NCBI GenBank assembly: GCA_016215205.1 | Contig: JACRKU010000013.1 | Coordinates: forward strand, 29,016 to 93,015 | Origin: Candidatus Yonathbacteria bacterium | GTDB taxonomy: Bacteria; Patescibacteriota; Minisyncoccia; Phycocordibacterales; UBA1550 | DNA length: 64,000 bases | Direction: 5' to 3' | Shown here: piece after piece, positions 1 through 64,000 of the stretch | How the letters are laid out: every line of letters starts with the position of its first letter | Numbering within the stretch: position 1 is the stretch's first letter | Translations under genes and position numbers: made by a program | Notes under the pieces: generated by a model | The model's input: only the letters and a program-made list of their open reading frames with translations | What the model was told of the DNA's origin: nothing | Database searches by the model: none

Positions 1-103
1 AAAACGGCATCACGAAACATCATCGCAAGAGTTTCCTAAAAAATGTTATGAGCTGATCGCAACACTTGATTTTTTGCGGCTCTTTTGTTATACTACCGGA
101 ACT

Positions 104-331
104 ATGGTAATACGAATGAGACACACCCGCGCGCATACGGCAAACCGCCGTTCGCATCACGCGCTCAAAGGCGCGCGCCTTTCAAAGTGCGTAAAGTGCG
201 AGGCGCTTCACCTTCGCCATCAGGTTTGCACCGCTTGCGGGACATACCGCGGAAAACCAGTCCTCAAATTGGTAAAGACAATGGCGAAGACCGAGAAGCG
301 CGTCGGAGCAAAGAGTAAGGCGGTAAAATAA
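104..331 (+). CDS. rpmF: 50S ribosomal protein L32 (zinc-ribbon type)
   Basis: RRSHHAL, CxxC...H..CxxCGxYRG motif; start moved to ATG 104, 9 nt after TATACT (89-94). Confidence 0.95.
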   Translation: MVIRMRHTRAHTANRRSHHALKGARLSKCVKCEALHLRHQVCTACGTYRGKPVLKLVKTMAKTEKRVGAKSKAVK

Positions 332-406
332 GCCCCTCCTTCCGTTAATTTTTTTTGCTTTTATGCTTTTACTCGCGTACAATATGAGTATAAGTACTTT
401 TTAAAT

Positions 407-1324
407 ATGGCAAACAGGCACCTTTCACGAAGTATCGTAATGCAGGTTCTCTACGAATGGGATTTTCGCGGAGGTGCTCTTACCGACCTCGAGATAGAGC
501 AGGCTATCGCGCGAAATGCCGAAGAGTTTGCTCCCGGGGTTGGCGACATTTCGTTTATGAGGAAGCTCCTCTTGGGTATACTGGGCAAACGCGCCAAACT
601 CGACGATATTATTGAAAAAGCGGCGCCGGATTGGCCAATTGATAAAATTGCGCTCATCGACCGAAATATTCTTCGCATCGGACTTTACGAACTTCTTTTT
701 GAAGATCGCGCGCAAGTACCCGCAAAGGTTGCTATTAACGAAGCAATCGAACTTGCGAAAACATACGGCGGCGAGACAAGCGGTAAATTTATAAACGGCG
801 TGCTCGGCGCTGTGTACAAAGAGCTCGGCGAGCCGGGAAAAGACGAAACAAGCAAGAAGAAAAATTTGCAAAAAATTTCGCGTGTGCCGGTTGACCCCAA
901 AACCCTTCCGCTCGACAAGCTCGGCGGCGCGGTGGTGTACGCGCGTGACGGCGCGGATGTATATCTCGGTCTCGTGCATGATATTTTTGGGCACTGGACG
1001 CTCTCAAAGGGTCATTATAAAGACGGAGAGGACGATAAAACCGCGATTACGCGCATTGTGATGGAGGAGATTGGTCTTCCCATAACACTCGGAGAAGTCC
1101 TTGGCGAAAATGAATATGTGGCGTCACACCCAGAGAAAGGAAAGATGCGAAAACATGTGAGCTACTTTCTAGCAGAGGCGCCGTATCAAGAGATTAAGCT
1201 TATGAAAAAAGGCGGTCTTGATGATGCGCAGTGGTTCAAGCTCGCAGATATCATCGACCTTAATATGTATGACGATATGCTTCCGGTGATTACGAAGGCG
1301 GTGAATATATTACTCAAGAAATAA
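407..1324 (+). CDS. nusB: Transcription antitermination factor NusB fused to a C-terminal NUDIX-fold domain
   Basis: N-term RHLSR..MQVLYE, IDRNILR, VAINEAIELAKTYG, KFINGVLG; C-term GGAVVY..WTLSKGH and Nudix-like box GHYKDGE-x7-RIVMEEIGL. Confidence 0.92.
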   Translation: MANRHLSRSIVMQVLYEWDFRGGALTDLEIEQAIARNAEEFAPGVGDISFMRKLLLGILGKRAKLDDIIEKAAPDWPIDKIALIDRNILRIGLYELLFEDRAQVPAKVAINEAIELAKTYGGETSGKFINGVLGAVYKELGEPGKDETSKKKNLQKISRVPVDPKTLPLDKLGGAVVYARDGADVYLGLVHDIFGHWTLSKGHYKDGEDDKTAITRIVMEEIGLPITLGEVLGENEYVASHPEKGKMRKHVSYFLAEAPYQEIKLMKKGGLDDAQWFKLADIIDLNMYDDMLPVITKAVNILLKK

Positions 1325-1334
1325 GAACAGTTTT

Positions 1335-2033
1335 ATGGAAAAGTTTAGAGCATTTGAAGAAAAGATTGGCGTGCATTTTAAAGACCGCGCGGTTCTCCGT
1401 GAGGCTTTTACGCATCGCTCATACATAAACGAAACACGCGAGCGCGGGCTTGACCACAACGAGCGTTTGGAGTTTCTGGGCGACGCGGTGGTGGAGCTTG
1501 TCGTAACAAATTTTCTATACAAAAAATATCCTCAAGCAAATGAAGGCGACCTCACAAGCTACCGCGCGGCGCTCGTAAATGCGGTGACGCTCGGCAATCT
1601 TGCTATTGATATGGGGATGGAGGAATATCTGCTCCTTTCAAAGGGCGAAGCGAAGGACAAGGGAACGAAAGCAAGGCAGATTATTCTTGCTAATGCATTT
1701 GAGGCGCTCGTCGGTGCTATTTATCTTGACCTCGGCTACGAAGCAGCGGATAAATTTCTGAAAGACTATCTCCTTGGAAAAACAGAAGAAATCGTGAAGA
1801 AGGAACTCTGGCGCGACGCAAAAAGCTTTTTTCAAGAAGAAGCGCAGGAGCATGTTGGAATCACTCCATCGTACCGCGTTATTAGTGAAGTTGGTCCCGA
1901 CCACGATAAGGATTTCAATGTGGGAGTGTATCTCAATGATGAACTCATTGGTATCGGAACAGGTAAGTCAAAGCAAGACGCCGAACAAGGCGCCGCCGCG
2001 GATGGGTTGAAAAAGAAAGGGTGGAATAAATAA
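1335..2033 (+). CDS. rnc: Ribonuclease III
   Basis: Signature NERLEFLGDAV; C-terminal dsRBD (GPDH...GKSKQDAEQ). Confidence 0.98.
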   Translation: MEKFRAFEEKIGVHFKDRAVLREAFTHRSYINETRERGLDHNERLEFLGDAVVELVVTNFLYKKYPQANEGDLTSYRAALVNAVTLGNLAIDMGMEEYLLLSKGEAKDKGTKARQIILANAFEALVGAIYLDLGYEAADKFLKDYLLGKTEEIVKKELWRDAKSFFQEEAQEHVGITPSYRVISEVGPDHDKDFNVGVYLNDELIGIGTGKSKQDAEQGAAADGLKKKGWNK

Positions 2034-2069
2034 TTTGAAGGTCTATAAAGTCGCAAAGTCGAGAGGTAC

Positions 2070-2140
2070 TTGACACATAATATATTATTTGATACGGTTT
2101 ATTTTAGAGAATTTGTTGTTTAACGTTACAGATAGGAGGT
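2070..2140 (+). promoter_or_regulatory. Sigma70-type promoter and Shine-Dalgarno for small ORF
   Basis: TTGACA 2070-75, 17-nt spacer, TACGGT 2093-98; AGGAGGT 2134-40. Confidence 0.55.
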
Positions 2141-2146
2141 GCTTGT

Positions 2147-2425
2147 ATGTACATGGATTTGGGTACAAGGACTATTCTGGTTTCTAATGTATGCATGATT
2201 CTGCAGATCCAGGGGCTCGCCCTCCTTCTTTTAATGACGCTATTGATACCCATCGCCGTTTGCGCCAGTTTTGTGGGCTTGGATTGCAATTTCTGGGTTT
2301 GCGGCGGTAATAACCGCACTCCTGTGGCCACAGATTCGTATGTCTATGTCGACAGTTCTTTCAGGGTTGTCTGGGGTCGGTATAATGATTTTCTCACTCA
2401 TCAAACTTGTTCCATAGAGCGGTAA
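2147..2425 (+). CDS. Small hypothetical membrane protein
   Basis: Hydrophobic stretch, strong SD, own promoter and downstream hairpin + U-tract (about 2431-2469); no recognisable family. Confidence 0.5.
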   Translation: MYMDLGTRTILVSNVCMILQIQGLALLLLMTLLIPIAVCASFVGLDCNFWVCGGNNRTPVATDSYVYVDSSFRVVWGRYNDFLTHQTCSIER

Positions 2426-2508
2426 GCCAAAAGCTTGAAACCCACAGAGGTTTCAGGCTTTTTCTTTTTGTCGCATCGGTAAAGCCATTATGGTAAACTA
2501 TTCCCACA

Positions 2509-4758
2509 ATGCGCGTAAAAAGTTTGGAAATTTCTGGGTTTAAGTCCTTTGCAAAGAAGAGTGTTTTTGAGTTTGGGGCATCGATTTCGGCTATTGTGGG
2601 ACCGAATGGCTCTGGAAAGTCCAACGTCGCTGAAGCGCTTCGTTTCGTGCTCGGCGAGCAGTCGCTCAAGAGTATGCGTGGCAAGCGCACAGAAGACCTC
2701 ATCTTTAACGGCTCGAAAAGCGCCGAACGGCAAAATCGCGCGAAGGTGACGATTACCTTCGACAACAAAGACCGCACATTTCCCGTGGACTTTGACGAGG
2801 TTTCCATTGCGCGCGAAATCCACCGCGACGCCTCCAGTGAATATTTTTTGAATGGGTCTTCGGTACGCTTGAAAGATATTATTGAACTCCTTGCTTCGGT
2901 GCACATCGGCGCATCGGGACACCACATCATTTCGCAGGGCGAAGCGGATAGAATTTTGAATTCGTCGCCAAAGGACCGCCGCGCGATGATAGAAGACGCC
3001 CTCGGACTCAAGATTTACCACTGGAAAATAAACGAGAGTGAAAAGAAACTTTTGAAGACTGAGGAAAATATGCGTCAGTCGGAGTCTCTCCGCCGCGAGA
3101 TTGCGCCGCATATTAAATTTTTGAAAAAGCAGGTGGAGAAAGTCGAGCAGGCTAGAACATTGCGTGATGAACTCGCGCTTCTCTATGGCGATTATTTAAT
3201 TCGTGAGGAAACATACATCAAACACGCTCGTGAGAAGCTTCATGGAGAAAAAGGAAATCTTGAACGCGAACTTCATGAGGCAAATGAGGCGCTTCTCCGC
3301 GCGGATAGTTTGCGCGGCGTGCAGACGAAAGAAAGCGCCGAGGTTTCGGAGCTTGTGCGCGTGCGCTCGGAAATGGGCGCGGTGCGCCGCGAGCGAGATG
3401 ACCTTGGGAGGAAAATCGGTCGTCTCGAGGGAATGATAGAGTATGAAGAGCGCCGTTTGAATGCGCCGGAAGTTGCGCACGAGAAAACCGTTTCTGCAGA
3501 AGAGGCGGAAAATCTCGCGCAAAATCTGTATGACGAGCTCGGTCATGCAGAGGGAAGCGAGGACTATTTGTATATTAAAGGCGTAGTGAGCGCAACGCGT
3601 AACAAGCTCGGTAAATTCCTCGAACACATCAGGGGAAGTGGTGTCCAAAGAGGTCCCCGCGAGGCGGCAATAAAAGTGCTTGAGGATTTGCGCATTGAAC
3701 ATAAAAACCTTTTGGGCGCACAAGAGAACCTTGAGGATTTGATTTCAGGCTTTGAAGAAAAAATGCGCGAGCTTGAAGCAATACTTGAGACAAAGCGCAG
3801 AGATACCACCGATGCAGAACGCGCATCTTTTGAGTTTCGCGCAAAAAAACAAGAACTTACACTACGCATTGGCATAGTACGCGAACACATTGAAAATTTC
3901 ATGCGCGACGAAGTTGCATTTCGTGAAGAACTCCGCGAGGGGGGAATCCTCGTTGGTCGTTCCATTCTCGATTATGTGAATAATCATATTGATATCGAAC
4001 AAGCCCTTTCAGAGTCACGCGCCGAGCAAGAGAGTCGTCGCAAAAAAATTGAGCGCACTAAAATTCGTTTGGAGGATATTATGGGCGGAGGGTCAGGGGA
4101 GGATATTATGCGCGAGTATGAAGAAGCGGTGGAGCGTGATGTGTTTCTCTCGAAAGAACTCGAGGATTTGAAAACAAGCGCGGAGTCTCTCCGTGAATTG
4201 ATGCGCGGACTCGACGAGGAGCTTGGCGCGCAGTTCAAGGACGGTATTAAGAAAATCAATAAGCAGTTTGGAGAATTTTTTGCATTGATGTTTGGCGGTG
4301 GTACTGCATCGCTTGAAGTTGCGTTAGATAAAAAGAGGAAGCGTGGCGATACAGATATCGAAGGACTATTCGAAGGAGAGCCTGACGACGAAGAAGAAAC
4401 AGAAGAGGGAATTGATGTTGCGATTTCTTTGCCGCACAAAAAAATCCGCGGACTGCAAATGCTTTCTGGTGGCGAGCGCGCGCTCACATCTATCGCACTC
4501 ATCTTTGCGGTTTCGCAGGTGAATCCGCCGCCATTTCTTGTACTCGATGAAACTGATGCGGCTCTCGATGAAGCAAACTCTAAAAAGTATGGCGACATGG
4601 TCGCAACGCTCGCAAAATATTCCCAGCTCATCGTCATAACGCACAACCGCGAAACAATGTCCCGAGCAGGAATTATTTACGGCGTGACGATGGGCTCTGA
4701 CGCTATCTCAAAACTCCTCTCTATTAAGTTTGAGGAAGCGGAGCAGTTGGCGAAGTGA
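2509..4758 (+). CDS. smc: Chromosome segregation ATPase SMC, short form (749 aa)
   Basis: GFKSF, Walker A GPNGSGKSN, Q-loop IISQG, signature LSGGE, Walker B/D-loop VLDETDAALD, ITH; coiled coil between heads; close to rnc as in many bacteria. Confidence 0.93.
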   Translation: MRVKSLEISGFKSFAKKSVFEFGASISAIVGPNGSGKSNVAEALRFVLGEQSLKSMRGKRTEDLIFNGSKSAERQNRAKVTITFDNKDRTFPVDFDEVSIAREIHRDASSEYFLNGSSVRLKDIIELLASVHIGASGHHIISQGEADRILNSSPKDRRAMIEDALGLKIYHWKINESEKKLLKTEENMRQSESLRREIAPHIKFLKKQVEKVEQARTLRDELALLYGDYLIREETYIKHAREKLHGEKGNLERELHEANEALLRADSLRGVQTKESAEVSELVRVRSEMGAVRRERDDLGRKIGRLEGMIEYEERRLNAPEVAHEKTVSAEEAENLAQNLYDELGHAEGSEDYLYIKGVVSATRNKLGKFLEHIRGSGVQRGPREAAIKVLEDLRIEHKNLLGAQENLEDLISGFEEKMRELEAILETKRRDTTDAERASFEFRAKKQELTLRIGIVREHIENFMRDEVAFREELREGGILVGRSILDYVNNHIDIEQALSESRAEQESRRKKIERTKIRLEDIMGGGSGEDIMREYEEAVERDVFLSKELEDLKTSAESLRELMRGLDEELGAQFKDGIKKINKQFGEFFALMFGGGTASLEVALDKKRKRGDTDIEGLFEGEPDDEEETEEGIDVAISLPHKKIRGLQMLSGGERALTSIALIFAVSQVNPPPFLVLDETDAALDEANSKKYGDMVATLAKYSQLIVITHNRETMSRAGIIYGVTMGSDAISKLLSIKFEEAEQLAK

Positions 4759-4831
4759 TTGACTAAGTTTCCATTTATGGTTTACTGTTTACTGGGTTGT
4801 ATCATTGATTAAACATCATAAGGAGCGCGTT

Positions 4832-5137
4832 ATGGCGAAAAAGCTTACTCTTGGAATTGTTTCTGCGAATGGTGAAATTGTACTGAAAGTAGAGAAGATG
4901 GAAGAGAAAGTTCGCCCTTGGCGAAGGATACCTATTCTTCAGGTGTTGCGAGTGCTTATTGGCACTATGACAGCCCTCTCTTTTGGTTCGAGGGTAATTC
5001 TTACGGACGCAAAAATTTGGTCTTCCGCTACGACCATGTGGATGCTCGCGTTCTCCTTTATGTTTTTGTTTTGGCTGGTTGAGTATATTATGCACAATTT
5101 ATTGCGCATAAAATTTGATTTGTATAAAACCGAGTGA
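4832..5137 (+). CDS. Hypothetical two-TM membrane protein
   Basis: AAGGAG before ATG 4832; two hydrophobic segments. Confidence 0.65.
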   Translation: MAKKLTLGIVSANGEIVLKVEKMEEKVRPWRRIPILQVLRVLIGTMTALSFGSRVILTDAKIWSSATTMWMLAFSFMFLFWLVEYIMHNLLRIKFDLYKTE

Positions 5138-5141
5138 TTAA

Positions 5142-5173
5142 AATACCCAGCCTTTCTGGAAAGGCTGGGTATT
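5142..5173. terminator. Bidirectional terminator hairpin
   Basis: AATACCCAGCCTTT-ctgg-AAAGGCTGGGTATT between convergent genes. Confidence 0.8.
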
Positions 5174-5179
5174 ATCTTT

Positions 5180-7171
5180 TTACTTCACGAGTTCGTAGTC
5201 GATTGATTTGCGTTCTAGATCAACCGCTTTGACGCGGATTTTTAATTTATCTCCAAGAGTAAAACGCTCCCTAGTTTGTTTGCCGACGATGCGGTAATTC
5301 TCTTTTTCAAAAATATAGTAGTCATTGCCGAGGTCGCTGATGCGGATGAGACCTTCGCACTTTGTTTCATCTTCTTCCACAAAGACGCCCCATTCAGCAA
5401 CGCCGGAGATTGTGCCATTGAATTCTTTGCCTACTCGTTCGCTCATATATTCTGCTTGTTTGAATTTTATAGACGCGCGCTCGGCATCGGCGGCGAGTTT
5501 TTCCATTTCGGATGAATGCGCCGCAAGTGAGCGGTACTCGCTCATTTCTTCTTTTGTTACCTTCTCGTCCGCAAGGAAGTGCGCGAGAATGCGGTGCACC
5601 ATTACATCGGGGTAGCGGCGAATCGGCGAAGTAAAATGCGCGTAGTGCTCGTAAGCAAGGCCATAGTGCCCGATGTTTCGCGTCGAGTAGATTGCTTTTG
5701 CCATCGTGCGGATGGTCGCGGTGTTAAGCATTGTTTCTTCGGGCTTACCTTTTATTTGTTCAAGGAACTTATTTATGTCCGCGGACGAAACACGGCCTTC
5801 TTTAAGCGGGAGCTTGTATCCGAGCCCAGTGGCAAATTTTGCGAGTTCCGCGAGGCGCTCTGGTTTTGGTTCATCGTGCACGCGATACACAAAGAGGTCG
5901 CCCTCGTGCTCACCTTTGTTGCCCGTCTTCTCAAGTTTTTCTGAGACATATTCCGCAACTTTTTTATTTGCGAGAAGCATAAACATTTCCACGAGTTTGT
6001 TTGTATCCTGAAACTTTTTCGTGTACACGCGAATTGGCTTTTTGTTTGCATCGAGCTCAAAGCGCACCTCTTCGTGTTCAAATGATATAGCGCCTCCGGC
6101 TTTGTCTTGCACTACTAGTTTTTTTGCGATGATATTGAGGGTGTTGAGTTCGTCATAAAAAAGACCCGATCCGCTGTCTATTACTTCTTGCGCATTTTCA
6201 TATGTAAAACGTTTTGCCGAGTTGATGATTGCGCGCCCGAACCATGCGTTTCTCATCGTCACTTTTGAAGTTGGATTAGTTGCGGTGTCTGGCGCAAAAG
6301 TGAATACTGCCGAGAAAACAAGTTTGTCTTCTTTTTCGTTCAGACTGCAAAGGTCGTTAGAGAGGACCTCTGGGAACATTGGGATAACGCGGTCAACGAG
6401 GTAAATAGATGTCGCACGCTTGCGCGCCTCTTCGTCTATCAGAGCGTGCGGTTTTACATACGCCGATACATCCGCAATATGCACACCGATTTCAATGTCG
6501 CCATTTGGTAGTGTTTGAATAGAAATAGCGTCGTCAAAATCTTTTGCATCTGCGGGGTCGATGGTGAAAGTCGTTACCTTGCGGAAATCCCGACGCTTCT
6601 TTGCTTCTTCGGCAATGAATGCAGGCGCGGTTTTTTTGAGCGTGTCTGCTTCGCGGTGGATTTTCTCCGGGAGCTCCATTTGGAGACCTTTGTCGAGCAC
6701 AATCGCGCGGATTTCTGTTTCGTTGTCGCCGGCATCGCCAAGGACTTCGATAATTTCTGCAGTAGGGTTTTTCTTTGGGTCGGTCCAGTCTGAAAGACGA
6801 ACAAGGGCCTTCTTTCCGCGTAGTTTTTCACCATGTGGTGGGTTGGAGATGAGGAAATCCACATAGATGCGCGTATCTTGAGGAATGAGAAATGTTGCGC
6901 CGTTCTCTTCGTCAATTGTGCCAACAAAATTTACTTTAGCGCGCGCGAGAACCTCCACCACTTCGCCGGTTTGCTGTATGTCACCGATTTTGGCATTAAG
7001 CCTTACCTTTACCCTGTCGCGGGGAAGGGCGGTATTGAGAAAACCCGCCTCAATGCGAATGTCGTTTTCACGCGGACTGTCTTCGCCCACCGAAACAAAA
7101 CCAAAGCCCTTTGCAGTCGTCGTAATGACGCCCTCAACGAAGCTTCTGGTGAGAGTTTTTTCTTTGATCAT
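5180..7171 (-). CDS. rnr: Ribonuclease R (RNB family)
   Basis: TIDPADAKDFDDA, HIADVS, HFTSPIRRYPD, C-terminal S1; start set at ATG 7171. Confidence 0.96.
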   Translation of the reverse strand: MIKEKTLTRSFVEGVITTTAKGFGFVSVGEDSPRENDIRIEAGFLNTALPRDRVKVRLNAKIGDIQQTGEVVEVLARAKVNFVGTIDEENGATFLIPQDTRIYVDFLISNPPHGEKLRGKKALVRLSDWTDPKKNPTAEIIEVLGDAGDNETEIRAIVLDKGLQMELPEKIHREADTLKKTAPAFIAEEAKKRRDFRKVTTFTIDPADAKDFDDAISIQTLPNGDIEIGVHIADVSAYVKPHALIDEEARKRATSIYLVDRVIPMFPEVLSNDLCSLNEKEDKLVFSAVFTFAPDTATNPTSKVTMRNAWFGRAIINSAKRFTYENAQEVIDSGSGLFYDELNTLNIIAKKLVVQDKAGGAISFEHEEVRFELDANKKPIRVYTKKFQDTNKLVEMFMLLANKKVAEYVSEKLEKTGNKGEHEGDLFVYRVHDEPKPERLAELAKFATGLGYKLPLKEGRVSSADINKFLEQIKGKPEETMLNTATIRTMAKAIYSTRNIGHYGLAYEHYAHFTSPIRRYPDVMVHRILAHFLADEKVTKEEMSEYRSLAAHSSEMEKLAADAERASIKFKQAEYMSERVGKEFNGTISGVAEWGVFVEEDETKCEGLIRISDLGNDYYIFEKENYRIVGKQTRERFTLGDKLKIRVKAVDLERKSIDYELVK

Positions 7172-7238
7172 ATTGTTCCCAAGATAGCATAAAACTAACC
7201 CCTTGACCATTTAACCCAATTTTGTTAGGATGCTTTTC

Positions 7239-7607
7239 ATGTTAGCAATTCGACTACAGCGCGTTGGCCGCAAAAATGATCCGTCATTTCGCGTCATCGT
7301 GACAGATTCAAAGATGAAAACCAAGACTGGAAACTTCCTTGAAGTTCTCGGTTCGTACAATGCGCGCATGGGCAAGCCGGTTATTAATACCGAGCGCGCA
7401 AAATACTGGATATCTGTAGGCGCAAAAGCGTCCGGTACCGTGCACAACCTCCTTGTAGACTTCAAGGCGGTTTCGGGAAAGAAAATCAATGTTTTGGGTA
7501 AAAAAACTCCCATCGTAAAAGAGGTTCCCGCCGCAGTCGAGATTGCTTCCGGCAAGCCCGCAGAAGAAGTAGTGGAAGCAACGCCAGAAGTTAAACCAGC
7601 TCAGTAA
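7239..7607 (+). CDS. rpsP: 30S ribosomal protein S16 with C-terminal extension
   Basis: MLAIRLQRVGRK..PSFRVIVTD, GSYN, W..GA..S.TV. Confidence 0.96.
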   Translation: MLAIRLQRVGRKNDPSFRVIVTDSKMKTKTGNFLEVLGSYNARMGKPVINTERAKYWISVGAKASGTVHNLLVDFKAVSGKKINVLGKKTPIVKEVPAAVEIASGKPAEEVVEATPEVKPAQ

Positions 7608-7617
7608 GTTCAATTAC

Positions 7618-7652
7618 AAAAGCCCCGCCCTTTTCAAAAGGGCGGGGCTTTT
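7618..7652 (+). terminator. Rho-independent terminator
   Basis: AAAAGCCCCGCCCTTTT-c-AAAAGGGCGGGGCTTTT. Confidence 0.85.
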
Positions 7653-7695
7653 GTAATTGAAAATTTGTACCACTGCATGGTACAATATAAACACG

Positions 7696-8892
7696 ATGGC
7701 ATTTTCTTTTTTTACTAATCGCGGAAATGATGAAACGCTGATCCTCCTTGTTGATATCGGGTCAGCGAGCGTGGGCGGCGCTCTTGTAAAGATTGAAAAA
7801 GGTCGCGCGCCGAATGTTCTTGCAACAGTTCGCAAAGACATCTCATTCCAAGAAGCGCTTTCTTCCGCTCGTTTCTTATCTGCAATGAATCACGCGCTCG
7901 ACCAAGTTTTAAAAACTATCCACCCAAAAACTACCGTCTTAGGTTCTCCCGCGCATATTTTTTGCACGCTTTCGTCCCCTTGGTTTATTTTAAAGACTCG
8001 CCGTTTATTGATTTCACGTCAAGAAGAATTTGAAGTAACCGAACGAGCTCTTGATGAATTTATAAGTGAAGACATCGCGCGTCTGAAAGAAGAACTCAAA
8101 GAAACGCTTCCGCCGAAGGATGTGAAAATCATCGAAAAGAAAATCATTCAGATGAAATTGAATGGATATGAGATCAAAAATCCATACGGCCAAAAAACGT
8201 CACAAATGGAGATTTTGATGACCATCGGGGTTTCGTCCGAAAAGGTTATTGAAAGCATCGAGCGTAAGCTCGGCAATGTTTTTCACGCAAAATCAGTCCA
8301 CTTCGGCGCATTTCCCATTGCCGCATTTAGCGCAGTAAGGGATATTTCCCCAACCGAAAAGAATTTCCTTTTTCTCGACATCACTGGCGAGGCGACCGAT
8401 GTATCACTGGTAAACAATGATCTTTTAATGGGGACGGTGACATTCCCCCATGGAAAAAATTTTTTTATTCGCGAAATTTCTGCGGAGATGCGCACTGTCC
8501 ACTTTGAGGCGGCAACGCTCTTTGCAATGTTTCTCCGTGATGAGTTGGATGACACAAAACGCGCCAGGATTGCGGCTATTATTGCGCGCGCTGAAGACGA
8601 ATGGCTTGCGCGCCTCGAAAAGTCGCTTGGTGCCCTTGCGAAGAACGGTGTATTGCCTCAGAAGGTATTTTTTACAACAGATGCTTTTATCGCTCCACTG
8701 TTTTCTTTGCTCCTCTCTCGCCGAGACCATATCGCAAAGATGGAGCACGGAACGAACGCATCGTTTGAGGCTCAGTATCTCGACCAGCTTATTGTTGAAA
8801 AGTTTGTTTCGTTCAATACGGGAGTTATTAGGGATCCGTTTATGGTCATTGAAGCGCTCCTAGCTTTCAAAATAGTCACGCAACACAAATAA
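7696..8892 (+). CDS. Divergent actin-fold (FtsA/PilM-like) protein
   Basis: N-terminal LVDIGSASVG (phosphate-1 loop) and FLDITGEATDVS (phosphate-2-like); G.N..R segment. Confidence 0.65.
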   Translation: MAFSFFTNRGNDETLILLVDIGSASVGGALVKIEKGRAPNVLATVRKDISFQEALSSARFLSAMNHALDQVLKTIHPKTTVLGSPAHIFCTLSSPWFILKTRRLLISRQEEFEVTERALDEFISEDIARLKEELKETLPPKDVKIIEKKIIQMKLNGYEIKNPYGQKTSQMEILMTIGVSSEKVIESIERKLGNVFHAKSVHFGAFPIAAFSAVRDISPTEKNFLFLDITGEATDVSLVNNDLLMGTVTFPHGKNFFIREISAEMRTVHFEAATLFAMFLRDELDDTKRARIAAIIARAEDEWLARLEKSLGALAKNGVLPQKVFFTTDAFIAPLFSLLLSRRDHIAKMEHGTNASFEAQYLDQLIVEKFVSFNTGVIRDPFMVIEALLAFKIVTQHK

Positions 8893-8893
8893 T

Positions 8894-10240
8894 ATGAATG
8901 ACATTATCCGAAAACAAATGAAAGATGTGATTGTTCCTCATAACGAGGTTATTCGTCGAGTGCCAACCGTACCCGAACCGTACGCCGCGCCAAAGCCTTC
9001 AGAAGAAATGGGGCGCATCGAAAAAAATCCATTTTTCAAAAAGGAGAGAAAAAAAGATGACGAACCACCAAAAGGCAAAAGCGCGCGTTCCCACGCGCTT
9101 ACTTGGGCGTTTCTGGCAGTCGCACTTTTGGTCGCAGTTTTTGTTGTCGCAAACTATTTTTCATCGGCGACGGTAGAAATCACGCCTATCACGCGAAGTA
9201 TAAATCTAGACCGTGATTTTACAGCGGTTTCGTCCGACAAAGCGGTGGAAGGCGATCTCATTTTTCATTTTGTTGCAACTTCCACGGAAAAAATAAAAGA
9301 GGTCCCCGCAACGGTCGAAAAGAAGATTCAAAAAAAAGCGTCAGGGAAAGTAACAATTTTCAACTCCTATAATGGAGAAAGTCAGCGTCTCATCAAAAAC
9401 ACGCGCCTCGAGTCTCCCGGTCGCAAAACATATCGCATCGACCAGTCGGTGATTGTGCCAGGGATGAAGGTCGTCAATGGCAAAAATATGCCCGGCTCTG
9501 TTGAGGCGGTCGTCTATGCCGATGCTCCCGGTCCGGATTATAATATTGATAAACCTGCCGATTTTACAATCCCCGGGTTTAATGGTGACCCCCGATATAC
9601 GAAGTTTTACGCACGCTCAAAACCGGATTCTCCTATCACGGGCGGTTTTTCCGGAACCGTGAATATTCCCTCGGACGAAGCAATCCTACTTGCGCAAGAA
9701 GAATTGAAGCAAGAGCTCCCTAAAATCGCGATTGAAAAAGCGCGCGCGCAGATTCCCGACGGAATGTCGTTGTTTCCCGGAGGTGTGATAATAAAATTTG
9801 AAGATGTGCCGCAGGACATAACCTTAGGCACGCTGTCAAAGGTTGTCGTGCGCGCCACGGCATCGGTATTTTTCTTTGATACGACTGTTCTCACAGAGAA
9901 ACTTGCAGCCGCATTATTGTCCGAAGACAAAGGAAAAACATTCGTAGTCTCTAATATGTCCGCTCTCGCATTCTCATTCGTTGACCCCGTGAACAACGTA
10001 GTTCTCTCTGACCTCTCAAAGATAAGTTTTCATATCAAGGGGGACTTGGTGTTTGTGGGGCAGATTGATGCCACAAAAATCCGCGCGGAACTCGCGGGCA
10101 AAGAAAAAAAAGATTTTGGCAAACTTATCGTCGGAGAGAATAGTATCGGCAAGGCGGATGTTGTTATTCGTCCAATGTGGAAAACTGCCTTTCCTAAAGA
10201 CCCCACAAAGATTACAATAAAAATTGTTAGCGGGGAATAG
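8894..10240 (+). CDS. Single-TM protein with baseplate-J/gp47-like domain
   Basis: TM helix, then KASGKVTIFN, V.VPG, VYADAPGPDYNI, ITGG motifs typical of the baseplate-J-like fold; starts 1 nt after the upstream stop. Confidence 0.65.
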   Translation: MNDIIRKQMKDVIVPHNEVIRRVPTVPEPYAAPKPSEEMGRIEKNPFFKKERKKDDEPPKGKSARSHALTWAFLAVALLVAVFVVANYFSSATVEITPITRSINLDRDFTAVSSDKAVEGDLIFHFVATSTEKIKEVPATVEKKIQKKASGKVTIFNSYNGESQRLIKNTRLESPGRKTYRIDQSVIVPGMKVVNGKNMPGSVEAVVYADAPGPDYNIDKPADFTIPGFNGDPRYTKFYARSKPDSPITGGFSGTVNIPSDEAILLAQEELKQELPKIAIEKARAQIPDGMSLFPGGVIIKFEDVPQDITLGTLSKVVVRATASVFFFDTTVLTEKLAAALLSEDKGKTFVVSNMSALAFSFVDPVNNVVLSDLSKISFHIKGDLVFVGQIDATKIRAELAGKEKKDFGKLIVGENSIGKADVVIRPMWKTAFPKDPTKITIKIVSGE

Positions 10241-10287
10241 TTGTAATTGACGCCACACTAAACTTTTGGTATCATGAAGATTCACAA

Positions 10288-10503
10288 ATGGCAGAAATAG
10301 AAAAAGAGGAGCTAACACAAGGGGAGGTTACCGAAGCGCTTCCGGGCGCAATGTTTCGCGTAGAGTTTCCGGACGGGCAAGTTGTCATATCCTATCTCGC
10401 GGGCAAGATGCGTCTGCACCGCATCAAGGTCCTCATCGGGGATAAGGTTATGGTAAAGCTTGATCCGTATGGCGGAAAAGGCCGTATTATCAAGCGACTA
10501 TAG
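10288..10503 (+). CDS. infA: Translation initiation factor IF-1
   Basis: GEVTEALPGAMFRV, AGKMR, IGDKV; promoter TTGACG(10247)-17-TATCAT(10270). Confidence 0.98.
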   Translation: MAEIEKEELTQGEVTEALPGAMFRVEFPDGQVVISYLAGKMRLHRIKVLIGDKVMVKLDPYGGKGRIIKRL

Positions 10504-10508
10504 AGGGC

Positions 10509-10537
10509 TTGCATTTAATTCCAAAATACGATATAGT
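10509..10537 (+). promoter_or_regulatory. Promoter of rpmJ-rpsM-rpsK-rpsD
   Basis: TTGCAT-17nt-TATAGT. Confidence 0.65.
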
Positions 10538-10688
10538 ACCCTCACTGTTTTGTTTTTGTGGTTTTGTTTGTGTTTTCGTAGGTTTGCGCGAAATTTACTC
10601 TATTGCCGCCTACTTAAAAAGGTAGGTATCAATAGAGAGTTTTTGTTCAATTTTTGTTTAAATAGTAGTGGATACCAATATCTTTAGT

Positions 10689-10802
10689 ATGAAAGTACGA
10701 GCATCAGTAAAAAAAATTTGCGTAAAATGCAAGACGGTCAAGCGCGGCGACCGTATTCGCGTTATCTGCACAAACCCGCGTCATAAACAGCGTCAGGGAT
10801 AA
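10689..10802 (+). CDS. rpmJ: 50S ribosomal protein L36 (absent from ORF track)
   Basis: Hand translation [37 protein letters not shown]. Confidence 0.98.
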
Positions 10803-10839
10803 CTATAGAGTAATCATTTAAGTATAAGACATTATATAT

Positions 10840-11220
10840 ATGCGAATCCTAGGAGTAACAATACCGGATGAAAAAAGATTGGAGATAAGTTTGACCGCAG
10901 TGTACGGCATCGGCCGTCCGCGCGCAAAAGAGCTTCTTGATTCCGCAAAAATCGACCATGGCAAGCGCGCCAAAGATTTGACTCCGGGGGACGAGGCGAA
11001 GATTCGTAAAATTATTGAAGAGCTCACTCTTGAAGGAGACCTCAAACGCGAAATTTCGACAAACATAAAGCGTTTGAAAGAAATCAAAGCGTACCGAGGA
11101 TTACGTCACGCAAAAAAGCTTCCCGTTCGCGGACAACGCACAAAGACAAACTCTCGCACCGTGCGCGGGAACAAGCGCACAACGATGGGTTCAGGACGTC
11201 GCAAGGCTGACAAGAAATAA
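10840..11220 (+). CDS. rpsM: 30S ribosomal protein S13
   Basis: YGIG, YRGLRH..KLPVRGQRTKTNSRT. Confidence 0.98.
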   Translation: MRILGVTIPDEKRLEISLTAVYGIGRPRAKELLDSAKIDHGKRAKDLTPGDEAKIRKIIEELTLEGDLKREISTNIKRLKEIKAYRGLRHAKKLPVRGQRTKTNSRTVRGNKRTTMGSGRRKADKK

Positions 11221-11242
11221 TAGACTTCAAGCAAAGACCATT

Positions 11243-11677
11243 ATGGGTAAAAAACGAATTATTAAAAAAGAAGGACAGAGCGTTGATCAGGGATTGGTAT
11301 CTCGCGCCCTTTCTCGTACCGCAAAAAAGAAGCATGTTGAAGGGGTACTCTATGTGCAGTCAACATACAATAATACAAAAGTGCTCCTCGCGGACAAGGC
11401 GGGCAACGCGCTCATCTGGTCTTCGTGCGGCTCTCTCGGTTTCAAGGGGGCAAAGAAGGGGACGCCGTTTGCCGCCGCAAAAGTTGGAGAGCTTGTTGGT
11501 GAAAAGGCCGCAATGATCGGAATGAAGGCGGTTGACGTAGTGGTAAAGGGTGTAGGCGCCGGGCGCGAGAGCTCGATTCGCGCGTTCAACTCAAAAGGCA
11601 TCGATATTGCGCTTATTCGCGATGTAACGCCGGTTCCGCACAATGGTCCGAAGCCAAAGAAACCGCGAAGAATTTAA
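11243..11677 (+). CDS. rpsK: 30S ribosomal protein S11
   Basis: STYNNT, GFKGAKKGTPFAA, DVTPVPHNG. Confidence 0.98.
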   Translation: MGKKRIIKKEGQSVDQGLVSRALSRTAKKKHVEGVLYVQSTYNNTKVLLADKAGNALIWSSCGSLGFKGAKKGTPFAAAKVGELVGEKAAMIGMKAVDVVVKGVGAGRESSIRAFNSKGIDIALIRDVTPVPHNGPKPKKPRRI

Positions 11678-11693
11678 ACCATCAATATAATAT

Positions 11694-12305
11694 ATGAGCA
11701 GAGTTACATGTAAAATTTGTCGTCGTCTCGGGGAGACCGTTTGCGGACGCGAGAAGTGCGCGTTTAAAAAGCGTCCGTACCCGCCGGGAAAGTTGCTTTC
11801 TGAAAAAAAGCATCGCGCAACATTGACCGACTTCGGACTCCAGCTTCGTGAGAAGCAAAAAGTTCGCCACACATACGGTGTGAGCGAAAAGCAATTTTCG
11901 AATTATGTTAAAGAGGCATCGGGCAAGCGCGGTACGAACCCTGCTGAATACCTTTTTGAAGCTCTTGAGTCTCGTTTGGACAGTGCCGTGTATCGTTCGG
12001 GTTTTGTGGCATCTCGTTCTCTTGCGCGCCAGATAGTATCACACGGACACATTATGGTAAATGGTCGCCGCGCAAACATCGCGTCACGACGAATGAAAGT
12101 TGGCGACACGATATCAATCCGTCCCGGAAGTATGAGTTCGAAACTCTTTGAAGGGCTCGCGGAACGTTTGAAGGCCGCGACAGTGCCAACTTGGTTCAAG
12201 CTTGATACAGATAAGCTCGAAGCAACGTTTCAAGGAAAGCCAAAAGTGGGGCAGGCAGAAATGTCTTTCAATCTCACTTCTGTCATTGAATTTTACAGCC
12301 GTTAA
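11694..12305 (+). CDS. rpsD: 30S ribosomal protein S4 (Cys4 zinc form)
   Basis: CKICRR..C..C, QLREKQK, LESRLD, ARQIVSHGH, IEFYSR. Confidence 0.98.
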   Translation: MSRVTCKICRRLGETVCGREKCAFKKRPYPPGKLLSEKKHRATLTDFGLQLREKQKVRHTYGVSEKQFSNYVKEASGKRGTNPAEYLFEALESRLDSAVYRSGFVASRSLARQIVSHGHIMVNGRRANIASRRMKVGDTISIRPGSMSSKLFEGLAERLKAATVPTWFKLDTDKLEATFQGKPKVGQAEMSFNLTSVIEFYSR

Positions 12306-12319
12306 TTCCTGTGCCCTGT

Positions 12320-12348
12320 TTGCATTTATCAAAAATTTAAGGTATAGT
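12320..12348 (+). promoter_or_regulatory. Internal promoter for rpoA
   Basis: TTGCAT-17nt-TATAGT, same hexamers as the rpmJ promoter. Confidence 0.6.
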
Positions 12349-12371
12349 TTCAACTTCTAATTTACACCACA

Positions 12372-13337
12372 ATGCTCGACTACAACATCACATTGCCATC
12401 GAAACCAAAAGTTCTCTCCGAGGACGGTTTTAAGGGAAGCTACGAAATCGAAAGTCTTTATCCGGGATATGGGCATACGCTCGGAAATTCACTTCGCCGC
12501 ATTATTCTCTCATCGCTTTTGGGTGCCGCAATCACAACGGTAAAGATTGAAGGCGCTTCGCATGAGTTTTCTACTGTAGAAGGAGTCAAAGAGGATGTTA
12601 TTACGATACTTCTCAATTTGAAAAAGGTGCGCTTCAAACTTTCCACAATGGAGCCGCAGGTTGTTACGCTTTCCGTGAAAGGCGCGAAAGATGTTACCGC
12701 AGGCGATATCAAAGTTTCCGGTCAGGTGGAAGTTTTGAATCCGGAACAGCATATTGCGACACTGACCGACAAAAACGCAACACTCAATATCGAGATTGTT
12801 GTTGTAAAAGGTTTCGGCTATGTTTCAAAAGAAATCCACCAGAAAGAAAAGATGGAAATCGGTACCATCGCCGTTGATGCAATCTTTACACCGATTCGTC
12901 GTGTAAATTACGAGGTAGACAACATGCGCGTGGGAAATCGCACCGACTACAACCGTTTGCGCATTTCTATAGAGACTGACGGCACCATTTCTCCTCGCCG
13001 CGCCCTTGAAGCATCGATTGAGATTATGGTAAACCAGCTCAAGTCAGTTATTGGTTTTGTCGAGAAAGTTGAAGTTGAGGCAAAAGAGACTCCGGAGATA
13101 AAGGAGGTTTCTCCAAAGAAAGACGCTGCGGACAATGACTTCTTGAAGACTCGCGTAGAAAATCTCGACCTTTCGACTCGCACGAATAATGCGCTTTCAA
13201 ACGCAAATATTCGCACCATCGGCGGCTTGGCAAGGAAGACCGAAGAGGATCTGCTTGAGATTGATGGTTTGGGAGACAAAGGAATTCAAGAAATAAAGCG
13301 CGCCCTTGGAGCACACAACATCACTCTCAAAAGCTAA
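12372..13337 (+). CDS. rpoA: RNA polymerase alpha subunit
   Basis: GYGHTLGNSLRRIILSS, HEFST..GVKEDV, alpha-CTD LSTRTNNAL. Confidence 0.99.
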   Translation: MLDYNITLPSKPKVLSEDGFKGSYEIESLYPGYGHTLGNSLRRIILSSLLGAAITTVKIEGASHEFSTVEGVKEDVITILLNLKKVRFKLSTMEPQVVTLSVKGAKDVTAGDIKVSGQVEVLNPEQHIATLTDKNATLNIEIVVVKGFGYVSKEIHQKEKMEIGTIAVDAIFTPIRRVNYEVDNMRVGNRTDYNRLRISIETDGTISPRRALEASIEIMVNQLKSVIGFVEKVEVEAKETPEIKEVSPKKDAADNDFLKTRVENLDLSTRTNNALSNANIRTIGGLARKTEEDLLEIDGLGDKGIQEIKRALGAHNITLKS

Positions 13338-13359
13338 CTATTAACTATTTACTAATACC

Positions 13360-13719
13360 ATGAAACACCACAAGTCGATGAGAAAATTTGGACGAGACCA
13401 CGCGGGGCGTATTGCGCTTCTTCGCTCGCTCGCTCTCGCGCTCATAAAGACCGAGCACATAGAGACCACCGAGGCGCGCGCCAAGGAGCTTCGTCCATTC
13501 GTCGAGAAGCTGGTGACTCGAGGCGGAAAGGCAGATTTGACGTCACGCCGTCTTATTATTTCTCGCCTGGGCGGCGTGTCTGGAGAGGAGGGCGCAAAAA
13601 AGCTCATTGATGAGATTGCGCCTCGCTACAAGGAGCGCGCCGGCGGATACACGCGTATTTTGAAACTCCCGCGCCGCCATGGGGACGCATCGAAAATGGC
13701 TGTTATTGAATTTGTTTAG
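13360..13719 (+). CDS. rplQ: 50S ribosomal protein L17
   Basis: IETTEARAKELR, RAGGYTRI. Confidence 0.98.
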   Translation: MKHHKSMRKFGRDHAGRIALLRSLALALIKTEHIETTEARAKELRPFVEKLVTRGGKADLTSRRLIISRLGGVSGEEGAKKLIDEIAPRYKERAGGYTRILKLPRRHGDASKMAVIEFV

Positions 13720-13742
13720 TACACCCATTAAAATTAATCACC

Positions 13743-14087
13743 ATGACATACAAAATTGACGCAAAAGGAAAATCCGTAGGGCGCGTTGCCACCGAGGCGG
13801 CGAGTGTTCTTATGGGCAAAACTTCACCCGCATTTCAGAAGCACATCCCTGCAGATGTTCTTGTAATAATCGAGAATGCATCAAAGGCATCAATTACTCC
13901 ATCAAAGATGGGGCAAGTGCATTCAAAGACTTATTCCGGTTATCCTGGCGGACTTCGTGAACGCACGGTCGCATACACAATCGAGAAAAAGGGTCACACT
14001 GAAGTTTTCCTTCGCGCAATTTCACGCATGATTCCGCGCAATCGTTTGCACAAGATTCGCATGAAGAATTTAAAAATTACCGAATAA
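13743..14087 (+). CDS. rplM: 50S ribosomal protein L13 (short)
   Basis: IDAKGKSVGRVA..A..LMGK, YSGYPGGL, MIPRN. Confidence 0.95.
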   Translation: MTYKIDAKGKSVGRVATEAASVLMGKTSPAFQKHIPADVLVIIENASKASITPSKMGQVHSKTYSGYPGGLRERTVAYTIEKKGHTEVFLRAISRMIPRNRLHKIRMKNLKITE

Positions 14088-14088
14088 T

Positions 14089-14544
14089 ATGACGACCAAA
14101 GATACTACAAAAAAAGAATCAGTTTCAAGAATACATGCGGTAAAGAAAGCGCATGCTCGCTATGTCGAAGCTGTTGGTCGTCGCAAGACTTCAACCGCCC
14201 GCGTTCGCATCGCCGAGTCTTCAAAAGAATCAGCCACAATAAACGACAAGGATGTTCCGGTGTATTTCCCGACAGCAGAGCTTCAGTCTATTGTTGCCAA
14301 GGCAATCGAGAAATCAAAAGTTGTCGGAAAGTTTGCCGTTTCAGCGCGAGTAACGGGTGGTGGAATTCACTCGCAAGCAGAAGCGGTTCGCCACGGACTC
14401 TCTCGCGCCATCGTTAAATTTGATGAAGAAACAAGGAAGCGTTTGAAGAAACTCGGTTTCCTAAAGCGTGATCCACGCATGAAAGAGCGCCGCAAGTTCG
14501 GCCTTAAGAAAGCGCGCAAGGCGCCACAATGGTCTAAGCGCTAA
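14089..14544 (+). CDS. rpsI: 30S ribosomal protein S9
   Basis: GRRKTSTARV, GGG..SQAEA, ERRKFGLKKARKAPQWSKR. Confidence 0.98.
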   Translation: MTTKDTTKKESVSRIHAVKKAHARYVEAVGRRKTSTARVRIAESSKESATINDKDVPVYFPTAELQSIVAKAIEKSKVVGKFAVSARVTGGGIHSQAEAVRHGLSRAIVKFDEETRKRLKKLGFLKRDPRMKERRKFGLKKARKAPQWSKR

Positions 14545-14565
14545 TATTGCATAAAGAGTTTTTAT

Positions 14566-14608
14566 AAAAGAAAGAGAGAAATTATCAGTCGATAATTTCT
14601 CTCTTTCT
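14566..14608 (+). terminator. Terminator hairpin after rpsI
   Basis: AGAAAGAGAGAAATTATC-agtc-GATAATTTCTCTCTTTCT. Confidence 0.75.
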
Positions 14609-14648
14609 TAAATTGTGGGCAATATGATAAGATGAGGTTTCAATAACT

Positions 14649-15278
14649 ATGACAGACACAGAAAACGCGGAAAAAGATGATAAAATAGTGGGTACAGAGG
14701 CTCAAAACGAGTCGCTTGACACAAAAGAAGACCCCATGTATAGTGGTGACCTCCAATACGAGGATGAGGAGGATTTGGAAAGTCCGGCGCTTGCGACGAA
14801 GAAACTTCGCGATAAACTTAAAGCCTGTGAGAAGGAAAAGAAAGAGTATCTTGATGGTTGGCAGAGAATGCGCGCGGATTTTGCAAATGTGAAAAAAGAA
14901 GAGGAAACCCGCCGCGGAGAAATGATAAAATTTGCCTCCGAGGGGCTCGTCGATGACCTGCTTCCAGTTTTAGACAGTTTTTCGATGGCATTTGGAAATC
15001 GTGAAGTGTGGGAAAAGGTGGACGAGAACTGGCGCAAGGGGGTTGAATATATTTACGCGCAAATGTATTCTGTCCTTGAGTCGCGAGGCTTGAGCGAGAT
15101 AGGAAAAGTAGGCGAGAAAGTAGACCCGAGGACCCATGTTGCGATAGAGGAAATCCCTTTGCCTTCCGAAAAAGAAGCAGACACGGTAGCCGAGGTGGTG
15201 CAAAAGGGATACCGTCTGCATAGTAAAGTTATACGCCCCGCAAAAGTAAAAGCATTTGGGCATAAAGTCGAAATTTAA
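14649..15278 (+). CDS. grpE: Nucleotide exchange factor GrpE
   Basis: QRMRADFAN, LLPVLD, QKGY...VIRPAKV. Confidence 0.97.
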   Translation: MTDTENAEKDDKIVGTEAQNESLDTKEDPMYSGDLQYEDEEDLESPALATKKLRDKLKACEKEKKEYLDGWQRMRADFANVKKEEETRRGEMIKFASEGLVDDLLPVLDSFSMAFGNREVWEKVDENWRKGVEYIYAQMYSVLESRGLSEIGKVGEKVDPRTHVAIEEIPLPSEKEADTVAEVVQKGYRLHSKVIRPAKVKAFGHKVEI

Positions 15279-15311
15279 CAGTCTCATTAATCGTAATCAC
15301 ACAAAAATATC

Positions 15312-17210
15312 ATGGCAAAAATTTTAGGCATTGACTTGGGTACAACAAACAGCGCGGTCGCTATCATTGAAGGCGGCGAACCGCGCATCGTAGAAAACAT
15401 CGAAGGCGCGCGCACGACGCCGTCTATTGTTGCCGTTTCAAAAAGTGGTGAACGCTTGGTGGGACTTCTCGCAAAGCGTCAAGCAGTGACGAATCCGAAA
15501 AACACGCTTTTTGGCATCAAGCGTATGATAGGTCACACATTTGAAGACGAGGGTGTTCAGCGTGACAAAAAAACAGCGCCGTTTGGCATTGAGAAATCTC
15601 CCACTGGTGGCGTGCAGGTGAAAATGGGGGATAAGCAGTATCGCCCCGAGGAAATTTCGGCGATGGTGCTCCAGAAACTCAAAGCGGACGCCGAAGCAAA
15701 ACTTGGTGAAAAAATTACCGAGGCGGTAATTACTGTGCCTGCGTACTTCAACGACTCACAGCGTCAGGCGACAAAGGACGCTGGGCAGATTGCGGGTTTT
15801 GATGTGAAGCGTATCATCAACGAGCCGACTGCGGCCGCTCTCGCGTACGGTTTTAATAAAAAGAAAGATGAGAAGATTGTCGTGTACGACTTTGGCGGTG
15901 GTACGTTTGACGTGTCGGTGCTCGAAGTGGGCGGGGATGTTATTGAAGTAAAGTCCACCGACGGCGATGTGCACATGGGTGGGGAAGACATTGACCAGAA
16001 AATTATTCGTCATATTGCGAGTGAGTTCAAAAAAGAATCGGGGATTGATGTTTCAACAGACGTGATGGCGCTCCAGCGTTTGAAAGAATCTGCAGAAAAA
16101 GCAAAGCACGAGCTTTCTACCACCATGGAGGCTGAGATTAACATTCCATTTATTACTTCAGGAGCGGACGGTCCAAAGCACCTTCTTTTGAAACTTTCGC
16201 GCGCGACGCTTGACGACCTCGCTCGCGAGTATATCGACAAGTCAATCGAGATTACCAAGCGCGCGCTCGCCGCTTCTCCGTTCAAAAAGGAAGACATCAA
16301 CGAAATCATTATGGTTGGCGGACAGACCCGCATGCCGGCTATTGTTAATGCAGTGAAGGAGCTTTTTGGTAAGGAGCCAAATCGTTCAATCAATCCGGAT
16401 GAAGTAGTTGCTATTGGTGCGGCCATTCAGGCGGGAATCCTTCAGGGTGATGTAAAAGACGTGCTTCTCCTTGATGTTATTCCTCTCTCGCTCGGTATCG
16501 AAACATTCGGCAATGTCGCGACAAAACTCATCGAAAAAAATACCACGATTCCGGCGTCACGCTCGCAGATTTTCTCGACCGCGGCAGACAACCAAACATC
16601 AGTGGAGATTCATGTGGTGCAAGGCGAACGCCCAATGGCGCCCGACAACAAGTCTCTCGGCCGATTTATTTTGGACGGTATTCCGCCAGCACATCGCGGT
16701 GTGCCACAGGTGGAAGTTTCTTTTGATGTGGACGCAAACGGCATTCTTCAGGTAAAGGCAAAAGAAAAGACTACCGGCAAAGAACAATCCATTCGCATTG
16801 AAGCAAGCTCCGGTCTTTCAAAAGACGACATTGCGCGCATGCAAAAAGAAGCGGAGATGAATGCAGAAGAAGATGCGAAAAAGCGCGACAGCGCCGAGAC
16901 AAAAAACATGCTTGAGCAACTCGTATACACAGCCGAGAAATCACTTCGCGATAACGGCGACAAAGTTTCCGCTGAAATGAAATCTGCCGTTGAGGAAAAG
17001 CTCGCTCTTGCAAAAACCGCAAGCGCGGGAACAGATATTGAAGCAATGAAGAAAGCATCTACAGAGCTTTCAGAGACACTTTCCAAAATCGGCGAAGAAA
17101 TGATGAAGAACGCAGATGCGGCGAAAGCAGAGGGTGGCGCAGGCGAAAAACCGGAAGGCGGCGAGGGTAATGTTCACGACGCAGAGTATAAGGAAGGGGA
17201 GAATAAGTAA
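15312..17210 (+). CDS. dnaK: Chaperone DnaK
   Basis: [33 protein letters not shown]. Confidence 0.99.
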
Positions 17211-17282
17211 AAAGTGACAAGTTAAAAGTAAAAAGTAGATGCATTTGTATCACTTTCAACTTTACACTTTTAACTTTCGACT
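17208..17282. repeat. Inverted array of 7-nt repeats
   Basis: AAAAGTG-ACAAGTT-AAAAGTA-AAAAGTA facing ACTTTCA-ACTTTAC-ACTTTTA-ACTTTCG. Confidence 0.7.
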
Positions 17283-17287
17283 TGCCT

Positions 17288-18337
17288 ATGGCAAAAGACT
17301 ACTACAAAACACTCGGTGTTGAAAAAAACGCCTCTCAAGACGAAATTAAAAAAGCGTTTCGTACTCTTGCGCACAAATATCATCCCGACAAGGGCGGTGA
17401 TGAGAAAAAGTTCAAAGAGGCAAGCGAAGCGTATCAAGTGCTTTCAGACGAAAAGAAACGCTCCGAATATGACACCTATGGTTCGGCGGGTCCGGGGCGA
17501 GGCAATGGCTTCGGGCAGGGCGGTTTTGACTCGTCTGGTTTCCAAGGGTTTGAAGGTGTGGACATAAACGACATCTTCGGAGATTTTTTTGGCGGTGGCC
17601 GCCGAGAACAGGTGCATCGCGGTCGCGACATTTCTGTTGACATTGAAATATCATTTTCGGAGGCTGTTTTTGGCGTGGAACACAAAGTTCGCATCACAAA
17701 AACCTCTTCTTGCGATACATGTCATGGCAGTGGCGCCAAACCGGGTACCAAAACAAAAGAGTGCGCAAAATGCAAGGGTAAGGGGCGCACACAGGAGTCC
17801 GTTAGGACAATTCTTGGTACATTTGCGCAAGAGCGCGAATGCAGTGCTTGTCACGGCTCCGGAAAAATTCCCGAAGAAAAATGCACCGCTTGCAAAGGCG
17901 CAGGTGTGGCGCGAAAAGAAGAGCAAATTACGATTCGCGTACCCGCAGGTATTCAAAATGGCGAGCAAGTGCGACTCACTGGCGCGGGTGAGGCAATACA
18001 GAACGGCAAGACAGGGGATTTGTATGTGCGTATTCATGTTGCTCCGCACAAAGTTTTCAGGCGCGAGGGTTACAACCTTGTGATGGCGCTCAGTGTGAAG
18101 CTCACCGACGCAATTCTCGGCGCCGAGTACCCCATACAGACTCTCGACGGAGAAATTAAATTAAAAATTCCGAGAGGTGTTTCGTCAGGCGAGGTTTTGC
18201 GCGTGCGCGAAAAAGGTGTACCCGTGGATAGCAAGCGCCGCGGCGATTTACTTATCAAGCTCGACATCAAAAATCCCGCAAAACTTTCCCGCACCGCCGA
18301 AAAACTCATCGAAGACCTTCGCAAAGAGGGGATTTAA
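17288..18337 (+). CDS. dnaJ: Chaperone DnaJ (class A)
   Basis: J domain HPD, G/F region, four CxxCxGxG repeats. Confidence 0.99.
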
Positions 18338-18398
18338 ATTTGCGAGATTATGTTTGCAAATTTCTTGAATACAATGCATAGTTTTTGCAGAGATGCTA

Positions 18399-18521
18399 AT
18401 GGCCAAATGCCGAGATTCCCTCGGCAACAAGAGCATCCTTTGTGAAGAGGAGTGCAAAATGAATATGTTTCTGCGCGTTGGCCCGGGTGATCCGGGCGAT
18501 CCGCCCTGCGACGGCGCTTAA
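18399..18521 (+). other. Small transcription unit: 40-aa Cys/Pro-rich ORF or structured RNA
   Basis: ORF MAKCRDSLGNKSILCEEECKMNMFLRVGPGDPGDPPCDGA*; also several local hairpins; TACAAT at 18370; strong terminator follows. Confidence 0.35.
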
Positions 18522-18536
18522 ACCACGCCCTCCATA

Positions 18537-18570
18537 ATCCCCCCGCTTCCTGTAAAGCGGGGGGATCTTT
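18537..18570 (+). terminator. Rho-independent terminator
   Basis: ATCCCCCCGCTT-cctgta-AAGCGGGGGGAT then CTTT. Confidence 0.8.
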
Positions 18571-18592
18571 ATGTTAAGATGTCTAAGATTAC

Positions 18593-20035
18593 ATGAACTT
18601 TCTAAAAACAAAACGAGAAGAAACAAGAGAAGATATTTTTGGTATTAAAGTTGCAGACCCGTACCGCTGGCTTGAAGATGTAAAAAATCCAGAGGTTAAA
18701 GAGTGGATTGATGCACAAAATACTCACACCGATAATACTCTTCGAAATGAAACATTTGAGACTTTTTCTCGTGAGCTTGTGAAAAATTTTAAAGTCACTA
18801 CTTTTTCAAATCCTGTCCCAATTAAAGGGAGATACTTTTACTATGAGCGACAGCCAGATGAAGACCAAGATGCTTTTTATATGAAAATTGGTATAGACGG
18901 CGAACCCATAAAGCTTGTTGACCCGAACGGCATGAATTATGGTAATACAGTTTCTCTGGATTTTTGTTTTCCGTCTCGGACGGGAAAATATCTCGCATAC
19001 GGTCTTTCTCAAAGGGGGGGGGATGAAATGCCAACTATACATATTAAGGACACTGGCACAAACAAAGACCTTGGTTACAAAATCCCTCGTTGTAAAACTG
19101 CTAATGTAAGATGGCTCCCGGATGACTCAGGTTTTTTCTATAAACGAAACCACGCTGTTGGTGATGTTCCGCAAAACGAAGAGCATCTGCATACGAAAGT
19201 ATATTTTCATAAACTTGGCGATGATCCAATGCCGGATGACTATGCAGTCAAACAAGAATGGTATACATCAAAAGATAGCACACGCGTTCCAATGTTCATT
19301 TTTCATCGCAAGGATATCGCCCATGACGTGGCGCATCCTACCATTCTTTATGGGTATGGTGGTTTTGGAAGAGTTGAAAGCCCCAATTTTAAAAGAGGTT
19401 TTGTGCCATGGATAGAGCGTGGAGGTATTTTTGCAGTAGTGAATATCCGTGGTGGCGGTGAGTTTGGCGAGGTCTGGCACAATAGAGCTACTAAAGAAAA
19501 AAAGCAAAACAGTTTTGACGATTTTATTTCTGCAGGAGAATATTTAGTAGAACAAGGATATACTAGCGCGGAGCATCTAGGAATTTTTGGGGGAAGTAAT
19601 GGCGGACTCCTTGTGTCCGCAGTAGCAGTCCAAAGGCCAGATTTATTTAAGGCGGTGTGCTCCCGCGTACCACTCACTGATATGGCGCGTTTTCCGAAGT
19701 TCGGTATGGCTTTACGCTGGGTTCACGAATACGGTAATCCCGAAAATGAAGTGGATTTGAAAAATATATTAAAATGGAGTCCTTATCACAATGTAAAAGA
19801 GGGAACAGAATACCCAGCCTTTTTGTTTACCACTGCGGAGAAAGATGCGCGTGTCGACCCGCTTCATGCGCGCAAAATGGCCGCGATACTTCAGTCGGTG
19901 AACAAGAAAAACGAGATTTTTCTTTTTACGGAAAAAGAAGCGGGACATGGAAAAGGTAAACCTATTAAAAAAATTGTGGAAAGCCAAGCTCTAACGTTGG
20001 CATTCTTTGTTAAGAAATTAGGACTACGCATCTAG
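18593..20035 (+). CDS. Prolyl oligopeptidase (S9A) with shortened beta-propeller
   Basis: DPYRWLE, YGYGGF, NIRGGGEFG, GGSNGG (Ser), DARV (Asp), AGHG (His); only 480 aa. Confidence 0.92.
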   Translation: MNFLKTKREETREDIFGIKVADPYRWLEDVKNPEVKEWIDAQNTHTDNTLRNETFETFSRELVKNFKVTTFSNPVPIKGRYFYYERQPDEDQDAFYMKIGIDGEPIKLVDPNGMNYGNTVSLDFCFPSRTGKYLAYGLSQRGGDEMPTIHIKDTGTNKDLGYKIPRCKTANVRWLPDDSGFFYKRNHAVGDVPQNEEHLHTKVYFHKLGDDPMPDDYAVKQEWYTSKDSTRVPMFIFHRKDIAHDVAHPTILYGYGGFGRVESPNFKRGFVPWIERGGIFAVVNIRGGGEFGEVWHNRATKEKKQNSFDDFISAGEYLVEQGYTSAEHLGIFGGSNGGLLVSAVAVQRPDLFKAVCSRVPLTDMARFPKFGMALRWVHEYGNPENEVDLKNILKWSPYHNVKEGTEYPAFLFTTAEKDARVDPLHARKMAAILQSVNKKNEIFLFTEKEAGHGKGKPIKKIVESQALTLAFFVKKLGLRI

Positions 20036-20100
20036 ATATTCAAATGTCCTTGGCCTATTGGATTAGCAGGACAAGGGGTTTTTGAGTTATAATCATCTCA

Positions 20101-20625
20101 ATGAACCTTACGAATAACTATAAAGGCCACGCCGGTGTCGAGTATATTTTTGAATATTCTGATGCTGATTCTTTTGATGATTTGAATTTTAATAAGTGCA
20201 CTCAAGTATACGGAGTTTGTTTTTATGGCGATAAAATTGTAATAGGCTTTGGCGGCGCAAAGAAAAGCTGGGGACTAATCGGCGGGACAATTGAAAGAGG
20301 GGAAACGTTTGCGCAAACACTTGTGAGAGAAATACAGGAAGAATCAAATATGAAAGTGATGTCATTCTTGCCAATAGGATATCAGAAAGTTATAGATACA
20401 CGCGATGATAGTTTTTACTATCAGCTTCGCTATGTTTGCCTCGTACAACCCTACGGACCTTTTGTATCTGACCCAGCTCTCTCAGTAACAGAGATAAAAT
20501 TCATAGACCCCAAAGAATACAAGCAGTATTTTGACTGGGGGAGCATAGGTGACAGAATAATAGAAAGAGCATTAGAATTAAAGCATAAACTCAATTACGT
20601 GGGACTTGACAAAAAGCTGAAATAG
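20101..20625 (+). CDS. NUDIX hydrolase
   Basis: GGTIERGETFAQTLVREIQEES Nudix box. Confidence 0.88.
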   Translation: MNLTNNYKGHAGVEYIFEYSDADSFDDLNFNKCTQVYGVCFYGDKIVIGFGGAKKSWGLIGGTIERGETFAQTLVREIQEESNMKVMSFLPIGYQKVIDTRDDSFYYQLRYVCLVQPYGPFVSDPALSVTEIKFIDPKEYKQYFDWGSIGDRIIERALELKHKLNYVGLDKKLK

Positions 20626-20673
20626 TGTACACTTGATATAGTAATTTCACTCACCCAAAAGGAGCTCTTTGTT

Positions 20674-21087
20674 ATGAATATGGCGATTGTGAAGCAGTAT
20701 CTGAAGAATGCTTTTCGGGTTGTAGCCGTACTGACGATTGCCGCCCTCAGTATGATTATCGGCGACAAGTTTCAGCCGGTCACCTATTTAGGACTGACTG
20801 CGGATTATCTGCATCAGACGGAGGTGAAAAAGACGGTCGTTCACAAAACGTCGCCCGTAAAGGTTGCCGATAAGGTTACCAAAAAGGGAGAGACTCAGAC
20901 GTCGCAGAAAGACGTGCTCTGGGAACATGTCGGGAAGCTCAAGGGCGAATATGTGGTGAAAGACGGAGACACGCTGTGGAACATTGCGCGAAAGCACGAT
21001 GTTTCGCCGAAGAAACTCCTTCTCGCAAACAACATGACACGCGACACCAAATTGCGCCCCGGCCAGCTGATCACAATTCCAAACTGA
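20674..21087 (+). CDS. Membrane-anchored/secreted LysM protein
   Basis: N-terminal hydrophobic segment; YVVKDGDTLWNIARKH..L..AN..LRPGQLITIP; AAGGAG SD; TTGACA(20606)-17-TACACT promoter. Confidence 0.9.
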   Translation: MNMAIVKQYLKNAFRVVAVLTIAALSMIIGDKFQPVTYLGLTADYLHQTEVKKTVVHKTSPVKVADKVTKKGETQTSQKDVLWEHVGKLKGEYVVKDGDTLWNIARKHDVSPKKLLLANNMTRDTKLRPGQLITIPN

Positions 21088-21107
21088 TACAAGCATATGT
21101 ATTTCTT

Positions 21108-21148
21108 ATACACGGAACCGTAAGTATGGTTCCGTGTATTTTCTTTTT
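21108..21148 (+). terminator. Terminator hairpin
   Basis: ATACACGGAACCGTA-ag-TATGGTTCCGTGTAT + T-tract. Confidence 0.8.
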
Positions 21149-21267
21149 GTTAAACTCTGGCAATAGACGTTTGCGTTAATGTAGATTATATGTTACGATG
21201 CAGTCAGTTTTTAAGTGTTCTTTTCAATTGGCACATCGTGCCCGTAAACTAAGGGGAGAAAGCAGTA

Positions 21268-21432
21268 ATGAATGACAATATTGACAAACACATGGAAGTA
21301 GAGGTGGGAGCGTTTTGCCCCGTTGATTTTACTCCACTTATCGGAAAGCGAGACCACTGTGGGAAACCATGCACAAACATTGGTACCTCCTCCGACCAGG
21401 ACAAGAAAAATAAAGAAGACACAATAGATTAA
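21268..21432 (+). CDS. 54-aa Cys/His small protein (absent from ORF track)
   Basis: MNDNIDKHMEVEVGAFCPVDFTPLIGKRDHCGKPCTNIGTSSDQDKKNKEDTID*; SD AAGGGGAG; terminator CCTCGCGCAT..ATGCGCGGGG-T8 at about 21458-21489. Confidence 0.6.
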   Translation: MNDNIDKHMEVEVGAFCPVDFTPLIGKRDHCGKPCTNIGTSSDQDKKNKEDTID

Positions 21433-21559
21433 TATCCTGTGTTTTCATTCATTTCAGCCTCGCGCATTACGATGCGCGGGGTTTTTTTTCTTTTCTCCTT
21501 ACTATGCGTGGCGCCCTTGCGCACTTTTACAATTTGTGGAAATAGATTAAAATAAGTTT

Positions 21560-21985
21560 ATGGTAGTCAATTTGATTTTTATATCGGCAATTTTATTTTT
21601 CAGCATCTTATTTGTTCTCGGTGTTCACAAAGACATCCGAGACCGCAAGCGAGTTGAGATGCTCATAAAGAATACGAAAGTGTCGAACGAGCGTTTGCGA
21701 ACAATGGAAGGACAGAAAATGGAGTTTGCATCTATTGCAGTGCATCAGTTACGCGCGCCACTCGCGGTTATAAAAGGGTATGCCTCAATGATTCTTGAGG
21801 GGACATTTGGCGCTATTTCCGACCCTGCGCGCGACGCGGTGGAGAAGCTTTATAAATCGAGCGAAAAAGTTGTTGCATCGGTCGAGGACCTGCTTGCTCT
21901 ATCGAGTAGCGATAGAGCGGACTTCGACCAAGGCGCGTGGATGACGGATGAGCCTCAGAATACAGCAAATCGCGAAGGTTCATAA
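21560..21985 (+). CDS. TM + HisKA (DHp) protein lacking ATPase domain
   Basis: H-box EFASIAVHQLRAPLAVIKGY; ends about 20 aa after DHp. Confidence 0.8.
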   Translation: MVVNLIFISAILFFSILFVLGVHKDIRDRKRVEMLIKNTKVSNERLRTMEGQKMEFASIAVHQLRAPLAVIKGYASMILEGTFGAISDPARDAVEKLYKSSEKVVASVEDLLALSSSDRADFDQGAWMTDEPQNTANREGS

Positions 21986-22036
21986 GAAGAACCTATCTAA
22001 GTGAAATTTGAGCAAAAAGAATGATATACTTATTTC

Positions 22037-23272
22037 ATGATTGGCAGCATATTTGATATTATCAACAACATCTCGCTTGCAGGATTGGGGGTTGTAATAA
22101 GCAGTTTTTTTGCAGCTCTACTTTGTGGGGTTATTTTTTGGCAAGATGTAACAAAACAGAGGAGCTTGCTCCTCTTTCTTTTTGGAATCGTTAACGCCTT
22201 GGCGGCGCTTGCTTACGCATTTTTGGGAGATTCACTGGGCACTTCTGTCGCCTATGCGGGAATGATAATGCTCTATATCGCTTCTAGTGTTGCGCCGGTG
22301 TTTCTTTTTGTAAAATATAATTTGGGGGATATTAAAATCATAGCGATTGAATTATTTATTTCAATAACAGTGCTTGTGCTCGCCGTGGAACTTTTTTTTG
22401 CGGACTCGCTTCTTGATCTGTTTATCAAAACGGGGATTACGGTTCTTGTTGTTTTTGCAAGTTCATTTTTGGTGCGGAGTGTAAAGCGCGAGATACAGTC
22501 CCAAGATCAAATTGCGTGTTTCTCGCATAACCTAGACATTACGCGCGAGCGATTGCGAATTCTCGACAAGAAAAAATCAGAGTTTATTTCCATTGTAGCG
22601 CGTGATTTACTCGGACCACTGACCGCAATAAATGGCTACGCCTCCACGCTCGCAAGAGGGTCCTTTGGCGAGCTTTCAAGACCGATACAAGAGGCAGTTG
22701 AAAAAATCTTTATCTCAAGCGGACACCTTGTTGCCGTGGTTTCTGATTTTGTGGATATTTTACGCATTGAAAGTGGAGACATGAAATACAATTTTACCGA
22801 TGTAGATATGAAGAAACTCGTACTCAGTGTAGCAAACGAGACGAAGAGGGTTGCAGACAGCGCACATTTGACATTTAACACAACAATTGATGACAGCGCG
22901 CCTCTCAGACAATTTATAACAGTGGGCGATGAAAACAAATTGCGACAAGTTATTTTGAACCTTATTGATAATTCCATAAAATATACGCCTCACGGAGAAG
23001 TTTCACTGCTCCTCCGCGAAAGTCCCGATAAGAAAAAAATTCTTTTTAGTCTGTCGGACACGGGGATAGGGATGAGTCCGTCAACGCTCGGAAAAATCTT
23101 TAGAAAATTTAGCCGTGCCGAACAGGTAAACACGGTATATACTGAAAGTATCAGTCTAGGTCTCTACGTCGCAAAAGAGATCGTGGATAAGCACGCGGGC
23201 AGGATTTGGGCGGAATCAAAGGGGGAGGGAATGGGGTCAACGTTTTTTGTAGAGCTTGCGGCAAAGCCATAA
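22037..23272 (+). CDS. Multi-TM sensor histidine kinase-like protein lacking the phospho-accepting His
   Basis: H-box reads SIVARDLLGPL; N box NLIDNSIKYT, G1 DTGIG, F box IFRKF, degenerate G2 SISLGL, GSTF. Confidence 0.88.
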   Translation: MIGSIFDIINNISLAGLGVVISSFFAALLCGVIFWQDVTKQRSLLLFLFGIVNALAALAYAFLGDSLGTSVAYAGMIMLYIASSVAPVFLFVKYNLGDIKIIAIELFISITVLVLAVELFFADSLLDLFIKTGITVLVVFASSFLVRSVKREIQSQDQIACFSHNLDITRERLRILDKKKSEFISIVARDLLGPLTAINGYASTLARGSFGELSRPIQEAVEKIFISSGHLVAVVSDFVDILRIESGDMKYNFTDVDMKKLVLSVANETKRVADSAHLTFNTTIDDSAPLRQFITVGDENKLRQVILNLIDNSIKYTPHGEVSLLLRESPDKKKILFSLSDTGIGMSPSTLGKIFRKFSRAEQVNTVYTESISLGLYVAKEIVDKHAGRIWAESKGEGMGSTFFVELAAKP

Positions 23273-23326
23273 AAACCTTGTCAAATGGTGCTTTTTGGTG
23301 TATTGTGCGTCAGTGCTATCGTATTT

Positions 23327-23345
23327 TGGGAGATCGTCGTATGGT
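23327..23345 (+). pseudogene. 5' fragment of tRNA-Gln
   Basis: TGGGAGATCGTCGTATGGT, 17/19 identical to the 5' end of the intact tRNA. Confidence 0.75.
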
Positions 23346-23417
23346 GGGAATGAAAAATGAAGCAGTTCATTTTTCATCCGGTTTCGTGAGAAAATTGCCG
23401 TTGTTTTTGTTTTAAGC

Positions 23418-23488
23418 TGGGAGATCGTCTAATGGTAGGACAGCGGCCTTTGAAGCCGTGAATCTAAGTTCGATTCTTAGTCTCCCAG
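23418..23488 (+). tRNA. tRNA-Gln (TTG), no encoded CCA
   Basis: Acceptor TGGGAGA/TCTCCCA, anticodon arm GCGGC-CTTTGAA-GCCGT, T arm CTAAG-TTCGATT-CTTAG. Confidence 0.96.
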
Positions 23489-23515
23489 CTTAAAACAAAA
23501 ACCGGCAATAGGCGA

Positions 23516-23558
23516 GCCTTTGAAGCCGTCAATCTTGGTTCGATTCCAAGCCTCCCAG
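23516..23558 (+). pseudogene. 3' half of a second tRNA-Gln allele
   Basis: GCCTTTGAAGCCGTC-AAT-CTTGG-TTCGATT-CCAAG-CCTCCCAG. Confidence 0.85.
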
Positions 23559-23600
23559 CAATGAATATAAACCACCGATAGAAAGTGATAGGATTCTTTT

Positions 23601-23906
23601 ATGAAGAAGAGTAATTACAGAGTTGGCGCCAAGGTGTGGATTTATCCGAGCGAAACTGCGCAGTGGCACTTTGTGAATGTTCCCAAAAAGGAATCAATAG
23701 AAATTACTAAGAATTTTGGTGGAGTTTTGCGCGGGTGGGGTTCGCTTCCCGTATCTGTAACAATTGGAAAGACAACATGGATTACATCAATTTTTTCGGA
23801 CAAAAGATCAGGTTGTTATCTTTTACCAATTAAGTCTAAGGTGAGGGAAAAAGAAGGAATTCTAGTAGACGACAATATTGTCTTTACTTTTAAAATTTTC
23901 CCATAA
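23601..23906 (+). CDS. DUF1905-family protein
   Basis: WHFVNVP, RGWGSLPV.VTIG..W.TSIF, YLLPIK..VR. Confidence 0.8.
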   Translation: MKKSNYRVGAKVWIYPSETAQWHFVNVPKKESIEITKNFGGVLRGWGSLPVSVTIGKTTWITSIFSDKRSGCYLLPIKSKVREKEGILVDDNIVFTFKIFP

Positions 23907-23974
23907 AGATACACTGATATATAGCCCCAAAATGTTCCAATCCCCCCCCTTATACCCCCGCCAAGCTCAAAAGC

Positions 23975-24003
23975 TTGACATTAAAACCAAGGTAGTGTAG
24001 GAT
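23975..24003 (+). promoter_or_regulatory. Strong sigma70 promoter
   Basis: TTGACA-17nt-TAGGAT; leader hairpin AATCGACCA/TGGTCGATT follows. Confidence 0.7.
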
Positions 24004-24097
24004 ACCCCAATCGACCAATTCTCTGGTCGATTTCATTTTTTGCCATCTGGCAAGACAGTGAATGTTCTTTCAACTCAACTACACGGAGAATTACACG

Positions 24098-24391
24098 ATG
24101 AACAATCGCAAGACTGGTACGCAGAAGAAAGCCATGCTCCCCATCACGATCAACGGCTCCAAGGCCGCGATCGACGCCTCCACCATCCCTGCGAACAAGT
24201 GGTACCACTGCCACGGCCAGACCAAGGCCGGCGTCCAGGTGAACAGCCTGCAAGCCTCCTTCGTTGGTGATTCGGTCATCGTCAAGCGCCACGACGGCTT
24301 CGAAACTTCGTTCGATGCCAACGAGTTCGAGATCCTGGCGGCGAAGTACAACGAAGCCCGCGATGCGGCGAACAAGGCGCTGTTGGCCTAA
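24098..24391 (+). CDS. Hypothetical 97-aa protein with atypical C/G-ending codon usage
   Basis: GGAG SD before ATG 24098; own promoter and terminator (AAAGACGGTCC..GGACCGTCTTT about 24425-24457). Confidence 0.75.
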   Translation: MNNRKTGTQKKAMLPITINGSKAAIDASTIPANKWYHCHGQTKAGVQVNSLQASFVGDSVIVKRHDGFETSFDANEFEILAAKYNEARDAANKALLA

Positions 24392-24508
24392 GCCGGAAGC
24401 AGTCATCATTTTGTAGTAAGTAGCAAAGACGGTCCCGTAAAAAGGACCGTCTTTTTTCTGTCTTTTTTCTTGCAAAATTTTAGGTGGAATTGATATACTG
24501 GCATATAT

Positions 24509-24904
24509 ATGTCACACATCACAAATATACTCAAAGAGACTGTCGAGAATACCAATTTTAGAAAAGTGCTTTTCACCGGCGCACGAAGCCAACTTGTGGC
24601 GATGGATATTCCATCAGGCGGTGAAATAGGAGAGGAGATACATCATAACGTAGAACAAACTCTTTTTTTCTTGAGTGGCACAGGGAAAGCGATTCTCGAC
24701 GGGAAAGAAAGTTCAATCGGCGCCGGAGACGTCGTGGTTGTGACACCTGGCACGAAACATAATTTCAAAAATGACGGAATTGATTCGCTCAAAGTTTATA
24801 CCGTGTATGCACCTCCAAATCACATTGATGGACGGATTCACGCCACAAAAGCCGATGCAGACAAAGACGATGCCGACGAAGCGTACGGCGAGGCCGTAAA
24901 ATAG
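24509..24904 (+). CDS. Cupin domain protein
   Basis: GEEIH..EQ, G..VVV.PGTKHN, YAPPNH. Confidence 0.92.
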   Translation: MSHITNILKETVENTNFRKVLFTGARSQLVAMDIPSGGEIGEEIHHNVEQTLFFLSGTGKAILDGKESSIGAGDVVVVTPGTKHNFKNDGIDSLKVYTVYAPPNHIDGRIHATKADADKDDADEAYGEAVK

Positions 24905-24962
24905 CGCCGCAAGTTCTTATTGAAGTTTGAGCGGAATCTTGATAAGATATTGTCCATATCAT

Positions 24963-25514
24963 ATGGTATACGATTTTTCAGGATTTAAGAAAAAAACAGG
25001 CTGGATTGCCGAACATTTGAGCAAAGAGCTTTCCGCTATTCACACAGGGCGCGCGTCCGCAGCGATACTTGACGGTATTTTTATCGAGTCGTACGGCGCC
25101 GCGCTCGCGGTTCAGCATGTGGCAACTATCGCAAGCGAAGATGCGCGTACGCTCCGTATCGTGCCGTGGGAAAAAGCGAACGGCAAAGAAATTGAAAAAG
25201 CAATCAACGCCGCAAACCTTGGCGTTTCCGTATCCACGGATGATGCCGGGCTCCGCGTCTTTTTCCCGCCGCTTACTACCGAGCGTCGAGTTTCTTTTAC
25301 AAAAATCGTGCGCGACAAAGTAGAATCCGCGCGCGTGACACTAAAGAGCGCGCGCGAGCAAACAAAGAATTCCATCATTGAGACGGAGAAGGGCGGCGAG
25401 ATGAGTGAAGATGAAAAAACTCGCGCGCTCGAAGATCTTCAAAAGTTTGTCGATGAGGCAAACAATAACCTCGAGTCTATCGGGGAGAAAAAAGAAAAAG
25501 AAATAATGGGCTAA
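24963..25514 (+). CDS. frr: Ribosome recycling factor
   Basis: IHTGRA, I.PW, IEKAI, PPLTTERR, KEKEIM. Confidence 0.96.
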   Translation: MVYDFSGFKKKTGWIAEHLSKELSAIHTGRASAAILDGIFIESYGAALAVQHVATIASEDARTLRIVPWEKANGKEIEKAINAANLGVSVSTDDAGLRVFFPPLTTERRVSFTKIVRDKVESARVTLKSAREQTKNSIIETEKGGEMSEDEKTRALEDLQKFVDEANNNLESIGEKKEKEIMG

Positions 25515-25568
25515 AACATTCTGCGGAGCTCCGCAGAATGTTCGCCCGAACATTTGTAATCAAATGTT
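25515..25568. repeat. Compound palindrome
   Basis: Perfect 28-bp palindrome AACATTCTGCGGAGCTCCGCAGAATGTT, then AACATTTG-taat-CAAATGTT. Confidence 0.8.
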
Positions 25569-25606
25569 TTAGGGAGAGTAATTCGCTCTGTTTTAACACT
25601 ATCTAG

Positions 25607-26701
25607 ATGAGTATTATTTTATTTATAATTATCCTTGGCGCGCTTATTCTCGTGCACGAGCTGGGGCATTTTATTGCCGCAAAACGCGCGGGCGTGCGTG
25701 TCGATGAATTCGGCATTGGTTTCCCGCCTCGTCTCTGGAAGAAAAAAGTGGGTGAGACAGTGTACTCCATCAATGCGTTTCCTGTTGGCGGATTTGTGAA
25801 AATTTTCGGCGAGGACCCAAGCGAAGAATCTTTGAAAGGAAAGGATTCTTCGCGAAGTTTGACCCACAAAAAGCGCATTGTGCAGGCGTGGATTATTGCT
25901 GCCGGAGTTGTTTTTAATCTGCTTTTTGCGTGGTTGCTCGTTAGTTTTGGGTTTATGGTAGGGCTTCCATATTCGGCAGACGACTCCATAAACGGCGCGC
26001 GCGTGCAAAATCCAAGTCTTACCATTACGCAGGTCGTGCCTTTGTCGCCCGCGAAAATTGCGGGCCTAAAAGGCGGCGACATTATCATGCGCCTTTCTTC
26101 GGGCGCGGACAATCTTAGTAATCCAAAAGTAGAAACAACGCAAAAGTTCATCGCTTCGCATGAGGAAATCGAACTTGCCTTTATCCGCGGAGCCGAAGAA
26201 AAGACTGTTGTGATGCGCGGAATAGACGGGGCCATTGACGGCCGCCGCGCTATCGGCATCTCTATGGATATCGTTGGCACATTAAAGCTACCCATTCACG
26301 AAGCGCTGTATATGGGCATGAAAACAACCGCTTCCATCACCGCCGCGATGGCTGTGGGCATCTTGGAATTTTTTAAAAATATATTTATTGGACAAGCGGA
26401 CTTAAAAGATATTTCCGGTCCTGTGGGGATTGTTGGTATTGTTAGTGACGCGTCAACATTGGGTTTTATACATTTGCTCTCGCTCACCGCGATTATTTCG
26501 ATTAATCTCGTTATTATAAATTTACTGCCGTTTCCTGCGCTCGACGGCGGGCGGCTTTTGTTTTTGCTCATTGAGGCGATAAAACGTTCGCCCATAAAAC
26601 CCGCAGTCGCAAACGCCACCAACGGAATTGGTTTCCTCATCCTCATTGCGTTCATGGTGTTTATTACTTTTAATGATGTGATGAAGTTAATTCAATGGTA
26701 G
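25607..26701 (+). CDS. rseP: RIP metalloprotease RseP (M50, PDZ)
   Basis: HELGH, AGVVFN, NLLPFPALDGG. Confidence 0.96.
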   Translation: MSIILFIIILGALILVHELGHFIAAKRAGVRVDEFGIGFPPRLWKKKVGETVYSINAFPVGGFVKIFGEDPSEESLKGKDSSRSLTHKKRIVQAWIIAAGVVFNLLFAWLLVSFGFMVGLPYSADDSINGARVQNPSLTITQVVPLSPAKIAGLKGGDIIMRLSSGADNLSNPKVETTQKFIASHEEIELAFIRGAEEKTVVMRGIDGAIDGRRAIGISMDIVGTLKLPIHEALYMGMKTTASITAAMAVGILEFFKNIFIGQADLKDISGPVGIVGIVSDASTLGFIHLLSLTAIISINLVIINLLPFPALDGGRLLFLLIEAIKRSPIKPAVANATNGIGFLILIAFMVFITFNDVMKLIQW

Positions 26702-26794
26702 AGGGCGACTACTTTCGACATTTTAAGCGCAAACAGTCAACCTATTTGGTACTGTATGGTTTTTAAGGTAAGATACAGAGACTACAAGATACAT

Positions 26795-28060
26795 ATGCGA
26801 CAATCTCAATTATTCACAAAAACTCGGAAAGATGCGCCCGCAGACGAGGTGGCAAAAAACGCTAAGCTCCTCATCCGTGCGGGTTTTGTCGACAAGCTTC
26901 AAGCGGGTGTTTACACGTATCTTCCGCTCGGTCTTCGCGTTCTGAAAAAAATTGAAAACATTATTCGCGAGGAAATGAATAATGCGGGCGGACAAGAAAT
27001 TTTGATGCCGTCGCTTCAGCCAAAAGAAAACTGGCAGACCACGGGGCGATGGGACACGATGGATGACCTTTATAAAGTGAGCGACTCGTCTGGTCGCGAA
27101 AACGCGCTCGGTCCCACACACGAGGAGATCGTGGTGCCGCTTGTGAAGCAATTTGTTTCATCGTATCGCGACCTTCCTTTTTCCGCATATCAATTTCAAA
27201 ACAAGTTTCGTATGGAGCTTCGCGCAAAATCGGGCATTCTCCGCGGGCGCGAGTTTATGATGAAAGATATGTATTCCTTTCATCGCGATGAGGCTGATAT
27301 GGAAGTATTTTATGAAAAGATGAAAGGCGTGTATGCGAATGTATTTGAACGAATGGGAATTGGTGCAACAACATTTTTAACTTTTGCTTCAGGCGGAAGT
27401 TTTTCAAAATACTCGCACGAATTTCAGACCGTCACCCCTGCGGGAGAGGATACAATTTACATTTGTGATAAATGTCATATAGCGGTGAACAAGGAAATCA
27501 TCGAGGATCAGAATAACGCATGTCCAAAGTGTCATGGAAAGAATTTGCGCACGGAAACGTCCGTAGAGGTAGGGAATATTTTTGAGCTAAAGACAAAATA
27601 TTCAGCCCCATTCAACCTTTCGTATAAAGACGAAGAAGGGAAAGAGCAAACGGTCGTTATGGGGTGCTATGGTATCGGGCTTGGGCGCGTTTTGGGTACT
27701 GTCGTAGAGGTGCTTGGCGATGAAAAGGGGCTTGTTTGGCCAGCTAGTATTTCTCCGTTTAATGTACATTTAGTTGACCTAGCAAATACAATCGAAGCGC
27801 GGCAATTGTATGATGAACTTGTGGCGGCCGGAGTCGAGGTGCTCTGGGATGATCGCGACTTGCGAGCAGGGGAGAAGTTTGCGGAGAGCGACCTCATTGG
27901 AATCCCTATCCGCGTTGTGGTATCCGCAAAAACTATTGAATCCGGTAAGCTCGAAGTGAAGACGAGAGCAACTGGCGAGGTTTCCATGGTCGACCGCGCC
28001 GAGTTATTCAAAATTCTCGAATCAGCAGATTCGCGTCTTGGACGCTGTTCAAAATTCTAA
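26795..28060 (+). CDS. proS: Proline-tRNA ligase (short, no editing insertion)
   Basis: LGPTHEE, REFMMKDMYSF, EVGNIFELKTKYS, MGCYGIG, DLIGIP. Confidence 0.96.
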   Translation: MRQSQLFTKTRKDAPADEVAKNAKLLIRAGFVDKLQAGVYTYLPLGLRVLKKIENIIREEMNNAGGQEILMPSLQPKENWQTTGRWDTMDDLYKVSDSSGRENALGPTHEEIVVPLVKQFVSSYRDLPFSAYQFQNKFRMELRAKSGILRGREFMMKDMYSFHRDEADMEVFYEKMKGVYANVFERMGIGATTFLTFASGGSFSKYSHEFQTVTPAGEDTIYICDKCHIAVNKEIIEDQNNACPKCHGKNLRTETSVEVGNIFELKTKYSAPFNLSYKDEEGKEQTVVMGCYGIGLGRVLGTVVEVLGDEKGLVWPASISPFNVHLVDLANTIEARQLYDELVAAGVEVLWDDRDLRAGEKFAESDLIGIPIRVVVSAKTIESGKLEVKTRATGEVSMVDRAELFKILESADSRLGRCSKF

Positions 28061-28072
28061 ATTCTACCCTAT

Positions 28073-29122
28073 ATGTTCGACAAATTTTACCAACTTTTTT
28101 CCAATGACATCGGCATCGATCTCGGTACCGCGAATACTCTTGTGTATTTGCGCGATCACGGCATCGTTATCAACGAGCCGTCGGTTGTTGCGGTAAATCA
28201 GAAAACGGGGCAGGTTGTCGCGCTAGGGACGCAGGCAAAACAAATGCTCGGTCGCACGCCGGGGCACATTGTTGCGGTGCGTCCTCTTGTTGACGGTGTC
28301 ATTTCAAACTTTGAAGTTACTGAAGAAATGCTCTCATACCTTATCGGAAAGGCGAATAAGATAAGCAAAAAAACGGTGCGGCCGCGCGTGGTTATCGGCG
28401 TGCCTTCCGGTATTACGACCGTTGAAGTGCGTGCCGTTTACGATGCGGCAAAAAATGCTGGCGCGCGAGAAGTGCACATTGTTGAAGAGCCGATGTCCGC
28501 GGCTATCGGCATAAAACTCCCCGTGAAAGAGCCGATTGGCAATATGATTATAGATATCGGCGGCGGCACGACAGACATCGCAGTAATTTCGCTCGGCGGT
28601 ATTGTACGCTCGAAAAATCTGCACATTGCGGGAGACCGTTTAAACAATGACATTATTAATTATGTGCGTGATGAATTTCGCGTGCTTATCGGCGAGCGCA
28701 CCGCGGAAAGCGTGAAAATCGCGATTGGCTCGGCTAAAAAAGGCGCAAGCCCGATGGAAGCGGTCATTCGCGGGCGCGACCTTGTGACAGGGCTTCCTCG
28801 CGAGGTGGTGGTGACAGACACGGATATTCGGGAAGCAATGAGCGCTTCGATTGTGGGTCTTGTTGAGTCGGTAAAAGAAGTCATTGAAACCACGCCGCCT
28901 GAAGTTCTTTCTGATGTGATGAGTCGCGGAATTATTTTGGTCGGCGGCGGCGCGCTCCTTCGCGGACTTGACGAGCTTCTTTCTCAAACGCTTCATGTCC
29001 CTGTTTATGTGGCCAACGACCCATTGACCGCAGTCGCGCGCGGCGCGGGGGTCATCCTTGAAGATATGGAAGGATTCCGCGAAGTGCTTATCGAACACGA
29101 AAATGACACACCGCCGCGATAG
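28073..29122 (+). CDS. mreB: Rod shape-determining actin MreB
   Basis: IDLGTANT, EPSVVA, DIGGGTT, GGGALL. Confidence 0.98.
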   Translation: MFDKFYQLFSNDIGIDLGTANTLVYLRDHGIVINEPSVVAVNQKTGQVVALGTQAKQMLGRTPGHIVAVRPLVDGVISNFEVTEEMLSYLIGKANKISKKTVRPRVVIGVPSGITTVEVRAVYDAAKNAGAREVHIVEEPMSAAIGIKLPVKEPIGNMIIDIGGGTTDIAVISLGGIVRSKNLHIAGDRLNNDIINYVRDEFRVLIGERTAESVKIAIGSAKKGASPMEAVIRGRDLVTGLPREVVVTDTDIREAMSASIVGLVESVKEVIETTPPEVLSDVMSRGIILVGGGALLRGLDELLSQTLHVPVYVANDPLTAVARGAGVILEDMEGFREVLIEHENDTPPR

Positions 29123-29897
29123 TTTATTGTTTGCACGAAAACATCGTGCATTTGTTGTTCTCATTGTCGTAAGCGCCCTTGCTCTTTTTTACGCACCGGT
29201 TAGGAATGCGCTTACGCAGGCGGTGTATACGGTTGCGCCGGGCGTGTGGGGTATCGGCAAGGCATCTTCGAGCGCATGGAATTCTTTTATAACAAATTTT
29301 CTCGTAAAGGATGCTCTGGTTGCCGAAAATGATTTGCTCCGCTCGGATGTCAGCCGTATGCAGGCGCAGGTTCTCGACAGAAATCTCCTCGGTGAGAAAG
29401 TAAATAAACTCGAAGAGGCGCTTGGCCGCGCGCAGGAGGACAATCGCGTTGTTGCCTATGTGCTCGCGGGACCGGGCTTGTCGCCCTATGACACGCTTAT
29501 TGTTGATGCGGGCACCGACAATGGTGTTGCATTGGGTAATACGGTTGTATACGCCGGGTCGGGTGTCATTGGAGAGGTTGTCGAAGTTACTTTGGCTACT
29601 TCAAAAATAAAACTGTACTCGTCCCCGGGGGTTGAACATTTGGTGGGGATTGGCGGACAGTCTATTCCGTCGCGGGCGTTCGGGAAAGGTATGGGAAATT
29701 TTGAAGCAAAGGTGCCGGAGGGAAGCGCTGTGGCTCCAGGAGACGCCGTTGTTTCTTTAAAAAGCGGACTTTTGCTCGGCATCGTTTCTTCTATTGAAGG
29801 AGAATCATCCTTGCCGTTTGTGCGCATATTTTTTAGAGTCCCGTTCAACATTACCGAGATTCGTTCCGTGGAAATTGTTGTTGATAAGCGTTCTTAA
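29103..29897 (+). CDS. mreC: Rod shape-determining protein MreC
   Basis: TM + coiled coil (EN..L) + DAG..GV..G..V; synteny after mreB. Confidence 0.88.
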   Translation: MTHRRDSLLFARKHRAFVVLIVVSALALFYAPVRNALTQAVYTVAPGVWGIGKASSSAWNSFITNFLVKDALVAENDLLRSDVSRMQAQVLDRNLLGEKVNKLEEALGRAQEDNRVVAYVLAGPGLSPYDTLIVDAGTDNGVALGNTVVYAGSGVIGEVVEVTLATSKIKLYSSPGVEHLVGIGGQSIPSRAFGKGMGNFEAKVPEGSAVAPGDAVVSLKSGLLLGIVSSIEGESSLPFVRIFFRVPFNITEIRSVEIVVDKRS

Positions 29898-29902
29898 ATA
29901 TA

Positions 29903-30151
29903 ATGAGAAATCGTATTATTTTTGATATTGTGCTATTTTGCGCGGTTTTTTTTACGCCGTGGTGGTTTGTAGCGGCACTTGCTTTTTTGGGTGCCTTTTT
30001 CTTTTCGTCGTTTTATGAAATTATAGCGTTCGGCGCGCTCGTTGATTTTTTATATGGCGCGCGCGCTTTGGCAGCTTCGGGAATGCTCGGTATTCTCGGA
30101 GCTGTCGTTATTTTTGTGCTGGCTACTTATATGAAGAAAATAGTGCGATAG
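29903..30151 (+). CDS. Small hydrophobic protein at the mreD position (mini-MreD)
   Basis: 82 aa, about 3 TM, G.LVDFLYG resembles the MreD G..D motif; between mreC and pbp2. Confidence 0.6.
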   Translation: MRNRIIFDIVLFCAVFFTPWWFVAALAFLGAFFFSSFYEIIAFGALVDFLYGARALAASGMLGILGAVVIFVLATYMKKIVR

Positions 30152-30169
30152 TAACCGTACAGCAATTTT

Positions 30170-31915
30170 ATGTCAAAGAAAATTTCCGCGCACCACTTAA
30201 GACAGCTTTCGCGAGACATCAATCCGGACGAGATTTTTCTTGATTCAAAAAACTTGCCCGGATTTGATAAAAATCAATTTGAGGGGCGCATAGAAAAATC
30301 TATAAGTCGGATGTCTATGTGGGGTATTTTTTTATTTTTTCTCTTGGTGGTTTTTGTTTTTCTTGCAAAAGTGACAAGTCTGCAAATTTTTCAGGGAACA
30401 GATTTTTTTAAAAAGAGCGAGAATAATCGCCTCGACCATACGCCCCTCTTTGCAATGCGCGGTGTTATTTACGATCGCAACAAAGTGCCGCTTGCGTGGA
30501 ATTCTTTTGATGACGAGGCGTCCAGAACAGCGCTCATCGTGTCTGATACAAGCTCGACAACCGAAAAAATGCCATTCCCGCATCGTTCTTATATCGCGGC
30601 ATCGGGGTTTGGTCACACGCTCGGCTATGTGAGCTATCCAAAGCGCGACAATCGCGGATATTATTTTCAAGAAAATTTTCTGGGCAAGGACGGCATCGAA
30701 GAATACTACAATGAAATTCTTTCCGGAAAAAATGGACTTCAGATTGTTGAGACAGATGCTCTTGGAAAAATAGAAGAGGGAAGCATTGTGGAGAATCCGC
30801 AAAATGGCACTGCGCTCATTTTGGGAATTGATGCGCGCGTACAAGAAAAACTGCATATCACGATTCGCGACACCACAAATGATTTTGGCTACATGGCGGG
30901 AGCGGGAGCTATTATGGATATTGAAACAGGCGAGCTTCTCGCGATGACGAGTTTTCCGGAATACGATAGCGCCACACTTTCCGAGGGAAAAAACAAAAAA
31001 CTTATTCAGAGCTACAATCTGGACAAACGTGCTGTGTTCCTCGACCGCGCGGTGTCGGGTGTGTACACACCCGGCTCTATTATAAAACCTTTTATGGCGA
31101 TTGCCGCGCTTGCTGAAGGTGTTGTCACTCCGGAAAAACAAATTTTGAGCACCGGGTCTATTTCCATTCAAAATCCATATTACCCGAATATAAAATCAGT
31201 GTTTAACGACTGGAAGGCGCACGGGTGGGTGGATATGCGCCGCGCTCTCGCAGTATCGTCGGACGTGTATTTTTATGAAATCGGCGGCGGCTTCGAAGGT
31301 CAAAAGGGCATCGGCATCGCGAACATTGAAAAATACGCGCGTATGTTCGGTTTTGGCGCGCCTACGGGTGTGGATATTACAGATGAAAAACTCGGCACGA
31401 TTCCGAACCCGGCGTGGAAAGAAAAAATGTTTGGAGGGGAAGCATGGCGCCTGGGAGACACATATCACACGGTCATCGGGCAGTATGGTTTTCAGGTTAC
31501 AATTCTGCAGGCGCTTCGCGGCGTCGCAAGTATCGCAAACGGCGGCACCCTTGTTACACCGCATTTTTTAAAAGACCCCGCGCAAGAATTTACATCATCA
31601 AAGATTTCAATTCCTTCGGAATATTTTCAAGTCGCGCGCGAGGGAATGCGCGCCGCGGTAATTGATGGCGGTACGGTGCGCGGACTTGATGTGCCGTATG
31701 TTGCTGTTGCCGGCAAGACCGGTACTGCCGAAATAGACGCAGGGAAAAAATATATCAACTCATGGGTTGTAGGTTTTTTCCCGTACGAAAAACCGCGTTA
31801 CGCGTTTACGGTCGTGATGGAGCGCGGTCCGCACGCAAACACTATCGGAGGCGTGTACATTATGCGCCAGATGTTTGACTGGATGAAGCAAAATACGCCG
31901 GAGTATCTAAATTAA
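30170..31915 (+). CDS. mrdA: Penicillin-binding protein 2 (class B)
   Basis: RGVIYDR, PGSIIK, SSD, GKTGTAE. Confidence 0.93.
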   Translation: MSKKISAHHLRQLSRDINPDEIFLDSKNLPGFDKNQFEGRIEKSISRMSMWGIFLFFLLVVFVFLAKVTSLQIFQGTDFFKKSENNRLDHTPLFAMRGVIYDRNKVPLAWNSFDDEASRTALIVSDTSSTTEKMPFPHRSYIAASGFGHTLGYVSYPKRDNRGYYFQENFLGKDGIEEYYNEILSGKNGLQIVETDALGKIEEGSIVENPQNGTALILGIDARVQEKLHITIRDTTNDFGYMAGAGAIMDIETGELLAMTSFPEYDSATLSEGKNKKLIQSYNLDKRAVFLDRAVSGVYTPGSIIKPFMAIAALAEGVVTPEKQILSTGSISIQNPYYPNIKSVFNDWKAHGWVDMRRALAVSSDVYFYEIGGGFEGQKGIGIANIEKYARMFGFGAPTGVDITDEKLGTIPNPAWKEKMFGGEAWRLGDTYHTVIGQYGFQVTILQALRGVASIANGGTLVTPHFLKDPAQEFTSSKISIPSEYFQVAREGMRAAVIDGGTVRGLDVPYVAVAGKTGTAEIDAGKKYINSWVVGFFPYEKPRYAFTVVMERGPHANTIGGVYIMRQMFDWMKQNTPEYLN

Positions 31916-31958
31916 GCCTAAATTGACTTTTAGCCATTAAACCGATAGAATGGGGCAT

Positions 31959-32426
31959 ATGTCAGAAGAAAAAGAATATTTAAGCAAAGAGAAATTTGAG
32001 GAATTGACCAAGGAGTTGGATTACTTGAAAAGCGTGCGCCGCAAGGAAATTGCGGAACAGCTTGAGTTTGCAAAGGGTCTAGGGGACCTATCGGAAAACG
32101 CCGAGTACCACGAGGCGCGCCAAAACCAAGCAGAGACCGAAGAGCGTATCGCAAAGCTTGAGCAGATGATCAAGAATGTTGTCATTACCGAAAAACACAA
32201 GGGCGGTTCTGTGGGCATCGGTTCAACGGTAGTCATTGTAAAAGGCGGAGAGAAATCGGAGCGCCACTACCAGATTGTCGGCTCCGAAGAAACAAACACA
32301 AAAGAGAGCAAAATCTCAAACAAATCTCCGCTCGGAGAAGCTATTATGGGGAAGAAAAAAGGAGACAAAATCTCTTACGAAACACCAGCGGGTGCTGTTG
32401 AAGCAAAGATTGTTAATGTGGAGTAA
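31959..32426 (+). CDS. greA: Transcription elongation factor GreA
   Basis: GDLSENAEY, ISNKSPLG; promoter TTGACT(31923)-17-TAGAAT(31946). Confidence 0.98.
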   Translation: MSEEKEYLSKEKFEELTKELDYLKSVRRKEIAEQLEFAKGLGDLSENAEYHEARQNQAETEERIAKLEQMIKNVVITEKHKGGSVGIGSTVVIVKGGEKSERHYQIVGSEETNTKESKISNKSPLGEAIMGKKKGDKISYETPAGAVEAKIVNVE

Positions 32427-32484
32427 TTTTAAATTTGTATCTGGGCTACTAATCACTATTGGCTAAAAACTAATAACTACTTCA

Positions 32485-33957
32485 ATGGCTTCCATCCTAG
32501 AGATTCGCGCCGAACGAATAAAGAAACTTGAACTTCTCAAAGAGAATGGAATGAGCGCATATCCGATCGTAACAAAACGTTCACTTTCGGTAGCGCAAGC
32601 TCTGTCTTCGTTTGCAAAACTTTCTCGCGAAAATAAAAAAATGACGCTTGCCGGGCGAGTGATGGCTCTCCGCGGACAGGGCGCGCTTGTGTTCTTTAAT
32701 CTGCGCGATGGAGAAGCCCTGATTCAGGGTTTTCTCAAGCGCGATGAAATGGACGAAAAGATTTTTGCGCTTTTTCAGGATACTGTCGATGTGGGCGATT
32801 TTATCGAATGCACGGGGACGCTTTTTATGACAAAGCGCAAAGAGCGCACGATACTCGTGAAGGATTGGAAAATTCTCGCCAAAAGTTTGCGCTCGCTTCC
32901 GGATAAATGGCACGGCCTTCAGGATGTAGAGGAGCGTTTTCGCAAACGCTATTTGGATTTGCTTATGTCAGACGAAGTCCGCGCGCGTTTTGTAATGCGT
33001 TCAAAAATCATCACCGAGATTCGCAAGTTCTTGAACGAGGCGGATTATCTCGAAGTTGAAACACCGCTCCTTCAATCGCTTGCGGGAGGCGCTCTCGCGG
33101 AGCCTTTTAAAACGCATCACAATGCGCTCGATATCGACCTCAACCTCCGCATCGCGCCCGAGCTTTATTTGAAAAAACTTTTGGTCGGCGGGTTTCCGCG
33201 CGTGTATGAGATTGGCCGTAATTTTAGAAATGAAGGTATCGATATGACGCACAACCCGGAATTTACGATGCTTGAGTTTTATGCCGCATACGAAACCGCG
33301 GGGTCCCAGATGGCGTTTGTCGAGAAGCTCTTGAAGACTCTCGTAAAAACAATTCTCAAGGGGAACAAAATAAAAAACGGAGAGGATGTTATAGATGTTT
33401 CAAGAAAGTTTGCCGTTGTGCCGTTTTTTGACTTATTCAAGCGTTACGCATCTATCGAAAATCCCGAGACAATGTCTTTGGATGACTGGTGCTTGTCTTC
33501 AGAACGTTTTGGCGTGCGTGTAGAGCCATCGGACTCCATAGAAAAAATAATGGACAATGTTTACAAAAAAGCATGCCGCCCAAAAATAATTCAACCGACA
33601 TTTATCATTGACTTTCCTGTAGGATTTTCACCATTCGCAAAAAAACAGGAAAAAAATCCGAGTTTAATCGACCGTTTCCAACTCGTTGTCGCCGGCATTG
33701 AAATGGTGAATGCATTTTCAGAATTGAACGACCCGCTTGATCAGCGTGCGCGCTACGAAGAGCAGGACAAAAAGAAAAAAGGAGGAGAAGGGGATGTGTC
33801 GCCATCGGACACTGATTATCTCGAAGCCATCGAATACGGCCTTCCCCCAGCTGGCGGTGTCGGTATCGGCATAGACCGCGTGGTAATGATTCTTTCCAAT
33901 ATGCGGAATATTCGCGAAGTAGTGCTGTTTCCCACAATGCGGCCAGAGAGCGAGTAA
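32485..33957 (+). CDS. lysS: Lysine-tRNA ligase (class II)
   Basis: RKRYLDL, LRIAPELYLK, FRNEG...HNPEF, GIGIDR. Confidence 0.98.
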   Translation: MASILEIRAERIKKLELLKENGMSAYPIVTKRSLSVAQALSSFAKLSRENKKMTLAGRVMALRGQGALVFFNLRDGEALIQGFLKRDEMDEKIFALFQDTVDVGDFIECTGTLFMTKRKERTILVKDWKILAKSLRSLPDKWHGLQDVEERFRKRYLDLLMSDEVRARFVMRSKIITEIRKFLNEADYLEVETPLLQSLAGGALAEPFKTHHNALDIDLNLRIAPELYLKKLLVGGFPRVYEIGRNFRNEGIDMTHNPEFTMLEFYAAYETAGSQMAFVEKLLKTLVKTILKGNKIKNGEDVIDVSRKFAVVPFFDLFKRYASIENPETMSLDDWCLSSERFGVRVEPSDSIEKIMDNVYKKACRPKIIQPTFIIDFPVGFSPFAKKQEKNPSLIDRFQLVVAGIEMVNAFSELNDPLDQRARYEEQDKKKKGGEGDVSPSDTDYLEAIEYGLPPAGGVGIGIDRVVMILSNMRNIREVVLFPTMRPESE

Positions 33958-33968
33958 AAACCTACCTG

Positions 33969-34004
33969 AAAAGAGCCCGTTCGCGAAGCGAACGGGCTCT
34001 TTTT
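33969..34004 (+). terminator. Rho-independent terminator
   Basis: AAAAGAGCCCGTTCGC-GAA-GCGAACGGGCTCTTTT. Confidence 0.88.
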
Positions 34005-34093
34005 CTTTATCGTCGCTTGTGGATATAACTGGGTACAATATCCACTTCGCTCGCTCGGGGCTAAAAAGGGTACTTTTTGACCCCTCACTCGCT

Positions 34094-34160
34094 TGTGGAT
34101 AACTATTGTTGTAGAGTGGGACAAAGTGTAATATAATGTAGCCAAGTGGGAAATTGTGGT
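34094..34160 (+). promoter_or_regulatory. mraZ promoter with MraZ boxes and a DnaA box
   Basis: GTGGG 34116, GTGTA 34126, GTGGG 34146, GTGGT 34156 (10-bp phase) around TATAAT 34132; TGTGGATAA 34094-34102. Confidence 0.75.
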
Positions 34161-34198
34161 AAATTAGAAAAACCACAAAAACCCCACTAAGAATCTTT

Positions 34199-34633
34199 AT
34201 GTTAATCGGCGAATACATTCACACACTCGACCCAAAGAAGCGCCTCGCGCTGCCGGTGAAATTTCGCAAGGAGCTTGGCAAAAAGGTGGTCATCACGCAC
34301 GGTCTCGACAACTGTCTTTTCGTATATCCAATGAAGGAATGGGAAAAGGTTGCGGAGAAACTTGCGGGGCTTCCCATGGGGCAGGCAGACACGCGCGGAT
34401 TCGGACGCTTTATGCTCGCTGGCGCGGTAGAAACGGATGTGGACAGCATCGGCCGTATTCTCGTTCCGGATTTTTTAAAAGAGTTTGCGAATTTAAAAAT
34501 AGAAGTCGCTGTCGTGGGGGTGTCCACGCGCGTTGAACTCTGGAACGAAAAAGAGTGGCTTGGATACAAAGCACGGATTCAAAAAGGCGCAGATGCGCTT
34601 GCTGAAAAGCTTGGAGAGATTGGTGTCATATAA
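34199..34633 (+). CDS. mraZ: Division/cell-wall transcriptional repressor MraZ
   Basis: GEY.H.LD.K.R..LP.KFR, D..GRI, VELW. Confidence 0.97.
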   Translation: MLIGEYIHTLDPKKRLALPVKFRKELGKKVVITHGLDNCLFVYPMKEWEKVAEKLAGLPMGQADTRGFGRFMLAGAVETDVDSIGRILVPDFLKEFANLKIEVAVVGVSTRVELWNEKEWLGYKARIQKGADALAEKLGEIGVI

Positions 34634-34639
34634 GCGAGT

Positions 34640-35524
34640 ATGGATCGTCATATCCCAGTTCTTTTACAGGAATCCACAGAAGGGCTCGCGCTCAAAGAGG
34701 GTAGCGTGGTGTTTGAGGGTACTGTCGGGCTCGGCGGACACAGTCGCGTACTTTGCGAAAAGATAGGGAAGTCGGGTCTCTTTATCGGTACCGATGCCGA
34801 CCTAGAATCGCTCAAGATTGCAGAAGAGCGTTTGAAAGATTTGCCGTGTAAAAAACTCTTTATATGCGACAATTTTCGAAACATTGATGCGGTACTAAAA
34901 AACGCAGGCGCAGAAAAAGTTGATGCCATTTTACTCGACATCGGCCTCTCCAATCGGCAACTTGAAGTCGCGCCACGCGGATTCTCATTTATGCGCGACG
35001 AACCGCTCCTTATGACCTTTCGTTCAAGCGGAGACGGTCTCACTGCGCGCGAGATTGTAAACGAATGGGCGGAGGAAAGCATTGCGGACATTATTTACGG
35101 CTATGGCGAGGAACGCTATGCGCGTCGCATAGCGCGCGGAATCGTAGAAGCGAGAAATGAAAAGCCTATCGAAACATCGGGACAGCTTGCGGAAATCGTA
35201 AAGCAAAGCGTACCGAAGCGTTTTGGCAAGATAAATCCCGCCACAAAGACCTTTCAGGCGCTACGCATTGCGGTAAACGATGAACTCGGCGCGCTCCGCG
35301 AAGGCATTGCAAAGGGATTTGAACACCTCGCTCCGGGCGGCAGAATGGCGGTCATTTCATTCCACTCGCTTGAAGATCGCATCGTAAAAGAATTTTTTAG
35401 ACAAAAAAAAGAAGAAGGAATAGCAACACTTTTTGCAAAGAAGCCGATCGTCCCCGACAACGCTGAAATAAAAGAAAATCCAAAATCACGAAGCGCAAAA
35501 TTAAGAATCATCATAAAAAATTAG
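34640..35524 (+). CDS. rsmH: 16S rRNA m4C1402 methyltransferase
   Basis: HIPVLL, GGHS, RGFSF, FQALRIAVN, SFHSLEDR, RSAKLR. Confidence 0.98.
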   Translation: MDRHIPVLLQESTEGLALKEGSVVFEGTVGLGGHSRVLCEKIGKSGLFIGTDADLESLKIAEERLKDLPCKKLFICDNFRNIDAVLKNAGAEKVDAILLDIGLSNRQLEVAPRGFSFMRDEPLLMTFRSSGDGLTAREIVNEWAEESIADIIYGYGEERYARRIARGIVEARNEKPIETSGQLAEIVKQSVPKRFGKINPATKTFQALRIAVNDELGALREGIAKGFEHLAPGGRMAVISFHSLEDRIVKEFFRQKKEEGIATLFAKKPIVPDNAEIKENPKSRSAKLRIIIKN

Positions 35525-35545
35525 CAACAAATTAATTTCAATACC

Positions 35546-35881
35546 ATGACCACAAAAACACTTGAACTGAATAATATTGAACAAAAGATTTTTTGGATAT
35601 TGGCGTCACTTATCGGCGTGGTGGTCGCTTTCTATTTGTACTCGGTTTTGTCTCTCACGCTTGCAGTCGTGGACCGCAATAGTATGAATGTCGCGGCGCG
35701 TTCCATCGCGAACAATGGCGCCATGCTTGAGGCTGAATATCTGTCGCAAACGAATTCAATCACACTTGCCTATGCGCAAAGACTCGGTTTTTCTGAGGTG
35801 AATGCGAAGTTTGCGGGTGAGCCGCTCGCCTCGGCGGCAACGGCAGTGATGTCTCCCGCAAAAATTTCAATGGCGCGTTAA
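35546..35881 (+). CDS. ftsL: FtsL-like bitopic protein
   Basis: TM + short coiled coil + A..LGF; position between rsmH and ftsI. Confidence 0.65.
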   Translation: MTTKTLELNNIEQKIFWILASLIGVVVAFYLYSVLSLTLAVVDRNSMNVAARSIANNGAMLEAEYLSQTNSITLAYAQRLGFSEVNAKFAGEPLASAATAVMSPAKISMAR

Positions 35882-35887
35882 AACGGG

Positions 35888-37594
35888 ATGAAAGACCGTC
35901 GGCTTTACAATATATGGTTTTTAAACACAGGAGTGCTTTTGATAGCGCTCCTTTTAATTGCGAAGCTTGGATATATACAAATCGGCAAGGGGGAATTTTA
36001 TCGAAATCGCGCAGAGTCGCCCTATCTAGCCCTCCCTAACGGAACATTTGACAGAGGCACAATATTTTTTACAGAAAAAACAGGGCGAACTATTTCCGCC
36101 GCTACCGTAGTGCCCGACTACACGCTCGCCGTGGACCCTTCAAAGATTACAAATAAAGAAGCGCTCGCGGATAAATTGACGGCGCTCTTTTCTTTTGATC
36201 GGGCGGATTTGATTGCGCGAATGGGACGTGTGAACGACCAGTATGAAGAAGTCGCAAAGCATTTGTCCGAGAAAGAAATTGAAGGAATCAAATCACTCGC
36301 CGACAAAAGCACAATTTTACAAAAAGACAAAAAACGTTTTTATCCGGGGGGTCAGCTTGCGGCGCAAGTCCTCGGTTTCATCGGGTCAAACGGCTCTACA
36401 GTTACTGGCAGATACGGGCTTGAGCGATATTATAATGAGACATTGACTCGGTCCGGAAATAGCGAGTCATCTGGTTTCTTTGCCGATTTATTTTTGAAGC
36501 CCGGCGCGGCGATACTTTTTGACCGAGGACGCGAAGGGGATTTGGTGACGACCATTGAGCCGACCGTGCAGGGATTCCTCGAGCGAACTCTAGAGGATGA
36601 TATTCTAAAAAAATATAATGCCGCCGGCGCCGGCGGCATTATTATGAACCCAAAAACAGGCGAGATATTGGCAATGGCGACAGCGCCGGCATTCGACCCG
36701 AATAATTTTTCAAAAGAAAAAAACCAAAGTGTTTTCGCAAATTCGCTCGTGGACGGCGTATACGAAATGGGCTCCATTATAAAACCTCTCACGATAGCGG
36801 CAGGAATAGACGCGGGCGTAGTGACTGCAAACACAACTTATGATGACAAAGGATTTCGCACCATAAACACAAAGCGTATCGCGAATTACGATAGGAAAGC
36901 GCGCGGGGTAGTGCCCTTGCAGGAAGTTTTGAATCAGTCTCTCAACACCGGAACGATGTTTGTGGAAGACCGCCTCGGCAGAGATCGTTTCAGGGAATAT
37001 TTCAAAGCATACGGACTGGGAGAGGAGACGGGGATTGATTTGCCGAACGAAGGAGTTGGTAATTTGCGAAACCTTGAGAGTCCTCGCGATATTGAGTATG
37101 CAACCGCATCATTCGGGCAGGGTATTTCGATGACACCAATCGCGACCATTCGCGCGCTTGCGTCGCTTGCAAACGGCGGAGTTTTGGTAACTCCTCACGT
37201 GGTCAAGCGCACTGAATACGGTATCGGTCCTTCGCGTGATTTTGTGCCACCCTACGAACGCCGCGTTCTCAAAAAAGAAACATCGGAAGAAATTTCACGA
37301 ATGCTTACCGTGGTGGTCGACAAGGCGCTCATGGGCGGAATGCTCAAAATGGAACACTACAGTATTGCCGCAAAAACTGGTACCGCACAGCTCGTGGAAG
37401 ATGGCGCGTATTCAAAAACAGATTACCTTCACACGTTCTTCGGATACTTCCCTTCTCGTGATCCAAAATTTATTGTATTCATCGCGCTCAAAAATCCGCG
37501 CGGGGAAGCGTACGCATCACACACACTCTCCTCGCCGTTTATGCAAATCACGAAATTTTTGATAAACTACTATGAAATCCCGCCCGATCGTTAA
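35888..37594 (+). CDS. ftsI: Division PBP (FtsI/PBP3)
   Basis: RGTI, YEMGSIIK, SLN, AKTGTAQ; synteny. Confidence 0.92.
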   Translation: MKDRRLYNIWFLNTGVLLIALLLIAKLGYIQIGKGEFYRNRAESPYLALPNGTFDRGTIFFTEKTGRTISAATVVPDYTLAVDPSKITNKEALADKLTALFSFDRADLIARMGRVNDQYEEVAKHLSEKEIEGIKSLADKSTILQKDKKRFYPGGQLAAQVLGFIGSNGSTVTGRYGLERYYNETLTRSGNSESSGFFADLFLKPGAAILFDRGREGDLVTTIEPTVQGFLERTLEDDILKKYNAAGAGGIIMNPKTGEILAMATAPAFDPNNFSKEKNQSVFANSLVDGVYEMGSIIKPLTIAAGIDAGVVTANTTYDDKGFRTINTKRIANYDRKARGVVPLQEVLNQSLNTGTMFVEDRLGRDRFREYFKAYGLGEETGIDLPNEGVGNLRNLESPRDIEYATASFGQGISMTPIATIRALASLANGGVLVTPHVVKRTEYGIGPSRDFVPPYERRVLKKETSEEISRMLTVVVDKALMGGMLKMEHYSIAAKTGTAQLVEDGAYSKTDYLHTFFGYFPSRDPKFIVFIALKNPRGEAYASHTLSSPFMQITKFLINYYEIPPDR

Positions 37595-37601
37595 TTTAAC
37601 C

Positions 37602-38894
37602 ATGAAAGCACTTATACGGCATATTATTACGGTTATTCTTGAAGCAGAGGCGCGCCTCGTGCTTCGCAAGTATAGACCCAAAATTATCGCTGTGACGGGA
37701 AGCGTTGGAAAAACTTCAACAAAAGACGCGATTTTTGCGGTAGTGGGGGAGGCGTTGGTGGCGCGCAAAAGCATGAAGAGCTTTAACAGCGAGATTGGTC
37801 TCCCGCTTACTATTTTAGATTGCGAAAACGCGTGGTTGAATCCGCTCCTCTGGTTAAAAAATATTTTAAAAGGCCTCATGCTCATTGTTACGCGCGTTCA
37901 CTATCCGAAGTGGCTTGTGCTTGAAATCGGCGCGGGTAAACCGGATGATATCACGCGCGCAACGAAGCTCGCCGTGCCGGATATTGCCGTCATCACGCGT
38001 TTTGGCGATGTGCCGGTGCATGTGGAATTTTTCAAATCCCCCGCGGAACTTTTTGAAGAAAAAACGATATTGGTAAAGTCCCTCCGCCCCACAGGCGTCC
38101 TCATTGTGAATGCCGACGATGAGCGTGTGCTTGCACTTCGCGAAAAAACAAAAGCCAAGTCGATTACTTACGGATTGAATGCTGGCGCTATGTTTCGCGC
38201 ATCAAACATACAAACCGCTTACGAAGGAGACGCGCCAGTCGGCACGACATTCAAACTCGAATATGACGGTAATGTATTTCCAGTTGATATGCGCGGTGTT
38301 TTGGGTGTTCAGCCGGTGTACAGCGCGCTTGCCGCAATAGCGACCGGCGTATATTTGAAACTCAATGTGGTGGATATTATCGGGCGACTTTCTTCGTACA
38401 CGAGCCCGCCTGGGCGAATGAGAGTAACTCCCGGACTAAAAGGTTCAACAATTATCGATGACACCTATAATGCGTCTCCGGTAGCATCTGAAGCCGCGGT
38501 AGAGACACTTAAGAATATAAACACAAAAGGTAAACGCATTGCGGTACTCGGCGATATGCTTGAGCTCGGAAAGTTTACTGTCGAAGAACACAAAAAAATC
38601 GGCAAGCTTGTCGGAAATTTTGCGGATTTCTTGGTAGCTGTTGGACCGCGCGCAAAGTACATTGTGGATGGCGCGCTCGATTCCGATATGAGCGAAAAAA
38701 ATATCATTGAATTTGATGATTCGCGTTTGGCGGGAAAGTACCTCGAAAGTATCATCGGCGCCGGGGATGTCGTTCTCATAAAAGGTTCACAGGGCGTGCG
38801 TATGGAGCGCGCCGTAGAAGAAATAATGGCAGAGCCCGAACGCGCCGCAGAGCTACTTGTTCGACAGGAAGAAGAGTGGAAGGCAAAAATCTAG
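37602..38894 (+). CDS. murF: UDP-MurNAc-tripeptide D-Ala-D-Ala ligase
   Basis: VTGSVGKTSTK, NSEIGLPLT, DDTYNASP, LGDMLELG, KGSQ. Confidence 0.95.
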   Translation: MKALIRHIITVILEAEARLVLRKYRPKIIAVTGSVGKTSTKDAIFAVVGEALVARKSMKSFNSEIGLPLTILDCENAWLNPLLWLKNILKGLMLIVTRVHYPKWLVLEIGAGKPDDITRATKLAVPDIAVITRFGDVPVHVEFFKSPAELFEEKTILVKSLRPTGVLIVNADDERVLALREKTKAKSITYGLNAGAMFRASNIQTAYEGDAPVGTTFKLEYDGNVFPVDMRGVLGVQPVYSALAAIATGVYLKLNVVDIIGRLSSYTSPPGRMRVTPGLKGSTIIDDTYNASPVASEAAVETLKNINTKGKRIAVLGDMLELGKFTVEEHKKIGKLVGNFADFLVAVGPRAKYIVDGALDSDMSEKNIIEFDDSRLAGKYLESIIGAGDVVLIKGSQGVRMERAVEEIMAEPERAAELLVRQEEEWKAKI

Positions 38895-38947
38895 TGAGTC
38901 TAGATTTCTGTAGAAAATAGTGTTATAGTAATGGACGTTTGAAACGA

Positions 38948-39019
38948 GGCCCTATCGTCTATCGGTTAGGACATATCCTTCTCAAGGATAGAAGCGCGGT
39001 TCGATTCCGCGTAGGGTCA
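38948..39019 (+). tRNA. tRNA-Glu (CTC), no encoded CCA
   Basis: Acceptor GGCCCTA/TAGGGTC, anticodon arm TATCC-TTCTCAA-GGATA, T arm CGCGG-TTCGATT-CCGCG. Confidence 0.96.
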
Positions 39020-39400
39020 CAAAGCGTTAAGAAAAAGTGAATTGCTTCACTTTTTTAGCTTTGTGAAGGCGCAGTGATGTTTTCTCTGCTCCCCGCAGAG
39101 AAAACCACGAGCCGGGGTCGCGAGCACTTAATAGATTGCGAGCAAAGCGAAGCAATATATTTAGTGACTTGTGACCACGCAGATTTTGCCGAACCTTGTT
39201 CGTCTGTAAAGTGTGGTAAAATACTTAGTAACCCGTGAACGATTCCCCGTAGGGTCACATTTAGAAACTTCAGCAGGTGTGAACGAAAAAATGACGCGCG
39301 CCGCAGGCGGAGCCCGATTTTGAGCTCACTTCCGACCAAGTTTCTGAATGTGAAGGCGGAGCGATGTTTTTGTTTCCATCTGAAACAAAAACCGCGAACA
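39020..39400 (+). mobile_element. Tandem structured non-coding elements at the tRNA-Glu 3' end (one complete, one partial)
   Basis: tRNA 3' end repeated at 39240-39258; conserved hairpins shared with the element at topA. Confidence 0.65.
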
Positions 39401-39529
39401 GGATTGACCGAGCTTCGCTCGTCGATGTACCCAAAACGGCAATGGTAAAGCTCTGTAAAAACAAGTTTATTTGTGGTATGGTGGGAATTGGATAGTCATT
39501 TCAAATGTTTGTAAGGAAAGGAGGATAAT

Positions 39530-39895
39530 GTGAATTATGAAAAGTCGGAAAAAGTGACGAGGTGGTTCGTGGAGCCGCGTAATGCGGCTACCAATGAAAA
39601 TGCGATGATGGCTCTCGTAGGGTTGTGCAATGCGACCGAAGACAAGATTTATCGCGGTAAAGCGGACAACAAAGGTATGATGCATGATGTGGTAGAGGTT
39701 GATCGTCCTTTTGTCGCGCTCATGGAACGCAATATTGCAAACCATAAACATCTCTTTCGCGTGTTCACGCAGACAGAGGGCGAGAGCGCGATGAAACTGT
39801 GGCCTTTCAGCAACAGAAAGAAACTCCACCGCACGAAAGAAGTACGACGCGTCACGCAAGTTCTCGAAAGGCGTCCTACGCGTCCCAAAAAATGA
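39530..39895 (+). CDS. Hypothetical basic protein
   Basis: GTG start with AAGGAGG SD; terminator AAAACGCC..GGCGTTTT downstream. Confidence 0.65.
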   Translation: MNYEKSEKVTRWFVEPRNAATNENAMMALVGLCNATEDKIYRGKADNKGMMHDVVEVDRPFVALMERNIANHKHLFRVFTQTEGESAMKLWPFSNRKKLHRTKEVRRVTQVLERRPTRPKK

Positions 39896-39973
39896 AAACA
39901 CAAAAAACTCAAAACGCCCATGCTTCGCATTGGCGTTTTTTTTGCGCCCGTGCCTCAAGTGATGTAAAATGTA

Positions 39974-40686
39974 ATGAATATGACGATACTCAAAAAAGAT
40001 ACATTGCGCAAAGTGGCGATATTCGATATAGACGGCACTATTTTCCGTTCGAGTTTGCTTATTGAGCTTGTTGAGGTTTTGATTGAGCTTGGGCTTTTCC
40101 ACACCAAAGTGCGCGCAGAATACGAGCGTGAAAAAGTGCGATGGCTCGACCGCAAAGGTGACTACGAGGCATACATCATGGCGGTCGTCGGAGTTTTTTG
40201 AAAAATATAAAAGGAATGCCGTACAGTGAGTTTTTGCGCGCATCCGAGCTAGTGGTTGCGCGCTATCGTCATCGCACATACATATTCACAGAGGATCTCA
40301 TCAGGAACTTAAAAAAGGAGGGATATTTCCTTCTCGCCATTTCGCAGTCGCCAAAGGGAACCCTCGATTTGTTTTGCAAAGAAATCGGTTTTGATAAAAC
40401 ATACGGCCGGCTTTATGAGACCGGTCCGACAGAATGTTTTACGGGGAATATTATGGATGAGCATTTGATTGCGAACAAAGCGGCTATCGTGCGCCGAGCT
40501 ATTGAAAAAGATGGGCTCACTCTTGATGGTTCGGTTGGCGTGGGGGACACCGAGGGTGATATTTCATTTCTTGAACTTGTTGACCGGCCGATTTGTTTCA
40601 ATCCAAATTTGAAACTTTACCGCCATGCAAAGAGAATGAATTGGGAAACGGTGGTCGAGAGGAAGGACGTGATTTATGAACTGTAA
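39974..40686 (+). pseudogene. HAD-IB (SerB-like) hydrolase interrupted by a frameshift in a T6 run
   Basis: Motif I FDIDGT in 39974-40201; ISQS, K and GDTEGD..FNP in 40198-40686; one extra T at 40194-99 joins them. Confidence 0.85.
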
Positions 40687-40689
40687 AAA

Positions 40690-41604
40690 TTATTTCAATA
40701 GAGATGAAATAGGAACTTCAAGTGCGGCAAACGCCGAGTTTTTTGATACTCTGCCATCTTTGCGAATAAGGAAATAGGGGAGGCCGCGCTTTTCCAATCG
40801 CGCAATCGCTTCAGTTTCTGAAAGCAAAATTGCAAGAGAAGCCTCTGTGTCCGCTTCTTCGCATGTGTTTGCAATGACTGTCGCGCTCGCAAACCCCGTA
40901 GACGGTTTGCCTGTTCGCATATCAACGAGATGGTGCCACTCTCGACCCTTGTTTGCGCCTTTTGTTTGGTAAGTGCCTGATGTCGCCATCCCGCCGTTTT
41001 GGATTGTTACTGCCGCTACTATGGCGTCTGGATTACGCGGATCTTCTATTGCGATGTTCCACGGCGCGTCGTTTTCGTACATGCCACGGGTGATTATATC
41101 CCCTCCCGCATTTATCAAAAATCCGGGAACTTTGATGAGCGACTTCCCCGCCTCGTCTATTGCCATCCCTTTTACAATACTTGCTGGTTCAAGGACTTGC
41201 GCGGGAGCGAGGCGGACGGAAAGCTCGCGGTCGTTAAACTCAATGTTACGGTATGTTAGGGGAGGTGATGGCGGTGTAAAATTACTAGGAAGGCCGTAAT
41301 CATACGATGCGAGTACGCCGCCGACTGACGGGTCAAATGCGCCGCGGGTTTCTTCCGCGAGCGCGACACACTTTTTTAATACTTGAAACATAGGAAGGCT
41401 TGCCGTGAACCATTGACCGCCCGCAGTGTTTAATTTGTGAAGCTCGCTTGTTTCATTGAAACGACTGAAACGTTTATCATACTCATGAAAAATATTTTCC
41501 GCTTCGGAAACATATTTTCTTGCTTCTGATTTTTTTATTCCGACAAGCGTAATATGCACCGGAATACCCATTGAGTGAAATACATGATGAATTGTTTCAG
41601 TCAT
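40690..41604 (-). CDS. apbE: FAD:protein FMN transferase ApbE
   Basis: MG, FS.F...SEL..LN, GAFDPS, SIVKG.A.D, NAGGD, ATSG, HHLVD..TG. Confidence 0.93.
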   Translation of the reverse strand: MTETIHHVFHSMGIPVHITLVGIKKSEARKYVSEAENIFHEYDKRFSRFNETSELHKLNTAGGQWFTASLPMFQVLKKCVALAEETRGAFDPSVGGVLASYDYGLPSNFTPPSPPLTYRNIEFNDRELSVRLAPAQVLEPASIVKGMAIDEAGKSLIKVPGFLINAGGDIITRGMYENDAPWNIAIEDPRNPDAIVAAVTIQNGGMATSGTYQTKGANKGREWHHLVDMRTGKPSTGFASATVIANTCEEADTEASLAILLSETEAIARLEKRGLPYFLIRKDGRVSKNSAFAALEVPISSLLK

Positions 41605-41605
41605 A

Positions 41606-42193
41606 CTAATCGTCCCATTCGTCGTCGTCACCACGATATTTGCGCGGCACAGAAGGTTTGCTTGCGGGGAATCTAGTCGCAGAAGAGTTTGTGACAGCAT
41701 CGGTAGAAGAAATAATACTTTGCCCCCTTGCGCTTGCCTTCACAATAGCGTCTTCAAGCGATGACTTGAACGCAATACTTGTGTATGTTGCTCCCGATAC
41801 GCCCTGAATGTTTGCCGAGCCATTTTTCAGCGCTTGTTGTACGAGGTACGGTTCTGCGTACTGCGAGGGAGGAGAGTTTGGAACCTGTGGCATCGTAACA
41901 TCCGTAATTTTGCCATTGATTACGCTGATTGACGCCACCACATTTCCCCACGGTGTTTGGTATGTTCTGCCGGTGAATGTGCTGGCGACCATCGTCCCCT
42001 GTGTGGTTGTCGGTGTGACGGAAATAATTGGCTTTTTTGCGGTTGTGGGTTCTTGCCCCGGAGCTGGAGTTACGGACAAAGTTTCGCTCTTTGATCGAGT
42101 TGCTCCGATGATAACGAGAACAACAGATGTCGCCGTGAAAGAAAAGACCAGAAATCTCTGTAAGTTTTTTTGGAATGGAGACATAATCATCAA
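41606..42193 (-). CDS. Membrane-anchored FMN-binding (flavinylated) protein
   Basis: N-terminal TM, Thr/Pro linker, T.WG.V...I....I, flavinylation motif VSGATYTS. Confidence 0.9.
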   Translation of the reverse strand: MMIMSPFQKNLQRFLVFSFTATSVVLVIIGATRSKSETLSVTPAPGQEPTTAKKPIISVTPTTTQGTMVASTFTGRTYQTPWGNVVASISVINGKITDVTMPQVPNSPPSQYAEPYLVQQALKNGSANIQGVSGATYTSIAFKSSLEDAIVKASARGQSIISSTDAVTNSSATRFPASKPSVPRKYRGDDDEWDD

Positions 42194-42664
42194 TTATACA
42201 ACTTCAAAAAGCTCGCGCACTTTCGAGCGGACGAAAAACCACCATCCGAGCAGGAGCACCACTTCACCAACATAGAGCAGAAGAAGCGCAAGCGCAAAAT
42301 TTTGAACCTCGTGCTTTATCGACTCCTCTAATTTCACAAGAACGTAATTATTGCTTCCGTTTGCGTACGCGAGATACTTTTTTTCCGCAATTTTTGTCTC
42401 ATAAAAACCGACACGCTCCACTTTAGTCACATGAAAAGAAAGAATATCGTCAGGCAGAGCAATTGTTTGCTCTGTTTTGGGAGTTGTTTGCGCGGGTAAC
42501 TTTTCCGAAAGTGTCGCAAGCTCGTTTTTGAGCTCATTTGTTTCAAACCACTTGAGTGCGCCCAGAGTTATCGCATTTAAAGCGAAGAGAGCCACTAACA
42601 CCAAGATGCCGTAGTTTCGCACCGCCCCAAGTCCTCTATATAATGCTAATTCTGTTGATTCCAT
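42194..42664 (-). CDS. Two-TM membrane protein with small extracytoplasmic domain
   Basis: TM-loop-TM; stop abuts the next start; TATAAT 7 nt upstream on the - strand. Confidence 0.75.
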   Translation of the reverse strand: MESTELALYRGLGAVRNYGILVLVALFALNAITLGALKWFETNELKNELATLSEKLPAQTTPKTEQTIALPDDILSFHVTKVERVGFYETKIAEKKYLAYANGSNNYVLVKLEESIKHEVQNFALALLLLYVGEVVLLLGWWFFVRSKVRELFEVV

Positions 42665-42850
42665 ACTTTTTTATTATACCCCTGCATTTAAAGAAAACCA
42701 AGCTATTTTTTCTGCGCTCTTTGTCAGCGCACTCAACCTTAGAGCGAGCCGCTTCCTTTTTCAGTGCCTTGCGCAGCGCGGCGGCGCGAGCAGAGCAAAT
42801 TTTTAGCAAAAAATTATGCGTGCAATGAAAAAGTAAGCGGCGAGCGGCCT

Positions 42851-43573
42851 TTATCCGAATTTTTGCACGAATATCTGATTTTTTGGAACACCAATACCCT
42901 TGAGCGCGCCAAGGACGCCAAAGGTCATTGCTGGGATGCCGCAAATATACACATCGCTTTTACCTAAAAATTCTTCTTTGCCATTGACTTGGTCTGTCAC
43001 ATATCCTCGCGCGCCGCTCCACGATGCGTCAGCATCGGATACGCATGGTACAAAAGTGAAGCTTGGGTGCTTGCGGGAGAGTTCCTCAAACTCCTTCTTG
43101 AATGCGATATCCGACTCTTTTGGCGAGCCGAGAAGAAGAACAGAGTTTACATTTTCCTTGATTGCCTCCTCTATCATACGACGGAACGGCGCAACACCCG
43201 TGGATGTTGCAAAGAATACTTTTGCGCGGCCTGTGCCATAGTGATAAGGAAAATCATCAAATGGGCCATAGCAAGTGACCTTGTCGCCGACGACTGCGTC
43301 GCGGAAAAAACGCGCGCCTGCGCCGCCTCCAGAAAAACTCACAAGAATAGTGAATGTTCGCGTATCTGCGGTGGCAACTGAATATGCGCGGGGGATACAC
43401 CCCCATGCAATTGTTTGTATGTAGCAACCAATATGGAATGGTTCGGCGATTTGGGAGGGGAGCGCAATGGTGACTTTTTGAATGCGCGTGCCAATACGCT
43501 CGGATGCTACGATGGTCCCTTCAAAATGTGTGGCCTCCGTGAACCAGTATTTAATTATTTTAAAAAAAGACAT
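42851..43573 (-). CDS. FAD/NAD(P)H-binding ferredoxin-reductase-family oxidoreductase
   Basis: RAYSVA, G.G, GP, ATSTGVAPF, YICG.P.M, C-terminal F. Confidence 0.9.
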   Translation of the reverse strand: MSFFKIIKYWFTEATHFEGTIVASERIGTRIQKVTIALPSQIAEPFHIGCYIQTIAWGCIPRAYSVATADTRTFTILVSFSGGGAGARFFRDAVVGDKVTCYGPFDDFPYHYGTGRAKVFFATSTGVAPFRRMIEEAIKENVNSVLLLGSPKESDIAFKKEFEELSRKHPSFTFVPCVSDADASWSGARGYVTDQVNGKEEFLGKSDVYICGIPAMTFGVLGALKGIGVPKNQIFVQKFG

Positions 43574-43802
43574 AGAAAACAGAAGAAAACAGGGCGAGGA
43601 TGAAATGAATACCAAGAATCCCCAGACAGAGCCACCCAAACCAATGATGGAGCGGGGTAAGCGGAATCTGAAGTTTCATGAAAATATTGTAATTGTATTG
43701 CTTCACGAGCGCGGAGATGATAAGGAGCAGAAAAAAGAACCCGCCAACCATTCCCGTCCACCACACAAGTCCATGCCCTGCAAAAATAGTCATTGATGTC
43801 AT
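43560..43802 (-). CDS. Two-TM protein with paired His (mini cytochrome b / ferric-reductase-like)
   Basis: WTG in TM1; LHHWFG-x-IHF with His about 13-14 residues apart in TM2; overlaps FNR start. Confidence 0.65.
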   Translation of the reverse strand: MTSMTIFAGHGLVWWTGMVGGFFFLLLIISALVKQYNYNIFMKLQIPLTPLHHWFGWLCLGILGIHFILALFSSVFYVFF

Positions 43803-43907
43803 ATATTTTTCATTTTAGCATCTACTGACTTTGTATGGAATAGCCCTGTTGCTTTTTTCATGTAATTGTGGTACGGTAAAAATGGAAATCACATACGGAG
43901 GTACTCT

Positions 43908-44015
43908 ATGTTTAAGAAACTCTGGAAGACTCTTGTGGCGGTACTCCGAGCGATTGTGTCACCGGGGGAATTCCCGGAATTGATCGGACAAGACAAACAG
44001 GAACGTAAGCGCTAA
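43908..44015 (+). CDS. 35-aa amphipathic peptide (absent from ORF track)
   Basis: MFKKLWKTLVAVLRAIVSPGEFPELIGQDKQERKR*; GGAGGT SD. Confidence 0.6.
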   Translation: MFKKLWKTLVAVLRAIVSPGEFPELIGQDKQERKR

Positions 44016-44036
44016 AAACAGTCTAAGCAAAAAGAA

Positions 44037-44070
44037 AAATGCCCAGCCACTCTAGAGTGGTTGGGCATTT
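44037..44070. terminator. Bidirectional terminator
   Basis: AAATGCCCAGCCACTC-ta-GAGTGGTTGGGCATTT between convergent small genes. Confidence 0.75.
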
Positions 44071-44086
44071 GTTTTGAGTGTGGCAA

Positions 44087-44383
44087 TCAACGGTCGTCTT
44101 CGGGAATCCCCACGACGAGAGATGCTTCGCTCTTTGCGGCGTCTTCTAGTACTTTGCCTCTCCGGTTTTTAGGGAATAAGTTCAATTGTTTCGCTGTACT
44201 ACTTTTCTTCCGCTCTCGCCGCTTCCTTTTGCCGAGAATGCTACCGACTTCGCGGCGAGTTGTCGCCCAGTCGAAATTTTTGTAGTTCTGCATTACTTTG
44301 GCGAATGCGGCATCGAATCCCATTTCTTGCTTTCGCATGACATACGAAACTTCATTTGCCACATCATCGTAGACTGAATCCAC
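44087..44383 (-). CDS. Hypothetical 98-aa basic protein
   Basis: GTG start with GGAGGT SD on the - strand. Confidence 0.65.
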   Translation of the reverse strand: MDSVYDDVANEVSYVMRKQEMGFDAAFAKVMQNYKNFDWATTRREVGSILGKRKRRERKKSSTAKQLNLFPKNRRGKVLEDAAKSEASLVVGIPEDDR

Positions 44384-44553
44384 AGGTCAACCTCCGTTTG
44401 TAAAGTTCAACTATGACAATTATACCATATTTACAATAAAGTGCAAGCTCCGAAGGTTTGCACAAAATATCCACAGAATTAAGCACTTTTTGGGAATTTT
44501 CAAGTTTGCGAAGACGCACATGTGTGATAAACTGAGAGGATAATTTCCCCATC

Positions 44554-45546
44554 ATGCCAATCGGAATGCCAAATCAAATGTATCAAAATTCAATCTTTTG
44601 GATTGAAATTGACAAGATTAAACCAAACCCTTTTCAACCGCGAAAGGAGTTTGACGAGCACAAGCTTCGCGACCTTGCGGATTCCATAAAACAGTACGGC
44701 ATTTTGCAGCCGCTTGTTGTTACGCGCCGCGAGATTGAAAAGTCCGATGGAGGTCTCGCTGTGGAGTATGAGCTTATCGCAGGAGAGCGCCGTTTACGCG
44801 CGGCGAAAATCGCCGGACTCTCGCAAGTTCCAGTACTTATTCGTATTGGAGAAGAGGGAAAAGAGGAAGAAGACAGGGTGAAGCTTGAGCTCGCCATCAT
44901 TGAAAACTTGCAACGCGAAGACCTAAACCCGGTGGACCGCGCAAAAGCATTTCAGCGTCTTGCCGATGATTTTGGTTTCAAGCATGTGCAAATCGCCGTA
45001 AAAGTAGGCAAGAGCCGCGAGTATGTTTCAAACACATTACGCTTGCTCGCGCTTCCGGAGGAAATGCAGACTGCGCTCGCGGAGCGCAAAATTACCGAGG
45101 GACACACGCGCCCGCTCCTTATGCTTTGCGACCGCAAAGAAGAACAGCTGACGCTCTACAAAGAAATAATTTTCAAAAAGTTGAATGTGCGCGAAGCGGA
45201 GCGTATCGCGCGCCGCATCGCGGTGGAAAAAGTTCGAAAGATAGGGTTAATTGATCCGGAAGTTGCAGAACTCGAACAGGAGCTCACGGAGCGGCTTGGC
45301 ACTCGGGTACAAATTGAAAAGCGAGAAACTGGCGGAAAAATTGTTATCGACTTTTTTTCAAACGATGATGTGCGCAACTTTTTGAAGCGGTTGCACGCGG
45401 AAATGCAGACGGCGCCGCCACTGGGCGAAACTGCCAAAGAAGCGTCAACACCCGCGGCAGCAGACGAGCTTGCAGAAGGCGGGGAAGATGTGATGGAAAA
45501 AGATCCGGACGAGGATATATACAACGTGAAAAATTTCTCGTTGTAA
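44554..45546 (+). CDS. parB: ParB/Spo0J partition protein
   Basis: PNPFQPRK.F, GILQP, IAGERRLRA, ENLQREDL, HTH GKSR..VSN.LRLL. Confidence 0.96.
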   Translation: MPIGMPNQMYQNSIFWIEIDKIKPNPFQPRKEFDEHKLRDLADSIKQYGILQPLVVTRREIEKSDGGLAVEYELIAGERRLRAAKIAGLSQVPVLIRIGEEGKEEEDRVKLELAIIENLQREDLNPVDRAKAFQRLADDFGFKHVQIAVKVGKSREYVSNTLRLLALPEEMQTALAERKITEGHTRPLLMLCDRKEEQLTLYKEIIFKKLNVREAERIARRIAVEKVRKIGLIDPEVAELEQELTERLGTRVQIEKRETGGKIVIDFFSNDDVRNFLKRLHAEMQTAPPLGETAKEASTPAAADELAEGGEDVMEKDPDEDIYNVKNFSL

Positions 45547-45561
45547 GAACATGTTTAGAAG

Positions 45562-45594
45562 ATAGCGGGGTGTCGCGAAGCGACACCCCGCTAT
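45562..45594. terminator. Bidirectional terminator
   Basis: ATAGCGGGGTGTCGC-GAA-GCGACACCCCGCTAT. Confidence 0.85.
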
Positions 45595-45597
45595 TTG

Positions 45598-47082
45598 TCA
45601 TTTCTTTTTGAAAAATTTTTGGGCGATGGCGCCGATTGTGCTCGTCTTGTCAAGATAGATGCGAATGTGTCTCTTTGCCATTGTTGTTTTTGTATAGTCG
45701 AGCCATTTACGCTTTGGGGTCGCGTTTTCTTTTGTCTCAATTTCAACAATATCACCGCTTTTGAGTTTTGTTTCAATGGAGACGAGCTTGCCGTTTATTT
45801 TTGCTCCTGACAAATGGTTGCCTATGTTGGAGTGAATCGCGTAAGCAAAATCTACAGGGCTTGATTCTTCGGGAAGGTCAATGACATCGCCCTTTGGAGT
45901 GAATACGAAAACGCGGTTTTTGAAGAAGTCCATATGCAGATGTTCCATAAATTCATCAGAACCCGCAACTTCCTTTTGCCACTTGGCAAGCTCCTTTACC
46001 CACGCGAGATTTTTATCAATATCCTTGGCGGATTCCCCTTTTTCTTTGTACGCGAGGTGTGAAGCGATACCGAACTGCGCCTCATTGTGCATTTCTTCGG
46101 TACGAATTTGTATTTCAATAATGCCGCCGTCCCCGCGGAAAATAGTGGTGTGGAGCGAGCGGTAGCCGTTTGTTTTTGGTACAGCGATGTAGTCTTTGAT
46201 GCGGCCGGAAACCGGGCGCCAGTGCTTGTGAATGATGCCGAGTGCCCGATAGCAGTCTTCCATAGACTTCACAATTACCCGCACGGCGAGAATGTCGAAT
46301 ACTTTGTCCGGGTCCATATCTTTGCGCGCGAGTTTTTTCCACAAACTAAAAAGATTTTTTACGCGGTAGTCCACGCGTGCGGTTTTGAGACCGTTTGCGG
46401 CAAGTTCTTTTTGAATAGAGCGATGAATTTTTTCGGCATACTTTTCATCGGCAATCCGCTTATTCTTGATGATGGCGAGGACTTGCCCGTGTTCTTTTGG
46501 ATAAGCATAAGGGAAGGCCGCATCTTCAAAGATTGCTTTCCATTTTCCCATACCAAAACGGTCGGCGAGGCGCGCGTGAATTTCAAGTGTTTCAAGCGCT
46601 ATACGCGCTCGTTTTGCTTCGGGCACATGTTCAAGAGTTTGTATATTGTGCAGACGGTCGGCGAGTTTAATTAAAAGCACGCGAATGTCGTGAGACATTG
46701 CAATAAAAAATTTACGCAAACTTTCCACGTGACGCTCCACGCCGTGATACTTGAGTTTGCCGAGTTTGGTGACACCTTCAACAAGCGTAAGCACTTCTTT
46801 GCCAAACTCTTGCTCTATTATTTTTGGCGAAACATTCGCATCTTCTATTGTGTCATGAAGGAATCCTGCCGCGATTGTCGGTGCATCGACATGAATCTGC
46901 GCAAGGTTTACGCCTACATGGGCGACATGGTTGAAGTATGGTTCGCCAGAGTAACGTTTTTGTCCCGCGTGCGCTTTCTCTGCAAACGCGTATGCTTTTT
47001 CGATAAGCTCGCGATCGCTCTTGGTCGGCGACTTCATAAGAGCAATAATTTCATCGACTGAAGGATATGACGGATGAGACAT
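45598..47082 (-). CDS. rel: RelA/SpoT homolog (HD + synthetase + TGS; no ZFD/ACT)
   Basis: H.GQ.R.SGEPY, LHDTIED, KLADRLHN, RIKDY, YRSLHT, EIQIRT, VFTPKG, DFAYAIHS. Confidence 0.95.
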   Translation of the reverse strand: MSHPSYPSVDEIIALMKSPTKSDRELIEKAYAFAEKAHAGQKRYSGEPYFNHVAHVGVNLAQIHVDAPTIAAGFLHDTIEDANVSPKIIEQEFGKEVLTLVEGVTKLGKLKYHGVERHVESLRKFFIAMSHDIRVLLIKLADRLHNIQTLEHVPEAKRARIALETLEIHARLADRFGMGKWKAIFEDAAFPYAYPKEHGQVLAIIKNKRIADEKYAEKIHRSIQKELAANGLKTARVDYRVKNLFSLWKKLARKDMDPDKVFDILAVRVIVKSMEDCYRALGIIHKHWRPVSGRIKDYIAVPKTNGYRSLHTTIFRGDGGIIEIQIRTEEMHNEAQFGIASHLAYKEKGESAKDIDKNLAWVKELAKWQKEVAGSDEFMEHLHMDFFKNRVFVFTPKGDVIDLPEESSPVDFAYAIHSNIGNHLSGAKINGKLVSIETKLKSGDIVEIETKENATPKRKWLDYTKTTMAKRHIRIYLDKTSTIGAIAQKFFKKK

Positions 47083-47103
47083 CTTTTTATCTTATGGGAA
47101 TGT

Positions 47104-47163
47104 GTAAGGAAAAGCAAACACCCAGCCTGTCATCTGACAGGCTGGGTGTTTGCTTTTCCTTAC
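47104..47163. terminator. Perfect 29-bp-arm inverted repeat after the duplicated topA end
   Basis: GTAAGGAAAAGCAAACACCCAGCCTGTCA-tc-reverse complement. Confidence 0.85.
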
Positions 47164-47236
47164 TTCGTTTTCTCCAATTTGTGGGGTTTATGATTTGGGC
47201 ACAATTTGTTTGAGCAGCGTTCCGGAATTGTCTTCG
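47160..47236 (-). repeat. Second copy of the last 24 codons and stop of topA
   Basis: 47188-47236 identical (49 bp) to 47402-47450; encodes KTIPERCSNKLCPNHKPHKLEKTK*. Confidence 0.95.
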
Positions 47237-47373
47237 GTCACGAGTTACTAAGTCTGCTTGAGTGATTACACTCTGCGCGGACTAAGTACTCTCGACCCCG
47301 GCTCGGCTCCCTCGCAAGAGCCTCGGGATGCCTCCGCCCCACGAAGACGATTTGCGCATGCGGTGCATGCTTC
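47237..47373 (-). mobile_element. Structured non-coding element between duplicated topA 3' ends
   Basis: Shares CGAGCCGGGGTCG and the two-hairpin architecture with the tRNA-Glu element. Confidence 0.65.
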
Positions 47374-49560
47374 CTATTTAGACTTCTCCAGTTTATGCGG
47401 ATTATGATTTGGGCACAATTTGTTTGAGCAGCGTTCCGGAATTGTCTTCGTGCCGAGCATCATAAGCGACCCGCACAAGTCGCATACTTTCCCCGTTGGT
47501 TTTGCTTTGATGGCATACTTGCAGTCAGGGTAGTTTGTACAACTATAGAAAATTCCGAAGCGACCTTTGCGTTCGGTCATAAAACCTTTTTTACAAACAG
47601 GGCATGGAACGCCCGTGTGGTTTAGGAGTGCGGCCGTCTCGTCTTTTTTAATAAATTTGCATTTTGGGTAACTTCCGCAGGCAATGAATCTTCCAAAGCG
47701 GCCGTCGCGTTCGACGAGATTTACCTTTCCGCATTTTGGACAAAGCTCGCCCGTGTCGCGCGGGCCGGCGAGCTCGGTGCCGTCTATCATGCGCGCGCCA
47801 ACACACTCGGGATAATTTTTACACGAGAGAAATTTCCCCGTGCGCGCGAGCTTTATAATCATCGGACCGTTGCATTTTGGACACTTGTGTTTTGGGTCTG
47901 CGTCGCCGAGCGTGGTGAGTTTGTCAATCTTGTCTTTTGATTTCACTTCTTTCAAAAATGGTCCGTAAAATTCTTTGAGTACTTTCACATACTCGCGCTC
48001 GCCGTTCGCAATATCATCAAGCTTGTCTTCCATTTCGGCAGTGAACACGTCACTGATGTAGTTTGCAAAATGAGCCTCTAGGAACGAACTCACCACATCG
48101 CCAGTGTCGGTGGGCTTGAGAGCTTTGCTATCTTTAATGACATAGCCGCGGTCAATTATCGTCTTGATGATAGACGCGTATGTGGAAGGGCGGCCGATAT
48201 CGCGTTTTTCGAGCTCTTTCACAAGCCCCGCTTCGGAGTAGCGTGGAGGCGGCTCAGTGAACTTTGCTTCGTCATCCAGAGAAAGAAGGATGAGCGATTC
48301 ACCTGAGGTCAACTTTGGCAGCTCCACATCCTCACCGCGCGAGTCTGTGTCTGCGGCGAGCCAACCTGGCATAATGACGCGAGAACCGGTAACGGAAAAA
48401 TTGGGTATTGAAAAATCACGGACATTGGCGAGAATGGTTGTGCGGGCGAGTTTTGCGTCAATCATCTGCGATGCGATGGTACGCGCCCAGATGAGTCGAT
48501 AAAGTTTTTTCTCTTCAGGGTTGATACCGAGGTCGTCCTTGCTCATGTCGGTGGGGCGAATAGCTTCGTGCGCCTCTTGCGCATTTTTGCTTTTAGTTTT
48601 AAACACGCGTGCTTCCGCGGATTGCGCGCCGTATCTCTTTGTTACTTCAGCGATGACGGCTTTTTGCGCGTCTAAAGAGAGTGTTGTGCTATCGGTACGC
48701 ATATATGTTATGAAACCCCTTTCGTAAAGTTTTTGAGCGATACCCATCGTGCGTGACGGCGCAAAGCCAAAACGCGAAGAGCCTGCTTGTTGAAGTGTGG
48801 ATGTAATGAACGGCGCTTTTGGCGCACGACTGACTTCGCTTTCTTTTACTTCTCGCACAACCCACTGATTTGCGCGCCCGATTTTTAAAATATTTTTTAC
48901 GATTGACTCATCACGCGGCTCCTCCGTACACGAAAGTAGAAGCTCAACACCTTTTCCCGTCTTTACTTTTGCGCTGAGCGACCAGTACGCCTCGGGAATA
49001 AACGCGCGGATTTCACGCTCGCGCTCCATAATGATGCGGAGGGCGGGGGACTGCACTCGCCCAGCCGAAAGACCGTAGCGTACTTTTTTCCAGATGAGCC
49101 CCGAGAGGTCATAGCCCACGAGCCGGTCGAGCACACGACGCGCCTCCTGAGCAACGCGCAAGTTTTCATCAATTAAGCGCGGATGCTTGAGAGCCTCTTC
49201 AATCGCACTTTTTGTAATTTCGTGAAAAACAATTCGCTTTGGTTTTTTCAAACCGCACGCTTCTTTGATGTGCCATGCTATAGCCTCGCCTTCGCGGTCA
49301 GGGTCGGTCGCAAGAAGCACTTCGCTCGCTTTTTTTGCAAGCACATCAATCTCGTGTACCACCTCGGCTTTACCTTTTGAAATTTCATAATGCGGAATAA
49401 AGCCGCCGGGGATGTCGATAGCTTTCTTATTGCTCTTTGGAAGGTCGCGAATATGCCCCACGCTCGCTTTTACGACATATTCGTTGCCCAAATATTTTCC
49501 AATCGTCTTCGCTTTTGACGGCGACTCGACAATGAGAAGTTTGTATTGTTTAACGGTCAT
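47374..49560 (-). CDS. topA: DNA topoisomerase I (type IA) with C-terminal zinc ribbons
   Basis: IVESPSKAK, ATDPDREGE, SAGRVQS, ITYMRTDS, AHEAIRPT, GRPSTYA. Confidence 0.99.
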   Translation of the reverse strand: MTVKQYKLLIVESPSKAKTIGKYLGNEYVVKASVGHIRDLPKSNKKAIDIPGGFIPHYEISKGKAEVVHEIDVLAKKASEVLLATDPDREGEAIAWHIKEACGLKKPKRIVFHEITKSAIEEALKHPRLIDENLRVAQEARRVLDRLVGYDLSGLIWKKVRYGLSAGRVQSPALRIIMEREREIRAFIPEAYWSLSAKVKTGKGVELLLSCTEEPRDESIVKNILKIGRANQWVVREVKESEVSRAPKAPFITSTLQQAGSSRFGFAPSRTMGIAQKLYERGFITYMRTDSTTLSLDAQKAVIAEVTKRYGAQSAEARVFKTKSKNAQEAHEAIRPTDMSKDDLGINPEEKKLYRLIWARTIASQMIDAKLARTTILANVRDFSIPNFSVTGSRVIMPGWLAADTDSRGEDVELPKLTSGESLILLSLDDEAKFTEPPPRYSEAGLVKELEKRDIGRPSTYASIIKTIIDRGYVIKDSKALKPTDTGDVVSSFLEAHFANYISDVFTAEMEDKLDDIANGEREYVKVLKEFYGPFLKEVKSKDKIDKLTTLGDADPKHKCPKCNGPMIIKLARTGKFLSCKNYPECVGARMIDGTELAGPRDTGELCPKCGKVNLVERDGRFGRFIACGSYPKCKFIKKDETAALLNHTGVPCPVCKKGFMTERKGRFGIFYSCTNYPDCKYAIKAKPTGKVCDLCGSLMMLGTKTIPERCSNKLCPNHNPHKLEKSK

Positions 49561-49599
49561 TGAGATACATTAGTACTATAGAGTGATTTATTTTGCAAA

Positions 49600-50475
49600 T
49601 TATTTAACTTTTTCTATTTTTCCCATTCGTTCTTGAATCACGCCTTTGATTTCTAAAACAGTAAGAATGGAAAGTGTTTGCGCGGGCGGAGTGTCGAGCG
49701 ATGCGAGAAGTTCCTCGCGCTCGCGGGGCTCATCTAATAGTATGAGCACCGCTTGTTCTTCGCGGGTAAAAAGCGTGAGGTCGAGGGTGCCGATAGCTTG
49801 TTCTATAAAACCAAGCTCCTCAAGTAAATTCTTTGCCGATGTGATAGGTGTCGCGCCTTGGCGCAATAAATTGTTTGTACCTTTTGATGTTGCTGAAAAA
49901 ATAGGTCCCGGAACCACAAATACATTTCTATTGTAGTCGAGTGCCATGCGTGCAGTGATAAGCGTTCCCGACTTTTCCTCAGCTTCTATGATAAGTACTC
50001 CTTGTGAGAGCCCAGCCATGATTCTGTTTCGCTGGGGGAAGCTCCACGGTGCTGCGCGGAAGTCTGGTTCGTATTCAGAAAGAAGCGCTCCGTCATTTTT
50101 GACAATCTCACGGGCGAGGTTTAAATGCGTACGCGGGTAAATAACTTTCGGATTAAGGCCTGAGCCGGGGATGGCGACCGTGCGAAGCCCTGCGTCTAGT
50201 GCGGCACGATGCGCAATGCCGTCGATCCCCATAGCAAGCCCCGACACGATACAAATAGGATACCCCGCAAGCCCCTTGATAATCCGCTCGCACGCCTCGC
50301 GCCCGTAGCTCGTGTATTTCCGTGAGCCCACGACCGACAAATAGTAGTAATCGGCAGGATCTGGAAGTTTCCCCGCGAGGAAGAGCTTTTCAGGAACTTG
50401 TGGAATTTCTAGCAGAGCAGGCGGGAATTCGTCCTGCGGAAGCGTACTTATCGCATACAAATGTGCATCGCTCAT
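49600..50475 (-). CDS. dprA: DNA processing protein DprA
   Basis: VVGSR, VSGLAMGID, FPQRNRI, SGTLITA; start ATG 50475 (alternative 50487). Confidence 0.96.
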   Translation of the reverse strand: MSDAHLYAISTLPQDEFPPALLEIPQVPEKLFLAGKLPDPADYYYLSVVGSRKYTSYGREACERIIKGLAGYPICIVSGLAMGIDGIAHRAALDAGLRTVAIPGSGLNPKVIYPRTHLNLAREIVKNDGALLSEYEPDFRAAPWSFPQRNRIMAGLSQGVLIIEAEEKSGTLITARMALDYNRNVFVVPGPIFSATSKGTNNLLRQGATPITSAKNLLEELGFIEQAIGTLDLTLFTREEQAVLILLDEPREREELLASLDTPPAQTLSILTVLEIKGVIQERMGKIEKVK

Positions 50476-50518
50476 AATTTTACTCATTCTATCATGTTTG
50501 CTATACTCAGTCATACAT

Positions 50519-51784
50519 ATGTTGGACATCAAATTCATTCGTGAAAATGCAGACCTTGTGAAAGCGGCAGCGGTTAAAAAGAACATTGCCTTTGATGTGG
50601 CGGAGCTTTTGGCTGCGGATGATTCTCGCCGCACTCTTCTACTTGAAGTAGAAACAATGCGCAGTAAACAAAACGAAATTGCAAATGCCGTACCGCGCGC
50701 CACAGACACCAAAGAACGCGAACGCCTGATTTCTGAATCAAAATCAATGAAAGATGTCCTTCAAAAAAAAGAAGTCGAGCTTCAGGAAGTGATGAAAACA
50801 TGGCACGGGCTTATGGTGCAGGTGCCTAATATTCCCGATGTGTCGGTGCCGGAAGGCAAAGAAGATTCTGACAATGTGGAAGTGCGCACATGGGGCTCAA
50901 TTCCGAAATTTGATTTTACTCCCAAAGACCACATTGAACTTTTTGAAAAACACGGTATGGCGGACTTTGAGCGCGGCACAAAAGTTGCCGGTTTTCGCGG
51001 ATATGTTTTGAAGAGCGATGGCGCGCGGCTTGTTTTTGCTCTTTCGCAATTTGTACTCAACGAACTTTCAAAAGAAGGATTTGAGCCGATGATTGTGCCA
51101 TCACTCGTGCGTCGTGCGCCACTTATTGGTACCGGTTTTTTGCCGCAAGGAGAAGAAGATTTATATAAAACACAGGATGGCGACTTTCTTGCGGGCACTG
51201 CCGAGGTGGCAACGATGGGCTACCACATGGATGAAGTTTTGAACATCTCTGATTTTCCGAAAAAATATATTTCATTCTCGCCGAGTTTTAGGCGCGAAGC
51301 GGGAAGCCACAGCAAAGACACAAAAGGACTTATCCGTGTCCACGAGTTTTTCAAATGGGAGCAAGTCATTTTGTGCGAGGCAAGCCATGAGCAAAGCGTA
51401 AAATTCCACGAATACCTCACCGAAAACTCCGAAAAGCTGATGCAGAAACTCGGCATTCCGTATCACATAGTATTGAACTGCGGCGGCGACCTTGGTCTCG
51501 GTCAAGTAAAGAAATACGACATTGAAGCATGGGTTCCTTCGCAAAACACCTACCGCGAGACGCACTCCGCTTCATACTTTCATGATTTTCAAACACGCCG
51601 CCTGAACATTCGCTACAAGGATGCCAACGGCAAGCTTCGTTTTGCGCACTCGCTCAATAACACAGCCATTGCGATGCCGCGCATTCTTGTGCCGCTTGTT
51701 GAAAATTTCCAGCAGGCGGATGGTAGCATTACTATCCCCGAAGTTCTGCGTCCATATATGGGCGGGAAACATAAGATTGGGTAG
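50519..51784 (+). CDS. serS: Serine-tRNA ligase
   Basis: MLDIKFIREN, GTAEV, FRREAG, GLIRVHEF.K.E, HSLNNT. Confidence 0.98.
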   Translation: MLDIKFIRENADLVKAAAVKKNIAFDVAELLAADDSRRTLLLEVETMRSKQNEIANAVPRATDTKERERLISESKSMKDVLQKKEVELQEVMKTWHGLMVQVPNIPDVSVPEGKEDSDNVEVRTWGSIPKFDFTPKDHIELFEKHGMADFERGTKVAGFRGYVLKSDGARLVFALSQFVLNELSKEGFEPMIVPSLVRRAPLIGTGFLPQGEEDLYKTQDGDFLAGTAEVATMGYHMDEVLNISDFPKKYISFSPSFRREAGSHSKDTKGLIRVHEFFKWEQVILCEASHEQSVKFHEYLTENSEKLMQKLGIPYHIVLNCGGDLGLGQVKKYDIEAWVPSQNTYRETHSASYFHDFQTRRLNIRYKDANGKLRFAHSLNNTAIAMPRILVPLVENFQQADGSITIPEVLRPYMGGKHKIG

Positions 51785-51850
51785 TATACCATCCTCAAAA
51801 AATCTATGTACAGTTATTCAAAAATTTTTTGAGGATGGTATAATTTAAAT

Positions 51851-52711
51851 ATGACACGCTTTGGCAATCTCTTTGCGCGCCTTCACGATCAATTTGGTGT
51901 ATGGTTTAGTCGAATGTTTATTATAGCCCTTCTTTCTTTTTTGTTTTTTGTCGCACTGGGCGGCGTATCACACAATAGTAAGTGGCAAATTTTCCAAATT
52001 AAGGTAACAGGGGCAACCACTATTTCTTCGGACACAGTACGCTCGCTCGCACTTGAAAAGATTCTTGGAAATTATTTTCTTGTGTATGCGCGGAATAACA
52101 GCTTTTTGTTTCCTATTGGAGAAATAGAACAATCGCTTCTTGATTTGTATCCACAGATTGCGAGTGTTTCAGTAAATCGCATTGATGATCATTCTATAGT
52201 AATAAATATTTCTGAACGCAAGCCGTACGCGCTATGGTGCGGGGAAGAATTTAGTTTGATACCGCGCGAACTTATTGATTGTTGGTTTATCGATAACAAT
52301 GGTTTTATATTTGACCAAGCGCCGGTGTTTTCTAGCGGGGTTTATCTTGAGGTATATTCCAAATTAATTGAAAAAAACGAGGGTGAGCCATTGCGCGCCG
52401 GAGTTCCTTATGAGCGATTTTATGCCGCGGATTCTTTTGTAAAACTTTTGCGCGAGGAAGTCGGCGAGCCGCTTCGCGTCAGTTTGAAACCCGAAGGAGA
52501 AGCCGAGGTTACTTTGCGCACGAGCGCGATATACCCGTTTCTTGCTGGAGTCATCGTACGATTCAAAGACGAAGAGATTCCGCAAACGCTCGTAAAAACT
52601 TTGCGCGCGGCAATTTCCAGAGAGTTTCCCGATAACACAGCGTTAAAAAAGAAGCTTCTTTACATTGATATGCGCTTTGGAAATAAAATTTTCTTTGGGT
52701 TTGAAAACTGA
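51851..52711 (+). CDS. ftsQ: FtsQ/DivIB-like protein
   Basis: TM, POTRA-like region, I.I.ER.P, D..G, C-terminal YIDMRF. Confidence 0.78.
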   Translation: MTRFGNLFARLHDQFGVWFSRMFIIALLSFLFFVALGGVSHNSKWQIFQIKVTGATTISSDTVRSLALEKILGNYFLVYARNNSFLFPIGEIEQSLLDLYPQIASVSVNRIDDHSIVINISERKPYALWCGEEFSLIPRELIDCWFIDNNGFIFDQAPVFSSGVYLEVYSKLIEKNEGEPLRAGVPYERFYAADSFVKLLREEVGEPLRVSLKPEGEAEVTLRTSAIYPFLAGVIVRFKDEEIPQTLVKTLRAAISREFPDNTALKKKLLYIDMRFGNKIFFGFEN

Positions 52712-52734
52712 CAAACTGTGCTAGAGTATCCGCA

Positions 52735-53733
52735 ATGAATAATGACACCCAAAAACCAATTATGGGGTTCTGGGCAAACTTGCCAAAACCATTTTTTGTG
52801 TCTGCGCCAATGGCGGATGTAACAGATGCGGCGTTTCGTCAGATGATTGCAAAGTACAGCAGACACGGTGAGAAGGGCGGTGGGCCTGATGTATTTTGGA
52901 CGGAATTTGTTTCTGCAGATGGTCTCTGTAGCGCAGGGCGCGAAGCTTTGAAACGCGATCTCGCGTTTAGCGACCGCGAGCATCCAATCATTGCGCAGAT
53001 TTTTGGTTCTACGCCGGAGCACATGAAAAAGACCGCACAGCTCATCAAGGAACTTGGATTTGATGGCATTGATATCAATATGGGTTGCCCCGATAAAAGT
53101 ATCGAGAAGCAAGGAGCCGGTGCGGCGCATATAAAGAACCCGAAACTTGCGCAAGAAATTATTCGCGCGACAATAGAGGGCGCAGGAGGACTTCCCGTGT
53201 CGGTCAAAACTCGCATCGGGTACAACAAAGAAAATCTTGAAGAGTGGCTTGGCGCGATACTTGAAACAAAACCAGCGGCCATCACTGTGCATGCGCGTAC
53301 GCGCAAAGAGCTTTCGCTTGTGCCTGCGCGTTGGGAGGAAGTTCGGCGCGCCGTGAAGCTCGCCCGAGGCACAGGCACACTTATTATTGGCAATGGAGAT
53401 GTGAAGGACATTGACGATGCAAACGAGAAAGCGTTGACAACGGGCGCAGACGGCGTGATGCTTGGTCGCGCGATGTTTGGCACACCGTGGCTTTTTGACC
53501 GGCTCCGCAAATGGCCGCCGACTCTTGAAGAAAAATTTGAAATACTCATCGAACACACCCATCTTTTTGAAAAACTTTTGGGCGATATTAAAAACTTCGC
53601 GATTATGAAAAAGCATTACAAGGCGTATGTGAACGGTTTTGATGGCGCGAAAGAGCTTCGCGTGAGAATAATGGACGCGAAAAATGCCGACGAGGTAGAG
53701 CGCATTGTCCGCGATTTTCTCAAGTCACTTTAG
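52735..53733 (+). CDS. dus: tRNA-dihydrouridine synthase
   Basis: APMADVTD, QIFG, IDINMGCP, VSVKTR, VHART, GNGD, MLGR. Confidence 0.96.
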   Translation: MNNDTQKPIMGFWANLPKPFFVSAPMADVTDAAFRQMIAKYSRHGEKGGGPDVFWTEFVSADGLCSAGREALKRDLAFSDREHPIIAQIFGSTPEHMKKTAQLIKELGFDGIDINMGCPDKSIEKQGAGAAHIKNPKLAQEIIRATIEGAGGLPVSVKTRIGYNKENLEEWLGAILETKPAAITVHARTRKELSLVPARWEEVRRAVKLARGTGTLIIGNGDVKDIDDANEKALTTGADGVMLGRAMFGTPWLFDRLRKWPPTLEEKFEILIEHTHLFEKLLGDIKNFAIMKKHYKAYVNGFDGAKELRVRIMDAKNADEVERIVRDFLKSL

Positions 53734-53753
53734 TTTGTTATACTATTGTTACA

Positions 53754-54788
53754 ATGTCTTCGAGCCTCGCACTTTATACCAAATATCGCCCGAAAACCTT
53801 TGAGGAGGTCATCGGACAAGAGCAAACCATAAAAACGCTTTTAGGTGCTATAAAAGCCGGCTCTGTCGGGCATGCGTATCTTTTTTCTGGCTCTCGCGGT
53901 ACCGGCAAGACTTCCATCGCGCGTATTTTTGCGCGCGCAATCGGCGCGCACAATGACGACATTTACGAGATTGACGCGGCTTCAAATCGCGGCATTGATG
54001 ACATCCGCGCGCTTCGCGATGCCGTGCACACAGTGCCAATGCACTCGCCATATAAAGTATATATTATTGACGAAGCCCACATGCTTTCACATGATGCATT
54101 TCCGGCGCTCTTGAAAACCCTTGAGGAGCCGCCGCGGCATGTCGTGTTCATTCTCGCTACGACCAACGAGAGAAAAATTCCGGAAACAATCGTCTCGCGC
54201 TGTCAGAGTTTCCGTTTTGAGAAACCTTCACAGGCGACGCTCAAAGTGATGGTGGAGCGCGTGGTTAAACAAGAGGGTTACATACTTGAGCCGGCATCGG
54301 CAGACCTCATCGCGCTACTTGGCGACGGTTCATTTCGAGACACTTACGGCATTCTTCAAAAAGTCATAGCGGCATCTTCCGACAAAAAGATTTCTCAAGA
54401 AGAAGTGGAAGCGGCGACAGGCGCGCCAGATAGTCGCCTTGTGAATTCGTTTCTTCGTGCAGTGGTGGCGCGCGACGTAGAAGCTGGAGTTACTTCTCTC
54501 TTCGGCGCTGTGGAACACGGAGTGGAAGAAAAAGTTTTTCTTGATTTGCTCCTTCGAAAGATGCGCGCAGTGATGATGTTCCGTTTTGTGGCAGGGTCTG
54601 CAAAGCGTCTCGCCGAGGATTTCCCGACAGAAGATATGTCGCTCATTGAAGATCTTGCCAAGAACGCAACACATACTTTAACGTCCAAAGAGCTCGCCGA
54701 GTTCCTTCGTGCATATGAATCAGTGCGCGTGGCAGCCGTGCCCGGCCTCGCTCTCGAGCTGGCACTTCTCCGTATTTCAGGAAAGTAA
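53754..54788 (+). CDS. dnaX: DNA polymerase III gamma/tau (short)
   Basis: LY.KYRP..F, GSRGTGKT, EIDAASN, DEAHML, LLKTLEEPP, SRC. Confidence 0.96.
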   Translation: MSSSLALYTKYRPKTFEEVIGQEQTIKTLLGAIKAGSVGHAYLFSGSRGTGKTSIARIFARAIGAHNDDIYEIDAASNRGIDDIRALRDAVHTVPMHSPYKVYIIDEAHMLSHDAFPALLKTLEEPPRHVVFILATTNERKIPETIVSRCQSFRFEKPSQATLKVMVERVVKQEGYILEPASADLIALLGDGSFRDTYGILQKVIAASSDKKISQEEVEAATGAPDSRLVNSFLRAVVARDVEAGVTSLFGAVEHGVEEKVFLDLLLRKMRAVMMFRFVAGSAKRLAEDFPTEDMSLIEDLAKNATHTLTSKELAEFLRAYESVRVAAVPGLALELALLRISGK

Positions 54789-54825
54789 CCTTTTGAAAAG
54801 CGCATTTTTCTGATATGATAACGAA

Positions 54826-55794
54826 ATGCGGAAAACACTACTTTCAGGAGTACAGCCGTCGGGTACGGCACATATTGGCAACTATTTTGGCGCGATGCGC
54901 CAGTTTGTTGACCGCCAAGGCGATTATCGCCAATTTATTTTTATTGCGAATTATCATGCGCTCACGAGCGTGTCAGATGGTGCGCTTCTCCAGAAGCTTA
55001 CGCTTGAGCTCGCGATGGATTATCTCGCTATCGGCGTGGACCCTAAAAAGACAACAATTTTTCTTCAGTCCGATGTTCCTGAGGTGACAGAACTTGCGTG
55101 GATTTTTAACACGATTACGACGGTGCCATATCTTGCTCGCGCAACTTCATTTAAAGATGCCGAGGCAAAAAATAAAGAGGTGAATGTCGGACTTTTTGAT
55201 TATCCGATTTTAATGGCTGCTGATATTTTGATGTACAATGCTGATGTGGTGCCAGTGGGGCTTGACCAAAAACAGCATATTGAAATCGCAAGAGATACGG
55301 CGCAAAAGTTTAATCGCATTTTTGGCGAGACATTCAAAATTCCCGAACCGATGATTTTGGAGAAGGTGAAAACAGTCCCCGGTACTGATGGACGCAAGAT
55401 GAGCAAGAGTTACGGAAACGTAATTGGACTTTTTGCGAGCGACGAGGAAATCAAAAAAGCGGTGATGAGTATTCCCACAGACTCAAAGGTGGTTGAGGAG
55501 CCAAAAAATCCGAGCGAGTGCAAGGTGTTCGCGCTCCACGAGCTTTTTCCCGGTGCAGACCTTGAGGCTCTGCGCACGCGCTACCTCGCGGGTGGTGTCG
55601 GCTACAAGGAATCAAAAGATTTACTTGTAGAAAAAATCATTGCATTCGTATCACCAATGCGTGCACGTCGTGAGGAAATCGCGCGTAATCCTGATGCTGT
55701 TTTGAAAATCTTGCGCGATGGTGGGGAAGTGGCTCTAGCGCAGGCACAGAAGACAATGCAGGAGGTACGCAAGAAGGCGGGGTTAATTTTATAG
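54826..55794 (+). CDS. trpS: Tryptophan-tRNA ligase
   Basis: SGVQPSG, HIGN, YPILMAADI, DQKQH, KMSKS. Confidence 0.98.
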   Translation: MRKTLLSGVQPSGTAHIGNYFGAMRQFVDRQGDYRQFIFIANYHALTSVSDGALLQKLTLELAMDYLAIGVDPKKTTIFLQSDVPEVTELAWIFNTITTVPYLARATSFKDAEAKNKEVNVGLFDYPILMAADILMYNADVVPVGLDQKQHIEIARDTAQKFNRIFGETFKIPEPMILEKVKTVPGTDGRKMSKSYGNVIGLFASDEEIKKAVMSIPTDSKVVEEPKNPSECKVFALHELFPGADLEALRTRYLAGGVGYKESKDLLVEKIIAFVSPMRARREEIARNPDAVLKILRDGGEVALAQAQKTMQEVRKKAGLIL

Positions 55795-55803
55795 TGAACT
55801 ATT

Positions 55804-56067
55804 ATGGTAAATTTTGAAAATTTTTCCAACAAAACAGAGAGTAACATTGATTCTGATCAGGGTAAATTTGAAATTATGCAGAGCGCTCAAATTGACTTAA
55901 TAAACAGAGCTGGCGGAAACGATGTTACGATGGAATGGATTACTGCAAATAGCGCGCGGTTTCGAACGCTTGTAAATGACCCGCAAAATAATTTTATAGA
56001 AAGACTTGCAAACGAAAATACGCGCGAAGAAACGCTTGATGAAATACAGAAAAAACTTGCCAACTAA
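55804..56067 (+). CDS. Hypothetical 87-aa protein
   Basis: Fills the trpS-aspS gap with 9-nt and 1-nt spacers; AT-rich. Confidence 0.65.
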   Translation: MVNFENFSNKTESNIDSDQGKFEIMQSAQIDLINRAGGNDVTMEWITANSARFRTLVNDPQNNFIERLANENTREETLDEIQKKLAN

Positions 56068-56068
56068 T

Positions 56069-57397
56069 ATGACCAGAACATATATTAAAAACCTGAATGA
56101 ACATATCGGAAAGGAAGTCACCGTCGCAGGATGGGTAGATGTTCGCCGCGATCAAGGGAAAATGGTTTTTCTTGATTTGCGCGATATGAGCGGCAAAGTG
56201 CAGGCAGTCGTACTTCCTAATCACACTCTGGCACTTGACGTGGCACAGCGCCTACGCCCCGAGTGGGTAGTGAGCGTTTCTGCTCAAGTGAATAAACGTC
56301 CTGAGCGCAATGTTAAAGCAGATGTTTTGAACGGCGAGATTGAACTCGAGGTTTTGAATATTGAGGTTTTAAGTAAAGCAAAAGAGCTTCCTTTTGAACT
56401 TGGAGCAGAACTCAACCTTGATACATATCTGGACAACCTCCCGTTGACACTTCGCGAAGAAAAAGCGCGCGCAGTATTTAAGGTGCAGACGGTTATCGTT
56501 CATGCATTTCGCAATTTTCTCGTTGGGGAAGGTTTTACAGAGTTTCAAGCTCCAAAACTTATTGGAGAAGATGCCGAAGGTGGCGCGAACTCGTTTAATG
56601 TTGAGTATTTTGGTCATACCGCTCACCTCGCGCAGAGTCCGCAACTCTACAAACAAATCATGGTTGGGGTATTTGAGCGCGTATTTTCAACGGGGAATGT
56701 ATATCGCGCAGAAAAGCACAGCACCACGCGCCACTTGAACGAATATACGAGCCTTGACCTTGAGATGGGATTTATCAAGGACCATACTGACGTGATGAAT
56801 ATGGAGAATCGTGTTCTCGCGCATATTACGAAGGAGCTTAAGGAAAAATGTGCTACCGAATTTGCACTTTTTGGCGCGACGATTCCCGAGGTTCCTGCAA
56901 AAATTCCCGCGATGAAACTTCGTGAAGCGCAGGAGATTATCAAGAAAGAAACTGGGGAAGACTGCACAAAAGAACCTGACCTTGAACCAGCGCATGAACG
57001 CTTTTTGTGCGAATATGCTAAAAAGGAACTCAATTCTGATTTTATTTTTATCACTCATTTTCCTATTTCAAAGCGACCATTCTATACATACGAGGATGAA
57101 AATGACCCAGGGTATGCAAAAGGTGGCGACCTGCTTTTTCGCGGTATTGAAATCACGACGCTCGCACAGCGCATCCATGATTACGACACCCTCGTTCAAT
57201 CAATGAAAAACAAAGGCCTTGATCCTGAGAAGTTCCGCTTCTATTTGCAGGCTTTTAAGTATGGCATGCCACCGCACGGCGGACTTGGCCTAGGTCTTGA
57301 GCGCTTGACTGCAAAATTCTTGGGGCTAGAAAATGTAAAACGGGCGGCGCTTTTCCCTCGCGACTTGAATCGCATCGACAACTTGCTTTCGGAGTAA
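56069..57397 (+). CDS. aspS: Aspartate-tRNA(Asp/Asn) ligase, short archaeal-type
   Basis: AGWV..RD.G..FLDLRD, LAQSPQLYKQ, RAEK..T.RHLNEY, YGMPPHGG.GLGLER; no GAD insert. Confidence 0.92.
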   Translation: MTRTYIKNLNEHIGKEVTVAGWVDVRRDQGKMVFLDLRDMSGKVQAVVLPNHTLALDVAQRLRPEWVVSVSAQVNKRPERNVKADVLNGEIELEVLNIEVLSKAKELPFELGAELNLDTYLDNLPLTLREEKARAVFKVQTVIVHAFRNFLVGEGFTEFQAPKLIGEDAEGGANSFNVEYFGHTAHLAQSPQLYKQIMVGVFERVFSTGNVYRAEKHSTTRHLNEYTSLDLEMGFIKDHTDVMNMENRVLAHITKELKEKCATEFALFGATIPEVPAKIPAMKLREAQEIIKKETGEDCTKEPDLEPAHERFLCEYAKKELNSDFIFITHFPISKRPFYTYEDENDPGYAKGGDLLFRGIEITTLAQRIHDYDTLVQSMKNKGLDPEKFRFYLQAFKYGMPPHGGLGLGLERLTAKFLGLENVKRAALFPRDLNRIDNLLSE

Positions 57398-57409
57398 GGT
57401 ACGATATCT

Positions 57410-58147
57410 ATGCAGTCAGACTACCAAACTAAAACGGATATTTTTGAGGGTCCACTGGAGCTCTTGCTTGACATGGTGGAAAAACGGAAACTTTTCATCA
57501 ACGAGATTTCGCTCGCGCAGGTGGCGGATGATTACATTGCGCACTTGAAACAGTTTGAAAAAATGCCAGTTGATTTTGTGTCCAACTTTCTTATCGTCGC
57601 GTCGACGCTTATTCTTATTAAATCAAAATCGCTTCTGCCGACACTCTCTCTTACGGAGGAAGAAACACAGGATATAGACGAGCTTGAACGACGCCTCAAA
57701 GAGTATCAAAAAATTCGCGAACTCTCTGTTCATGTGAAGCAAATGTTTGGTGCGCAAGTGTCATTTCCAAAAGGACAGTCGCGCGAGCGGGAGGCAGTGT
57801 TCATGCCGAGCGAGGAAATTACCGCACAAAGTATTTTTTCCGCGATACAGGATGTGATTTTACATTTTCCCAAAAAGATTACTTTGCCAAAAGTAGTGGT
57901 AAAAAAAGTTGTTTCGCTTGAGGAGATGATGGACAGGCTCACAAGGCGAATTACGGGTAGCTTAAAGATGAGTTTTCGTGATTTTGCCGGAGTAGGAAAG
58001 GAGGAGAAGGTAAACATCATTGTGAGCTTTCTCGCAATGCTTGAACTCGTGAAGCAGGGGATGATTGCAGTGACTCAAGGCGCGCACGGAGATGATATTG
58101 AAATTGAAACAAATACTCTTGAAACTCCAAATTACGGAGTAAAGTAG
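57410..58147 (+). CDS. scpA: Kleisin ScpA
   Basis: FEGPLELLL, IKSK.LLP, FLAMLELVK. Confidence 0.95.
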   Translation: MQSDYQTKTDIFEGPLELLLDMVEKRKLFINEISLAQVADDYIAHLKQFEKMPVDFVSNFLIVASTLILIKSKSLLPTLSLTEEETQDIDELERRLKEYQKIRELSVHVKQMFGAQVSFPKGQSREREAVFMPSEEITAQSIFSAIQDVILHFPKKITLPKVVVKKVVSLEEMMDRLTRRITGSLKMSFRDFAGVGKEEKVNIIVSFLAMLELVKQGMIAVTQGAHGDDIEIETNTLETPNYGVK

Positions 58148-58169
58148 GGTGTGATATAATGGCAAATAT

Positions 58170-58721
58170 ATGGAACTTTCGCGACAAATCGAAGCACTGC
58201 TTTTCTTTAAAGGCGAACCTGTAACTGTGGGCTTTTTGGCAAAGACATTAAATATCTCGGAGGATGATGCGCGCGCCGGACTCGCAGAGCTAGAAAAGTC
58301 GCTCTCTGGTCACGGGATTATTTTGATGCAAAATGGTAACGAATACATGCTTGGCACCGTGCCGCAAATGGGCCCGACCATCGAAGCGCTTCTCAAAGAG
58401 GAGTTGGCTCGTGAGCTCGGCAAGGCAGGTCTCGAAACCCTTGCGATTGTGCTTTATCGCGGACCGATTTTACGAAGCGAGATCAACTACTTGCGTGGTG
58501 TAAACTCCAATTATATTTTGAGAAGCCTCCTTGTTCGCGGACTTATTGAAAAAGTTGACCAAGGCGGACGAAGCACAGTGTATCAGCCGACATTTGAACT
58601 CCTTTCTTATATGGGTGTGAGCAAAGTCGCGGATTTACCCGGATTTGATGAGACGCAAAAAGCGGTTGAAGAATTTAAACAAGAGTCGCAGAAAAACAAA
58701 AATGAACACGAAGAAGAATAG
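58170..58721 (+). CDS. scpB: SMC-ScpA partner ScpB
   Basis: IEALLF, LETLAIV.Y..PI.R.EI..RGV. Confidence 0.96.
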   Translation: MELSRQIEALLFFKGEPVTVGFLAKTLNISEDDARAGLAELEKSLSGHGIILMQNGNEYMLGTVPQMGPTIEALLKEELARELGKAGLETLAIVLYRGPILRSEINYLRGVNSNYILRSLLVRGLIEKVDQGGRSTVYQPTFELLSYMGVSKVADLPGFDETQKAVEEFKQESQKNKNEHEEE

Positions 58722-59676
58722 AGAACAACTTGTTACAAAAAGGGCTCACGCTCTTATTGTGGTGCTGGGCGGCGGAGCAGGTCTCGCAATTACATTGCAG
58801 GGGCTTCTTTCATTTGCGATACCGACGGAAGCGCAAACGAATGCGAATGTTTCCGCCCAAGAGGAAATTCGTTCCATGAAATCCGTAAATCCATTTGAGA
58901 ATGTTTCCCTTGAAGCCCGCGCGGTGTATGTGTTTAACTTAAAAACAAATGCCGTATTGTATGCCAAAAACGAAAACGAAAAACTTCCGCTCGCATCGAT
59001 TACAAAACTTATGACTGCGCTTGTTGCGCGCGAGTACATGCCTTTAGGCGCGGTTATCACTCTTACAAAAGACGACCTCGCTTCCGAAGGTGATTCCGGA
59101 TTTCGCCCGGGAGAACGGTGGCGACTCGGCGATATACTGAATGCAATGCTCCTCGTCTCTTCAAATGATGCGGCGCATGCCGTTTCAGAATTTGTGGGCG
59201 GGAGCGGGCGAATAGAAATTGATCCCGCGACCGCGCACAATAATTTTGTAAAAATGATGAACGAAAAAGCGAACGCGCTCAAGCTCGACCAAATGGAATT
59301 TTTTAATGAATCGGGGCTCGATATAAACGAAACACAAAACGGGGGATATGGTTCTGCGCGAAATGTTGCAACACTTTTTTCTGAATTGTGGAAAAGATAC
59401 CCGGAAAATGTTGAAATAACCGCGCGCAAATATGTGCACATTCTTTCTCAAGATGAGATTGATCATTTTCTTGCCAACACAAATGAAATAATAGGGCGTA
59501 TTCCGGGACTCATTGCTTCAAAGACCGGGTTCACCAACATTTCCGGTGGCAATTTGGCTGTTATTTTTGATAAAGGGCTAGGGGAACCCGTCGTTGCGGT
59601 GGTCTTGGGTTCAAGCTATAAGGAGCGTTTTGATGATATGCAGAAGCTTGTTGAGGCGTCACTAAAAGAGCAGTGA
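58702..59676 (+). CDS. D-Ala-D-Ala carboxypeptidase (S11)
   Basis: ASITKLMTA (SxxK), SSNDAA (SxN), SKTGFT (KTG). Confidence 0.93.
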   Translation: MNTKKNREQLVTKRAHALIVVLGGGAGLAITLQGLLSFAIPTEAQTNANVSAQEEIRSMKSVNPFENVSLEARAVYVFNLKTNAVLYAKNENEKLPLASITKLMTALVAREYMPLGAVITLTKDDLASEGDSGFRPGERWRLGDILNAMLLVSSNDAAHAVSEFVGGSGRIEIDPATAHNNFVKMMNEKANALKLDQMEFFNESGLDINETQNGGYGSARNVATLFSELWKRYPENVEITARKYVHILSQDEIDHFLANTNEIIGRIPGLIASKTGFTNISGGNLAVIFDKGLGEPVVAVVLGSSYKERFDDMQKLVEASLKEQ

Positions 59677-59742
59677 CTACTGAAATACAAAATCGGTAAA
59701 AGTTTGGTGTTTGCTGATATTTTTGTATAATATATACATATT

Positions 59743-60852
59743 ATGCCGATTGATGTCGTTAAAATCTTTCTCACTACCGCAACAGCCTTTTTTGTCGGCA
59801 TCGCCATAACCCCGTTTCTGACGGATTTTCTCTATCGTCACAAGATGTGGAAGAAGTCTAGTGTACGGCTCGCCATGGACGGCAGACAAGCCACTATCTC
59901 AAGCAAGCTCCACAATGACGAAGAGCGAAAGACTCCGCGTATGGGCGGAGTGGTGATTTGGGGGTCGGTTTTCATTACCGCTTTTTTGTTTTTTATTCTC
60001 GCCGCGATATTTCCGGAAAGTATTTTTGCAAAATTTTCGTTTCTTTCACGCGAGCAGACATGGCTTCCGCTTTTTACACTTATCGCCGGCGCGTCTTTTG
60101 GTCTCATTGATGATTATCTTGTTTGTCGCGATGCCGGCCTGCCCGCCACTGCCTATCGCTCGATAGAAGCAGCTGGGCGGTGGCAGGCGGGCACATACGC
60201 CGGAGGAGGGCTTTCTCTCCGCATAAGACTTGCATTTGTGTTTATTCTTGCGTCGGCAGGCGCGTGGTGGTTCTACGCAAAACTTGGCATGGATGTTGTG
60301 CATGTGCCGTTTGTGGGGGATGTATACTTAGGCTTATGGTTTATTCCGCTTTTTATTATTTTTATGGTTGGTATTTACTCCGGGGGAATTATTGACGGTA
60401 TAGATGGACTTTCGGGCGGGGTGTTCGCGGCGATTTTTTCAGCGTATGCCATCATCGCCTTTGCACAAGGACAAATCGATCTGGCGGCGTTTTCCAGCGT
60501 GGTTGTCGGCGGACTTCTTGCATTTCTTTGGTTCAATATTCCACCAGCCAGATTTTTTAATTCTGAAACAGGAACAATGGCTCTCACGACATCTCTCACG
60601 GTCGTCGCATTTTTAACAAAAGCCGTGCTTGTGCTTCCTGTCATCGCTCTCATTCTTGTAGTAACGAGCGCATCAAGTTTGATTCAGATTCTTTCAAAAA
60701 AATACCGCAACGGCAAGAAAGTATTTTTGGTGGCGCCGCTCCACAACCACTTTCAAGCGCTCGGCTGGCCGGCGTACAAAGTTACTATGCGATACTGGGT
60801 TATTGCAGTGGTACTTGCGCTTGTCGGCACCATAATTGCGCTTGTCGGTTAG
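59743..60852 (+). CDS. mraY: Phospho-MurNAc-pentapeptide transferase with 18-aa insertion
   Basis: TPRMGG, GLIDD, DGIDGL, FLWFN.PPA, APLHNHF. Confidence 0.95.
   Translation: MPIDVVKIFLTTATAFFVGIAITPFLTDFLYRHKMWKKSSVRLAMDGRQATISSKLHNDEERKTPRMGGVVIWGSVFITAFLFFILAAIFPESIFAKFSFLSREQTWLPLFTLIAGASFGLIDDYLVCRDAGLPATAYRSIEAAGRWQAGTYAGGGLSLRIRLAFVFILASAGAWWFYAKLGMDVVHVPFVGDVYLGLWFIPLFIIFMVGIYSGGIIDGIDGLSGGVFAAIFSAYAIIAFAQGQIDLAAFSSVVVGGLLAFLWFNIPPARFFNSETGTMALTTSLTVVAFLTKAVLVLPVIALILVVTSASSLIQILSKKYRNGKKVFLVAPLHNHFQALGWPAYKVTMRYWVIAVVLALVGTIIALVG
60138..60191. repeat. 54-bp palindromic element inserted in frame in mraY
   Basis: Arms CCTGCCCGCCACTGCC / GGCGGTGGCAGGCGGG. Confidence 0.8.
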
Positions 60853-60864
60853 CTTGAATAAAAA

Positions 60865-61962
60865 ATGAAAAAAATTCATTCAGTCGATAAAATTTTCCTA
60901 AGCATTACCGCCCTCCTCACACTGGCAGGGCTTTTTGTTTTTACTTCGGCTTCATTCGGTCTTTTTGCACACAAAGGATTTTCGCTAAAAGATATGTTTT
61001 TTGATCAAGTCGTACTCGGCTTCTTTTTGGGAATTGTGATGCTTATTATAATGTTTAATATCCCGCTCAAGATATTTCGCACATATGCGCTCTCTATTTT
61101 TATCGGAGCGGCATTATTCACACTTCTTGTTTTTGTGCCGGGTATTGGCGCAGAACATGGCGGGGCAAAGCGCTGGTTATGGCTCGGGCCAACCTCATTT
61201 CAACCTTCCGAAATTCTTAAACTTGGTACGATTATTTATTTTGCCGCAATCCTCTCTCTCTTGAAGGACCGTCTACAAACCGCAAAATATGCGATTGGCG
61301 TGTTTTTTGCAGTTATTGCGGTGCCGGCTATTATTCTTCTTCTTGAGCCGGACAATGGTACGCTTGGTGTCCTCTTTGTCGCGATGTGCGCGATGCTTCT
61401 TGCAAGCGGAGCAAAAATTCGACATTTTTTTATTCTTGCCGCTATAGGCATCATCTCTGTGGGCGTGCTCGCTTTGGCAAGTCCTCATGTAAAAGCGCGC
61501 ATGCTTACTTTTTTTAATCAATCGCGTGATCCGCAAGGCGCGGGTTATCAAATACAAAAATCATTTCTCGCTATCGGGTCTGGCGGCATTACTGGACGCG
61601 GTTTTGGTCAAAGTATTCAAAAATTCGGGTCTCTTCCGGAACCGACAGGAGACTCTATTTTTGCGGTGGCGGCGGAGGAGTTTGGGTTTATTGGCGGAGC
61701 AATCCTCATCGTTCTTTTTCTTTTGTTTGGTGTCCGCGGGCTTCAAATAGCGTATCGCGCCCCTGATTTGTTCAGTGGACTCTTGGCCGTTGGAATTGTT
61801 ATACTTATAGTATCGCAGTCGTTTGTGAATATAGGAGCGATGCTCGGCGTTATTCCACTCAAGGGGATCCCTCTTATTTTTGTGAGCAAGGGCGGGTCGG
61901 CACTCATCTTTGCTTTTATTGAGATTGGCATACTCTTAAATATTTCGAAACTAAAAATATGA
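60865..61962 (+). CDS. ftsW: SEDS peptidoglycan glycosyltransferase FtsW
   Basis: GAKRW, FQPSE..K, EPD.GT, GYQ, LPEP..DSIFA..EE.G; between mraY and murG. Confidence 0.94.
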   Translation: MKKIHSVDKIFLSITALLTLAGLFVFTSASFGLFAHKGFSLKDMFFDQVVLGFFLGIVMLIIMFNIPLKIFRTYALSIFIGAALFTLLVFVPGIGAEHGGAKRWLWLGPTSFQPSEILKLGTIIYFAAILSLLKDRLQTAKYAIGVFFAVIAVPAIILLLEPDNGTLGVLFVAMCAMLLASGAKIRHFFILAAIGIISVGVLALASPHVKARMLTFFNQSRDPQGAGYQIQKSFLAIGSGGITGRGFGQSIQKFGSLPEPTGDSIFAVAAEEFGFIGGAILIVLFLLFGVRGLQIAYRAPDLFSGLLAVGIVILIVSQSFVNIGAMLGVIPLKGIPLIFVSKGGSALIFAFIEIGILLNISKLKI

Positions 61963-63095
61963 AAATTCTTTTTACCGGTGGCGGCAGTGGCGGACATTTT
62001 TATCCTATTCTCGCCGTTGCAGAAAAATTAAATAAAATGCTTGAGCGCGAAAATGTCGCGAACATAGAGTTTTTTTATATGTCGACCGAGCCCTACAACG
62101 AGCGTCTTTTATCTGATAATAAAATAACATTTAAGCGGGTGGTTGCCGGTAAAATTCGCGCATATTTTTCAATTCAAAACTTCTTTGATTTATTTAAGAC
62201 GGCGTGGGGAGTCTTTAAAGCATTTTTTCAGCTTTTTGCACTGTATCCCGATGTTATTTTTGCTAAAGGAGGATTCCCAAGTTTCCCCGTCCTTTTTGCC
62301 GCGCGATTTTTCCGCATTCCGGTTATTATTCACGAGTCGGACAGTGTTCCGGGGCGGGTGAACGCGTGGGCAGGGAAGTTTGCTCAAAAGATTGCGATTT
62401 CATACGCTGAAGCGGCGCAGTTTTTTCCCGCGGGTCGCACGGCTCTCACGGGAAATCCGATTCGCGAAGAACTCCTGCGTCCATCGGGAAAAGATGCATT
62501 CAAAGAACTCGGTCTTGACCCAAGTGTTCCGGTGATTTTGGTGCTCGGCGGCTCAAATGGCGCTCGCATTATCAACGGGCAAATGGAAACTCTTGCGCCG
62601 CGGCTTGTAGAAAAGTACCAGATTGTACATCAAACGGGCGAAGCGAATATGGCGGAAGTAAAAACTACAGTTAGCGGACTTTTAGGCGGTAATCCAAATG
62701 CGTCACGCTACCATATTTATGGATATCTTGATAATCAAACAATGAAACTTGCAGCGGAGGCGACGACTATTGTTGTGTCGCGCGCAGGGTCCGCGATTTT
62801 TGAAATTGCCGTTTGGGGTGTGCCAGCGATACTTATTCCAATCGCAAACCATGTTGGCGACCATCAGCGCAAGAATGCGTTTGCGTATGCGCGCGCGGGC
62901 GGCGCGGTAGTTATCGAAGAGGCAAATCTCGGACCGCATATTTTAATGTCAGAAATTGAGAATTTAATGCAAGACGGGAATAAACGCGCGGCAATGAAAG
63001 ATTCCGCAAAAGCGTTTGCGCGTACCGATGCCACGGAGCGGATTGCGGAACAGATTGTAGCGGTGCTTATGCGGCATCAAGAAGGCTTTAAATAA
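61959..63095 (+). CDS. murG: Lipid II GlcNAc transferase
   Basis: GGGSGGH.YP, HESD, TGNPIR, GGSNGA, SRAG, HQ.KNA. Confidence 0.97.
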   Translation: MKILFTGGGSGGHFYPILAVAEKLNKMLERENVANIEFFYMSTEPYNERLLSDNKITFKRVVAGKIRAYFSIQNFFDLFKTAWGVFKAFFQLFALYPDVIFAKGGFPSFPVLFAARFFRIPVIIHESDSVPGRVNAWAGKFAQKIAISYAEAAQFFPAGRTALTGNPIREELLRPSGKDAFKELGLDPSVPVILVLGGSNGARIINGQMETLAPRLVEKYQIVHQTGEANMAEVKTTVSGLLGGNPNASRYHIYGYLDNQTMKLAAEATTIVVSRAGSAIFEIAVWGVPAILIPIANHVGDHQRKNAFAYARAGGAVVIEEANLGPHILMSEIENLMQDGNKRAAMKDSAKAFARTDATERIAEQIVAVLMRHQEGFK

Positions 63096-63096
63096 A

Positions 63097-64000
63097 ATGA
63101 CAAAAGTAATTACGCGTTTCGCGCCATCTCCAACGGGGGTGCTCCATATCGGTTCTGTGCGCACCGCGCTCTATTCGTGGCTGTATGCAAGACAGAACAA
63201 CGGAAAGTTTATTCTTCGCATTGAGGATACCGACAAGGAGCGTTCAAAAAAAGAATTTGAAGACAACATCATTGATGGGCTTAATTGGCTCGGTCTCACT
63301 CATGATGAGTTTTTCCGACAGTCGGATCGCTCGGTTTTTTACAAAGAGAAAATTATTGAACTCATCGCAAAAGGCGCGGTGTATGTGTCAAAAGAAGAAC
63401 CAAAGGAACCCGGCGGTCGCGCAGAAGTGATTCGTTTCAAAAATCCAAATCGCGTGGTGACTTTTGAGGATGTTGTGCGCGGAGATATTTCTTTTGACAC
63501 CACAGAGCTCGGTGATTTTGTCATCGCAAAGGATTTTGACACACCGCTGTACCACTTTGCGGTGGTGGTGGATGATTTTGAGATGGGAGTCACGCATGTG
63601 ATTCGCGGTGATGACGCTATTTCGAATACACCGAGACAAATTCTCATTCAAGAAGCGCTTGGCGCGCCACGCCCTATTTACACGCATTTGCCAATGATTC
63701 TCGCGCCTGACAAATCAAAACTTTCCAAGCGTCATGGCGCTTTGGCAGTTACTGAATATCACGAGGAAGGATATTTGCCTGAAGCGATATTAAATTTTGT
63801 CGCGCTTATGGGGTGGAACCCGGGCAATGATCAAGAAATCATTTCTCTTGAAGAGATGGTAAAACTTTTCACACTTCCAAAAGTCCAAAAAAGCGCCGCC
63901 GTTTTTAATATCGACAAATTAAAATGGCTCAACAAACATTATATGAAACTTCTTTCTGCGGATAGAGCAGGGGAGGAGATTCTCACGCGGTTCCCTCCCA
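63097..64000 (+). CDS. gltX: Glutamate-tRNA ligase (runs off window end; absent from ORF track)
   Basis: Hand translation: TRFAPSPTG.LHIG, LRIEDTD, THVIRG, KLSKRHG. Confidence 0.96.
   Translation, partial: MTKVITRFAPSPTGVLHIGSVRTALYSWLYARQNNGKFILRIEDTDKERSKKEFEDNIIDGLNWLGLTHDEFFRQSDRSVFYKEKIIELIAKGAVYVSKEEPKEPGGRAEVIRFKNPNRVVTFEDVVRGDISFDTTELGDFVIAKDFDTPLYHFAVVVDDFEMGVTHVIRGDDAISNTPRQILIQEALGAPRPIYTHLPMILAPDKSKLSKRHGALAVTEYHEEGYLPEAILNFVALMGWNPGNDQEIISLEEMVKLFTLPKVQKSAAVFNIDKLKWLNKHYMKLLSADRAGEEILTRFPP

Follow-up and report, generated by a model that had tools for sequence, protein, structure and literature searches.

A complete tRNA-Gln gene stands inside the two halves of an older tRNA-Gln gene in the window (the whole stretch of 64,000 nucleotides from a Candidatus Yonathbacteria genome that was analysed), and the 160-bp insert which carries it is the loaded form of a three-hairpin module that is also found empty. 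We regard the architecture and the replacement of the tRNA gene, taken together, as very nearly certain. Our main reading, with a probability of about 0.55, is that the insert is a non-autonomous element which spreads as single-stranded DNA (ssDNA) through an enzyme acting in trans, and that its loaded form replaces the cognate tRNA gene. The nest is real and apparently undescribed, a variant of gene-less mobile elements; our search of a limited literature, with few subscription papers, returned no description of nested tRNAs or of the module, and tables of rRNA insertions may include unnamed copies.

G000 below is the genome, that of an ultra-small bacterium, which holds the window (611 kb, 29 contigs, 95% complete), and loci and contigs are labelled L and C. 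The nest is flanked by a histidine-kinase-like gene and a DUF1905 gene, and has the following parts.

23278–23306, + strand: promoter-like site, sigma-70-like TTGTCA-17-TATTGT; putative promoter of the resident tRNA gene, which would transcribe the entire nest
23327–23349, + strand: older tRNA-Gln 5′ fragment, nt 1–23; nt 1–12 exact, then T13G, A14T and A21G (standard numbering)
23350–23377, + strand: hairpin A, 12 bp with a 4-nt loop; the loop GCAG is the inverse of the usual CTGC
23378–23381, + strand: linker CCGG (CCGR in 102 of 111 parsed module copies)
23382–23393, + strand: hairpin B, closed by T...A and variable in length, from fold and covariation
23394–23417, + strand: hairpin C left arm, with a 6-bp basal stem, a GT bulge and an upper stem, from pairing
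23418–23488, + strand: intact tRNA-Gln(TTG), allele CTAAG/CTTAG, forming the loop of hairpin C, from tRNA search
23488–23509, + strand: hairpin C right arm, from pairing with 23394–23417
23510–23515, + strand: conserved right end AGG and variable junction bases, from comparison with relatives
23516–23558, + strand: older tRNA-Gln 3′ half, allele CTTGG/CCAAG with C66, equal to a working gene in six genomes of the genus
23558–23581, + strand: orphan right arm of an older shell, a 24-mer that the complete cassette of G024 has as its right arm, base for base

The insert (23350–23509) contains no ORF, and its hairpins come in the order A, CCGG, B and C. It interrupts the older tRNA-Gln between the D arm and the anticodon arm, and the target nucleotides between D stem and anticodon stem are absent at the junction (23510–23515). 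The preliminary description had reported a tRNA-Gln nested within the halves of another, and every part that it named was found at the locus. The inverted repeat that it saw extending the acceptor stem forms a duplex of −26.3 kcal/mol with a 2-nt bulge (23394–23417 with 23488–23509), which none of 2000 shuffles of the right arm equalled. The fold z-score is −7.6 as RNA (23320–23565) and −10.3 as DNA (23346–23515). Two details need correction: the 5′ fragment, which had been ended at 23345, extends to 23349 (nt 1–23), and the helix of TCGTC with GGCGA proposed to close the whole insert is possible on paper but absent from predicted folds, and the bases after AGG vary among relatives. Hairpin B (23382–23393), the older arm (23558–23581) and the membership of the insert in a wider three-hairpin module, of which it is the loaded form, had been overlooked.

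The promoter-like site scores 9 of 12, with two such sites found against 1.3 expected by chance, and a similar one lies upstream of lone tRNA-Gln genes in relatives (e.g. L016 and L019). ARAGORN finds 39 tRNA genes in G000, among them one Gln(CTG) and one Gln(TTG); the latter is the inner gene of the nest, which is hence the only TTG tRNA-Gln detected in this genome. No Rfam family matches the insert.

An assembly chimera of two loci, considered earlier as a collapse, is improbable in the extreme. This stretch is tiled without mismatch by Logan contigs from run X1, which may be the source run, each junction of the nest is covered by one contig, and the junction contigs have an even depth of 17–18 and no differing base. 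These contigs overlap by 16 nt within the tRNA and none bridges it, and the absence of any contig that spans the inner tRNA by 31 nt on both sides is what speaks for a chimera. Against this, the identical layout is seen in dozens of independent assemblies and G010 has the same flanking genes.

The outer fragments were once one gene, and the inner gene is often a foreign allele, because in five other loci (L117, L228, L328, L340 and L345) the outer acceptor strands pair mutually and differ from the inner pair; three more loci labelled compensatory were excluded from this count for their mismatched T loops. In the window, the 3′ half with the compensatory T stem noted before is present, and it is identical over 43 nt to intact genes in G010, G024, G012, G018, G008 and G017. 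The A7–C66 mismatch, earlier counted against the function of a spliced outer tRNA, is carried by the same six intact genes and cannot be read in that way. Lone genes of G004 and G013 match the inner gene without a difference. In a dnaK tree, a single-gene tree with G012 partial and weak inner support, G000 is sister to G010 (93/99) within a 14-genome group (85/83), which holds all six carriers of the outer allele. G004 and G013 fall outside this group, and therefore the inner allele of the window is likely to have come from another lineage.

Shells of this kind can be stacked. Some loaded loci of relatives are two shells deep, and in L003, which has two left and two right parts, the inner parts pair with each other and so do the outer ones, so the shells are nested arm-in-arm. 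G010 retains the left part of an older shell like that behind the arm at 23558–23581. From these sequences we infer that two insertions took place in the window one after the other and that one half-shell was lost. The earlier proposal that a roughly 165-bp tRNA-carrying element replaced the resident gene gains support from the covariation of outer halves, the nested shells and the foreign inner allele. G000 also holds a second loaded copy (L041, C10:12436–12660), in which decayed Leu fragments flank a tRNA-Leu(TAG). Several genomes have in common a working tRNA-Gln allele that shows the A7–C66 mismatch (L011, L013, L016 and L017) and may be a chimera from shell collapse.

The layout of parts recurs in the genus with other sequences (L002, L003, L004, L006, L009, L010 and L015), and many other loci of the genus have a lone tRNA behind a similar promoter. 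With a right-end pattern, matches were obtained in 6 of 401 genomes of the order, which belong to four genera, and the controls gave none. A covariance model was built from hairpins A and B, in which 12 of 15 pairs show double changes (10 of 12 for hairpin A alone). It matched 42 of 151 genomes of the order (E ≤ 1e-4). In the class, 28 of 151 genomes matched at E ≤ 0.01, often weakly, and a phylum-wide draw of 150 other genomes gave no match. The spread of the module is patchy, and its named records carry the labels Paceibacteria, Yonathbacteria, Kaiserbacteria, Nomurabacteria and Vogelbacteria or those of comparable Patescibacteria. Pattern scans of contigs added 99 loci from genomes and 119 from metagenomes; for the genome contigs, 48 of 100 matches were dropped for lack of hairpin A and 4 more as chance-like. 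A strict genus pattern missed most known copies and was abandoned. Viral contigs gave no match to the Gln right-end pattern and one match to the module pattern, which the parser did not class as a module, and in a phage collection nothing matched beyond the tRNA itself. Parsing of the collected loci gave 161 distinct matches, divided into 52 loaded, 59 empty and 50 unclassed, many of the last being true loaded copies missed by the parser. All copies are related by descent and are not independent events, and P values computed over them are overstated.

The 51 distinct single-shell loaded copies (38 Gln-CTG, 10 Gln-TTG and 3 Leu-TAG) all carry a Gln or Leu tRNA, their recognisable flanking fragments are cognate, and they were observed solely in the cognate tRNA gene. 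Their left arms are merely 64% alike, and own arms pair at −21.6 kcal/mol compared with −9.4 for crossed arms, the own pair being the best in 37 of 51. The target lacks 3–6 nt in 32 of 36 scorable copies (12 were unscorable), no target-site duplication was seen in loaded copies, and an antisense guide of more than 10 nt was absent from all 48 loaded Gln copies. On the earlier suggestion of two separate att remnants, a 5′-type and an anticodon-type island scar, unrelated to each other, would flank a tRNA by chance. Scars of the 5′ type are common in G000, where 8 of 39 tRNAs have their first 11 or more nt repeated upstream. However, arms co-vary over the 51 loci, outer halves co-vary and shells nest symmetrically, and a chance pair of scars is most improbable. 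Three tRNA-Gln genes (L089, L107 and L127) stand on inverted-repeat stalks with no adjoining hairpins A and B, and adjoin empty modules or sit inside a shell; they are possible intermediates of loading or collapse.

Confinement to the cognate gene may also be explained with no dedicated enzyme. The whole nest would then have arisen a few times and would move by homologous recombination or single-strand annealing after DNA uptake, with the tRNA fragments as homology arms. In accordance with this, flank changes which look donor-derived are shared by distant genomes (A21G in 23 of 25 ungapped 5′ fragments, GTATGGTGGGA in 5 loci), and the same short deletion recurs as though inherited. However, arms of 12–23 and about 43 nt are short for RecA, such spread gives no drive, and it leaves the 59 empty copies at many unrelated GG sites unexplained. 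We consider this explanation unlikely, though it deserves more weight than any other competitor of our main reading.

The 59 empty copies are 66–102 bp long and have the same hairpin A, CCGR, hairpin B and hairpin C with its GT bulge; hairpin C is closed by a short loop, often CGAAG, and the right end is AGG. By a rough pattern rule, the sites of 32 are tRNA genes or fragments, those of 5 are 23S genes and those of 2 are rpsI ends; the other 20 lie elsewhere, often within other tRNA-linked hairpin elements. The tRNA targets are Gln, Glu, Ser, Leu, Thr, Val and Lys. Most copies are preceded by GG, GGA or a near variant. When an empty copy lies in the 5′ part of a tRNA, a complete tRNA of the same kind usually follows 40–100 bp downstream, and 11 of 28 empty copies that are closely followed by a tRNA have a 12–18-nt antisense copy of the target beyond their right end. 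At rpsI ends the left arm of hairpin A encodes the last codons (KWSKR*), and hence the right arm together with CC is antisense to the rpsI target. Modules at rpsI 3′ ends, with hairpin A encoding the final codons and the stop, were seen in L212, L179 and L147, and at two other gene ends (L145 and L198) the stop codon is formed by the junction. A derivation of hairpin A from the 23S target was also considered; it gave 5–10 matches of 12 on A-rich sequence and was rejected, being kept as a weak idea.

Host-made rescue is another way to obtain such loci. In this explanation the empty module inserts, the host tRNA is copied at each event into hairpin C or downstream of it, and foreign inner alleles come from later exchange. 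An outer T-loop match was obtained for 29 of the 48 loaded Gln copies, and in 13 of these 29 scorable loci the inner and outer 3′ alleles are identical; moreover, the host leader is repeated over 6–49 nt in 6 of 19 empty loci. Both observations also fit host-templated duplication. Against it, in five loci and in the window the inner allele is unlike both outer halves, and near-identical arm types recur across distant genomes, as if the unit travels loaded. A rescue origin is thus improbable as a general account. In L278, L366 and L202 an empty copy lies between identical repeats made of host leader and tRNA 5′ part, up to 49 + 32 nt, which suggests host-templated duplication at these loci.

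Folding of the module points to one strand. Within the arms, G–T pairs outnumber A–C pairs by 68 to 5, so it is the sense strand which folds; this bias fits RNA and ssDNA equally. Among 111 copies, hairpin B has a c-GNA-g triloop in 33 and a GNRA tetraloop in 6, while perfect hairpins genome-wide give 19 and 22, respectively (Fisher P 0.0004, overstated by kinship). As DNA, mini-hairpins of the sequence GCGNAGC are exceptionally stable (PMC13037366, excerpt), and they are found in ssDNA origins and promoters (PMC13037366, excerpt; compare PMC3201870). The loop of hairpin A is CTGC in 80 of 109 copies and GCAG in one, the window copy, and such an inverted loop is expected for a DNA palindrome. 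Taken together, the G–T bias, the GNA triloops and the inverted loop favour an ssDNA intermediate, and suggest that the intermediate is single-stranded and probably DNA.

A route via RNA, by reverse splicing or target-primed reverse transcription in the manner of an intron or intervening sequence, would share the folding of the sense strand. Its targets would be abundant RNAs, and splicing could restore the outer tRNA. In addition, empty modules follow GGAGG(A) close to where 23S rRNA genes have their 5′ end (L143, L192, L193, L211, L223 and L244), and these genes continue as full LSU matches; the copies there must act or be removed at the RNA level. Insertions in 16S and 23S rRNA genes from the Candidate Phyla Radiation (CPR) have been reported, in an excerpt of PMC9297842, to be mostly introns. 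The module was present in 1 of 30 sampled 23S sites, and that site carries many unrelated short hairpin insertions in other genomes.

Splicing was therefore tried on sequence, with 304 cut pairs in each of 15 loci. Two neighbouring cut pairs yield an ARAGORN Gln call in 9 of 15 loci, which speaks for an RNA route, and 4 of 304 pairs pass permissive ARAGORN in the window; the intron mode of ARAGORN at low threshold gave only noise. However, after any cut at least 3 edits remain in nt 8–38 (for the window, 5), and in none of the 15 loci does the best joined product reach the score of the inner gene. Universal bases are lost from the outer fragments: of 25 ungapped ones, 10 have a changed A14 and 23 a changed A21. 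The gap length is variable. No Rfam intron family matched at E ≤ 1 in the window or in 8 further loci, G000 (95% complete) has no RVT_1 match, and the triloops of hairpin B are of the DNA type. Because U8–A14 and A21 have decayed, the outer gene is unlikely to be the host of a spliced intron, and the nested intron-like arrangement once suggested is likewise unlikely. Movement of the module via RNA seems to us improbable.

Our main reading has the enzyme supplied in trans, and against it stands that no mobilising gene is linked to the module. A scan of 72 downstream ORFs, exclusive of 83 upstream ORFs and two downstream ORFs overlapping rRNA, gave no recurrent family and a single Y1 transposase. 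Over 110 module loci, a Y1 gene is near two and an IS110 gene near one. G000 encodes two Y1, three large serine-recombinase and one IS110 gene as well as RNase III, with no match to Phage_integrase (PF00589); its two Y1 genes have their own, different palindromes. For IS110, with one gene in G000 and 1 of 110 loci, no module ends in common with IS110 elements were seen. None of the 161 parser matches is an autonomous copy, and no circle or empty-site allele was observed among these loci. A RAYT-like gene beside the copy in G010 was rejected as the cognate enzyme, having its own palindromes and no recurrence. The empty module of L264, itself within another hairpin element, has an IS110 gene about 260 bp away. 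All 14 control genomes have a XerC/D-type Phage_integrase match, in contrast to G000.

According to our model, the empty A-B-C module would insert just after GG in loops of heavily transcribed genes, and base pairing would probably guide this insertion, with the right arm of hairpin A and CC antisense to the GG and its next bases, as in the rpsI copies; after 11 of 28 tRNA-targeting empty copies, a separate antisense segment may serve as guide. One module lineage would have taken a whole tRNA-Gln into the apex of hairpin C, and since the module then carries a complete tRNA-Gln, insertion into the resident D arm would no longer be lethal. The loaded form is likely to be confined to the cognate gene by pairing, either of the tRNA fragments at its flanks or of the tRNA that it carries. 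Because this tRNA would be a new target in its turn, shells would accumulate; half-shells would be lost where the inner gene recombines with the outer fragments, and this would explain the orphan arm at 23558–23581. Transcription of the inner tRNA would start at the host promoter, and RNase III and RNase P would probably cut the tRNA from its stalk. For the window, the likely course is that the resident allele already stood in an older shell when a second shell, with the allele of another lineage, displaced it.

A more far-reaching version of this model is tentative. The module would represent a new class of programmable gene-less DNA elements, built on an ssDNA three-hairpin scaffold, targeted to essential genes by base pairing, served by an unrecognised enzyme of Patescibacteria and always supplying what they destroy. 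Under this same doubtful reading, the supplied parts would be a gene end, a promoter with the tRNA 5′ part, or a whole tRNA. As a further part of it, essential tRNA genes would undergo continual horizontal replacement and shuffling of halves, which the elements would drive.

IS200/IS605-type elements, together with REPINs and their RAYT transposases, are among the known systems closest to our module. IS200/IS605 elements, such as IS608, and their ORF-less derivatives have hairpin ends, fold on one strand and insert 3′ of a short motif (PMC5934647, excerpt). IS608-type insertion makes no target duplication and chooses its target by base pairing that can be extended (same excerpt). Hairpin ends, folding of one strand and, in loaded copies, the lack of a target duplication are likenesses to the system of PMC5934647, in the part cited; insertion after a short motif, with GG before most copies and AGG at their right end, and pairing-based targeting are possible ones. 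Unlike it, the insert has no linked TnpA, and 3–6 target nt are lost when it is loaded, which is not the clean insertion of IS608-type elements; its targets are essential RNA genes whose function the insert replaces. The four-base guide rule of IS608, checked by eye on both strands, gave no match and was rejected for the module.

In tRNA-dependent lysogeny of actinobacteriophages, a prophage breaks an essential tRNA gene and brings a same-isotype tRNA (Guerrero-Bustamante and Hatfull 2024, PMC10865867, excerpt). As in our nest, the host gene is not rebuilt and a complete same-isotype tRNA compensates; unlike the nest, the excerpt describes a prophage with a tyrosine integrase and a core of about 10 bp (PMC10865867). 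The insert is 160 bp and geneless, holds its tRNA on a hairpin stalk at the site, nests within itself and has an empty form. As regards integrases of this type, no ORF was found in the insert and no PF00589 match in G000, and target bases are lost rather than duplicated. Genomic islands at tRNA genes leave one full and one partial tRNA copy (PMC9897764, excerpt). They share with the nest that tRNA fragments flank foreign DNA and a working tRNA survives, but they leave one fragment and rebuild the gene from halves (same excerpt). Here both 5′ and 3′ fragments remain with a whole new gene between them, and neither integrase nor cargo gene is present.

Bacterial MITEs and mobile insertion cassettes are small, geneless and structured, and may carry passenger DNA. 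The ends of our insert (hairpin A and AGG), in contrast, are not mutually inverted, it has no target-site duplication and its inverted repeat is internal (hairpin C). Compared with introns, the empty module is merely 66–102 nt and has no Rfam intron match. Intervening sequences of rRNA form a further comparison class for the 23S copies. These copies resemble the CPR rRNA insertions in that empty modules lie in full-length 23S genes at one site (5 parsed copies). However, the excerpt of PMC9297842 concerns rRNA only, and names no family shared with tRNA genes.

Our results indicate that essential single-copy tRNA genes have been swapped between lineages by a 160-bp geneless element, and they tie the tRNA-in-tRNA nests of Patescibacteria to a wider module that enters 23S rRNA genes and protein gene ends. 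The tRNA fragments in these genomes should be interpreted with caution, as they may be neither introns nor island scars. Hairpins A–C, the GG target and the natural guide–target pairs offer substrates for an enzyme hunt. If targeting is by extended base pairing, the module would be a natural counterpart of engineered IS608 retargeting.

Other tRNA-linked elements share some features with the module. The preliminary description had noted a likeness of the insert hairpin to one behind a tRNA-Glu: the core is indeed shared, since the tRNA-Glu hairpin has AAAAGTGAA-(C/T)TGC-TTCACTTTT in common with hairpin A of L052, but that hairpin belongs to another element family. Perfect hairpins with CTGC or TTGC loops are also present in other tRNA-linked element families (window 39032–39055; C10:11797, C12:373 and C22:6822 of G000), and these loops account for 10 of 111 perfect hairpins of at least 8 bp. 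Such loops are possibly a shared protein-binding motif. Some tRNA and tmRNA genes of G000 occur twice on small contigs (C6, C16, C22 and C26) as different alleles, including two tmRNAs and two Thr-GGT/Asp/Met clusters, which is consistent with slight bin contamination or islands. Finally, the upstream copies of tRNA 5′ ends in G000 (8 of 39 genes; on C1, C5, C10, C12, C14, C16 and C22) lie 39–93 bp away and cover the first 11 or more nt; seven of them match exactly 12 nt and then have GT, a pattern that would point to a machinery recombining at tRNA position 12/13.

Follow-up and report, generated by a model that had tools for sequence, protein, structure and literature searches.

The 214-bp unit that doubles the 3' end of topA in Candidatus Yonathbacteria bacterium is one copy of a family of small, patchily distributed elements that combine a spare gene tail, an antisense guide matched to the target and a conserved folded core. 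This copy lies in the 64,000-nucleotide stretch of DNA analysed here (the window). We consider the chances evenly balanced that it is a non-autonomous, retargetable element, cut and joined as single-stranded DNA, which would work in the manner of IS608 without being a member of that group.

The two 3' ends of topA

The topA gene (47374..49560, minus strand; TIGR01051) encodes a type IA topoisomerase of 728 amino acids, and reads through from the host side of a junction, GGCA| (47451..47454, minus strand), into a translated tail 1 (47374..47450, minus strand; KTIPERC...HNPHKLEKSK*) that would be the left part of the element. A silent tail 2 (47160..47236, minus strand), read here as the displaced tail of the host gene, begins with 49 nt identical to tail 1 (47188-47236 = 47402-47450). 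An earlier note on this DNA had described two topA 3' ends 214 bp apart, with both stops in register and about 137 bp of cargo without genes, and this is borne out: the period is 214 bp, both tails measure 77 nt and the insert is 137 nt. After the identical block, eight of ten codons differ, by five synonymous changes, TAG/TAA and two non-synonymous changes (N>K and S>T), so that six of the eight are silent if the stop is included; the divergence is thus mostly synonymous, as had been claimed, and the proposal that both tails evolved as coding sequence is supported. The lysine resulting from N>K in tail 2 is probably decay of a silent copy, since lysine occupies that position in none of 61 translated tails. 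The inverted match of 12 of 13 nt between the insert (47340-47352) and the junction (47440-47452), also reported earlier, is present and turned out to be the key feature of the element. By chance alone, a 49-mer repeat is expected about 4e-20 times and the 9-nt antisense match inside the insert about 5e-4 times; these expectations, together with recurrence and covariation in 64 units, exclude a chance origin of the repeat and the inverted match.

The host locus has a perfect inverted repeat of 29 bp, a putative terminator (47104..47163, assigned to neither strand), which is absent from the output of the terminator scan; the outer arms of this repeat are common to a relative with an empty site (L003), and its centre belongs to a palindromic repeat family with nine copies in the source genome. 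The gene dprA adjoins topA in the window.

The earlier note had named a chimeric co-assembly of two strains as one finding that would overturn its claims. Such an artefact is exceedingly improbable: contigs from a single public run, which may be the source sample and so is not independent, tile both junctions at an even depth of 15-18, and the same architecture recurs in 65 distinct units from many assemblies, although no single contig piece covers both copies or the whole stretch. Neither a circle joint nor an empty-site joint was found in those assembled contigs.

Architecture and predicted fold of the unit

Read on the coding strand, the unit consists of tail 1 with its stop codon, a hairpin (P0), the guide, a 3-nt linker, a stem (P2) and a terminal hairpin (P3), ending in GTGAC; all the window coordinates that follow are on the minus strand. 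P0 (47356..47370) has a shortened 6-bp form in the window and is usually 9 bp long with a CTGC/CTTC loop, a hairpin of this type being present in 53 of 64 units. Complementarity of the P0 loop to the core, as for a kissing interaction, was found in 25 of 53 units with no covariation, and this candidate was rejected. The guide (47340..47352) is an antisense copy of the junction, of which 47340-47348 pairs perfectly with positions -2 to +7: the last two guide bases pair with host positions -2 and -1, in a target with the consensus GGNN|C, and the rest with +1 to +7 of tail 1. Position +8 is mismatched in the window and loose in the family (paired in 39/64 units). The linker (47337..47339) is purine-rich, and P2 (47299..47336) has a conserved A/GAG internal loop and a variable cap. 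In P3 (47236..47297), GGTC pairs with GAC|C over the right junction. The guide spans the left junction, with two bases before it and seven after, and P3 spans the right.

The first three pairs of P3 and a bulged A nine bases from its end (47245 in the window) are invariant in 60/60 parsed units, and a G.T pair is conserved in 57 of the 60. Inner pairs of P2 and P3 switch among A-T, G-C and C-G across these units, compensating one another. The coding strand is predicted to fold better than its complement in 63/64 units with RNA parameters and in 64/64 with DNA parameters, and the predicted fold of the window copy is that of the rest of the family.

Origin of the translated tail

Only codon-invariant guide positions were fixed by the anchor, leaving -2, +2 and +5 free to report which tail the guide follows. 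Among 64 units, position +2 of tail 1 is Watson-Crick paired with the guide in 59 and position +5 in 63; for tail 2 both figures are 34. In a permutation test of the 47 first-tier, non-homogenised topA units (13 homogenised and four second-tier units being left out), the guide matches the host base at -2 in 44/47 (permutation mean 25.2) and tail 1 at +2 in 44/47 (18.6) and at +5 in 47/47 (25.9), and stays near chance level against tail 2, with 20/47 at +2 (15.1, P=0.047) and 19/47 at +5 (23.3).

The comparison of topA 3' ends among relatives, which the earlier note had proposed, found tail 1 and the insert in other hosts, and tail 2 leading into the downstream DNA of an empty site. The window tail 1 and insert are nearly those of loci L101 and L002, although the 27-base stretch upstream differs; against L101, 46/49 and 26/28 bases of tail 1 and 127/137 of the insert are identical. 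Loci L001, L002 and L101 share tail 1 and insert, agreeing at 18-20 of the 27 upstream bases as against 45-46 of 49 tail bases, a pattern of horizontal sharing. Tail 2 of the window continues into the same flanking DNA as the one tail of L003, an empty relative (11/11 identical bases, then 121/153). Across the topA units compared, tail 2 is badly broken in 4/61 units and tail 1 in 0/61. In stacks, the older guide agrees with the displaced tail at +2 as well as at +5 in 6/10 cases, and in 2/10 it agrees with the first tail instead. Most likely, therefore, the translated tail 1 came in with the element at +1 and the silent tail 2 is the displaced host tail, because the guide tracks the host -2 base and tail 1, tail 2 is continuous with the DNA downstream of the tail in L003, most stacks show the same relation and tail 2 decays.

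Thus one part of the earlier proposal stands, namely that an element most likely brought the translated topA tail. The other part, that the repeat is an attL/attR signature of the integrase type, does not: the tails of most units share only codon-fixed bases, no unit contains an integrase gene, and the core recurs in unrelated targets, having in each an inverted copy matched to that target. The homogenised state, to which the 49-bp identity belongs, occurs in a minority of units (13/60), and in most units the third-position identity of the two tails is near the between-locus background. At locus L083 tail 2 seems to have been copied from tail 1, and at locus L134 the identity reaches 100 bases and extends past the stop codon.

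Some of the evidence points to movement of another kind. Mantel tests give a weak correlation with the host sequence upstream for tail 1 (r=0.14) and none for tail 2 (r=0.01), a direction opposite to that expected for a clean two-ended insertion, and comparison of the proximal 30 nt with the closest empty relative favours tail 2 at two, tail 1 at three and neither at three of eight loci. From these two results, recombination upstream probably also moves units. It may be carried further: if insertion during transformation were one-ended, precise joining to the host would be confined to the right end (GTGAC|C), the left would be resolved by homologous recombination upstream, so that the -2 base, tail 1 and guide arrive as a block, and many copies would have been spread by recombination alone. 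This account, which we think unlikely though worth serious attention, would fit the correlation of tail 1 and P0/P2, but not tail 2, with upstream sequence, a -2 base at L154 that matches the newer guide and not the older, the resemblance of L105 to a chimera of two element types, and the proximity of dprA to topA in naturally competent Patescibacteria (PMC10633639). Against it, L001, L002 and L101 share tail 1 and insert yet differ a few bases upstream of the junction, and it gives no account of a 9-bp helix kept across the left junction next to a loose +8 position.

Distribution of the family

The source genome (611 kb in 29 contigs) carries the family core behind tRNA-Glu, tRNA-Cys, tRNA-Leu, tRNA-Val and tmRNA, at both ends of 5S rRNA, where one copy is antisense to the rRNA, and in rplL. 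In the rplL copy, +1 is A, P3 is damaged, and the guide folds back perfectly on the tail over 17 nt. The tRNA-Glu(CTC) copy also lies in the window (38948..39259, plus strand), stacked, partly broken and on the strand opposite to the topA copy. A strict core pattern matches 51 of 61 related genomes, including 28/28 in the genus, with no match to a reversed-pattern control, and the presence of the element is patchy among close relatives: topA is filled, at the same base, in 11 of 29 loci with a readable tail, the window copy being counted. Among the 80 GTDB record titles listed, nearly all of those naming a taxon name Patescibacteria, and one names Bdellovibrionales.

A metagenome scan returned 120 loci, of which 48 were dropped as chance matches and 72 were topA tails, representing 65 distinct units with periods of 174-305 bp; one could not be anchored, which leaves the 64 used in the guide counts. 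Stacks of up to three units occur. Viral contigs gave one chance match, and none in two scans; phage and plasmid collections gave no match. Searches of Rfam placed no family on the insert (E<=10 or gathering score), with only hairpin-type noise over the downstream palindrome, and at seven further family loci matched only rRNA. No published description of the family was found in a literature search that had subscription papers, and the 224 motifs in the supplement of PMC5737381, outside its scope.

Target recognition

The tRNA-linked units extend the pairing rule to other targets. A guide was found in 42 of 60 such units, and in 37 of these 42 the start of the displaced copy is offset by exactly two bases into the guide, a register that holds over eight different dinucleotides and at two tRNA sites, the T-loop and the acceptor end. 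The displaced copy starts mostly at GGNN|C. GG is found at -4/-3 in 15 of 17 acceptor-end sites (L208 being dropped from the count as a T-loop mis-parse) compared with 41 of 120 other tRNAs offering such a site, in counts where kin are not independent; the T-loop and topA sites are also GGNN|C, but there the bases are fixed by function. Acceptor-end units often share only 3-5 nt between their junctions, and in most units the tails differ at +2 or +5. At the targets, GG at -4/-3 and C at +1 are the sole bases favoured, and the guide varies with the target.

The fixed two-base register bears on another explanation, that the unit is a structured 3' cassette, such as a processing or stability signal, which is not mobile by itself and whose inverted copy was made and perfected by template switching and spread by ordinary recombination. 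Perfect palindromes are indeed common in the source genome, and the 17-nt fold-back in rplL is the kind of product that template switching might leave. We nevertheless hold only a slender expectation that this is correct, as the register is constant over eight dinucleotides, stacks reach three units, presence is patchy among close relatives, and the mismatch at +8 persists where template switching should erase it.

DNA or RNA

The element could move either as single-stranded DNA or as RNA, two kinds of structure that are described as not reliably separable by sequence (PMC5737381). Orientation follows the transcribed strand in 67/67 tRNA cases. There is no replichore bias, skew (a rough proxy) being positive in 38/63 and 26/63, and within a single replichore the topA and tRNA-Glu copies are on different strands. 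Among 168 tetraloops there is no GNRA, UUCG or CUUG, and a terminator-like hairpin precedes the core in 20/67 tRNA units. The tetraloops, the terminator-like hairpins, the copy antisense to 5S rRNA, the decay of tail 2 and the rarity of reverse transcriptase are hints that favour DNA over RNA. The coding strand would also be the strand displaced in transcription, and it is presumably only on the coding strand that a unit can bring a 3' tail and avoid a promoter problem.

The alternative is a small self-splicing or retro-homing RNA in which the bulged A would be the branch point, the guide would be an exon-binding sequence and splicing would join the gene to tail 2. Its appeal lies in the constant placement on the transcribed strand at tRNAs, in conserved pairs that would be G.U in RNA, and in an AC end with a bulged A nine nucleotides from the end, which recalls domain VI of group II introns. 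We rate it as improbable: no Rfam intron or ribozyme matches, a GUGYG start and domain V are absent, the tail that splicing would restore is the one that decays, RNA-type tetraloops are wanting, and reverse transcriptase is found in only 7 of 29 genus genomes, all 29 of which carry the element.

Candidate enzymes

No unit with an open reading frame occurs among the 65 topA units or 120 GTDB loci, and no autonomous version was found in those 120 loci, in 18 fetched regions or at 65 Y1 and GIY-YIG loci. The core lies near none of 32 Y1-transposase loci and near one of 33 GIY-YIG loci, where it is a separate unit behind a tRNA. Y1 proteins are found in 46 of 61 genomes and show no clear association with the element, being missing from four of 23 element-rich genomes and present in six of ten element-free ones; GIY-YIG proteins, found in 61/61, are uninformative. 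The source genome yields four GIY-YIG matches, one IS110 and two Y1 proteins that resemble RAYT but fall below the NCBIfam cut-off; at 95% completeness, it has no match to PF00589 or to reverse transcriptase (RVT_1). An IS200 gene beside topA in the relative G021, the IS110 of the source genome and tRNA-linked GIY-YIG cassettes were rejected as separate elements.

Tyrosine recombinases bring back the attL/attR proposal in modified form: the folded strand might be a substrate like attC or IMEX for a Xer-like recombinase of the host or for a passing integrase. One conserved Xer-like gene is present in 28 of 29 genus genomes (28/28 relatives, the source genome being the exception), a GTC/GAC triplet in P3 is invariant and accompanied by an extrahelical base, the T-loops and 3' ends of tRNAs are classical integrase targets, and CTXphi reportedly integrates as single-stranded DNA via Xer. 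These attractions do not lift the idea above a low probability, since only +1, and sometimes not even +1, needs to be common to both junctions in place of a shared overlap of 6-8 bp, the targets share only GGNN|C, and no dif-like site could be defined. The flanks of the Xer genes contain no element-like site, and a dif-like scan gave only noise.

Comparison with known elements

The closest parallels are with the IS200/IS605 family, exemplified by IS608 of Helicobacter pylori, in its strand-specific imperfect hairpins, element-borne guides that apparently choose the cut sites, preference for C at +1 and lack of need for a true target duplication (PMC5934647, PMC3201880). IS608 is described as picking its cut sites by guide pairing, as preferring C at +1 and as engineerable to targets of 12/17 nt (PMC5934647), and as using lagging-strand templates (PMC3201880). 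The element is not filed in IS200/IS605 because three defining tests failed: no TnpA (Y1 HUH) is linked to it or enclosed by it in 65 + 120 loci, as would be expected of the family or of a PATE; its guide pairs with -2 to +7 and varies with the target, in contrast to the family's 4-nt guide 5' of the hairpin and fixed tetra- or pentanucleotide 5' of the cut; and it has no lagging-strand orientation bias. Moreover, the guide, of 9 nt or more, is located for the most part 3' of the cut and has the left end of the element itself as its pairing partner, the cuts would fall inside helices rather than 10-19 nt from the hairpin foot, and the element carries a homologous gene tail retargeted to many genes. 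PATEs are derivatives of the IS200/IS605 family without open reading frames. Movement in that family passes through a circle of single-stranded DNA with 5'-phosphotyrosine chemistry, a stage on which the present data are assembled contigs, in which no joint was seen.

Integrative elements of tRNA, tmRNA and other gene ends enter an essential gene towards its 3' end, make it whole again with a fragment that they bring along and leave the displaced end downstream, often at T-loop or 3'-end sites and in stacks. The present family resembles them in all these respects, but has no integrase or cargo inside its units and no shared core sequence, contains an internal antisense guide matched to each target, and serves tRNAs, tmRNA, 5S rRNA, rplL and topA with one core. 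No identical core of about 7 bp is common to both junctions, as integrase-type attL/attR would have, and classical attL/attR integration is not supported by the sequences compared. Integron attC and IMEX attP sites are alike in keeping structure over sequence, in having one folding strand and in an extrahelical base; attC sites have the consensus boxes RYYYAAC/GTTRRRY, which the unit lacks, as it lacks an integron integrase, and here the junction is at the base of a helix and a guide helix is present.

Group II introns have in common with the unit an AC end, a bulged A in the last hairpin (60/60, but at -9 and with the end itself paired) and an internal sequence that pairs with the insertion site. 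They differ in that the unit has no Rfam match or domain V and has the wrong 5' end, starting with a gene tail, and in that its pairing is mostly 3' of the junction and its downstream "exon" decays. An IS110/IS1111 bridge-RNA element is disfavoured by the presence of PF02371 in only 3/29 genus genomes and by the bases before the junctions, which differ (AC vs CA/GA/TA/TT) and provide no shared 2-nt core; a diversity-generating retroelement TR/VR pair is disfavoured by tail differences at all four bases, not adenines only, and by the lack of RVT_1 in the source genome. Finally, REP/RAYT and Ssn/SRM (GIY-YIG) repeats are likewise small, folded and multi-copy, in genomes with Y1 and small GIY-YIG genes; as described, those repeats have no gene tail or target-matched guide (PMC3733652, PMC11893778), and the core flanks scarcely any of the Y1 and GIY-YIG loci.

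A model for insertion and its implications

The reading that we consider evenly balanced, a single-stranded DNA element that is cut and joined, can be set out as follows. The unit would move as folded single-stranded DNA, with an enzyme supplied from elsewhere, probably HUH-like and at present a candidate only, cutting and rejoining it at one exact base. Because both junctions would be held in neighbouring helices, a break-and-join enzyme could release the unit as a circle of single-stranded DNA, which would then enter a homologous gene at GGNN|C, with the host sequence read by the two-base overhang of the guide. The spare tail would preserve the function of the gene as the old tail, displaced downstream, decays, and new copies entering 5' of old ones would build stacks; the 49 identical bases of the window would come from recombination or over-length copying between the tails. 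Spread between species would probably be by natural transformation, Patescibacteria being described as naturally competent (PMC10633639).

A stronger version, which we advance with more doubt than belief, is that a folded single-stranded scaffold of about 130 nt constitutes a gene-less, reprogrammable, DNA-guided insertion system, holding two junctions side by side with a self-made 9-bp guide helix whose overhang of two bases would read the host, in which a host enzyme or the fold itself would swap the 3' end of almost any gene with GGNN|C, from tRNAs to topA and rplL. The topA copies are the best test bed, because their synonymous sites separate pairing of the guide with its own tail from pairing with the target.

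Whether or not this mechanism is correct, the family is abundant and, within the searches made, uncatalogued. If it is correct, extended-guide targeting, which in IS608 had to be achieved by engineering, already exists in nature, in an element some 200 bases long that can be redirected to new genes and leaves them intact, and that may open a way to a very small programmable tool for insertion. The family would then also be a common and overlooked source of exchange of C-termini and tRNA ends between species, in Patescibacteria, a lineage thought to be poor in mobile DNA.

Targets of the insert family other than topA

The ORF-less insert family is not confined to topA in the genome to which the window belongs (G000; C numbers denote its contigs). 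A copy of the topA-type element occupies the final codons of rplL, the gene for ribosomal protein L7/L12 (G000:C3:2250-2620), where the guide, the antisense copy of the left junction, forms a 17-nt perfect fold-back that matches the translated tail; rplL is a second protein-coding target of the family, besides topA. Two further copies, in opposite orientation, lie on either side of a 5S rRNA gene (G000:C23:1050-1560). On the sense strand one of them duplicates the 3' end of the 5S rRNA, and on the antisense strand the other duplicates the 5' end; the standard guide is absent from both of these flanking copies.

In the displaced copy behind tRNA-Glu(CTC) (window 38948-39259, forward strand), the T-stem is that of the TTC isoacceptor and the half of hairpin P3 resembles that of the copy at G000:C14, a combination that simple displacement does not explain. 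At two other loci (L336 and L339), small GIY-YIG genes sit between an intact tRNA gene and a partial 5' copy of a tRNA; behind the same intact tRNA lies a unit of the insert family.

Other mobile-type genes and palindromes

Another small GIY-YIG gene splits the 5' part of an apparent 16S rRNA gene (G000:C23:12335-12550). A split reading frame resembling a serine recombinase contains an IS110-family gene (G000:C27:799-2927), and a RAYT-like gene (G000:C5:22829-26056) is accompanied by a 12-17-bp palindrome that occurs four times, twice within the ORF and in frame. Perfect palindromes also constitute a nine-copy family in G000 (window 47104-47163, C1:5813, C5:18720, C7:24946, C12:3367, C12:5336, C14:14852, C15:7834, and C20:13755). 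In a relative with an empty topA site (L003), a different inner palindrome lies between the same outer arms as at window 47104-47163.

Other insertions at the topA tail

In a related genome (G021:C21:24300-26285), topA and an IS200-type Y1 gene are convergently oriented, and the end hairpin of the Y1 gene provides the final TopA codons. Tail 2, the displaced silent gene end, is interrupted at four loci (L019, L026, L052, and L102) by another palindromic insert, placed directly after the RCSN/RCSK codons, with a small number of duplicated bases. A second insert type, unrelated to the present family, is found at +77..+229, as oriented, after the first topA tail of L083, and the same second type is located between tails two and three of topA at L120. 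This type is bounded by TCCCGCA...(TGCGGGA) palindromes; the topA tail that it duplicates is the same one, with a start that lies a few bases upstream of that in the present family. At least two families of elements use the topA tail as a hotspot.
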